Shown here piece by piece: positions 1 through 64,000 of a DNA stretch of 64,000 nt. The notes beneath the pieces are model-generated. The model searched no databases, had not been told where the DNA came from, and saw nothing but the letters and a program-made list of their open reading frames with translations. A program made the translations under genes and the position numbers. The DNA lies in the IMG/VR virus record IMGVR_UViG_2687453780_000005, positions 52,196 to 116,195 of that record, one strand, 5' to 3'. Position 1 is the first letter of the stretch. Each line of letters begins with the position of its first letter. The DNA is from a virus (taxonomy: Duplodnaviria > Caudoviricetes).

Positions 1-10503: not shown

Positions 10504-12156
10504 ATGACAATGTTTATATCAAATGCAGATTTTTACCCAACGCCAGGGCATCTTATTGAAAAGATGCTCTTTTCTTTGGACTTTAACAGGATCAAAAGTA
10601 TCTTGGAGCCAGAGGCCGGGAAAGGGGACATAGTAGAAAGATTAAAGGAAAAAGAAAAGTCTATGTCTGACCGTTGGCAGAAGGTTTCCTTTGACATCGA
10701 TTGCGTAGAGCAAGACGAAAATTTACGTCATATTCTCAAAGGTAAAGGATATCGGCTTGTACACAATGATTTTTTAACCTATGAGACTATGAAAGAATAT
10801 GACCTTATAATCATGAATCCTCCTTTCTCTAATGGCTGTAAGCACCTTTTAAAAGCCTTAGAAATGCAGAAACGGAACGGCGGTGCTATTGTTTGTTTAC
10901 TTAATGCTGAAACGCTTAAAAATCAGTGTAATAATGATCGGATAATGCTTACTAGGCTGTTAGAGGAATACAATTCAGATATTGAGTATATAAAAAATGC
11001 ATTTACCGATGCAGAGCGAAAGACAGGCGTTGAAGTTGCCTTAATAAAGGTGCAGCTTCCAGTGGTCAAAAGACAATCATTCATCTTTGACGGACTTAAA
11101 AGGGCACAGGAACAAAGAGAGTGTGAACAAGCAGAAAGCGCCTATTTGGCTGAAAATGATTTGTTTAAATCTATAGTGGGGCAATACAAATTAGAGGTAG
11201 AAGCAGGCATAAAACTGATAAAAGAATACTACGCTATGTATCCTTATATTATGACTTCTTTCGGTAAAGATGAAAAAACTGGCGAGACAGTTCAGAAGGG
11301 CGGATGTATCCTGGATCTTGATTTGTCAATAAATACTGACAAATACAAAAGTGGTTTGTCTGTAAATGGCTATATCCGGGAAGTACGTGGCAAATACTGG
11401 ACAGCGTTATTCCAAAATGAAAAATTTATTGGGCAGCTCACCGGAAACTTGCGGCAAGATTTTTATAATAGACTTGAAGATTTAAAAGACTATGACTTCT
11501 CTTTGTATAATATTTATGAATTAAAAATTGAGATGCAGAAGAAAGTAGTGACCGGGATAGAAGATACTATTATAGCTTTATTTGATGAACTAAGCCATAA
11601 ACACTATTGGGATAAAGATACTTCTAGCAACATTCACTATTATAACGGCTGGAAGACAAATAAAAGCTGGTTTATTAATGAAAAGGTTATTATTCCATTA
11701 TCCGGTTGGGATTCAATATGGAACCAATTCAGGATTAACGATTATCAGATTGTAGAGAAGTTGCAAGATATTGAAAAATGTTTCAACTATCTTGACGGTG
11801 GATTAACTGAGGCCATAGATCTAAAGGAAACGTTGGAGTTTTCTCAAGAATATGGAGAAACAAGAAATATCACGTTGAAGTATTTCAACATAACATTTTA
11901 CAAAAAGGGAACTTGTCACATTATATTTACCAATCCTGAACTTTTAAAAAAGTTCAATATTTTTGGATCACAGAAGAAAGGCTGGCTCCCTCCTTCTTAT
12001 GGCAAGAAGAAATATAAAGACATGACAGCGGAAGAAAAAACCGTTGTGAACGAATTTGAGGGAGAAAAAGAGTATGCCAAGGTAATGAATAACACAAAGT
12101 ATTATTTGTTTGATGGAGACAGAAGCATGAACTTGCTAGAAGATAAAACAGCATAA
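10504..12156 (+). CDS. N6-adenine DNA methyltransferase with DUF4942-like C-terminus
   Basis: FYPTP, ILEPEAGKG (motif I), IIMNPPF (motif IV), C-terminal YFNITFYKKGTCHI. Confidence 0.85.
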   Translation: MTMFISNADFYPTPGHLIEKMLFSLDFNRIKSILEPEAGKGDIVERLKEKEKSMSDRWQKVSFDIDCVEQDENLRHILKGKGYRLVHNDFLTYETMKEYDLIIMNPPFSNGCKHLLKALEMQKRNGGAIVCLLNAETLKNQCNNDRIMLTRLLEEYNSDIEYIKNAFTDAERKTGVEVALIKVQLPVVKRQSFIFDGLKRAQEQRECEQAESAYLAENDLFKSIVGQYKLEVEAGIKLIKEYYAMYPYIMTSFGKDEKTGETVQKGGCILDLDLSINTDKYKSGLSVNGYIREVRGKYWTALFQNEKFIGQLTGNLRQDFYNRLEDLKDYDFSLYNIYELKIEMQKKVVTGIEDTIIALFDELSHKHYWDKDTSSNIHYYNGWKTNKSWFINEKVIIPLSGWDSIWNQFRINDYQIVEKLQDIEKCFNYLDGGLTEAIDLKETLEFSQEYGETRNITLKYFNITFYKKGTCHIIFTNPELLKKFNIFGSQKKGWLPPSYGKKKYKDMTAEEKTVVNEFEGEKEYAKVMNNTKYYLFDGDRSMNLLEDKTA

Positions 12157-12201
12157 AGAAATGAAAAGTAAGTTTCATTTGAGGATTGGAGGCCCAATAA
12201 T

Positions 12202-15200
12202 ATGGAAGTAAACAACTTATCACAGTTAAAGAAAACAATCGCAGAGGGTAAAGAATTTATCATTAAAGACCATAGAATAAAGGAATTTATAGGACAGAGG
12301 CGTAAAGGCAACGTAATACAGACCAATGCAGTATATTTGGTTGTTCCTGGCGAACCTGACAACAAAGTGTCTCAGGCAAATGGAAAGCGTGGTAGCTTCC
12401 TAGAATATGGTAAAGCTTCAGCGTGGGAATTCAATAATAGTTTGTGTACACTTTATAACGGAGAACATAAACCGGAAAATCTGGTGATGTCCTTCGTTTT
12501 TGAATGATTGGAGGAATTAGAATGATAAAATATAAAATGACAATTAATACAGACAAATATGTTTGTAGAAGATGCAGTAAGAAGAATTGGGAACCAGGTA
12601 CAAGGAACGATTATATGCTTGCCATTAATGGTATTACAAGAACATTAAACAGTATGAAAGAGGTAATGTGGCAATTAGAATTATTTCGCGGAAATTCGTT
12701 TCTTTCTTCTGAATATGACGAAGAAAAGAACAAAGAAGAGAACTTTCACTTGTCGGATAAATATGTTGCATTTTTGAAAAAGAATACAATAACATATCAT
12801 GATAGATTGTGCGGATTTGATAGAACACAATATTTGTCAGGATACGGGTGGATGCAAGGCTATTTTTGCATAGGCAATGTTTTGAGGGAATTAAAAGAAA
12901 ATGGATCAGTTAAAGTACCTTTTGAATGGCTTTATGATATGAGGCAGTACTATAAAGGTATGAATGGTTGTTATATGGAAATTAAAAGAGTCAGTTAAAA
13001 GACGAATCAGGTTAAAAACGCAATTTCAAGTGAAGATGGAGGAAAATATGGTTAATATGAATATGAAAATTTTAGATGTAACTCATGCTGTGTTAGATTA
13101 CCGGGCATATATTATTTCTGATAACATAGTGACGAATAAAATTGATATGTCTAAATTCGATAAAGATAAATTGACATTTGAATATTATTGTTCTTTACCG
13201 CTTCCTGATGGGATGAATAAGAACCACTCTGATTTTCAGAGAATTTTAAACTATAAGAATTGGGAACGGCTTACAGAATTAGACAATACAGAAGAAAAGG
13301 ACTTGTGTCGTTATGTTTGGAAAATTGAATGATGTCTTTCATTAGAAATCTGGAGGTTGATTTTATGAAAAGAAAAACATATAACAATGTCCTTAAAGCT
13401 GGAAATCTTATTCAGAAAAAAGGATATGACGAAAAAGAAGCATTGGAACTTGCAGTAAGATTATTTGATAATTTACCAAAAGGGAAGGACGTTGAATTTA
13501 TAATTGATAAGGTAGCGACTAAAGAAAAGTGGTTAGATGATCAACGGAAATATGGATATTTATTTCAGGGTGGTATGAAAAGTTATCCATCTGGATATTA
13601 GGATGAAATGCACGTTTGATGGTGAGCGATCGAAGAATATTTAACCGGTTGCTTTTATTATGCTCAAAATCAAGAAGGAGATTGTAATGGAGAAGTTTAC
13701 AAATAAAGATCTGGAAATTATCAGCAATGGTTTATTATGCCTTATTGGGAATGCAGCGAAGGCAAAGGAGCTTGTGCTTGATAGCGCTTCACTGAATAGC
13801 ATTGATGAATATATGAGAACTTTACAGGTGCTTAATTCAAAGGTTTGCAGATTTGACAGAAGTGAAGGTTATGATAAAACTGAGAAAAATATGCTGAAAC
13901 ATGAGCATGAACCATTATGTTGCCTAAATTGTAGATTTTATGATAAGAACGATCAGATCAATGCTTTTGGTACATGTGAGCCACAAGATGAGGATTTTCA
14001 TTGTACGTATGAGTGCAACTTATCTCAAGAGGAAATTAAAGAATTGGAAGGCCTCACGGGACACAGTAGATAACATGAAATACATGATTTAACGGTTTAT
14101 AGACCAGAAGGGAATTGATAATATGAAAAAATTATGGGCTAGGCTAGGTGTGATTTTTGAAGTAAACGACGAGGACTACAAATTGATTGATAAGGCAATG
14201 AAAAATAAAGATAATATAAAAGTAAGGGAAATTTTATCAAACAGTAAAAACTATGTTGGTGGAGATAGTTATTTTCCGTCTGACTGTGAAGACAATCCAA
14301 ACGAGGAAGAGTATGATTTCTAAAATCAAATTGTAAATCGATAGTCTTTTTAAAAAGCCAGAAAGAGGGTAATTATGAAAATAAATATTAGAGGTAAAGA
14401 AACAAGCAACGGTACATTGGAAAAGGTTAAATTTGACACAGAAAAGAAAGTATATATGACTGGTAAATATAATGTTATCGGTGGAGATATTCTCATACAG
14501 GCAACGTCAAATAAGGAAGTAAAGGACATTATAAAAGATTTAAAAATACAAGGTTTTCAATTAGTAGATGAATTGTAATAGCAAATCAAAAATAGAATTG
14601 AAGGGAGCACGGATTATAAGAAACAATATATCACTTATATCTGTGAAAAGTGTAATAAGGAATCTAGGAACGCAAACGATATAGAAGAGTGTGAAGCAGG
14701 ACATTTAGGACTTACGATTGACGAAAAATTAAAGTATGATGCTCTACAAGAAATTGTTAGAAGACGAAGCTATACTGTTAGCGTAACCAAAAATGAAAAG
14801 ACTGATAAAGAATTTGAAGATGCAATTATTGAAATCCTTGCGTTTGAAAGAAAGCATGGAATAATCAAGTAGCTACATGAAAGACAGGTTTCAATCCTAT
14901 AGTTATCGGTAAGCTTAAACCGTTAGAGAGGTGAGAATATGGATAGTCATTTAGCAGTACATTTTTATTCATTGAAAACAGGGGCTTATTGCGGAGAGGG
15001 ATTTTTAATGCCAAATATGGATTTTTTTGAAACAGTATATGTACCAAAACATTTTCCAGAAGCCATTAAAATAGATACCAATAAATACAAAATTGATGAT
15101 GGACAATATATTTGTTGTGAACCATCATTTATGGCACACATTTTAAAGGCGAAAGAGAGGGAAATGTAATGATCAAATGCAGCTATAAATTAAATGATGT

Positions 15201-18200
15201 ATATGTTGATGGTTATGGATATGAACACTATATATCAAATAAGGAATTACTTATAGAAAAGTGTTGTAATCTTGAAGTAGGGGAAGGCTTTGACTGGAAT
15301 GAATTTGACGATGGCGAAGTATTAACTAGTTATAGGGTTGATAAAATCGAATGGCACGACTCAGTGGTTATATTAATTGGAGGATACGGAGGATTCACAT
15401 TAAGTTGTTATTGTGAAAGTGAAAAATGTTGTGATAAATATGATATCACTGAAACGATTAAAGAATTTTTCGATAACAGAGTTATAGATAGTGATGAAAT
15501 TATTTTAATTAGTAAATAAGGAGGATTCTATGGTAAATACAATCAATGACTATGATAATTCATACAGTTATCAGCGCCTGAAACGGCGTAAGCAACGTAG
15601 AAATACAATCATATGGCAGCGAGTCATGGGAAGCATTTTAATTGTGCTTTCTATTTTTATACCTTATTTACTATCAGACCAGGATGGAAACGGTGCTATT
15701 GCACTTATAGCGTTAATTATAAGCGTAGTATTATTTACACAAACGGGAGGATATGAGCACAAATGAAATTTTATTATGAACTAGATAAAGATGGGCAAAT
15801 CAAAATGTCTATAAATGGAAAGTACATAGGTACATTCAGTAATTTCACAGAAATATATGCTTTACATACTCTTATTTGAAAAATACATAGCCTTGTCGGT
15901 GATCTGGAAGGATAGATCGTGCTGCAAAAGTAAACAAGGCATTCCCGGCAGTCTGAAAGTGATTGCTGCTTACCACAGATAATTAGTGGTTGACCTGGCG
16001 TAAGCCACTAACCGCACATAATTAGCGGTATATTATTTATAGGAGGTGTTTCGTATGGAATATAGAGAATTAGAGCAATGTGAGGATTTTGACAAGCTGG
16101 AAGCAGTGTTTGACGATAATATGCTTAACTATTATGAAAAGCAGCTAGAAGGCTATTTGAGCGGATCAGAGGAGCGGCCGGTGGTTGCTTGTTGGTGGGA
16201 AGGTGCCATGAGTACAGAGGACTTTATAGAAATGTATGTATCTTAATGGAAAAAATTGGTAGTTAATTGTTAAGGAATAGATTGTATAATTAAGAAAAAA
16301 CTACCAAGGAGAAGGTGCTATGAGAGTAGTAAGAACACTTGAGTATATTTACAATAAAGATTTAAACAATTATCTAGCATTAAAATTTGCTTATGCTTCC
16401 AATAAGGGGATGGAAGTGGAAATTGAGCTTACAGAACCAATTATTGATCTACTTATTGAATTTAAGGATTATAAAAAAATCTTAGACAAGGCATTCAAGT
16501 ATGCATTTAGAACAGTTAAAAAGTGTGATGAAAAGAAACTAGTTTTTTGCATGTTTTATAATTATGGTCATTTATATTTGGCTATAATTTATCCTGCTTT
16601 TACTAAAACGGATAGAATGGTATTTGCGAAAGATATTGAAAAAAAGATGTATCGAGTTATAAAAAAATATGAAAACGTTCATCAACATATTGTAAATGAG
16701 AAATCTAAAATTGCACATCAAATAGCAATAGCATGTAACGATCAGGATATAGTTTTTTATTAAAGAGGAACCTTTGGGCTCCTTTTTTAGTGGGTAAAAT
16801 TAATATTTTGGTAAGAAGAGGAGAAAATGATATGAGCATTAAATCTAATAGTAAAAGAAAAGAAGTTATTCGTTTAATATTGCAGGAAGGTTTTCTTCCA
16901 CTGAATATGCAAATTATAAGAGAAGATTCAGATTTCAGAGCAGCCATGTACGAGATGATAGCGGAAGGCACGTTAAGATTTAGGAATTGTGAGGGTGCTG
17001 CCGTTGAATTAAATGAGGCGTAGTTGAAAGGAGAAAATAATGAACAAATATAACGTGCAAGTAATATTAAGACCTGTAAGGACAGATTTGGGTAGAGGAA
17101 GTAGGCGATTAAATATTATATTTGATGCTAAATCAAAAGAAGAAGCAGAAGATTTTGGAAAACAATATTTTGAAGGATTTTTACGTGATGGCGTTGAAAT
17201 TATAACTAACGCCACTATCACAACTGGGTAAGTGAGATGCTACTGAATCAAAAGATATTCAGTTAAAAGAGATATTTTATAGAAAGGATTAAAATATGTG
17301 CAAAGATTGTTATTTTGTGGATAAAGGGGAAGATGGAAGATTTCTCTGTACGTGTGAATCTAGCGAGAAACTTTATAAATACGTATCAGATATTTTTGTT
17401 TGTGATGAGTATGTAACAAAAATCGCACATGATTATAGGACAATGAATCCATTTGAATTTGCATCAAAGTATTATGGATAAAAACAAGATTTGATCTTGA
17501 AGAGAGGTGACTACAATGTCGTTTTATTTTCCGATGATATCAAGCGATATCGAGAGAAAAGAATATAAGCAGAGGGTAGATGAAAAACTAGAAGATCTTT
17601 ATGAGGATCTAAAATGGTTGATACATTGGGAAGATACTTTTAATTCAGAGGTTAGTTTTTATAGAGATGAAAACATGGTATCTGATTATACATATTTAAA
17701 AAATGTAATTGATAAAATATTAAAAAGGAGAATAAAAAAATGAGCAAATTAAGAGTGTGGTGGATTCCACAGATAGGTATTAAAGAGACATTTTATATCC
17801 CAGTAAACACACCGGAGGAAGGGAAGAAATTTTTAGATGCCTTGGCTGCATATGACGCTTTTCAGTTGCAGAATAATGTAAAACCAGATTATTGCAACGT
17901 CGGAGGGCTACAGATGTTTGATGAAAGCGAACAGGAATGGAATGATTGGTGCCTAGAGTACTACGATGATGTAGATGATTATTGTGAATCAAAAGATTGT
18001 CAACTAAGAGAAGAGCTGACACGGTTTAATCAGGAATTATTTGAACAAATTGATTGGAACAGATGCAAATAAATCCACAATTTAAAGCAGGAAAGGATAA
18101 CACATGAATAAGAAATTTTACGAATATTCAAATGCGTCTAGATATCCGACTGTAAATGAAGTTGTATCTCCTCATTGTCCTACTGGTGAAGACGATCCTG

Positions 18201-18343
18201 TTACATTTCTAGCATATGCAGAAGGTAGGAAAGCAGCTTTTTATCTGGCTATGGCTCATATTTACGATGGGAAGCCTCTACAAAGGTTCTATGGAGAATA
18301 TAATGGTGAGAATTACCACGGAGAGGTATCGTGTGTAATGTAA
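12202..18343 (+). other. Array of about 20 small hypothetical phage ORFs
   Basis: Co-oriented ORFs of 60-165 aa with RBS; junction palindromes at most boundaries. Confidence 0.7.
15890..16029 (+). ncRNA. GC-rich multi-hairpin intergenic element, candidate structured RNA
   Basis: GCCTTGT/ACAAGGC closing stem enclosing GATCT/AGATC; further stems TTAGTGG/CCACTAA and ACCGC/GCGGT. Confidence 0.35.
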
Positions 18344-18552
18344 ATGAAATCAGGATTTTAAAGGAGGTTTAAATGAAAATTGGAAAAGTAGACTTATCAC
18401 CGCTATATGACTACTTGAATGGAAGCCAAATCGAGGGAGAAAGAGTAGTAGTTTATGACAACAGCAACGCTAAACATGTGTGGAACTATAGGGGTGGTAA
18501 ATATATAACCGAATAAACCGAGATTAGTCGGAATAAATACGGAGGTAAAACA

Positions 18553-19581
18553 ATGACATATCACGAACAGAATGATATCCAGAATATAAAAAAACTTAGA
18601 AGTATTATATCCGCTTTGCCAGCTTATTGTGAAGACTTCTTTCGAGGAATCGAGCCGAGAACTTCTTCCAAGACAAGGATTGCTTATGCCGGTTATTTAA
18701 GGCTCTTCTTTGATTATTTAATTAGAAGCAGTAAAGCTACAAATATGGAGTCAATTACTCTTGATGTGTTGGAAAACCTGAAAGTCATTGATTTTGAAAA
18801 ATATATGGAATGGCTAAAATGTTGGAGTGATGATTCAGGGAATGAAAATACAAACGGGGAATATAGCCTAAAGAGCAAAATATCGGCATTAAGAGCATTC
18901 TACAAATATCTTTATCAGAATGAGAGGATAAAGAATAACGTAGCGTCGCTTGTGCAGCTTCCCAAATTGCATGACAAAGAAATAGTACGTCTTGACAGTG
19001 ACGAAATGAAAGCATTTATCCAGGTTGTAGAAACTGGTGAAGGTTTAGAAGGAAGAGAACGTGCCTTCTTTGAATTGACCCGGAAGCGAGACTTAGCAAT
19101 AATTATGTTGCTGCTCACTACGGGAATCCGTGTTTCAGAATGTGTTGGTTTAGACATCAAAGATGCGGATTTCAAAAAAAGCGGGATTAGAATATACCGG
19201 AAGGGAGGAAAAGAAGAAACCGTATATTTTAGCGATGATGCCAGAGAAGTCTTAGAATCTTATATAGAAGAAAGAAAACAAGCAGAGGCAATCAAAGGGC
19301 ATGAAAATGCTCTATTTTTATCTTTGCAGAACAAACGGATATCAACCAGAAGCGTAGAAGATTTAATTCCTAAGTATGCAAGGTTGGCAGGAATCCAGAA
19401 GAAGGTTACTCCTCATACACTACGTAGAAGCTATGGAACGGCCTTATATAACGCCACAGGGGACATTTACCTAGTCGCTGGTACATTGGGCCACGCAGAT
19501 GTGAACACCGCCAAACGGCACTATGTGGCATTAGAAGACGAGAAAAAAAGAGAAAATAGGAACGCTGTTAAACTGAGATAG
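18553..19581 (+). CDS. XerC/XerD-like tyrosine recombinase
   Basis: SAM-like N-terminus; catalytic set GIRVSE (R), RKGGK (K), HTLRR, LGH, RHY. Confidence 0.92.
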   Translation: MTYHEQNDIQNIKKLRSIISALPAYCEDFFRGIEPRTSSKTRIAYAGYLRLFFDYLIRSSKATNMESITLDVLENLKVIDFEKYMEWLKCWSDDSGNENTNGEYSLKSKISALRAFYKYLYQNERIKNNVASLVQLPKLHDKEIVRLDSDEMKAFIQVVETGEGLEGRERAFFELTRKRDLAIIMLLLTTGIRVSECVGLDIKDADFKKSGIRIYRKGGKEETVYFSDDAREVLESYIEERKQAEAIKGHENALFLSLQNKRISTRSVEDLIPKYARLAGIQKKVTPHTLRRSYGTALYNATGDIYLVAGTLGHADVNTAKRHYVALEDEKKRENRNAVKLR

Positions 19582-19751
19582 AAGACATGTTAAATGAGAA
19601 TGGAGAAAAATAATATGAACAAGAATAATCAGCTGGTATTAGATCCGGGAGATAAGATAATTTGTAATGAAAACGATCCACATGTATGGTATGATAATAT
19701 GAAAGAAGCACTTGAAAACGCAGGATTTACACTATCGAAGGAGGTGGCATA

Positions 19752-22339
19752 ATGGCAGGACTTATTGTTATTATTTTAATGGTTGCATATTACAAATATG
19801 CAACTCGTAGGCCGAGATATGGCACTCAAGAGTATCTTGATTGGAAATATAAGAATTATCCAGGCGGTGGCGAGTATATGAAATCATTAGAAAAGAAGAA
19901 TATGACATGCTCATATGGGGATATCCTGATGACACCATCTGAAAAAGCGGCCTATAATAAGCACGAAAAAGAAAATGGAAGACCTGGAATTGAATAATCT
20001 AAAATTGCAAGTAATCCTAGATTTTACTGTGTTGCATGGTTAAAAGGATTGTTTTATTGTAAAAGGAGTAAATATTATGAGCGAATATAAAAAAGAGCAA
20101 ACAAAATTTGGTGAAAAGACAACTCATCCTGCGTACGGTATGTTATCATTTAGCAGAAGAACCGGTAGTAAAACTCCCTTGTTTGGTAGCAGCATAGAAC
20201 ACAGAGATACGATTGCTATGACGCTTACACATGGAGATATTACCAGAGGTTTAAACTCAGATTGGTATCATGGTAACGAAATTATTGCTGAAGTTGAAAT
20301 GAGTTATTCTCAATTTGCAGAAGCAATCACATCTATGAATATGGGAAGTGGAGTTCCAGTTACTGTACGACGAACTGAAAAAGACGGTAGGATACCAGAA
20401 TGTGATTTTGTAAATAAGAAGGAACAGTTTCAAGATGAATTAAAAGAAAGATTATCAAATGCAACAAAAATGTCTCGCTGTTTGATTAAAGAAGTCCAAA
20501 CGCTTTTTGATGAAGAGAAAACGTTGACTAAGTCAGACAAAGCAGAAATTATTAATAAACTCACGAAAGTATCTTCTGAAATTAATGGCAATGTTAATTT
20601 TACTTACGAGATGTTTAATGAGCAGATGGATAAGACGGTTATGGAAGCTAAAGGTGAGATCGAAGCATTTTATCAGAATAAGATAAATTCGATTGCACAA
20701 GCTACTTTGGTAGAGCATAAAGATTACTTAGTTGGATTAGAAAATCCGGTTGAAGTTGACTTGAAATGATTATTTGATTGGGGGATAAAGAGTGAAAGAT
20801 CAGTTAAGCAGGATCAATAATAAAGTACAAGTAACTGGGAGTCTTGATAGGTTAAGACTAGCTCTTCTGCTTAATGATGTTAAAGAAAACCCAGATAAAT
20901 ATCCGCGTGATACAAATGATTGGGTAGAGTGGTTAAATAGAAGACAGTTGGGATAGAGTTAATCGAACATATCATTGAATCGGATAAGTTATTAGATGGA
21001 TTATATAAAGATGAAGATCAGTTAAAATAATAGTTTTAAATCTAACGTGGAGGATTTATATGAGTAACAATATATTTACGAAGCCAGAGCGTCCATTTCT
21101 GCTAATATATGAAGATGAGGAGCATAATGTAAGTTATTCTTGGCTTGAAACAGTAGAAGAATTACTAGAAGTTGCAAAAGAAATTAGAGGTAGTGATGGA
21201 AGAATCATAAATTCTATAGAAATTGGAAGTAGTCGAGAGGTTAATAGTGAAGATGTTATCCGAGATGCAGGAAATTTTGTCGAAAATGTTATTTCTACTT
21301 ATCAAAGAGCATGTGAGCTGGGATTTGATAGCATTGTGATTGCAATAGATACAGATATCGAAAAAGCATATTATATTAATGATACCGAAAATGGATTCCA
21401 GTGCGATAATTTTGACTATTACTTTGATGATATAGATTCAATTGCAGAAGAACTGTTTAATGAAATACATGGAAATGTCACAGAGATAAGAATAGAGTAG
21501 GAGAAATGAAATGGCAAGATATAGGGTAGGGGCTTTAGTAAGTTCTATGATTTATGACGAATTTGATGCAGATAATGAAGAACAGGCAAAGGAAATGATG
21601 TGTGATAAATATGGAGATATGTCTATTACCTTGTGTGCACATTGCTCAACTAAAATTGATGGTTTGTCAGTAAGTGAAAATACTGAAGATTATGAAGTTG
21701 AAGAAATAAATAAGCAGGATGAAATTTGAGTTTGAATTAGAAAGGTTGTGATTTATTTGCAAGAACAATATAGACTTGTTAAAGACTTAAATACAGAAGA
21801 TACATGGGAATTTGATAAAGGAAATGCCACTCTTAAAAAAGGACTCATGTGTTATTTAGACACTTGGGAAAGATGTCCGACTATTATGTATGATGGAAAG
21901 GCTATTTGTGATTTTGATAGTAAGATGGCTAACGAATGTTTTGAAAAGGTTAATGAAATCTAAGATTCATATGGAGAAGGGGCATAATATGTACATAATT
22001 AAAGATAGCAACGACAGGTATTTTGTACAGTGGATTGGTAGCATACCGGTTTTTAATGGGGATATATCTTCTGCAAAAGTACTTAATGAGAAAGATGCAA
22101 ATAAGGCAATAAGATCGTTGAAAATGATAATTAAAGGTAATTACGAAAAAATATTGTGCGATGAGGAATTTATAAAAAGGATGAATAGGGATAATCCTGA
22201 GTGGTATCGTCAACAGATAGAAGAATTACTGAAGCAATATGAACAGAAATCAAAAGACACCTATAATTCCAATGGAGGAGCGTATTTGATATACAAACAA
22301 ATTATTGACGATTTGGAAACGGTTTTATATAGTAATTAG
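19752..22339 (+). other. Cluster of hypothetical phage ORFs (19752-19997, 20077-20769, 21060-21500, 21511-21729, 21748-21963, to 22339)
   Basis: Co-oriented ORFs with RBS and junction palindromes. Confidence 0.65.
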
Positions 22340-22390
22340 GACTTTGGAGGTGAATGGTATCTCGTAGTAAGGGTCATAGTAAAGTTTTTA

Positions 22391-22465
22391 CAAATAAATA
22401 AAGAAAACTGTTGACATGGTGTGAAATTAGTGATATAGTTACGTCAGATGGAAATAAAGAAAACC
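22391..22465 (+). promoter_or_regulatory. Sigma-A promoter flanked by two AAATAAAGAAAAC motifs
   Basis: TTGACA 22411-22416, 17 bp, TG-n-TATAGT 22434-22439; motifs near 22396 and at 22452. Confidence 0.82.
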
Positions 22466-22503
22466 AAAAAAACAGATTGGTATGAAAAGGAGGATATGTA
22501 TAA

Positions 22504-23055
22504 GTGTCAACAGTAAAAGTGATTGGAAATAATGTGTGTTTATTAAATAATGATAGGGTGGTTCACAGCAGGAGCATAGCGGAAACTATATATTGCGGAG
22601 AGGTGAGATATGCATATCTTCCCAAAATGCCTACTGTTGAGGGATTAAAGTTCCACATTCAAGAGAAAGCAAGACCTGTTTTGATCGTATCAAACAACGC
22701 TAACAATAGAGCCACCAACGGTAACGTCCAAGTTATTCCGTTTACATCAAAAGACAAGACCAGTTTGCCAACTCATTTATCATTCAAGGCAGGAGAATTT
22801 GGGCTTGCAGAAGATTCAATTTTGATGGCCGAGTGTGAGACGCAGATTCCAGCAATGTTTGTTTTTGAAAAAATCGGCGAAGTAAATGATAATAAAATTA
22901 TTGAAGATATCGTCCAAACGATAATTATTCAGCATGGCTTGTTTGCAAAACTTATGAAAAAGAGATATAATAAGTCGAATGTGAACCGATCAGTGTCTGA
23001 TTATAAGGTTATCGAAGGGAGAAAACATAATGACTTCGAAAGAAATATTGGATAA
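22504..23055 (+). CDS. PemK/MazF-family endoribonuclease-like protein
   Basis: GEVRYAYLP...IQEKARPVLIVSNNANN...VIPFTSKDKTSLPTH...DSILMAE MazF pattern. Confidence 0.8.
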   Translation: MSTVKVIGNNVCLLNNDRVVHSRSIAETIYCGEVRYAYLPKMPTVEGLKFHIQEKARPVLIVSNNANNRATNGNVQVIPFTSKDKTSLPTHLSFKAGEFGLAEDSILMAECETQIPAMFVFEKIGEVNDNKIIEDIVQTIIIQHGLFAKLMKKRYNKSNVNRSVSDYKVIEGRKHNDFERNIG

Positions 23056-23989
23056 TTTTTCGAAAATAGACTCAAAATCTACAGCAGCAGCAAAATACAT
23101 CAATGGACAGAATCCTTTTCAATATGAGGAAGAGTTTGGAGCAGACTTTATTCACTTTACTGATAAGATGATATCAGATATGTTGCTTGAAAAGAAGAGG
23201 TATTATAGATTATTCTATTTATCGAAAGCAATAACATATTACCGTCAATTCTACGACTACTGTAGGAGTTGTGGATATATTAATAATAATCCTGTAAGCG
23301 ATAATTCCATATATTTTACTTATTCATATATGTTGCAAAAAATTGTTAAACTCGGAAACGTAGAATTATATTCAAGAAATTATATTACAAGTAAATGCAA
23401 CGGGTTTGACGAAAATACTCCATATTACAAATCAATTGCACTGTCCATCTATGAAGGTGTTAAAGACTTTAACTCTCTATCTAAAATCAAGTACAGCGAT
23501 ATTGATTTTGAAAAAGGTATTATTAAAGTAGCCGATGATCATATAAAAATATCAGAAGAATTGCTTCAGACATATAAAGATATGTATGATATGAATTCCT
23601 TTAAGAATATGTCAAGACAAGAATACTTTTTATTTGATGATTCTATTGATTCTTTAATAAGGCAGTTTCAGAAAAGAGGAGAAGGAAAATCAAGTAATGA
23701 CTTGGTTAGATTTGCAAGATTTATGAGTTTAAAAATTGTCGAAACAGGCTTAGACTGTAATTTCATTTATGATTCTGGATTGATATTTAGGTTATCAGAA
23801 ATTCTTGGAAAAGAAAGATTATTAGAAATTCTTGAATATGATAGTGGCTTAAGTAAAAAAGAAAAAATAGAAAATAATAAGGCTATGCAAGCTGCCCTTA
23901 TAAAAGCAGGAAGCAATCTTCTGTGCAAAAACTTCTTGTTTGACTATAGAGTATATGGCGTTTGTTTGAAAAATAATTTAATAAAGTAA
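23030..23989 (+). CDS. MrpR (SPbeta YopR)-like repressor; degenerate tyrosine-recombinase fold
   Basis: SAM-like YRQFYDYCRSCGYINNNP; eroded box I SIYEGVKDFNSLSKIKYSDID; no HxxR or LGH; 319 aa. Confidence 0.62.
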   Translation: MTSKEILDNFSKIDSKSTAAAKYINGQNPFQYEEEFGADFIHFTDKMISDMLLEKKRYYRLFYLSKAITYYRQFYDYCRSCGYINNNPVSDNSIYFTYSYMLQKIVKLGNVELYSRNYITSKCNGFDENTPYYKSIALSIYEGVKDFNSLSKIKYSDIDFEKGIIKVADDHIKISEELLQTYKDMYDMNSFKNMSRQEYFLFDDSIDSLIRQFQKRGEGKSSNDLVRFARFMSLKIVETGLDCNFIYDSGLIFRLSEILGKERLLEILEYDSGLSKKEKIENNKAMQAALIKAGSNLLCKNFLFDYRVYGVCLKNNLIK

Positions 23990-24070
23990 TCCTTGAGTCT
24001 AAACGTCTATTAATGGCGTTTAAATTCAAGGGATTGAAATAAATAAAGAAAACCATAATGGAGGAATATA

Positions 24071-24397
24071 ATGGCTGAAATCGTTGAAGAGATTTTAAAC
24101 AATCAATCAAGAGGTTGTATAATTAGTATATTTACACCAACCGATAGCGATAAATACTATATGAGAAAATATTGTGCATCAATTGACTGTAATGGTATGC
24201 ATTTAATATTAAAAGATGATAAAAATAATGATTTAAGTATTAGCATTTCTATCGGCAATATTAAACTTCTGAATAAAGAGGAACTTTTTGAAAATTCAAT
24301 ATTACTGGATTTTTTGACGGAAGATAATATTAGATATGAAATGTACATAGCCGATTCATTTTACTCATCGGACATGCGGATCAAGCGCCATAATTAA
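24071..24397 (+). CDS. Hypothetical protein, paralog of 24454..24777
   Basis: Shared pattern of early NQ, SI.I...N..LL.KEE, and Y..YI. Confidence 0.6.
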   Translation: MAEIVEEILNNQSRGCIISIFTPTDSDKYYMRKYCASIDCNGMHLILKDDKNNDLSISISIGNIKLLNKEELFENSILLDFLTEDNIRYEMYIADSFYSSDMRIKRHN

Positions 24398-24453
24398 TGG
24401 TGTATTTTTTAATAGCATACACGAAAATAAAGAAAACCAAAAGCGAGGGTTAA

Positions 24454-24777
24454 ATGATTTCTTTCAAAGAACTAATAATGTCAAATCAATTAAAGGACAT
24501 AGTTATTCATGTGGATTATATGTCAGGTGAATGTGTGGAAGTTGATATAAAAAAATATAAGCTTTTTAAATGCGAAGAACCAGGACAAGCACTGGTGGTG
24601 GGCGATACACCGATTCCATCAATTAGAATATTTACAGATAATGTGGAGCTGTTGAGTAAGGAAGAAATGCTGGGAAAAGTAATTGCAATAGAAGCCAGGC
24701 ACAAAGATACATATTATAACTTTTACATACATAGTGGGCTTGACTTTACGAAAACAACAATTGAAGATGTTGCTTGA
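24454..24777 (+). CDS. Hypothetical protein, paralog of 24071..24397
   Basis: Same pattern; both genes preceded by AAATAAAGAAAACC. Confidence 0.6.
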   Translation: MISFKELIMSNQLKDIVIHVDYMSGECVEVDIKKYKLFKCEEPGQALVVGDTPIPSIRIFTDNVELLSKEEMLGKVIAIEARHKDTYYNFYIHSGLDFTKTTIEDVA

Positions 24778-24858
24778 AAATGCGTATTTGCTAGTGAGAT
24801 ATAGCAATTAAAAACAGAATCTTATTTGAAATAAAAATCTAAATAGAGAAAGGATATT

Positions 24859-27800
24859 ATGGAGAAAAAGTTAATGTGCATTGATGCACTTGGAAGCAAT
24901 ACACCGGATGATTTGATTCCGATAGTAGAGAAATATCACAAAAAATTAAATGAGTTTACAGATGAGTTTGTAGACGATTGTATTAAGGAGAATATTGAAT
25001 ATTGTTCTGCCTTTGGCTTTCTGTTTTCTCACTTAGATCATCTGTTAGCTATGAAGTATGCCAAAAGAAATTATGAAATAAAAAAGGGGAATGTATGAAC
25101 GCAGAAGAATACATGAAGCAATATGAACCCAATGCATATATTAGATATCTGAATTATCGCAGAAAAGATAATATTCCTAAACCTGGCACCATTATAAAAA
25201 CACTGAAGGGCGGATTCGGCTCTTTATATGAAGGAAGAATATTTGTAATATATGAAATAAATGAACGGTACATAGTTCTTGTCTCTCCTAATTGGGAAGA
25301 CGAACTTGATGATTGGGACATTGAAGCTGGGATTAATGAACCACAAGATTGCTACTTGTCTGACATAAATGAGTGGTGGGAAGAACTTGAAATTTTATCT
25401 GAGAAGAACTGATGAGTTGAACCTTTTAATGAGAGATGGGAGAAAATAATGGGATATTACGGTAATAATGTAGAGCCAGAAAAGAAAATAGTAAAGATCA
25501 AGGTTGAATTTGAAGCCATACCAATTAGACATATGGCTGTGCAATGCTCAGACTGCAAAAATTGGTTTCATGGGAATGATATTTACAAAGATGGCTGTAG
25601 CTATAAGCATGATATTTTTTGGAACGAATGTGAATGTCCAAAATGCGGAAACCGTTTTATAGTATCAGAGAACAGCGATTTAGGTAGCGCTAATTTTCCT
25701 GAGTTTTATAAAGAATGTCTTCAGAAGAAGGAGGTTTGGGAATGACTTTAGAAAAAGTGAACGAACTGATGGTGCTTTGTGAATTAGAACAGTCAATCTT
25801 ATGTTTGGGAAAAATTGAAGAGGCGAAAGAAGGCTACTTTGCTGATGAAATTGAAAATCCTCGGCTAGAAAGGTTCTATCAGCTACAAAACAAATACCAT
25901 TATGGTTGGTACATAGCTCGTGACGATATAGATGAACAGATAGTTCAAATCAATAAGTTTAAGGAGTATATTCTTAAACAATAATTGCGAACAAACTCGT
26001 GTTTGATAGTAAATGAAAGGAAGGCTTAAAATGAAAAAGGAATATGAAACCGAGCAATTTATAAAAGGGGCAATTGCCATAAGAGTAGTGTCCGATGAAC
26101 AATCGAGATTTTTAATAAAACTCTCAGTAGAGAATGGTTTTGAAAACGGCGATAGTAATGATTACATTACTGAGGACACCTATAAAAGATATCCATATTA
26201 TTACATAGAAGATGACTATCAATTACAGGCATCGCAGTATAAAGAAACCGCCATAGAGGAGTGTGGTGAAGTAATGGAATTTGAAACTTGGTTTGGGCAG
26301 ATTTTGGACAAGGATAAGTAGATAAAATCTTTGTTTGGTGAGGAGGTATAATGCTTATAGAAAAGCGAATTTGTGATATATGTAAGAAAAATGATCAAGT
26401 AGAAGTTTTAAAATAAAACAGAGCCTTAAGGGTCACTATGAAAGGACTGGATATGGAGGGCGATGGAATCCATTATCTTGGACATCATATGAAACTATTG
26501 ATATCTGCGGAGACTGCGCCGAGAAAATACTTGGATTGTCGTACAGGGATAGTAATGGCTATGGCAAAAGCCCTGGGTTAAAATAGGAGGTAAGCATGAA
26601 TATATATTTAAAGTTGATTAAGCCAATTTTGGGATTGGATTGTAATAATTTTGAGTTTAGAGATGTTGATTCAATTTCAAATGACACGCATTTGGAAATT
26701 ATAGATAAAGCAAGTATGCAGCTTGAATTTAAATGTAGGTTGGATAATATTGATAGTCTTGTAAAGGAAGAATAATTTACTATAGAAGGATAATTTTATA
26801 AAAAGATGGAGGAATATGAATGGGGAGTTTTAGTTGGTTAAAAGCAGACAATTTAACTAAAGTGGCGAATGTATTAGAAGGAAAGCCTTTCAAGTTTTTG
26901 ATTCCAAAAGAGTTTGGTGGAGGTTTTATTAAAGATTATTACCAGGATTATGGTTATCTGGGTTCTAAGAAAGACGGTAAACCAAAATATGATATGTATG
27001 AGGTATTGGCATTTTGGAATAGTGTGAGAAATGTTCCATTTGGGAAATTATCAATTAAAAAAGAATTAAAATATGACGAAGAATTTCCGTTAATGAAAGA
27101 AATAGACCAATATACGGGCGATAATAGGCACTTAGGAATTGACATTGGTTGCCATAAGGAAGAAATTGATAAATTAAAATATCCTCTTAAATTAGTTTCG
27201 GCCTCATATAGTGGCACATATGAAGAATGTGAAGGTAGGAGTTACGGAGATCCTAATCAGGGGTGGGCACCAGTGTACAGAAAAGAAGAGGTTGTTTAAG
27301 TGAAGAGATTGACAAGAAGAAGTAACGTTGGAGAAGGGCTTCCTGCAAGTCACTTGAATTTAATGGTTATGGACACTACAAGTCAAGATACACTCACAGA
27401 AATTCTGGAATTATTAGCGGCCTATGAAGATACTGGATTATCACCAGAAGAGATAGAAACTGCTAAGAGTGCGGCGAAGCTGTTTTATAAGGATTTTCCT
27501 AAAAATGTTGGGAAAGCAACTGATATGTTACCGACAGCACTTTTCAATGCTGATCTAAAAACTGATTAAAGGTGCATTTGATGAGGAATGGAGGCAGGTA
27601 AGTGAAAAGAGAAAACTATGACATAAAACAGGGGGCTAAAATAAATACTATAAAATTTGAAGGTCTGATTGCTCTTATAAAGGAAATAAATGATTCGGAG
27701 AACGTAGATGTCGTACATGTGATAAATTCTTTGCCTACAGAATTGGGAAGGAATCTTGCGAGATATATACTTGTGAAAATGAGAAATATGGATAGAATCG

Positions 27801-28257
27801 GAATTCTCTAAAGAAAGGAGAGTTGTTAATGGACGTTGTAGTTCAGTCAGATTATCAGGACATATATAGAATTACTGGCGGTGTCTTACTTGTGGTAAAT
27901 AAGTTTAAACAGATGGAGATAGATGGAGTAAAATATCCAAGGGTGGACTACTGTAGAAGGAATAACTCAAGATTATATAAACAAGGCTGCCAGAATCATT
28001 TAAAGATGTTGACAAAAGAATACGTAAAAGAGAAATCCTGTTTCGGGCCAGCATGGAGTGTACCATCAGGAACAGTATGTTATTGCGACATACCAGTTGA
28101 AATTGCTTCAAAAGATGAATGGGAGTATCAGATCAAGACAAGTGGAGAGTCGTTTTCTGGAAGAGATGAAAATATGATTGAATTTTTGAGGGAGATTGAA
28201 TTGATAATTAAAAAGACAGGTGAAGGAAGTTTGGTCGCCAACTCCACCTGTCAGTAA
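24859..28257 (+). other. Array of small hypothetical ORFs, several with Cys-rich Zn-ribbon motifs
   Basis: Co-oriented RBS-preceded ORFs; junction palindromes at 25991, 26323, 26783, 27566. Confidence 0.65.
26351..26586 (+). pseudogene. CxxC...CxxC protein split by a -1 frameshift at T TTA AAA
   Basis: MLIEKRICDICKK...EVLK stop; the -1 frame continues to IDICGDCAEK and TAG at 26584-26586. Confidence 0.5.
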
Positions 28258-28473
28258 GCAACACCTAGCGGATAGCATAAGTGTTATTTCTAATATAACA
28301 TTTCTAATGGCTTATTTCAAGCCGGTTATCCATCTATGAAAATTACAATGAAACTCCGCTTTTATTCGGTGGTTGCAAACACTGAGTTTAAGCGTAACAA
28401 ATAAAAAATAAGAAAGGTAAAACAGTAAATTCTAGGATAAAGAGAATGCGCATTCCCTGTATATAGGGAAAAT

Positions 28474-30102
28474 TTGAATACAGAAAATAAATGCGGAGCT
28501 TTAAATAAAGTAAGGTTAACTGGAAATATTTTATTTTCAGGAATTGGTGCTCAGGAACGAGGATTTGAAGACTCAGGATTGTTTGAAATAGAAGTATTAA
28601 CTACATCTGACATTTGTAAGGAAGCAGTTCTATCTTACGCTGCTATCCATTGTGGATTGACATGTAAAATGGTTGAAAACTACCCTGATTATCCAACTAG
28701 GGAAGAAATGGCACAGCATTTAACAAATATCAACTTGGGATATGAACCAGACAAAAATAAGTATTACGATTGGTTCAAACTAATAAAGAAGAAAAATAAA
28801 GAACTTGAAAAGTATTGGTTGGCATGTAAATTAAGTAACAATCTTGGTGATATTAGTAAAATTGAGGAATTACCATATGCTGACTTTTGGACAGTAAGTT
28901 TCTGTTGCCAAGATATTTCGGTGGCTGGAAAAATGAAGGGGTTAAAGCCCGACAGTGGAACGAGGAGTAGTTTGCTTTGGGATAATATTAAGTTATTAGA
29001 GAGAGCAAAAAATAATAGTACTCTTCCAAAATACATTATGTTTGAAAATGTAAAGAATTTGGTAAGCAAGAAGTTTATTAATGATTTTAATGATTTAATT
29101 GATGTGCTTGGAGAACTTGGATTCAATACATATTGGAAAGTGATTAATGGAAAAGACTGTGGGATTCCTCAAAATCGTGAAAGAGTTTTTGTTATCGCAA
29201 TTCGTAAAGATATTGATACTGAGAAATTTGAGTTTCCGACTCCATTTGATAATGGATTAAGGCTCAGAGATATTCTTGATACTGTTGTCGATGAGAGGTT
29301 TTATCTATCAGATGAAAAGGTAAAAGATATGATCTCTAATATGAGTCCTTGTTGCAAAAATAAAAACTCTGTTATTCGAATTGGTAAAATCAATTCATCT
29401 CAGGACGGACTGGTTGTTGACATCAATGGATTGTCTCCAACCCATACATCTGGGCATGGAAATTCACCTAAGATTATAACAGTTGGTAATGTTAATCCGT
29501 CTGGTAACGGAATGAATGGTAATGTATTTTCTGACAATGGTTTGGCACCCACATTAACTACTAATAAAGGTGAAGGGAATAAGATTCTAATCAATAAGGA
29601 GTCGAATGAACTTCAGCAGGTTGGCTCCATAAACAATTATAACGATGATGCTAATCGTGTTTATAGTGATAATCTTGCAAGAACGCTAAAAAGTGAAGCT
29701 GGTGGAGGGGGTGCTAAAACTGGCTGGTGTCAAACCAGCGTAGAATGTAACCACACAGAATTTCCTTGTATTTATGATGATAGGGATAAGGGGTTTGGAG
29801 TAAAAACGTCTGATTATTGTCCCACTCAAAGAGCTGAAAGATTTGGAATTAAGTGTATTGAAGTAACCAAGAGGGTGAGAAAACTTATTCCTAAAGAATG
29901 CTGGAGACTCATGGGGTTCAGAGACTCAGATTGCGAAGCAGCTTCGAATATTGGAGTAGCAGATTCACATTTATATAAGGAAGCTGGCAATTCTATTATA
30001 ACAAACTGCGTCAGACTTCTGGCGGAGCATTTGTATAAGGCTCAATATGATAATACATATAAGTGTACCGATGAAAATTTTACACAACCACAGGTGGATT
30101 AA
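28474..30102 (+). CDS. C5-cytosine DNA methyltransferase, multi-TRD phage type
   Basis: LFSGIG (I), FCCQDIS (IV, PC to CC variant), FENVKNL (VI), PQNRERVF (VIII), repeated TRD-like units, RKLIPKECWRLMGF and AGNSI (IX-X). Confidence 0.92.
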   Translation: MNTENKCGALNKVRLTGNILFSGIGAQERGFEDSGLFEIEVLTTSDICKEAVLSYAAIHCGLTCKMVENYPDYPTREEMAQHLTNINLGYEPDKNKYYDWFKLIKKKNKELEKYWLACKLSNNLGDISKIEELPYADFWTVSFCCQDISVAGKMKGLKPDSGTRSSLLWDNIKLLERAKNNSTLPKYIMFENVKNLVSKKFINDFNDLIDVLGELGFNTYWKVINGKDCGIPQNRERVFVIAIRKDIDTEKFEFPTPFDNGLRLRDILDTVVDERFYLSDEKVKDMISNMSPCCKNKNSVIRIGKINSSQDGLVVDINGLSPTHTSGHGNSPKIITVGNVNPSGNGMNGNVFSDNGLAPTLTTNKGEGNKILINKESNELQQVGSINNYNDDANRVYSDNLARTLKSEAGGGGAKTGWCQTSVECNHTEFPCIYDDRDKGFGVKTSDYCPTQRAERFGIKCIEVTKRVRKLIPKECWRLMGFRDSDCEAASNIGVADSHLYKEAGNSIITNCVRLLAEHLYKAQYDNTYKCTDENFTQPQVD

Positions 30103-30115
30103 ATTCTGCTTGTGG
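30075..30115 (+). promoter_or_regulatory. Putative -1 programmed ribosomal frameshift signal
   Basis: A AAT TTT heptamer 30075-30081 in the MTase frame, 6-nt spacer, 11-bp hairpin 30088-30098/30105-30115. Confidence 0.6.
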
Positions 30116-30125
30116 AGATCAACCA

Positions 30126-30410
30126 GTGTTATTAGGCGGAGTTGGAGAAATAAACTTTGGGAAGCAATACAGACAAGGGAATCGAATTTATGATTCAAAT
30201 CATATTGCAATGTGTGTTCTGTCTCAACCAGTGGGAAATGCGGGGGGATATAGTTACTTATATGCAGTATATGAACCAATTTGTGCTGCTATGAGAGGCA
30301 GATACGATGAAGATGGCAAGATTCAACAGCAATTAGAACCGAGATATGATGGTTTAACCAACACAATTACAACGGTTACTAAGGACAATTTAATTGTAGA
30401 GAACAGATGA
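30126..30410 (+). CDS. MTase TRD-like module, probably a frameshift extension of the C5 MTase
   Basis: QGNRIYDSNHIAMC and LEPRYDGLTNTITTVTKDN resemble the MTase internal TRD units; lies in the -1 frame, open from 30075. Confidence 0.65.
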   Translation: MLLGGVGEINFGKQYRQGNRIYDSNHIAMCVLSQPVGNAGGYSYLYAVYEPICAAMRGRYDEDGKIQQQLEPRYDGLTNTITTVTKDNLIVENR

Positions 30411-30429
30411 AATTAAAGTTTGCTTCAGA

Positions 30430-31256
30430 ATGGAGGTAATTAAAATAAAGAAAGGTATCGTCGGTTTTATCAAAAGAATTATTGGATATTGTGACGGTTG
30501 CAGAGACTGTAAGAATAGATTTTTTAAATATCCTAAGAGGTTTCGTATGAGAACTATGTACGAAGATGAAGAATCAAATTACATAACGTGTTGTAAGGGA
30601 TATTTCGAAAATGTTATTAAACCATATTGGGACGAAAGATGGGAAGAGTTTTATTCTTCCAGATTGTAGGGAGGAATTGATTGAAAACTGTAGCTAACTT
30701 TAGATGTAAAGAATGTGATGATATTTTTTGGGCGGAATCCGGCAAATGGACGAAGTGTAAATGTGGAAAGTGCGAAGTTGAACCGCTTGAAATGGGTAGC
30801 ACGGCGTATAGGGGTAAACAGTGCTTCGAGAGGCTTAAAGATGGTGAAGACCACACATATTACGATGAAAGCGATTTTTATATTATGGAAGGGGAGGTGC
30901 TAGATTTATTTAATAAGATGAAGCAGATGTGCGAAGAACTAGACTTTCACATATACGAATCATTCAAGAAAAGCGAAGATGGAGATGAATATTTATCTTA
31001 TATAAATTACACAAACTCAGACCTGATTAATCATAATGAGATGAACGAAGTACAATTTTGCGTAAGATTTGATAAGTATTTTAATGCAGGGGACTATATT
31101 GGCAGACTAAATTCCTTTTACGAATTTCTTTTATATTTAAAAAATAATCCGGAGCTTCTAAAAAAGCGAAAAGAATTATTGGACTATTCTTATAAAAATG
31201 ATGTTGAGTGGGATAGGAAACAAGTAAAAGATTATGATTATACGTTTTATTTTTAG
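30430..31256 (+). other. Two Cys-rich hypothetical ORFs (30430-30669, 30681-31256)
   Basis: ORF track; RBS before 30681. Confidence 0.6.
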
Positions 31257-31400
31257 AATAGAAACAGAGTTTAATTGGAGGGAAGACGTAAACATTAGAA
31301 GACTTGGTTTTGAGAGAATTATGAAATGACGATTTCAATTGGTAAACCCATATTTAGCCGAGAAAAGTGCGAGGGAATAAAACTCCCTCGCAGGTGAAAA

Positions 31401-31607
31401 CTATCGAACAATGCTATATTTTCTATTACAATTTGGACAACAAAGACCTACACTAGGCCAGTCCTGTTCGAGTTTGTCCTTCCAATATGTGATTGGAACA
31501 CGACCGCTGCAATTTGAATAATGGCATTCAAAAGTATCATCTTCATTTTGAACAGTACTTAATGGCCCAGCAATTGAGCGTTCTTCTTCTACTAATATCT
31601 CATGCAT
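31401..31607 (-). CDS. Inverted small Zn-binding hypothetical protein with its own promoter and terminator
   Basis: GGAGG RBS; TG-TATAAT on the minus strand near 31634-31641; hairpin TGCGAGGGA/TCCCTCGCA at 31367-31392. Confidence 0.65.
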   Translation of the reverse strand: MHEILVEEERSIAGPLSTVQNEDDTFECHYSNCSGRVPITYWKDKLEQDWPSVGLCCPNCNRKYSIVR

Positions 31608-31743
31608 AATACCACCTCCATATTTGATTCTTAAATTATACAGGTTTTTAGCGGTGGTGGCAATGCATTATGAGAAAGGGATGCTTTATATGACTGTACA
31701 TTTATTGTAAGAGTGTAAATTTTTGAAAACGGAGAAGTAAATT

Positions 31744-32464
31744 ATGGAAGTTACTATCGGGGATAAGATTTATATTTCAAATGAAAAGAAGCCGTATACC
31801 GTAAAAGCTAGAGACAATAGATACATCATTTGTACAAAACCATTCAATCCTCAAAGAACAGTCTTATATTTCATAATTGATTTAGAAGCAAAACGTAGAG
31901 CACCAGATGATAGAGTATTTTGTTCTGGGTATGAGACAGATGAACATTGTATGGCAAGATTAAGAGAATTACAGAGTGGCAAGATTGGATTGAGTTGGCG
32001 GAGAGGTATTCCACTGGACGTTGATGTGGAATAGAAATTGAGATATTGCCAATAGAAGTAACGATTCAACGGAGAATTAAATTATTGAAAGGTGGTGAAA
32101 AGTAGTGCATCCGAACAAATTTTTTAAGGAAGTATCCTGCAAGACAGGGTTAGATATTTTTGAAATATTCGATGAAGATATTAAATTGAAATTGCAGAAT
32201 GTTCATCCTAAGAACTTCCTTAAAACAAAAATAACGTTACCTGTCTATAAGGTCACACTAGATTATTATACAGAAAATGATAATCACAAGATTGTCGAGC
32301 GATATATGGTTATGGATAGCCCTGGTGAAGAAGAATTTTCTGATTTTTGGGCAGATATTTATTGCCGCGATTATAACCAAGAGAATCCGGATAGGCAAAT
32401 GAAAAATTTGACTATAAATGATGTTGTACATATATGTGACGCTGTGCTACCAATTGGTTGTTGA
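31744..32464 (+). other. Two hypothetical ORFs (31744-32034, 32105-32464)
   Basis: RBS-preceded ORFs separated by the motif at 32053. Confidence 0.6.
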
Positions 32465-32640
32465 TAGATGTCGATTGTATTTAGAACCTTTATTTATTAA
32501 AGGTTGTCACGAGGTTGCAAAAATGGATCGTTGATTTAAAGCAATCGAAAAAGGAATGTGATAGTGACGTAAAAAGACACTCACTAAGTATGGCTTTACC
32601 TCATAAAAAGCGAAATTGATTTTTATGAGGAGAATACATA

Positions 32641-33726
32641 TTGACATTAGAACTAGGTGAGATTTTTAATACATTGCCTAAAGACGTAATAATAACCAAC
32701 AATTTTATAAAGGCATGGAAAATAATAAATAACCCAGATTACGAAAAGATAGTTTGCTCTATTTCCGGTGGCTCAGATAGCGATGATATGTTAGATATTT
32801 GCTATAAATGCGACATAAATAAAAAGATTGATTATGTGTGGTTCAATACCGGCCTGGAATATGAAGCTACCAAAGAACACTTAAAATACTTGGAAGAAAA
32901 ATATGATGTTGTTATCAAGGAAATTAAAGCAATAAAGCCAATTCCAGTATCTTGTAAAGAATACGGGCAGCCGTTCATTTCTAAGCAGGTTAGTGAATTT
33001 ATCGGACGATTGCAAAAATACGGGTTTAAGTGGGAGGATAGAACTTTTGATGAATTACTTGTTAAATATTGTGTTGAAATTCCTGAATCCGAAGCAGTTA
33101 AAAACGGGAAGATTAAAAAAGGAATTGCAAAACATCAGGATAAGTATTGGAGAGGTTGCGTTTCAGCTCTAGAGTGGTGGTGTAATACTAAGAAGTCTAA
33201 GAAATTAGGAATTACACAAAACAAATGGTTAAAGGAATTTTTAATTGCCTATCCTCCGTTAGATATACCAATATCAAATAAGTGTTGCATAGGAGCTAAA
33301 AAGGCTGTCATTCATAAATTACTCAAAGAAGGAGGTTATGGACTTAGCATCGTCGGAATTAGGAAAGCAGAAGGTGGAGCAAGAGCAACTGCTTATAAGA
33401 ATTGCTTTGACGAAAACGATGATTCTTGTGATAATTATAGGCCATTATTCTTTTATAAGAATGATACGAAAACTGTCTATGAAAATCATTTTAATATTTG
33501 CCATAGTAAATGTTATATGGAGTATGGTCTGAAAAGAACTGGTTGTGCCGGTTGCCCCTTTGGTAGAGATTTTGAGTTTGAACTAGAAGTAATACAGAAA
33601 TATGAGCCAAAACTATTTGCGGCGGTAAATTACATATTCGGCAAAAGTTATGAGTACACAAGACGCTATAGAGAATTCTGTAAGATGATGAATGAGCAAG
33701 AGAAACAAAATAAACCAAGGAAATAA
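32641..33726 (+). CDS. Phosphoadenosine phosphosulfate reductase-family (PP-loop) protein
   Basis: SISGGSDSD PP-loop, FNTGLEY, KCC, GIRKAEG, RTGCAGCPF. Confidence 0.88.
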   Translation: MTLELGEIFNTLPKDVIITNNFIKAWKIINNPDYEKIVCSISGGSDSDDMLDICYKCDINKKIDYVWFNTGLEYEATKEHLKYLEEKYDVVIKEIKAIKPIPVSCKEYGQPFISKQVSEFIGRLQKYGFKWEDRTFDELLVKYCVEIPESEAVKNGKIKKGIAKHQDKYWRGCVSALEWWCNTKKSKKLGITQNKWLKEFLIAYPPLDIPISNKCCIGAKKAVIHKLLKEGGYGLSIVGIRKAEGGARATAYKNCFDENDDSCDNYRPLFFYKNDTKTVYENHFNICHSKCYMEYGLKRTGCAGCPFGRDFEFELEVIQKYEPKLFAAVNYIFGKSYEYTRRYREFCKMMNEQEKQNKPRK

Positions 33727-34669
33727 TTCTTTGATTGGAGGATAGATTTGAAAACCAAAATATACCGTCTAAACTATGCGCACGAAGAAAACATTATGGG
33801 TAAAAGGATTGAAATAAAAGCAAGTGATTATCCAAATACCTTACATATACCAACAGAACAAGAGTTGGTATCAGTTGTAAAGAAAAATGGAGAGCCGTGT
33901 GTCATAGATAAAATCAATGAAATAATTGACTATATTAAATTACCTTGGTATAAGAAGTTATTTTATAAAAGCCAATGAAACAGTACTTTGCTTGGAGGTG
34001 ATAAGGTGTCATGTGATTTTTGCAATGTAAAATGTAATACGTGTATCCATAAGGGAGAGGAGTATGATATCTCTGATTCATGGGAGGATTCTGGCCCAAT
34101 AATGGTATCATACTGTAGTAATGATGAGAACTGCAACGATTACGAAAGAGACGGTAACTTTTGTAAGATGTGTGGAAAAAAATTAAATTTGAATATTCGG
34201 AGGAGATATGAACAGAGAAGACGAATTAAAATTAGAAGCAACAATCAAAGAAAACATGGAGAAGGTAAGATTTGAAGGATTGGCTGCTGGAGCAAAAGGG
34301 ATTGCCGGTGCCATCTTGGAAATTTGCAATGATAAGAATATTAAGAACGATACTGTCAGGATCAATAAGATTAGAGATTTCTGTGTGACAGGACTTGGAT
34401 TGAAGAAAGGAAACAATCAGTGAATCTAGTTGAATGTTATATTGAAAAAGTATTATCTGTTGAGGATAATACCTCAGAATTTACTACATACATGCAAACA
34501 GAAGGGGATCACCCAGAATTTATTGCAAACGAGCCATACTTAAATGTAATTTGTGTGGTAAATTGCTATGGGAGAAGATCAACAGAATTACATTTATGGA
34601 GAAAATCAGAGTATGAAAAGTATTTAGAGCAAGGATATTATCTTGCATAGTTACCATAAAAACATTCTT

Positions 34670-35200
34670 CTATACAATAATAGAACCTTTACTCTCCTCT
34701 GGGCATTTTGCAACTAAAGTTTTTTGACCTTTATTAGTCGTAAATTTTAATTTTATCCTGTTATTCTCATCAAAAATAGTAACACCTCTTTCAATAGGGA
34801 AAGATATAAAACCTATAAAACACTGGTTCCCAGTTAGTTGAATCGGAAGATTTTCAGAAAAGAAACGCTCAGTCCGTGGAATATCTGATTCTGGGAATTT
34901 TGGATAATAACGTTCACCTATCCACTTATGATTTACATAACAGGGATATTCCTTATCTGAGGTGACTATTGAGATTCTTGTAATTGCAAATGGACTTGTT
35001 GAGTGGTTAATGATACATAAAAGGAAGGTATATTCATCTCTCAGAGATATATCGCTAAATTCATAATTTTGAATGTCTATAGAGAAACGAGTGAGTTTCC
35101 TTAATGCCGTGTAAATTATCTGAGATATGGATAGAAATAAACTTAAAATAGCAATTGTAAGTGTAACTAAATCTTTATGAGAAACCAAATAATTAATCAT
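34670..35200 (-). CDS. Inverted membrane-anchored hypothetical protein (moron-like)
   Basis: N-terminal TM helix LVTLTIAILSLFLSISQIIY; own TG-n-TATAAT at 35229-35237 (minus strand) and AGGAG RBS. Confidence 0.75.
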   Translation of the reverse strand: MINYLVSHKDLVTLTIAILSLFLSISQIIYTALRKLTRFSIDIQNYEFSDISLRDEYTFLLCIINHSTSPFAITRISIVTSDKEYPCYVNHKWIGERYYPKFPESDIPRTERFFSENLPIQLTGNQCFIGFISFPIERGVTIFDENNRIKLKFTTNKGQKTLVAKCPEESKGSIIV

Positions 35201-35384
35201 TAATATTCTCCTTAGATTTTATACACTGATTATATCACATTATTAAAAAAACTAAAAGAATAAAATATCAATTTGCTATACGATATCAAGAACGTAGAGA
35301 CAATTAGTGCCAGGAAAAAGAAAGTTAAGACAATAACAATATTTCAATAATCACAAGCAAAGTGTAGTTTTATAAACTTAGAAA

Positions 35385-35458
35385 TAAATAAAGAAAACTG
35401 TTGACATGCACCGAGATAGGTGTTATCATTATGAATGTACAGATAAATAAAGAAAACC
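35385..35458 (+). promoter_or_regulatory. Sigma-A promoter flanked by two AAATAAAGAAAAC motifs, upstream of the replication block
   Basis: TTGACA 35401-35406, 17 bp, TG-n-TATCAT 35424-35429; second motif at 35445. Confidence 0.82.
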
Positions 35459-37268
35459 AAGAAGGAGGTAACAAGATGAAAGGTAGTAAAACAGAGTATG
35501 CAAAATTCAAAAGTATCATGAGCAAGGTAAAGAAGAACAGGCCAGAGGTTGCAGCCAACGGAAAGGTTAAATGGGGAGCTGGTAAGTAGAGAGGGGTATT
35601 ACATAATGATGATTAGTTTATTTGATGGATTCTTTGCTTTTAACATTGATTGGAAGGCAGTGGTGGCAATGTCGGCAGCACTGGCCGTAATTACATTATG
35701 GAGTTAGAGAGAGGAAAGAAGTCAATGGTTGCTATAATATGTATTTTACTTGGAGTGGCATTAGAGATCATTAAGGCTAATAACTGGTTTATTGTTCCAG
35801 ATGTTGCCACATATGTTGTGTTTGGACTTGGCGGATTCTTAGCTTTGGTCAATGTTATCACATGGATTGGAGCAAAAAGATCTGTGAACAAAGTAGCAAA
35901 GAGGTTCAGATAGAATTGTGATTTAATCCTAAAAAGATAATAAAAAGAAGGTGAAGCATGTACGAAGAAATGGAAGAGGAGTTTCAACAGTTTCTAATTG
36001 ATATGGAAGAAACTGAAAACGCAATGGTATTCGCCCGATACATGGACGAATACGATTATGAAGACAGCTATGGAAACAATGAAATTTACGAATATCAAGA
36101 AAAATTCGCTGAAAAGGTTGAGGATTGGTTAAGAGAAAATAAGCCTGGTAAGTACATAGTAACCCGTGGATATTATATTGGGATCATGATACCAGATGAA
36201 GCAAGACAACGCAGAATGTCACAAAATACAATTGAAGAAATGATTATAAGATAGGAGGTATTGCATTGGCAATCAATATTAACGGAAACAATTTTACAGA
36301 TATGAAAAAAGCAACAGAGTATTTTGAGAAGAAGTTGGCAGAAAACAAAACTCCATTAAATATCATCAATATGGAAACGGCGAAACGTACTTCTTTTGAT
36401 AATATTAGGAACAACAAGTTAGCGCCCGTTCTCGAAGTTGTAGATGAAATGGTTCGTGAATCTATTACCAAAGGGGAATTCAATTGCTTCTTGAAAAATG
36501 ATATTTTCTCTGATGAAAGCGATGATTCGAGAAACTTGATAGATATATTAGAATCATTAGGATACCATGTAATTCAAAGTTGTCAGGGATTAAAAATCAA
36601 ATGGGATTAATTAGTAACTCGTCAACAAGTCAACTTACATAATGGAGGAATTTAATAGTAACGCAAAAAGTATGGATAATACCGTTTTTGGTAGGGTATT
36701 TCGGATACCTTATTATTTTTGCACCTTTTTTAAGGTTTAATATAGATTTTCCATAGAGTGAGGCTCATGTTATCGCCGGTGAGAGCTGGTGTTTACATAA
36801 AAAATAATTTAAGAAAGAGGTGTTTACCATAGGAGGAGAATTAGGAATTAAGGTAATGAAAGTTAATCCCGATCGTGACATTGTAAGGCCATATAAAGGT
36901 ATTGGAGTTAAGAGCATGATGGATTTATCTCTATTTGGAGATGACAATCACTGGTTGCATATTTGCGGAGATAATGATTGGGGATATTTGTCGTTGGAAG
37001 TAATTAAACCGATCTTACAAGAAGCAAACAGCATTTATTGTGAAATTCTTAAGAATATTGATGACTGTAAACCAGAAGTCATACTTGTTGGAAGAAACGA
37101 ATTTAGAATGCTGGACATTTTACATATAGCTAGAGACGGTGAAGAGGGTATTTCTATTATCAAGGGCATACCCGTTGTTAAAGGAAATTTCGATAATGGA
37201 ACCAAGTATCTGGGAACTAAGAATGAAGAAGATTCAGAATTACCATTTAAATAATAAGGAGAAATTGA

Positions 37269-37889
37269 ATGTCAGAAAATTATTTTAAGGAACTTTACAA
37301 TGTTGATGTTAAGGAAAAGGTAAAACAGAAAAATGGATTGAATTATTTATCCTGGGCTGCTTGCTGGGCAGAGGTAAAAAAACTCCACCCTGACGCTACT
37401 TATCGAATTTATGAGGAAGTGCTTTCTTATGCTCCAGATGGAACTACTCCAATGAAAACTCGTCCCTGGTTTGATGATGGGAGAACTGGTTGGGTAAAGA
37501 CAGGAGTTACAATCAACGGTATTGAGCATGTTGAGGAATTGCCTATAATGGATTTTAAAAATAATTCCATTTCTTCAGAAAATATTAAATCTTCAGAAGC
37601 AAACAAATCTATTCAGAGGTCATTAACAAAAGCCTGTGCTCGACATGGGTTGGGATTATACATATATGAAGGTGAGGATCTCCCGGAAGAGAGTAAAGAG
37701 TTAGAAAAACTCAGAACTGAATGTTACAAGCTGGTCACTGAAAGAGCCAAATTATCAGAGGCGGCAAAGAATAAAGTTGCTGATTTCTGCAAGTCTGCTG
37801 ATGAAAAAGCAAACGGAGATCCAAGAATTATGGAAGATATTGACACATTAAAGACACTGAAAACGCAGCTTATGGGAATTAGAAAATAG
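37269..37889 (+). CDS. Sak-type single-strand annealing protein (DUF1071-like)
   Basis: GLNYLSWA, ELPIMDFKN, NKSIQRSLTKACARHGLGLYIYEGEDLP. Confidence 0.85.
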   Translation: MSENYFKELYNVDVKEKVKQKNGLNYLSWAACWAEVKKLHPDATYRIYEEVLSYAPDGTTPMKTRPWFDDGRTGWVKTGVTINGIEHVEELPIMDFKNNSISSENIKSSEANKSIQRSLTKACARHGLGLYIYEGEDLPEESKELEKLRTECYKLVTERAKLSEAAKNKVADFCKSADEKANGDPRIMEDIDTLKTLKTQLMGIRK

Positions 37890-37903
37890 GAGGAATTTAG
37901 AAT

Positions 37904-38314
37904 ATGGGACTTAGATCAGGGAATCAGTATGGAACCTTAGCAACGGTATGGAAAGTAAATGCTCCAAGCTCAAATGGTAAAACGGTTGATGTACAGATTA
38001 CAACAAGTAAGAAGAATAGGCAAACAGACCAGTATGAAACGGATTTTAATGGGTATGTAAGGTTCTGTGGTGATAGAATGGTTGAATTTGCTTCCAAGTT
38101 AAAAGAGAAAGATAAGATTGATATTGAGGCATTTGATGTAACAAATAAATACGATAAAGAGAAGAAGATTACTTATTATAACGTATCGGTATTTGCTGCA
38201 AAAATGCACGAGTATGATAACCAGAACAATTCTTCTCCATCAAATTCGGCAACCGGAGATGGATTTATGAGTATTCCAGACGGAGTAGAAGATGAGGGAC
38301 TTCCATTTAACTAA
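37904..38314 (+). CDS. ssb: Single-stranded DNA-binding protein
   Basis: OB-fold-like core; acidic tail DGFMSIPDGVEDEGLPFN. Confidence 0.85.
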   Translation: MGLRSGNQYGTLATVWKVNAPSSNGKTVDVQITTSKKNRQTDQYETDFNGYVRFCGDRMVEFASKLKEKDKIDIEAFDVTNKYDKEKKITYYNVSVFAAKMHEYDNQNNSSPSNSATGDGFMSIPDGVEDEGLPFN

Positions 38315-38324
38315 GAGGTGAATT

Positions 38325-38813
38325 ATGTCAGATAAAACATACAAATGCGCCTTTAAGCATTGTAAACATGAGTCCTGCGAAATACCGCAGGACGAAGCTA
38401 TAAAAGTTGGCAATAGATATATGCACCCTGACTGTGCAAAAATCAGTGAGAATATAGCAAAGGTTAGAGATTTTTACTATGAAAACATTAGCAAAACTGT
38501 TGTCATGAAGCAGTTGGTAAGTGTCATTAACAACCTTGTATTTACAAAAGAAATTGACTCCGAATATTTACTATTTGCATTGACTCATTCGGTATCAGCA
38601 AAGATTCCTGTTAAAAGTCCATATGGACTTCATTATCTAGTGGACAATCAGAGAATCAAGGATTTATGGAAAAAGAAAAAGGCTACAGAGATTGCCAATG
38701 AGATAAAAAAAACTGCTGACTCTGCTGAGATGGAGCCAGTTAAGTCCACTGGATTTAATTATAGTTCATCTGGCAAGGTTGGTTTTGGAGGTATATTGAA
38801 GGGAGGAAATTAG
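38325..38813 (+). CDS. Hypothetical replication-block protein with N-terminal Cys/His motif
   Basis: CAFKHCKH...HPDC; abuts the helicase gene. Confidence 0.55.
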   Translation: MSDKTYKCAFKHCKHESCEIPQDEAIKVGNRYMHPDCAKISENIAKVRDFYYENISKTVVMKQLVSVINNLVFTKEIDSEYLLFALTHSVSAKIPVKSPYGLHYLVDNQRIKDLWKKKKATEIANEIKKTADSAEMEPVKSTGFNYSSSGKVGFGGILKGGN

Positions 38814-40159
38814 TGGATTTAAGCGAAATTTCTGACTATAAAGCAGAAGCCGGTGTGATATCAACTTTAGTGTATCACCCAGAATTCATTTTACATAGCA
38901 ACTATTTACATGAAAAGTATTTTTACAACGTTGACAATGCCTGTATTTATTGGGCGATTAAGGAACTTTTTGCTCAAAAGATCACAAACATAACAGCTTT
39001 GAATATTGAACAAATGCTTGATTCTAATAAGGCTGTGAGAAAGAAAGTTCAGGAATACAATTTGCCAAGTATCCAAGAGTACATTGACCTTTGCTTTAAT
39101 ACGAAGAGAGATAGTGTTGAAGAGTATCTACTTCTTGTTAATCGTGTTGTGGAGTTGGCGTTTAAACGTTCTTTTTATAAAAAAGCAAGTGACTGGCAGA
39201 GAATGTGTTCTAACGAAGACATTCATTTAGACGATATGAGTAACACCGTTTATAAGGAACTCAATGAACTGACAACGAGTTTTGTAACTGATGGAGAGAT
39301 AACAACTTTTGGCTCAAAAATTAAAGATATTTGGCAGAAGATAAAAGAAAAGAAAGAACGTGGAGAATCTTATGGGCTACCTTCATTTTTTCCTAGTATA
39401 AATGAATTTTTTACATATGAAGAAACTGAATTGGTTGTAATAGAAGCAAGAATGAAAAAAGGTAAGAGCTGGCTGGCAATGATTGAAGCTCTACATAAAG
39501 CAATGAACGGGGTCCCCACATTCGTTCAGGATAGTGAGATGAGCGACGAAAACTGGTACGTAAGAGTTTTGTCTTACTTAAGTGGTATATCAGTCTATCG
39601 GATTAAGAATTCTATTTTAACAGAGGAAGAAGAATTAAAGGCAGAAGAAACCAACAATTATATTGAGTCGTTACCTTTGTTTCATAATTTTGACCCATAT
39701 ATTACAAAAGAGAAATTTTACTCTATCTGTGCACAAAAGAAAAGTGAAATGGATTTGAAGTTTGTTGTGTGGGATTATATCAAGTGCGCCGACTCTATTC
39801 TTAATTCTGCTGAAAGAAGTGCTTATATGGCAGGTATTACTAACTGGCTAAAAAACATTATTGCCGGTGATTTAAAAATGTCTGTTCTAGCATTCTGCCA
39901 ATTGAGCCGCCAAAACGAGGTTGCTGAATCAGATGGTATAGAAAAGTATTGCTCAGTAGCCTGTAAGTGGGAAGAAAAAACGAATGAAGAGTTGGTTGCA
40001 GATGGTAAAGAATGTGGGACCCATAAGTTTACAGTGAAATTAAATAGATTAGGAAAGCCACATTCGGGAAGCGGAGATTATATTGATATGATGTTTACCT
40101 CTGAAAAAGTCGGAATCAGAGAAGCCAAGCAGCATACTGAAAGCACACCATTTAGTTAG
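38813..40159 (+). CDS. dnaB: DnaB-like replicative helicase
   Basis: AEAGVISTL N-domain; Walker A ARMKKGKS; SEMS; VVWDYI; CQLSR. Confidence 0.88.
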   Translation: MDLSEISDYKAEAGVISTLVYHPEFILHSNYLHEKYFYNVDNACIYWAIKELFAQKITNITALNIEQMLDSNKAVRKKVQEYNLPSIQEYIDLCFNTKRDSVEEYLLLVNRVVELAFKRSFYKKASDWQRMCSNEDIHLDDMSNTVYKELNELTTSFVTDGEITTFGSKIKDIWQKIKEKKERGESYGLPSFFPSINEFFTYEETELVVIEARMKKGKSWLAMIEALHKAMNGVPTFVQDSEMSDENWYVRVLSYLSGISVYRIKNSILTEEEELKAEETNNYIESLPLFHNFDPYITKEKFYSICAQKKSEMDLKFVVWDYIKCADSILNSAERSAYMAGITNWLKNIIAGDLKMSVLAFCQLSRQNEVAESDGIEKYCSVACKWEEKTNEELVADGKECGTHKFTVKLNRLGKPHSGSGDYIDMMFTSEKVGIREAKQHTESTPFS

Positions 40160-40162
40160 GAG

Positions 40163-41188
40163 GTGAGTCCCGTGGCTCTATATGATGAAGATATGCTAGA
40201 AGAAATTAATAGCAACGTTGATCTGCTTGATTATATTGGAAACACCATGGAGTTAAAACAACGAGGTAAAGATTATTTTGGGCATTGTACTTTACATATA
40301 GACCGCACCTCTTCATTTTCGTTAACTCCATCTAAAAACAAGTTCTTTTGCTTTAGTTGTGGAGCAGGCGGAGGAATTATCCAATATCTGATGCTTTATG
40401 AGAAGTTAGGTTTTGATGATGCAGTACAAAAAGCTTCACGGTTAGCTGATGTAGATTTAAAGGCGATGTGCCAATCGGAGACAGTTAAGCTCAACAAGGT
40501 TATACGAAAAATTCGTAACAACAAGACAGAGGATATTTCTTCTCATGAGATTTTAGATATAGAGAAATTACTTAAATACCAAGATGTTGAGATTCATGAG
40601 TGGATAGAAGAGGGGATAGATTCAAGCGTATTAAGACTGTTTGGAGTCAGACTTGATAATCGTGGAAATAGAATCGTATATCCTGTTTTCGATATGGACG
40701 GAAATCTGATCAACATTAAGGGAAGAACCTTATGCAAAGAATTTAAGTTTTTTGGTATTCAAAAGTACATAAATTACTACCCTGTGGGAACGGTTGACTA
40801 TTTCCAAGGAATGAATATTACATTTCAACACATTAAAGAATCTGGCGAAATAAAGATTTTTGAAAGCATAAAGAGCGTTATGAAACTTTTCACCTGGGGA
40901 ATTAAAGACAGTGCTTCCGCTGAAAAGCACACTTTAACTCCAGAGCAGATAAAGATCTTGATCTCTACAAGAGAAATTAAAAATGTTGTTTTTTGTTATG
41001 ACTCTGACGTGTCTTATAAGGAACGGAAAGTTAAGGAGAATATTGATCTGTTAAAGCGTTTTGTAAATGTGTACGTGATTATTGATAGAGAAAATCTACT
41101 GGGAGGAGTAGGAGCAAAAAATGCTCCGGTAGATTTGGGTCGAGATATATGGGAGTCGCTTTATGCAACAAAAGTGAAAATCAAATAA
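40163..41188 (+). CDS. dnaG: DNA primase (CHC2 zinc finger plus TOPRIM)
   Basis: CTLHIDRT...FFCFSCGAGG; RIVYPVFD; FES; CYDSD. Confidence 0.88.
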   Translation: MSPVALYDEDMLEEINSNVDLLDYIGNTMELKQRGKDYFGHCTLHIDRTSSFSLTPSKNKFFCFSCGAGGGIIQYLMLYEKLGFDDAVQKASRLADVDLKAMCQSETVKLNKVIRKIRNNKTEDISSHEILDIEKLLKYQDVEIHEWIEEGIDSSVLRLFGVRLDNRGNRIVYPVFDMDGNLINIKGRTLCKEFKFFGIQKYINYYPVGTVDYFQGMNITFQHIKESGEIKIFESIKSVMKLFTWGIKDSASAEKHTLTPEQIKILISTREIKNVVFCYDSDVSYKERKVKENIDLLKRFVNVYVIIDRENLLGGVGAKNAPVDLGRDIWESLYATKVKIK

Positions 41189-41200
41189 AGGAGGATATGA

Positions 41201-42013
41201 TTGGGAGAATATAGAGAGAAGATACAAGATATGAGGTTTTCGTTTAGTAGATGCCACTCATTCGAAGGGTGTAAGTATGAGTGGTACTTAAACTATCTTT
41301 TGAAAGACGAAAATGGGAAAAGAATATATGAGAACGAACAGAATTTTTATGCAGCATTTGGACATTTCTGCCATAGTATTTTAGAAAAGATTTCCCTGAA
41401 TGAAATTGGATTAGCTGAAGCAGTTGAATACTATAAAGAAAAATATGATGAAGAAATTCAATGTTGGGATATCCCTGAATCTACAAGAGAAAAGTACTTT
41501 TTTCAGGGGCTAGATTATTTTGCAACATTGGAGATGGATTGGCTTGAAAAATATAAAATTCTCGGGGTAGAGAAAAAATGTGAGTTCTCAATAGGAATCA
41601 GGAGCTTCGTGGGATATATAGATTTATTACTTCAAGATAAAGAAACTGGGGGAATTGTAGTCTTGGATCACAAATCAAGCGAATATCCCATTGGTAAAAA
41701 AGGTAAGGTATTAAAGAAAAAAATAGCTGATTATGAAAGTTATAAGAAGCAGTTATACATATATAGCATTCAAGTATTCAATGAATATGGCGTATATCCA
41801 GAAAAAATTGTCTGGAACTATTTTAGAGATAAGGAATGGCTTGAACTTCCTTTTATAAAAGAGGAATATGAAGAATCTTTATCATGGGCGAACAATTTGA
41901 TTGATCTGATAGAGGAAGAGGAGAATTTTGTCCCAACAATGGATTATTTTTACTGCCGCAATCTGTGTGGTTTTAGAAACTCCTGTGATTACAAGTTGAT
42001 GGGAGGCGAGTAA
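41201..42013 (+). CDS. PD-(D/E)XK nuclease (AddB/Cas4-like)
   Basis: SFSR...C; GYIDLL, LDHKS, QLYIY; C-terminal CRNLCGFRNSC. Confidence 0.85.
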   Translation: MGEYREKIQDMRFSFSRCHSFEGCKYEWYLNYLLKDENGKRIYENEQNFYAAFGHFCHSILEKISLNEIGLAEAVEYYKEKYDEEIQCWDIPESTREKYFFQGLDYFATLEMDWLEKYKILGVEKKCEFSIGIRSFVGYIDLLLQDKETGGIVVLDHKSSEYPIGKKGKVLKKKIADYESYKKQLYIYSIQVFNEYGVYPEKIVWNYFRDKEWLELPFIKEEYEESLSWANNLIDLIEEEENFVPTMDYFYCRNLCGFRNSCDYKLMGGE

Positions 42014-45000
42014 TTGTCTTTACTGGAAGATGCAAAAAAAGCAGTAGGAAGACTCAACTTTAAATTCCCATATGCTTTAGAAACATGGATTAACGATATG
42101 AATATGCTTATGGAAAATTATCATAAGCACACTACTTGGTCTGATTTGATACAGATTGATTCTGCGACTGACATTCATGAGTTTATGGAACATTCTAATT
42201 CGTATGGTTGTCAATGCTACTTTTCAGGAGAACATGGTTATCCAGGAGAATGGCTATATGTATATGACGTATGTAAAAATTCACAAGACGTAGAATATCG
42301 CAAAAAACATAAGTTATCGAAAGAAATTAAGTTCAGGTATTCTGCTGAAGTGTATTGGGTCAAAGACATAAATGAGATTAACCGAGAAGAATATGTTGAT
42401 AAAAAGGGTAAGACACAAGTAAGTGAAAAACGAGATAAGACAAATTGCCATATGGTAATTGTTGCTCGAACATATCATGCTATGAGAAAACTGAATTACA
42501 TAATCTCATGCGCTCATGGTGAAGGATTTTACGCAAAACCAAGGATAGACTTAAACATGTTATTCCAGCTTGATAAAGATGATGTTTATATCACCTCTGC
42601 ATGTGTTGCAGGTTGGAAATATGAAAACGCAGAAGATATATGGCTAAAAATATGGGAGCATTTTGGAGACAATTTCTTTCTTGAATATCAGACCCATAAT
42701 ACCATGCCACAGAAATTATTGAATGACAGAATATATAAAATGTCTAAAAAATATGGCATTCAAACGATTGTAGGACTGGACACTCATTACATAAATGAGG
42801 AGGATCGGATTAAAAGAGAAAATCTTCTTCAACGAAAAGGGCAACATTACGATGATGAAGAAGGCTGGTATATGGATTTTCCTATCGGCAAGGAGACATA
42901 TAGGAGGTTAATTGAACAAGCAGTTTTGCCTTCAGAAGAAATTGTTTATGCGATGATGAATACCCATGTTTTCATTGACGGTTGCGAAGAACTAACATAC
43001 AAGACAAATTTTAAAATACCAATTGCCCCAATGTACGAACAATATAATTATGATGAAAGAGTAAAAATTCTCAAGGATATTTTATATGAGAAATATGGCG
43101 AGGAAGATATAGATCATAGGACTAAAGATAGAGAAGAGGGCATGTTATATGAGCATGGAGAAATTGAGTCTAGTGGAACTACCGATTACTTTTTAACCAA
43201 CTACGAGCTTGTAAAACTGGCCGTTAACAAATATGGTGGGCAGCTGACAACTACATCAAGAGGGAGTGCGAGTTCATATTATTCAAGCAAGTTGCTAGGG
43301 TTTACCACAATGGATAGATTCGAATCTGAAGTTCCGATATATCCAGAACGTTTTATTACAAAAGATAGGATATTATCTTCCCATCAAATGCCAGATATAG
43401 ACTTTAATGTTTCAAATCAGGAACCTTTTGTTTTTGCTGGGAGAGAACTGGTGGGAGAACATGGTTGCTATCCCCTGTTGGCAGTCGGTAAATTGGGTGA
43501 AAAGTCGGGTTTTAAGCTATATGCAGATATAAAAGGACTTGAACCCAGTGTGGCAAATGAGATCACTTCTTCTATTGACCAGTACAACGAGGCTCTGAAA
43601 CAGGTAGATGACGAAGAAGATAAAAAAGATATTCACATAGAAGACTATATTACCAATAAAGAGCATTTAAAGATATTTAATGATAGTAAGCCGTACCAAG
43701 GAATTATTGAACAAGCAAAGGTTCATGCTTGTGGGTTCTTCTTATTCAATGGAAATCTTGAAGAACAAGATGTTATCGGATATGGAGATATTCGTTATGA
43801 GATAGGGTTAATAAGGTGTCATTCTGAAAGCACTGGAAAATCCACTGTTGTAGCGAATATCGAGGGAGGTTTGCTTGATTCATATGGTTATGTAAAAGAT
43901 GATTTTCTTATCGTAGATGTCGTAGGGATTATTCATAAATTATATGAGAGTATCGGAAGAAAAGTGCCAACGGTTGCAGAGTTGCGGAAGATGGTTTCTG
44001 AAGATGAAAAGGTTTGGAAGCTATATGAAATCGGAGCTACTTGTTGTCTAAATCAGTGTGAGAAAGCAAGCACCACAAAGAAAGTAATGAAGTTCAAACC
44101 TAAGAATATCAAAGAATTGGCTGCATTTATTGCAGGTATTCGCCCGGGATTTAAGTCCCTAATTGATGGTTTCCTAAATAGGATTGATTATAGCAACGGA
44201 GAAAAAGCTATCGATAAACTCCTAGAAGATTGTTTTCACTATATGCTGTATCAAGAAGCAGTTATGAAAATCTTCTCTTATCTAGGTATTCCGATGAAGG
44301 ATAGTTATGACACCATCAAGAAAATCAGTAAGAAGAAGTTAAAAGGCGAAGCACTTGCAAAAGTCGAGACTAGCCTAAAAGAACATTGGTTGCAAAATAT
44401 CGGAAATCTGGATAATTTCGAGCCAGTGTATAAAGTTATCAAAGATAGTGCCAGATATAGTTTTAATGCTCCTCATGCTTTGGCTATGGCAAATGATTCT
44501 CTCTATGAAGCATGGCCTAAAGCTCATTATCTTTCTAAATTCTATGAAGTGACATTAAATCATTATCAGGATAAGGGGGATAAGAATAAAGTAGCTGCCT
44601 TAACAAAAGAAGCTATGACAATGTTTGGGTATACTATGGGAACATATGAGTATGGTAAAGACAACACTAAATTCACGGTTGATGATGAAAGCAAGATTAT
44701 TTATCCTAATCTGTCCAGTGTTAAGGGGATAGGAGAAAAAGCCGTTCGTGCAATTATGGATATTTATGAACAGGGGGTAGATGATTTTGTTGATATTTAC
44801 GTATCCATTAAAGGTACAAATATAAATGTGACGGTATTTAAAGACTTAGTAAAGATAGGTTATTTTAATAAATTCGGTTCTATTAAAAAACTTCTTACCA
44901 TTACTGGAATAGTTGATTATTGGAAGGGAAGTGAAGGAAAGGGAAGAAAAACTGTAAAGAAGGCAGAAATTCCCGATCTCCATATTGACGAAGAAATAGT

Positions 45001-45475
45001 CAAAAAATATGCCACAGACAGATTGGCTTCTGGAAAAATTAGCGACGCACAATACAGTAACTTGAACTGGGTTGGGCTATGTAAGGAACTGGCGAGTTAC
45101 ATTGACGAGGAGGAGTTTGGTGTAATTCAGCTTGTGAAATTCCAGTATGAAGTGTTGGGTTACGTTGATTATGTAGATGATACTCTTGAATGGAGATATG
45201 TAGTAATTACAGATATAAACACGACATATTCGCCTAAATTCAACGCTTATAGTATTGGCAAAGGTAAGACCACCGAAATGAAGATACATAAGACCATAAA
45301 CAAAAGAGATAAAGCAATAAAGACGAGTTTTAATGAAATACCTGTTCAAGATGGAGACATTATTTACATAAAGGATGTTAAAAAACAGCCTAAAAAACAA
45401 AAGGTTAATGACGAGTGGCAAATAGTCCCCGATGTTTACGAATGGTGGATTAAAGATTATATAAAAATGGCATAG
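42014..45475 (+). CDS. dnaE: DNA polymerase III alpha-type (family C) with PHP domain
   Basis: HKHT PHP motif, DTHY, RGSASS, MPDIDF, HACG, YSFNAPH, HhH VKGIGEK. Confidence 0.92.
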   Translation: MSLLEDAKKAVGRLNFKFPYALETWINDMNMLMENYHKHTTWSDLIQIDSATDIHEFMEHSNSYGCQCYFSGEHGYPGEWLYVYDVCKNSQDVEYRKKHKLSKEIKFRYSAEVYWVKDINEINREEYVDKKGKTQVSEKRDKTNCHMVIVARTYHAMRKLNYIISCAHGEGFYAKPRIDLNMLFQLDKDDVYITSACVAGWKYENAEDIWLKIWEHFGDNFFLEYQTHNTMPQKLLNDRIYKMSKKYGIQTIVGLDTHYINEEDRIKRENLLQRKGQHYDDEEGWYMDFPIGKETYRRLIEQAVLPSEEIVYAMMNTHVFIDGCEELTYKTNFKIPIAPMYEQYNYDERVKILKDILYEKYGEEDIDHRTKDREEGMLYEHGEIESSGTTDYFLTNYELVKLAVNKYGGQLTTTSRGSASSYYSSKLLGFTTMDRFESEVPIYPERFITKDRILSSHQMPDIDFNVSNQEPFVFAGRELVGEHGCYPLLAVGKLGEKSGFKLYADIKGLEPSVANEITSSIDQYNEALKQVDDEEDKKDIHIEDYITNKEHLKIFNDSKPYQGIIEQAKVHACGFFLFNGNLEEQDVIGYGDIRYEIGLIRCHSESTGKSTVVANIEGGLLDSYGYVKDDFLIVDVVGIIHKLYESIGRKVPTVAELRKMVSEDEKVWKLYEIGATCCLNQCEKASTTKKVMKFKPKNIKELAAFIAGIRPGFKSLIDGFLNRIDYSNGEKAIDKLLEDCFHYMLYQEAVMKIFSYLGIPMKDSYDTIKKISKKKLKGEALAKVETSLKEHWLQNIGNLDNFEPVYKVIKDSARYSFNAPHALAMANDSLYEAWPKAHYLSKFYEVTLNHYQDKGDKNKVAALTKEAMTMFGYTMGTYEYGKDNTKFTVDDESKIIYPNLSSVKGIGEKAVRAIMDIYEQGVDDFVDIYVSIKGTNINVTVFKDLVKIGYFNKFGSIKKLLTITGIVDYWKGSEGKGRKTVKKAEIPDLHIDEEIVKKYATDRLASGKISDAQYSNLNWVGLCKELASYIDEEEFGVIQLVKFQYEVLGYVDYVDDTLEWRYVVITDINTTYSPKFNAYSIGKGKTTEMKIHKTINKRDKAIKTSFNEIPVQDGDIIYIKDVKKQPKKQKVNDEWQIVPDVYEWWIKDYIKMA

Positions 45476-45479
45476 GACG

Positions 45480-46025
45480 GTGAATCGTATTAAAAATTAT
45501 TACACAGATAAGAAATACAAGGAACTTTTATCTCACATGGTTATACTCTGCGATACGAAAGAAAAGAGCAATGAAAATATAATAAAATATTTTGATGAAA
45601 ATGGAATTGCGTATAAAAAACGTTCTCTTAAAACAGGCGATTATTCAATTATGGTAGAGGCTTGCCCGGAGTTGGGGTTTCTTATAGACACATATTTTAC
45701 CGATGAATTGGTGATTGAGCGTAAAAACGGATTAAAGGAACTGGCTGGTAATTTGTCGAACAATCAAGATGATGACCGATTTATGAAGGAATTAAACAGA
45801 ATGATTAATGTCTCAAACGTTTATCTTGTGGTAGAGAACGATAGACTGGACGATATTATGGAACACAATTACGATTCCAAATATAATGAAGATTCGTTTT
45901 TGAGAACATTACTAACATGGCAAAAGCGGAGCAATTTCTATCTGAATTTTGTTAATCGTGAGAACATGGGAAAATTCATTTATGAGATTTGCAAAAACTG
46001 TTTAGATAATAGCATTTTAAAATAG
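45480..46025 (+). CDS. ERCC4-domain nuclease
   Basis: CDTKEK, LKTGDYS, IERKNGLKEL, RFMKELNR. Confidence 0.85.
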   Translation: MNRIKNYYTDKKYKELLSHMVILCDTKEKSNENIIKYFDENGIAYKKRSLKTGDYSIMVEACPELGFLIDTYFTDELVIERKNGLKELAGNLSNNQDDDRFMKELNRMINVSNVYLVVENDRLDDIMEHNYDSKYNEDSFLRTLLTWQKRSNFYLNFVNRENMGKFIYEICKNCLDNSILK

Positions 46026-46036
46026 GAGGATAAAAT

Positions 46037-46768
46037 TTGAAGAAAGAAATGTTTGAGAAAGAATTGGGATATATTGCAACAGAAGAAGTAAGAAAATTGG
46101 TCGAAGTTGGTTTAGAGAATTTGCCAGACTATTTCTTTTCAATGGCCGCTTCCACCACCGGAAAATATCATCCGTCATATGCTCTTGGAGAAGGTGGACT
46201 TGTTAGGCATACAAAAGCAGTTGCGTTATTTGCTAACTATATTTGCCAGCTAGAACAGACACAAAATGATCTTACTCAGGAAGAACGAGATTGTATGATT
46301 GCAGGTTCTATCTTGCACGATGGATTTAAAGAGGGGACTGGTGGGAGTAAATTCACCGTACATGACCACCCACAAATTTGTGCGAATTGGATATTAAGCA
46401 ATGAGATTTTCAATGATTTCAATATGGACTACAGGAATAAAATTGCGGAAGTTATTTCCTCTCATATGGGACAGTGGAATGAAAATAAAAGAAGCAAGGT
46501 TGTTTTGCAGAAGCCAACAACGTCCATGCAGAAAATTGTTCATCTTTGTGATTATCTGGCATCAAGGAAAGATATTGAAATCCTATTTGATTCCAATGTG
46601 GAAGTGACAAAGCCAGACATTAATACATATACGTTTTCTTTCGGTAAGTATAAAGGACAGTTGATTACAGAAGTGGCAAAAGAGCATAAAGATTACTTAG
46701 AGTGGATGAATGGGAACATGACTATGAAAGAGCCGTTGAAAACATTTGTTTCCGAACTGCTTAAATGA
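46037..46768 (+). CDS. HD-domain phosphohydrolase with C-terminal FGKYKG module
   Basis: ASTTGKYHP, GGLVRHT, ILHDG, SHMG, HLCD; FSFGKYKGQLI. Confidence 0.82.
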   Translation: MKKEMFEKELGYIATEEVRKLVEVGLENLPDYFFSMAASTTGKYHPSYALGEGGLVRHTKAVALFANYICQLEQTQNDLTQEERDCMIAGSILHDGFKEGTGGSKFTVHDHPQICANWILSNEIFNDFNMDYRNKIAEVISSHMGQWNENKRSKVVLQKPTTSMQKIVHLCDYLASRKDIEILFDSNVEVTKPDINTYTFSFGKYKGQLITEVAKEHKDYLEWMNGNMTMKEPLKTFVSELLK

Positions 46769-46988
46769 AATGTGAATATATAGGTGGATTACCTTTTTAT
46801 GAACCAAGCAATGAAAGGAGAATTGAGTTGAATATCGGAGAGGTTGTTGAAGAACTGATTAACTATAAAAGAGAATTTGGCATCTCATATCCTAGAGATG
46901 CAGCCATAAACGATGCTTGCAATATATTAAGCAGGTTGCCAAGAGATAAGAAAGCGGTAGACTGGATAATCGAAAATGGAGGAACCGA

Positions 46989-48938
46989 ATGACGGATATT
47001 GAAAGAATCAAGGAGCTGACAAATCTCCTGAATCACCACAGAAATCAATATTATAACAAAAATAACTCTGAAATCAGCGACCAGGAGTACGATAAGCTGT
47101 TTGATGAGTTAAAAGAAAAAGAAGATAAAACAGGTTTTTGCTTGGCAAATTCACCGACGCAATCGGTAGGATATTTGGTGCAGAGCAAGCTTCAGAAGAG
47201 TATTCATGAGTATCCGATGTTATCCCTGGACAAAACAAAATCACCAGATGAGTTGTTGAAATTTATTGGGAAAAGAGACGCTGTTCTTATGCTTAAACTT
47301 GATGGGCTGACTGTATGTCTTACATACGATAATGGAGTGTTGCTTAAAGCAGAATCTCGCGGAGATGGTGCAGTCGGAGAGGATATTACCGAAAATGCGA
47401 AAACATTTTGCAATATTCCTCTTACAATACCATACAAGAATAAGCTTGTAGTATTTGGAGAAGCAATTATTGATTATAATACTTTCTACAAGATTAATAG
47501 TGAACTGCCCGACGAAAAGAATTATAAGAATCCACGTAATTTATGTAGCGGTACCGTAAGACAGTTAGATAGTAAGATATGTGCTGATAGAAAAGTGAAA
47601 TTTATAGCATGGAGACTGGTTGAGGGGAGTGACGAAAACAACTTTTTCACAAGGTTAAATAAACTTGATGAATATGGCTTCGACGTTGTTCCATGGAGAT
47701 TGATAGGTGAAGATATTCTAAATCAGTTGCAAAACATGAGAGTTACTGCCGAATCTTACGATTACCCCATTGATGGTTGCGTGGTGTCGTTTACTGATAT
47801 TTCCTACATGGAATCGCTTGGAGCCACATCACATCATTTAAGAGGACAGCTTGCGTTTAAGTATGCAGAAGACCAGGAGTCTACTATATTAAGAGAAATC
47901 GAGTGGTCTATGGGTAAGACTGGTAATTTAACACCTGTTGCTATATTCGATCCGGTAGAACTTGCAGGAACTACAGTCAGCCGTGCATCCCTACATAATA
48001 TCAGTATAATGAAGGATTTGGATATTAAAGTTGGTGCCAACGTGACGGTAGTTAAGAAGAACGAGATCATTCCGCAGATTATTGAATGTGACGCTGATGT
48101 AGCAGAGTTTGAAATTCCTGACACATGTCCAATATGTGGTGGTAAAACAGCGATAGTTAAAGTTAACGATACAGAGGTGCTTACATGTACTGACGCTGAC
48201 TGCAAAGGAAAATTGCTTGGTAGGCTTACACATTATTCTAGTAAAAATGCATTGAATATTGACGGGTTATCTGAAGCCACGTTAGAAAAGTTCATGGAAT
48301 TAGGTTGGCTAAATCAACTATCAGATATTTACACATTAGATTCCCATAAAGAAAAAATGGTCAAATTAGACGGTTTTGGCAAGAAATCAGCAGAGAAGTT
48401 ATTAGCAGCAATTGAAAAATCAAAGAATACTACACTTGAACGATATCTCTATGGACTATCTATAGCCCTGATTGGCAAGACGGCCAGCAAAACTATCAGT
48501 AAGCAATTCAATGGAGATTATTCAAAATTCATCGAGGCGTTAGAAGATGGCTTTGACTTTACGCAACTTAACGATTTTGGAGCAACTATGAATAGTAGTA
48601 TCTATGCATGGTACGAAAAATATAGCGATTCTGAGGACGCTTATATTCCAACGCTACTTGATTTTGAGAAGCCAAAAGCAGTTATAGTTGCTGATAATAA
48701 TAAAGATTTATCAGGAATGGTATTTGTAATCACTGGTAACTTGACGCATTATTCCAATAGGAACGAATTGGTAGAAGAAATTGAGCGACTTGGTGGTAAA
48801 GTATCAGGTTCAGTGTCAGTGAAAACTACATACCTCATCAATAATAGCTTAGAAAGTAATTCTGGGAAAAATAAAAAGGCAAAAGAACTTGGAGTATCTA
48901 TTATAACAGAAGAACAATTTATTTCCATGATTAAATAA
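46989..48938 (+). CDS. ligA: NAD-dependent DNA ligase
   Basis: MLSLDK, KLDG, SRGDG, NPRN, DGCV, Zn finger CPICG, HhH repeats, BRCT FVITG. Confidence 0.96.
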   Translation: MTDIERIKELTNLLNHHRNQYYNKNNSEISDQEYDKLFDELKEKEDKTGFCLANSPTQSVGYLVQSKLQKSIHEYPMLSLDKTKSPDELLKFIGKRDAVLMLKLDGLTVCLTYDNGVLLKAESRGDGAVGEDITENAKTFCNIPLTIPYKNKLVVFGEAIIDYNTFYKINSELPDEKNYKNPRNLCSGTVRQLDSKICADRKVKFIAWRLVEGSDENNFFTRLNKLDEYGFDVVPWRLIGEDILNQLQNMRVTAESYDYPIDGCVVSFTDISYMESLGATSHHLRGQLAFKYAEDQESTILREIEWSMGKTGNLTPVAIFDPVELAGTTVSRASLHNISIMKDLDIKVGANVTVVKKNEIIPQIIECDADVAEFEIPDTCPICGGKTAIVKVNDTEVLTCTDADCKGKLLGRLTHYSSKNALNIDGLSEATLEKFMELGWLNQLSDIYTLDSHKEKMVKLDGFGKKSAEKLLAAIEKSKNTTLERYLYGLSIALIGKTASKTISKQFNGDYSKFIEALEDGFDFTQLNDFGATMNSSIYAWYEKYSDSEDAYIPTLLDFEKPKAVIVADNNKDLSGMVFVITGNLTHYSNRNELVEEIERLGGKVSGSVSVKTTYLINNSLESNSGKNKKAKELGVSIITEEQFISMIK

Positions 48939-48951
48939 ACTTGATAGATAT

Positions 48952-49023
48952 AAATAAAGAAAACCATTGACAAGAGATTGTTATGGTGATATCATTAATT
49001 CGTAGTAATAAATAAAGAAAACC
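48952..49023 (+). promoter_or_regulatory. Sigma-A promoter flanked by two AAATAAAGAAAAC motifs, upstream of the tRNA
   Basis: TTGACA 48967-48972, 17 bp, TG-n-TATCAT 48990-48995. Confidence 0.82.
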
Positions 49024-49048
49024 GAAAGCGCATTAAGTTGTACTTTCT

Positions 49049-49120
49049 AGCGGTATAGTGAACAGGTTATCACGCTGGTCTTTGACACCAGAGAAGATGG
49101 TTCGATACCATCTACCGCCG
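49049..49120 (+). tRNA. tRNA-Gln (anticodon TTG), CCA not encoded
   Basis: Acceptor AGCGGTA/TACCGCC, D stem GTGA/TCAC, anticodon arm CTGGT-CTTTGAC-ACCAG, T arm GATGG-TTCGATA-CCATC. Confidence 0.9.
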
Positions 49121-49149
49121 TTACTTAATATAGAAGGAAGGAGAGAGTC

Positions 49150-52100
49150 ATGTTAAAAGAATTGTTGGTTTACTTACATATTTTATGGGCTACAGAAAAA
49201 GAATTACGGTTGGAATTGTCACTCCTTAAACATCAATCCAAAATGGTAGATATCCATGAAAAGTATAAGGAATTTGAATTTAAGAACGGCGCGGCAAGAA
49301 ATGAGTTTGATTATTTGCACACCGAGATCATGAACCGATTTTATCGTCGAAAGGAGGACGACTGATGATTTGTACATCATGTGGAAGCAATGCAGTTATA
49401 CAGGTAACACATTTTGAGAAAGATAAACAAAGTAAATACTACAAGTGTAAGAATTGTAAAGCCAGAACTAACGAAAGCAAAACGTCATTTTATGAGATTT
49501 TAAAGAGGGAGGAGGAAAAGAGAGATGCCTACATATGAAATTAAATTTTACAGAGATAATGAAGAGATAGAGATTGATGAAATTCCAGAAGAATACTTGA
49601 ACGGCATAATTCAGTCTTGTAGAAGTGAAATTGCCAGTAGAGAAAGATTTGAAAAAGTATTTAAGAGAATGGTAGGCAAGTAACTAAGGTTTCGAGGAGG
49701 TAAAAATGGAGAGACTCACGACGGTTCCACAAGCGTCCATGATCAAATGTTGTGGTTGCATAGAAGAATCCAATTGCTATAGTGATATATCATGTGATGA
49801 AATATTTGAGGGAATTAAAAAACTGAAAGCATATGAAGATACAGGATTGGAACCGGAAGAAATTGGATTCTTAGAACGAGATTTGGAGAAAAAAGTATGT
49901 ACGGGATGTTGGCTTAAGGAGGGCAAAAAAATAGCTGAGAAGATATCTATGTTAAAGGAATTGCTTGAAGCGGCATCAGAAGAGATAGAAAATGTGTACG
50001 GTCATGATACAGAACTTATGGAGCGAATCAGGAATGCACTTTAATTCAGAAAACTGTGGTTTTATAGTGAAACGGGAAAAGGAGATAATATTTGGAAGAT
50101 ATTTTAGGAAGAGAATTACATGATGGAGATATTTGTGTTGGTAAAGGAACCGGTAGAAATGTAAGGGGAATGGACATAGGAGTATGGTCTGGTAAATCAA
50201 TTGCATTCAAGGGTGGCAATAAGCGTTCCATGGGAGATGTATTTCTTGTGGTTAATCCTACAGAAGAGGAAATGGCAATTAAAAGAGATATTGAATCATC
50301 TCTTCAGAAAATAGAAAATAAGCGACAAGAACGAGATTCTATGAATACCATTCCATTATCCAAGCTTGAAGTTGGTGGAATTTACAAATGCACAAATGGA
50401 CATTGCTATGTGTATCTTGGTAAGCGAAAAGTGACACTGAAAGATTTAGGTTATCACGAGAAAAAAGAAGATGTTCAGGAAGGTCATTGTTTCGTGTTTG
50501 TCTGCGAGAGCTATACAGACAAAGAGGTCAAAGAAGCTATTTTAAGTATTGGTACATATCATGGGAATCATTCGATTGCAGTGTTAAAAGGCGGTAAGAA
50601 ACTTACGGATTTTGTAAGAAAGGCTGATTTACAATTTCCAATGGAGAATGAAGTAGAAAACCATTCCAGTTCAAGATACAGTTTCAGTTATCATTATAAA
50701 TTAATTGTTGAGTAAGGAGAGCCTGAATGCGTTGGAATAGTAATACTACTGACGAAAATATTCTTGAAGATTTTATGTCTCACTTTCCATATGATTACGA
50801 TAATATTAAACAACGAAAATTTGTATTTGAAAGTCTGATGTTTAAAAGGTATTTATTGGCAGTAAGATGGCAAATCCTGAAAGATGTCATTGAGGAAGAT
50901 TTTGAAGAGATAAGATGTTTTGTATATAAAATTGTTAAGAAATTTTCGGAAATATGAAAGGAGTAAAATGAGTCATAATAAGGCATTAAGTTATCGAGAA
51001 AAGATAGAGAATTGGCGAAGAGTAAATCAGCCTGTTTTTGATGAATGGAACAGAAAAATATGTAAGTATTTCGAGGACAATCCAGAAGTAAAATCTATTA
51101 CATTTACTATCGGAGACTCTGCACCGATAACAATTTGCCGTTAATATTCTTTAGCAAATTATTGTTTTATAAGGAGGAACGACGAGTTTGAGATTTTACT
51201 ATGAAAACAACATGGGCGATTCAGGATTCTTTACATTAAAGAAATCAGAGATTGTAAAAGCAATTCAGTCTGCATGGAATATTGAGGCAAACCTATATAT
51301 GGTCCCATCTGGAACAAATAATAAGAATCTTTTGAATCAATTTATTCATGGTAATATAAAACCTATTTTACTGCCAGATGAGGATAATGAGGTTATTAAC
51401 GATTACCTAGAAGAATTTGGATTATATTTGATCGATGGTGATGAATATAGAGAGCTACGTTATATTAAATCAGGAGAATTAGCAATTGATCCTAATGACT
51501 ATTCAGATATTTTGAGATTAAATTAGGTGGAGGTGATATATATTAAGACATTTTTAAAAGGATTATTGGCAACGGCAATTGGAATTTTATTGACTACATT
51601 AGAATTTGTACTGGTGATTTCATTTATAGCAGCCATTGTAGCAGCAATCATATTTCTGGTAAGTTTACTACCGTCAATCATTATCGGACTCAGGTTGATT
51701 GGAATAATAATTTTGTTACTGATATTACTGTTGTGGATTGCTGCGAATTCAGTAGATGCCTATAGAAATTTAAAAATGAGGGTTGAAAATGATTGATAAA
51801 AGCAAATTAAAAGAGGGAGATATTGTATGGGCATGTGCTTTCAATATTGACTTAGATAGACAATCTCATTTTGGAGGCAAGGTAGTTCATTCGAAACAGG
51901 AACCTATCAAGGGAATCATACATAATAAATATTTCCATGTCTTAAAGCAAGATGGTACTCCAAGAGCAAACGGTGTCAGTTTATATAGTAGGGATTTTGC
52001 TGAAACATACGAGGAATGCGTGGAGATTTACAATAAAAAGATTGGTGAAAAGATTAATAAGTTATGTAGAACAGTAAAGGAATTAAGGAAGGAATTGATT

Positions 52101-54621
52101 GAACGGGAGGAGAATATTTGAAAACAATTTCAAAGGTGATTTTTGAGAAGCACTATACAAGTCCTTCAAAATGGGGGCAGAAAATAGAAACCTACATTAA
52201 GATTGAACGACATTTTGATTTTAAGGAAGGAATCAAATATTCCGTTTGCACTCCAAATCATTCATGCTGTAAGAAGAAATTATTTGACGCTATGGTTTGG
52301 GCAATGGAACACGAAAGTATAAAAGGTATGAAGTATGAAGGACTTAAAGAGAAGATCTATAAACATAAATTATGGAACAAAATTGCTGAGTAAATGTCCA
52401 TTTGGTTAAAATTATAGGAGGATAAATAAAATGGCGTATTTAAGTTATAACAATAAGTATATTGATATCAGCGATGAACTGGCTGAAAGATTAGAATTAG
52501 TAAATGATATTTGCAAGATACATAACGATGATATTCCTAAAGTAATCGAGTCTATGGCAAAAGAACCAAATTATATGATGGAGACATTGGAGGAAAATGT
52601 TTTAAAGTTGAAGCTATTCTCTAAAGATATTGCCAAGAAGTATAAGGAAGCAGTTGTTGAAGAAACAAATGCCTTATATGAAATCTGGGATAGCTGCGAA
52701 GAAAAACGAACTGCGGCCTATAACAAAGCAAAAGAAGTAAATGAGGTGCTTTATCAGACCTCCGATGTTATTACCAGTATTAAAAAATCATTAGATGGTT
52801 TCAACATATATGGGGCAGAAAAGGTATTGAGTTTACTTGAAAAGTTTAACTCTATGTCTGAGAAAGAAAAAAGTTTGTTTGAAAAATTATTGGAGGTTTC
52901 AAGATAAAATGATTCATTGGTTGCAATTTTAAAAGAAAGGATAGTACATAATGGCAAAAGTATATTTAGTAGAAGAATCGTGGGGAATATGCTCTGACTG
53001 TAGTACCGTAGCCGCATTTTTAGACGAAGCAAAGTGCGATAAATTTATTGAAGAACATATGATTCCAAGAAATGAAGAGATGGAACGACTAGAAACGTGT
53101 CGTAGGTGTAGATGCCATGATAAAGAGGATTTTAGTTACACTCATAAATATGACGAAATATTTTTATTAGAGAATGAATGTCCTCTTGCAAAAATTGGTG
53201 TTGATAGAAATGGTAAATATTGTGAAAACGAAAATGCCGATTATTATTTAATGAGTACGAATGACTATTCAAAATGGTCTATTGATATAACAGAATGAGA
53301 GGAGAATTAATTGAAGATCTTTGATTATGCGGATTTGGGTGGAAAAATTCTCTTGGGATTATTCAAGGCTTGGGATTACACCAGAATCAGACGGTATAAC
53401 ACCCATCGCTGAAACTAATAAATCCATAGAAATGGGTGATGTACTTGTTATTGACGATATGGCTTATACAGTTTCTTCCATGTCTGGTAGAGGTGATACA
53501 TATTATGCGGCCTATGTTCAAAAACTGAAGAATCAAGATATTTTCGTCGGGAACAAAGAGCCAGCAAATCAGAACTATAAATCAGAAATTACCTGCCCTT
53601 ACTGTGGCTGTGAAACCGAAAGCTGGGAAATGGACGACGAAGAAGATGATTATACATGTGGGAACTGTGGAAGTACATTTTCCTATCAGAGACATGTAAC
53701 TGTTGAATATTGTAGTCAGCCTAAATATAAGGCTGAATCTAAGAGGTTGTGAGGTAAATAATGGAGAAAACCAAAGAATGGCATTATCTTGAAAATGAAA
53801 ACAGGTGGTTACTATTATTTTGTCCATATTATAATGAGGAGATCGTTGCTCAATTACATAAAGATCAATGTGGAGATTGGTTACTTGATTCAATAGTTTT
53901 GAGATTAAAAGATGAATATATTGATAATTTCAATGACCACGAATGTCTGGAAGTAATACAAAGCAAGGTAGAAGAAAAGATTCATGAGCACTATCTAGAA
54001 GAGGCCAAGTATTATAAAGAATTGGCGGACAAATTTATGGAGGCGGAATGATGGATTTATATTTCAAATTTAAGTTTGCTTTTGAATATCTGTTGCCACT
54101 ACTCCTTATTGGGATGACTACACTATATTTTATGTTTAAGCATTTTAAGAAACGTAAGTAGAAGAAATTGGAGAAGATATGAGTAAAAGAACAAAATCGA
54201 ATCTTGTTGGAATAGGAACTGTTTCACTATTGTCGATGTGTTTTGCCTTATCATTTGCTGCTCTTGCTACTAATTCATTACTATTAGCATTGATTAGCTT
54301 CACCACCGCAATTGTTCGGTCAGAAATGAAGGAGTGGTATGGTAAGTGCAGAATGGAAGAGATTGATGAGTTATTTGACGATATTAATAGTTCGGATTTA
54401 TATTTGTGATTTACCATAAAACAGATATTTTATAAAGAAAATTAACAAGAAAGGAGATGTAGAAAATAGATAAATTAAAAGACAAGTTCTTGATATTTTG
54501 CAATGAATGTAGCTGGAAAGAAAATACAATTGGTTTAAAATATGAATTTTGCCCGAAATGTGGGCATGTAAATATTGGATTCAGTAAGATCAAAGAAGCA
54601 TTAAAAGAGTCTGAAAACTAG
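49150..54621 (+). other. Second array of about 18 small hypothetical ORFs (membrane and Zn-ribbon proteins among them)
   Basis: Co-oriented ORFs; junction palindromes at 50049, 51154, 52390, 52905, 54417. Confidence 0.65.
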
Positions 54622-54656
54622 AAGCTGTTATTTTTGTACCCAAAATTAAAGATGAT

Positions 54657-54703
54657 ACACAATATATAGCATTTAAAAAATATTAAAACACAATATATAG
54701 TAA
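54657..54703 (+). promoter_or_regulatory. Tandem NrdR boxes
   Basis: ACACAATATATAG at 54657 and 54688 (31-bp offset), matching the NrdR consensus acaCwAtATaTwGtg, upstream of the gmk...nrdDG-dut cluster. Confidence 0.78.
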
Positions 54704-54760
54704 TGAAAATACTAGCAAATGGCTCTTTTATGAGCTTTGGATAAGAAAGGAGAATAACTA

Positions 54761-55318
54761 TTGATACTCCTCATTGGAAAGACCTGTTCGGGAAAAGACA
54801 CAATATTAAATGAAATAGTAAAACTTGGCTACAAGAAAATAGTAACTTATACAACACGCCCCATGCGTCCAGGCGAAGTCGACGGTGTCAATTATCATTA
54901 CATATCAAGAGAGAGCTTCTTAGCAAAAGAAACTAATGGGTTCTTTGCTGAAACCACAAGTTATAATGTTGCTACCGGAGACACATGGTATTATGGTTCC
55001 GCTATTGAGGATTACGATAATGACAAAGTGATGATTGTTAATCCAGATGGTATTAAGCAAATCGCTAAGATTAAATCGTTGAATCCGGTTGTATCTTATA
55101 TTCAAGCAAATGAAGATATTATCAGAAAGAGATTGTCCGAAAGAGGAGACAATCCTTTGGAAGCTGATAGGAGAATCGAAGCAGATGATAAGGATTTCTT
55201 TGAAATTGAAAAATATGTGGATTATTATGTTGTGAACAATGGAGAATTTACGCCATTGGAATTAGCTAAAGATATTATTGGTATATATAAATTTGCAAAG
55301 GGAGGTATTTTTTCATAG
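54761..55318 (+). CDS. gmk: Guanylate kinase-like protein
   Basis: GKTCSGKDT P-loop; TTRPMRPGEVDGVNYHY; YYG. Confidence 0.9.
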   Translation: MILLIGKTCSGKDTILNEIVKLGYKKIVTYTTRPMRPGEVDGVNYHYISRESFLAKETNGFFAETTSYNVATGDTWYYGSAIEDYDNDKVMIVNPDGIKQIAKIKSLNPVVSYIQANEDIIRKRLSERGDNPLEADRRIEADDKDFFEIEKYVDYYVVNNGEFTPLELAKDIIGIYKFAKGGIFS

Positions 55319-55764
55319 AAAACTATTACGTATATCTCGCCGGGAGCATGACTGCTTTTGGTGTAGATAGATATCATTAAGGAAACCAATGGAGAAAAGA
55401 AGCAAAGAGAAAGCTGTTTCGGTTGGCTGACTTATATGGAGCAATTAAAAAACCGGTGACTATCAATCCTAACGATCACTTTTCTTTCCTAGATGATACT
55501 GCATATAAAAGTCAAAGGGAAATTAAAGAACTAGACTTACATAAGGCAAAGAATAGTGATTTGATTATTGTTAATTTCAATACTAATAACAGCATTGGCA
55601 CATCAAAGGAGATTGCCATTTGCCACGATAAGGGGGTTCCTGTTATCGGCTTGAATGAGCAGAACTTAGAGCTGCACCCATGGGATATTGACGATTGCAA
55701 CAGGATATTTGATGATATGGACGAAATGCTTGAATATGTAGCTAAGCATTATTTGATGGATTAG
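55315..55764 (+). pseudogene. Nucleoside 2-deoxyribosyltransferase-like gene interrupted by an in-frame TAA
   Basis: ATA start after GGAGG; YVYLAGSM...YH, TAA 55378-55380, GNQWR...; downstream SDLIIVN and SIGTSKEI. Confidence 0.65.
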
Positions 55765-55779
55765 GAGGTAAATACAAAA

Positions 55780-56019
55780 ATGAAATATTCAATAGAAACA
55801 ATTAAAGGTGGCTGTGTCGAAACCATTATTTTAAGTGACGGAAGTACATATTTAAAGAAACATGTGAAAACAGATTTCGGATCTGAATGCTGTGATAAAG
55901 ATTTTTCGGAACAGATGGAGAGCGATGGGATTTGTCCTGAAATACTTGAAAAAGTATATGATTCGTTTGACGGATTCCTTGCAAGCGACTTCATGAGTAT
56001 TGGCGAGTTAGATTGCTAA
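55780..56019 (+). CDS. Hypothetical protein
   Basis: AGGAGG RBS and ORF. Confidence 0.6.
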   Translation: MKYSIETIKGGCVETIILSDGSTYLKKHVKTDFGSECCDKDFSEQMESDGICPEILEKVYDSFDGFLASDFMSIGELDC

Positions 56020-56290
56020 AAGCTAAATAATCGGAGATTTTGTGATGATTATTTGAATTAAAAATAGGAGTATAAAAATGGATATGTTTAAAGATATGTG
56101 CGTAAAACAAGGTTATGTGCCACCTACCTGCTTATTGGAAGGTCAGCTTTGTTGGCTACTAGTTCAAAGCCAAGGAGACCCGTGTAAAGGCTGTAATTGT
56201 GACCGAGAAAAGTGTAATGGAAGAAATAGAGAGTAACTAAATCTTAAGATAGAAGGGTTATTTTATTAGGAATGAGAGAGGAGCGATCAT

Positions 56291-56776
56291 ATAAAAATTA
56301 TATTTTTAGATATTGATGGGGTCTTGAATTGTCAATCTTCAAAGTCTAAGTGTAACGGACTAATTGGGATTGATAATGATAAGGTTAATAACCTTGCTGA
56401 CATAGTAAAGCATACTGAAGCCAAAATAGTTCTTTGCTCTTCGTGGAAAGATTGTTGGGAGAGGGTAAATAAAGAAGATCAACATGTGTTAGGTAACTAC
56501 TTGGATAAAAAACTAAGAAGAAAAAAACTGTTTATATTCGATAAGACAACTGACGACGGAAGCAATCGAGGAGATGGTATAACAAACTGGCTTAATAATG
56601 TCAAGGCTCATCACAAAGTAGAATCGTGGATTGTCATAGATGATGAAATCTTCAAAGACTATGACCACTATGGAATTATGAAGCATTTGGTTAAGACGGA
56701 GTTCTATAACAGTAGCGGAGGACTTCAATGTGAGCATGTAGGTAAGGCGATCCAATTATTAAATAATTGCGACTAA
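56291..56776 (+). CDS. HAD-domain protein (RNA-repair-associated HAD type)
   Basis: In-frame extension to ATA 56291 gives IKIIFLDIDGVLN (HAD motif I); IVLCSSW; WIVIDDE. Confidence 0.82.
   Translation: MKIIFLDIDGVLNCQSSKSKCNGLIGIDNDKVNNLADIVKHTEAKIVLCSSWKDCWERVNKEDQHVLGNYLDKKLRRKKLFIFDKTTDDGSNRGDGITNWLNNVKAHHKVESWIVIDDEIFKDYDHYGIMKHLVKTEFYNSSGGLQCEHVGKAIQLLNNCD

Positions 56777-64000: not shown

What the first reader, a model, noticed from the sequence alone, without database searches (positions are those of the whole stretch)
30072..30410. Predicted -1 frameshift appends extra target-recognition modules to the C5 methyltransferase
Seen: six codons before the MTase stop is the slippery heptamer A AAT TTT (30075-30081), a 6-nt spacer and an 11-bp hairpin (30088-30115). 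The -1 frame has TGA at 30072-30074, opens exactly at the heptamer and reads without stops (KFYTTTGGLNSACGDQPVLLGG...) into ORF 30126..30410, which resembles TRD units. Established: SPR/phi3T-type phage MTases gain specificities from modular TRDs. Inference: two isoforms with different specificity sets, or a reservoir of spare TRDs placed after motif X.
Basis: partly seen in the sequence, partly recalled or inferred. Interest (0 to 1): 0.75.

Follow-up and report, generated by a model that had tools for sequence, protein, structure and literature searches.

The report
Frameshift cassette extends phage DNA methyltransferase
A prophage DNA cytosine-methyltransferase gene ends in a conserved ribosome "slip" signal that most likely lets some ribosomes read on into a start-less frame encoding two extra DNA-recognition modules, so that one gene gives a short and a long enzyme; I found no published description of this.

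Summary
The 542-codon C5 methyltransferase (28474-30102) carries A_AAT_TTT at 30075-30081. A 6-nt spacer and an 11-bp hairpin (30088-30115; z = -5.6) follow, and the zero-frame TAA lies in the hairpin loop. The -1 frame has TGA directly 5' of the heptamer and is open to 30410.

Comparison with about 170 fetched loci supports a real -1 programmed frameshift cassette. It recurs in 36 distinct variants found through the module, and in 76 IMG/VR contigs found through the RNA signal alone. It always lies at the 3' end of a C5 methyltransferase ORF or of a recognition module. The stem shows compensatory changes, and sequence-unrelated stems keep the same spacing. Twenty of the 36 variants have no start codon before the module. 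The module is under purifying selection (pN/pS 0.19). Natural in-frame fusions exist, and one reads exactly as the predicted slip product (DENF|Y.ATSG).

The same adaptor carries at least six kinds of recognition module. No extension module type is also present in the same enzyme's core.

Neither the frameshift product nor added specificity has been shown experimentally. In this window, GTG 30126 with an SD-like GGAG could also initiate independently. This scan has already found the cassette on other DNA.

The parts
28474..30102 (+). Multispecific-type C5 DNA methyltransferase, zero frame (short isoform, 542 aa if the TTG at 28474 is the start; the true start is uncertain)
   Evidence: PF00145 E = 8e-52. 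30% identity to the rho11s MTase over motifs II-X (3e-51). About four TRD-like units lie between motifs VIII and IX; one of them (VGNVNPSGNGMNGNVFSDNGLAPTLTTNKGEG) matches the TRD shared by SPR and rho11s. Motif IV reads FCCQ.
30072..30074 (+). TGA closing the -1 frame directly 5' of the heptamer
   Evidence: Sequence. A stop directly 5' of the heptamer is seen in 10 of 36 cassette variants.
30075..30081 (+). Slippery heptamer A_AAT_TTT (zero-frame codons GAA AAT TTT)
   Evidence: It fits H_HH.U_UU.Y, which PMC4066793 lists among the most efficient heptamer classes in E. coli.
30082..30087 (+). 6-nt spacer
   Evidence: the stem starts 5-6 nt after the heptamer in all 36 variants.
30088..30115 (+). 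11-bp stimulatory hairpin; the zero-frame stop TAA (30100-30102) lies in its loop
   Evidence: -16 kcal/mol, z = -5.6. On 26 variants 98.3% of cells are paired and 4 of 11 pairs change on both sides, against 38-52% paired in slid controls.
30081..30128 (+). -1 frame linker peptide YTTTGGLNSACGDQPV, read after the slip; no start codon before GTG 30126
   Evidence: Conserved as K-F-Y-x-x-T-S-G-x-x-S-A-C-G-x-K-P in homologues.
30129..30269 (+). TRD module A (LLGGVGEINFGKQYRQGNRIYDSNHIAMCVLSQPVGNAGGYSYLYAV)
   Evidence: pN/pS 0.19 across 36 variants. Same module in the canonical TRD position in L014, L017, L019, L020. 41% identical to rho11s residues 254-311.
30282..30401 (+). TRD module B (CAAMRGRY...LEPRYDGLTNTITTVTKDNLIVE)
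   Evidence: tblastn hits inside phage C5 MTases, e.g. Bacillus phage LY1 at 71% over residues 70-107. Present in the extensions of L006, L007, L023, L024, L025.
30408..30410 (+). TGA ending the -1 frame extension; predicted long isoform 536 + 109 = 645 aa
30114..30128 (+). SD-like GGAG (30114-30117), 8 nt, then GTG (30126-30128): a possible independent start in this window
   Evidence: Sequence. Not conserved: 20 of 36 variants have no start codon here, the others only TTG or GTG at Leu/Val codons.

Best explanation
The 3' end of this prophage C5 DNA methyltransferase gene is a portable -1 programmed ribosomal frameshift cassette.

Proposed mechanism: most ribosomes read AAU UUU and six more codons, then stop at the UAA in the hairpin loop, giving the 542-aa enzyme. 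A fraction pauses on the 11-bp hairpin that begins 6 nt downstream. Their P- and A-site tRNAs slip from AAU UUU back to AAA UUU, and they continue in the -1 frame. The result is a ~645-aa enzyme whose C-terminus (...DENF-YTTTGGLNSACGDQPV...) carries a short linker and two more target-recognition modules, A and B, after motif X.

Shown by comparison: the cassette is conserved and structured, the frame behind it is translated and lacks its own start, and the fused protein exists in nature.

Inferred: the long form uses the shared catalytic core to methylate one or more additional target sequences. One gene would then deliver a fixed ratio of enzymes with a narrower and a wider specificity set, to protect the phage DNA from more restriction systems.
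For: Anatomy.

Conservation:
- 76 of 94 fetched occurrences of module A have AAATTTT in phase, giving 36 distinct variants.
- In all 36 the upstream long ORF is an MTase in the frame that reads A_AAT_TTT. Its stop lies at +25 nt in 32 variants, +28 nt in one and +10 nt in 3.
- In all 36 the -1 frame opens 0-10 codons before the heptamer.

Cassette boundary: two unrelated MTase backbones (canonical, and circularly permuted with motif I after motif X) share the cassette. Their sequences converge exactly at the heptamer.

RNA structure:
- Every variant folds a stem 5-6 nt after the heptamer. This includes sequence-unrelated stems in L081/L085, L086-L088 and L091.
- Covariation is present: 98.3% of cells paired, 4 pairs with changes on both sides, 0 of 500 shuffles as high.

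Translation of the -1 frame: 20 of 36 variants have no ATG, GTG or TTG before the module. Module A has pN/pS 0.19.

Search independent of the module: the RNA-signal pattern finds 76 IMG/VR contigs, all at the 3' end of a C5 MTase ORF or of a TRD module. There are 44 junction types, and at least six different TRD module kinds sit behind the same linker.

Natural in-frame fusions made at different points:
- P0123 DENF|YSATSG, the exact predicted slip product.
- P0125 DENF|LHATSG.
- L026/L008 NFINP|TSG, made by a 1-nt insertion with heptamer and hairpin kept.
- P0122/P0124 NFTNPQVE-SQ-SACG.
- Also P0136, P0148, P0151, P0236, L009, L022.

Other support:
- Extension module types never duplicate a type in the same enzyme's core, in 73 MTase-extension pairs.
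- The heptamer belongs to a class that is efficient in E. coli (PMC4066793).
- No terminator or promoter signal separates the two frames.
Against: - There is no protein, ribosome-profiling or methylome evidence.
- In this window GTG 30126, preceded by GGAG at 8 nt, could start a stand-alone 94-aa peptide.
- Other loci (L096-L102, L012, L015) encode TRD modules as separate cistrons with SD+ATG, so a covalent link is not the only way these modules are supplied.
- A TRD after motif X lies outside the canonical VIII-IX position.
- AlphaFold2 on a natural fusion gave pLDDT below 60 for all TRD regions, so docking could not be judged.
- Many loci come from a few gut metagenomes and are related to each other.
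- My module-based set was filtered on the heptamer, so its invariance there is partly by construction. Two relatives lack a perfect heptamer (L071 A_AAC_TTT; L090 a 1-nt deletion).
- The efficiency data are from E. coli, not Clostridia.
Confidence: 0.78

Rival explanations
1. The downstream frame is a separate small gene. Ribosomes start at GTG 30126, perhaps by reinitiating after stopping at TAA 30100, and make a 94-aa stand-alone TRD peptide. The peptide acts in trans on the MTase core or has no function. The heptamer would be incidental.
For: GGAG lies 8 nt before GTG 30126. Gene callers report 90-97-aa ORFs that start at this position on many contigs (P0023, P0031). L096-L102, L012 and L015 encode TRD modules as separate ORFs with good SD+ATG.
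Against: 20 of 36 cassette variants have no start codon at all before the module. The rest have only TTG or GTG at Leu/Val codons. The 17 codons upstream of the GTG are conserved as protein right back to the heptamer. The GGAG overlaps the 3' arm of the hairpin. A stand-alone gene does not explain why the heptamer, spacer and stem are conserved and covary, nor why in-frame fusions exist.
Confidence: 0.1
2. The conserved 45-nt element is a DNA-level joint for recombination that swaps TRD modules between phage MTase genes. Its conservation reflects repeated homologous exchange and not a translational signal. The modules behind it are a mostly untranslated store.
For: The element is shared by two unrelated backbones and precedes at least six module kinds. 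It occurs in tandem between modules (L024, L032). Extension lengths vary among near-identical upstream sequences.
Against: Compensatory base changes, and wholly different sequences that keep a stem at the same spacing, point to selection on RNA structure. Modules behind the element are under purifying selection in the -1 frame (pN/pS 0.19). Frame and phase are constant. A recombination joint and a frameshift signal are also not mutually exclusive.
Confidence: 0.07
3. The downstream frame is a decaying remnant of a second MTase or of an older variable region, left by a deletion, with no present function.
For: TRD modules after motif X are out of place. 'Pseudo' TRDs are known in Bacillus phage MTases (from established knowledge: Lange et al. 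1991). Some extensions are truncated.
Against: The frame stays open in 36 or more variants, with saturated synonymous change (pS 0.66) but pN/pS 0.19. The signal is conserved, and intact in-frame fusions exist. No extension module type is also present in the core.
Confidence: 0.04

Closest known systems
Phage lambda G/GT tail-assembly-chaperone -1 frameshift (established knowledge)
   Same: A phage gene ends in a slippery heptamer a few codons before its stop. A fixed minority of ribosomes shift to -1 and append an extra C-terminal domain, giving a short and a long protein from one gene. Conservation of the arrangement across phages is the main evidence.
   Different: The protein family and role differ: DNA methyltransferase versus tail chaperone. 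The heptamer differs. Here a strong conserved hairpin follows. The cassette is portable, can be repeated in tandem and carries interchangeable modules.
E. coli dnaX tau/gamma -1 frameshift (A_AAA_AAG, downstream hairpin, upstream SD); reviewed in PMC5009743
   Same: A bacterial-type signal: heptamer, about 6-nt spacer and a stable stem-loop, giving two isoforms of an enzyme subunit.
   Different: In dnaX the shift truncates the protein. Here it extends it by about 109 residues. This window has no upstream SD-like stimulator.
Multispecific C5 methyltransferases of Bacillus phages SPR, phi3T, rho11s and H2 (Trautner laboratory; cited as ref. 31 in PMC12707154)
   Same: One catalytic core serves several tandem, exchangeable TRDs. 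The window enzyme shares the motifs and a TRD with SPR and rho11s. Module A is 41% identical to rho11s residues 254-311.
   Different: In those enzymes every TRD lies in frame between motifs VIII and IX. Here additional TRDs lie after motif X and can be reached only by recoding.
EcoKI hsdM-hsdS junction (PMC3510504, seen)
   Same: A frame offset separates a methyltransferase from its specificity part. Removing the offset gives a fused enzyme.
   Different: Going by the abstract alone, hsdS in EcoKI is a separate, translationally coupled cistron with its own start, and the fusion was engineered. I did not read the paper further. It is a Type I N6-adenine system.
Phase-variable mod / hsdS specificity switching (Type III and Type I systems)
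   Same: It varies the set of methylated target sequences produced from one locus.
   Different: Those systems act at the DNA level (repeat slippage, inversion) and switch whole cells between states. This one would act at translation and give both forms in every cell.

Membership tests
-1 programmed ribosomal frameshift signal | X_XXY_YYZ heptamer in zero-frame phase | tested here: met
   A_AAT_TTT at 30075-30081, phase read from the MTase ORF. The same phase holds in all 36 variants.
-1 programmed ribosomal frameshift signal | Stable RNA structure 5-9 nt downstream, supported by covariation | tested here: met
   11-bp stem after a 6-nt spacer, z = -5.6. 98.3% of cells paired, 4 compensatory pairs, slid controls 38-52%. 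Alternative stems keep the same spacing.
-1 programmed ribosomal frameshift signal | -1 ORF without its own initiation, conserved as protein from the slip site | tested here: met
   20 of 36 variants have no start codon. A stop lies directly 5' of the heptamer in 10 of 36. pN/pS is 0.19 for the module and 0.46-0.59 for the linker. In this window a GTG with an SD-like GGAG exists at 30126.
-1 programmed ribosomal frameshift signal | Relatives in which the two frames are fused in the genome | tested here: met
   P0123, P0125, P0122/P0124, P0136, P0148, P0151, P0236, L009, L022, L026.
-1 programmed ribosomal frameshift signal | Transframe protein detected and frameshift efficiency measured | not testable with these tools
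   Needs a reporter assay or mass spectrometry.
C5 DNA methyltransferase (PF00145), multispecific SPR/phi3T type | Conserved motifs I, IV, VI, VIII, IX, X in order | tested here: met
   PF00145 8e-52. FSGIG, ENV, QNRER, RKLIPKE and AGNSI are present. Motif IV is FCCQ instead of PCQ, a variant that recurs in L092, P0137 and P0229.
C5 DNA methyltransferase (PF00145), multispecific SPR/phi3T type | Several tandem TRDs between motifs VIII and IX | tested here: met
   About four TRD-like units lie in residues ~300-470. One aligns with the TRD shared by SPR and rho11s.
C5 DNA methyltransferase (PF00145), multispecific SPR/phi3T type | Methylation of several distinct target sequences | not testable with these tools
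   Needs a methylome of DNA exposed to the enzyme.
Target-recognition domain (TRD) of C5 methyltransferases | The same module is used in the canonical TRD position of intact enzymes | tested here: met
   Module A lies directly before motif IX in L014, L017, L019 and L020 and inside L016. 89 of the 120 listed full-length hits carry it before motif X.
Target-recognition domain (TRD) of C5 methyltransferases | TRD fold docked on the catalytic core | tested here: inconclusive
   AlphaFold2 model of the natural fusion P0123: core pLDDT above 90, all TRD regions including the C-terminal module below 60.

The most novel reading that the evidence does not exclude
In a clade of gut-phage C5 methyltransferases, target-recognition modules have become detachable, translationally optional parts. 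A portable recoding adaptor (A_AAU_UUU, hairpin and the linker KFY..TSG..SACG) can be placed after the enzyme core, and again after each module. One mRNA would then yield a ladder of isoforms with nested specificity sets. Related phages supply the same modules as in-frame fusions or as separate small cistrons. This would imply that a TRD can serve the catalytic core from outside its canonical position between motifs VIII and IX, and perhaps even in trans.
Probability: 0.45. Interest if true: 0.85.

Novelty: new variant of a known kind. Interest (0 to 1): 0.72.

Why it matters
Programmed frameshifting is known in phages mainly for tail chaperones, transposases and dnaX. Multispecific methyltransferases are known to gain specificities only through in-frame TRDs.

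A conserved recoding signal that makes recognition modules optional would be a new way of setting an epigenetic and anti-restriction repertoire at the level of translation.

It would also change annotation. Hundreds of 'hypothetical' 65-170-aa ORFs behind phage methylase genes would become C-terminal parts of the enzyme.

It bears on enzymology too, because it would show that a TRD works when tethered after motif X. That would help the engineering of C5 methyltransferases with chosen specificities.

The idea is directly testable with reporters, mass spectrometry and methylome sequencing.

Tried and rejected
- AlphaFold2 on the natural in-frame fusion P0123, with a 96-row alignment: the core is confident but every TRD region is low, so nothing can be said about docking. 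I ran no fold search on this model.
- Pfam on the extension: no family.
- Rfam at E <= 1 around the site: nothing.
- Promoter and terminator scan: nothing between the two frames.
I therefore could not inspect the DNA of the closest homologue P0002 (92%; it reads MYRW-KFY where the window reads GTG TAC CGA TGA) or of P0123.
- The Trautner 1996 paper (PMC450048) is not held, so the specificity of the rho11s TRD that resembles module A could not be assigned.
- A search of 300 genomes of the host family found only one weak match. The feature travels with phages and not with the host lineage.
- Transcriptional slippage was considered and rejected: runs of four A and four T are too short, and the stem and phase conservation fit ribosomal slippage.
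- A terminator role for the hairpin was rejected: no T-run follows it.
- Literature searches found no description of frameshifting in a DNA C5 methyltransferase. PRFect (PMC10885494) lists 'methyltransferases' among genes 'known to contain a frameshift', but none of its reference titles contains 'methyl'.

Full report
**1. What is in the window**

The ORF 28474..30102 (+) is a C5 DNA methyltransferase. Pfam PF00145 matches at 8e-52, and it is 30% identical to the Bacillus phage rho11s enzyme across motifs II-X. Between motifs VIII and IX it holds about four TRD-like units. One of them, VGNVNPSGNGMNGNVFSDNGLAPTLTTNKGEG, matches the TRD shared by SPR and rho11s at both DNA and protein level. It is therefore an enzyme of the multispecific type.

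The gene sits in a prophage. An integrase lies at 18553-19581, a DnaB-like helicase at 38813-40159, a primase at 40163-41188 and a DNA polymerase at 42014-45475.

- The zero frame reads GAA AAT TTT ACA CAA CCA CAG GTG GAT TAA.
- The heptamer A_AAT_TTT is at 30075-30081.
- A 6-nt spacer follows, then an 11-bp hairpin at 30088-30115 (-16 kcal/mol, z = -5.6). The TAA lies in its loop.
- The -1 frame has TGA at 30072-30074 and then runs open for 111 codons to 30410.

The heptamer alone is common. It occurs 34 times in the window, which is below the shuffled expectation. Only the combination of features is informative.

**2. What the downstream frame encodes**

The extension consists of three parts:
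- a linker, YTTTGGLNSACGDQPV;
- module A, LLGGVGEINFGKQYRQGNRIYDSNHIAMCVLSQPVGNAGGYSYLYAV;
- module B, CAAMRGRY...TNTITTVTKDNLIVE.

Both modules are bona fide TRD material. tblastn hits fall inside the variable regions of phage C5 MTases. Module A aligns with rho11s residues 254-311. In other genomes module A sits in the canonical place immediately before motif IX (L014, L017, L019, L020).

**3. Comparative test of the frameshift**

A protein search found 375 small ORFs related to the extension. Many are conserved right back to K-F-Y at the heptamer.

I fetched 97 loci through module A: 17 from genomes and 80 from IMG/VR. Of 94 module occurrences, 76 have AAATTTT in phase, giving 36 distinct variants. 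In all 36:
- the upstream long ORF is an MTase in the frame that reads A_AAT_TTT;
- it stops at +25 nt (32 variants), +28 nt (one) or +10 nt (3);
- the -1 frame opens only 0-10 codons upstream, and directly at the heptamer in 10.

Two unrelated backbones carry the cassette. One is canonical, like the window. The other is circularly permuted, with motif I after motif X. Their sequences converge exactly at the heptamer, so the cassette is a unit.

Every variant folds a stem 5-6 nt after the heptamer. This includes variants with entirely different stem sequences (L081/L085, L086-L088, L091). On 26 aligned variants 98.3% of cells pair. Four of the 11 pairs show changes on both sides, for example CCAGAAG/CTTCTGG in L030 against CCACAAG/CTTGTGG. 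Slid controls pair at only 38-52%.

Twenty of the 36 variants have no ATG, GTG or TTG anywhere between the -1-frame stop and the module. Even so, module A has pN/pS = 0.19 at pS = 0.66. The frame is therefore translated, and in most variants only a shift can reach it.

Sharma et al. place H_HH.U_UU.Y heptamers among the most efficient in E. coli (PMC4066793). A_AAU_UUU belongs to that class.

**4. A search that does not depend on the module**

I scanned IMG/VR with the RNA-signal pattern: the heptamer, six free bases, then the stem-loop consensus. It found 76 contigs. Every hit lies at the 3' end of a C5 MTase ORF or of a TRD module. There are 44 junction types.

Behind the conserved linker KFY..TSG..SACG there are at least six different kinds of TRD module, not only module A. 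A second cassette of identical design follows the first extension in L024 and L032. Relics of such cassettes are fused in frame in L035, L037 and L051.

In 73 distinct MTase-plus-extension pairs, no module type found in the extension is also present in that enzyme's core. This fits added specificity better than spare copies.

**5. Natural fusions**

Full-length proteins with module A after motif X in the same frame exist. They were made at different points of the cassette:
- P0123 reads ...CFDENF|YSATSGLNSVCG..., exactly the product predicted for a -1 slip.
- P0125 reads DENF|LHATSG.
- The Eubacterium plexicaudatum ASF492 gene (L026, 602 codons; L008 is the same locus) has a 1-nt insertion after the heptamer and keeps both heptamer and hairpin.
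- P0122/P0124 fuse at the loop.
- P0136, P0148, P0151, P0236, L009 and L022 are further cases.

The long protein is therefore a viable gene product.

**6. Mechanism, and what is still inferred**

The evidence supports a -1 frameshift that gives a 542-aa and a ~645-aa enzyme.

Three things are not shown: the efficiency of the shift, its occurrence in this host, and whether the appended modules confer extra target sequences. An AlphaFold2 model of P0123 was confident only for the catalytic core, so it does not say whether a C-terminal TRD can dock.

In this window a GGAG lies 8 nt before GTG 30126 and could also start a stand-alone 94-aa peptide. Other phages (L096-L102, L012, L015) encode TRD modules as separate cistrons with SD+ATG. 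Trans-acting modules therefore remain a real, though minor, alternative here.

**7. Novelty**

I found no Rfam family. None of the papers I searched or opened describes frameshifting in a DNA C5 methyltransferase.

This scan has already met the same cassette on other DNA. Other agents reached the same reading, including tandem cassettes. I re-derived the evidence here independently and confirmed the tandem form in L024 and L032.

The closest known systems are the lambda G/GT and dnaX frameshifts for the mechanism, and the SPR/phi3T/rho11s enzymes for the modular TRDs. The combination is a new variant of known kinds.

Noticed in passing
window ~28925-28950 (motif IV of the MTase): The catalytic motif IV reads SFCCQDIS (Cys-Cys) instead of the usual Pro-Cys. 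The same FCCQ occurs in L092, P0137 and P0229, and SC in P0237, so it is a recurring natural variant and not a lesion.
   Followed up: partly
L006, L009, L010, L024, L028, L064, L096 (MTase ORFs): These C5 methyltransferases are circularly permuted. The protein starts at motif II, and motif I (FSGIGAFE plus its helix) follows motif X at the C-terminus. The frameshift cassette sits directly after this displaced motif I.
   Followed up: partly
L012:2540-3400, L015, L013, L018, L021, L096:2290-2720, L097-L102: The variable region of the MTase is split into a chain of short overlapping ORFs in changing frames. Each encodes one TRD module and has its own SD+ATG, for example aggagaaatcATG for MNDIKPKLMGGIGEINF. 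This looks like TRD modules made as separate polypeptides.
   Followed up: partly
L087 and L090 (MTase ORFs of 841 and 836 codons); L099:1567-2160: Apparent intein inserted right after the catalytic Cys of motif IV (SFPC|FTADTFVLT...). P0141, P0236 and P0241 carry intein Pfam domains. In L099 an HNH-endonuclease ORF interrupts the region between motifs IX and X.
   Followed up: no
L024:2818-3027 and L032:2698-2898: A second AAATTTT plus hairpin, with its stop at +25, lies at the end of the first extension. It opens a further -1 frame with a rho11s-like TRD module, so these are tandem cassettes.
   Followed up: yes
L090:2450-2713 versus L088: A 1-nt deletion next to the heptamer (TTTTATAAACCC to TTTTTAAACCC) moves the extension into the +1 frame and gives it an ATG start (MKIFKPTTKV). 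This is either a real variant with independent initiation or a homopolymer sequencing error.
   Followed up: no
window 30430-30669 and 30681-31256: Two Cys-rich small ORFs with CxxC pairs lie directly after the extension. They have no Pfam or PHROG family.
   Followed up: no
window 32641-33726: A phosphoadenosine-phosphosulfate-reductase-like protein (phrog_424, 3e-25) lies 2 kb downstream of the MTase.
   Followed up: no
whole window: AAATTTT is about two-fold under-represented in the window: 34 occurrences against 75 +/- 10 in dinucleotide-preserving shuffles.
   Followed up: no
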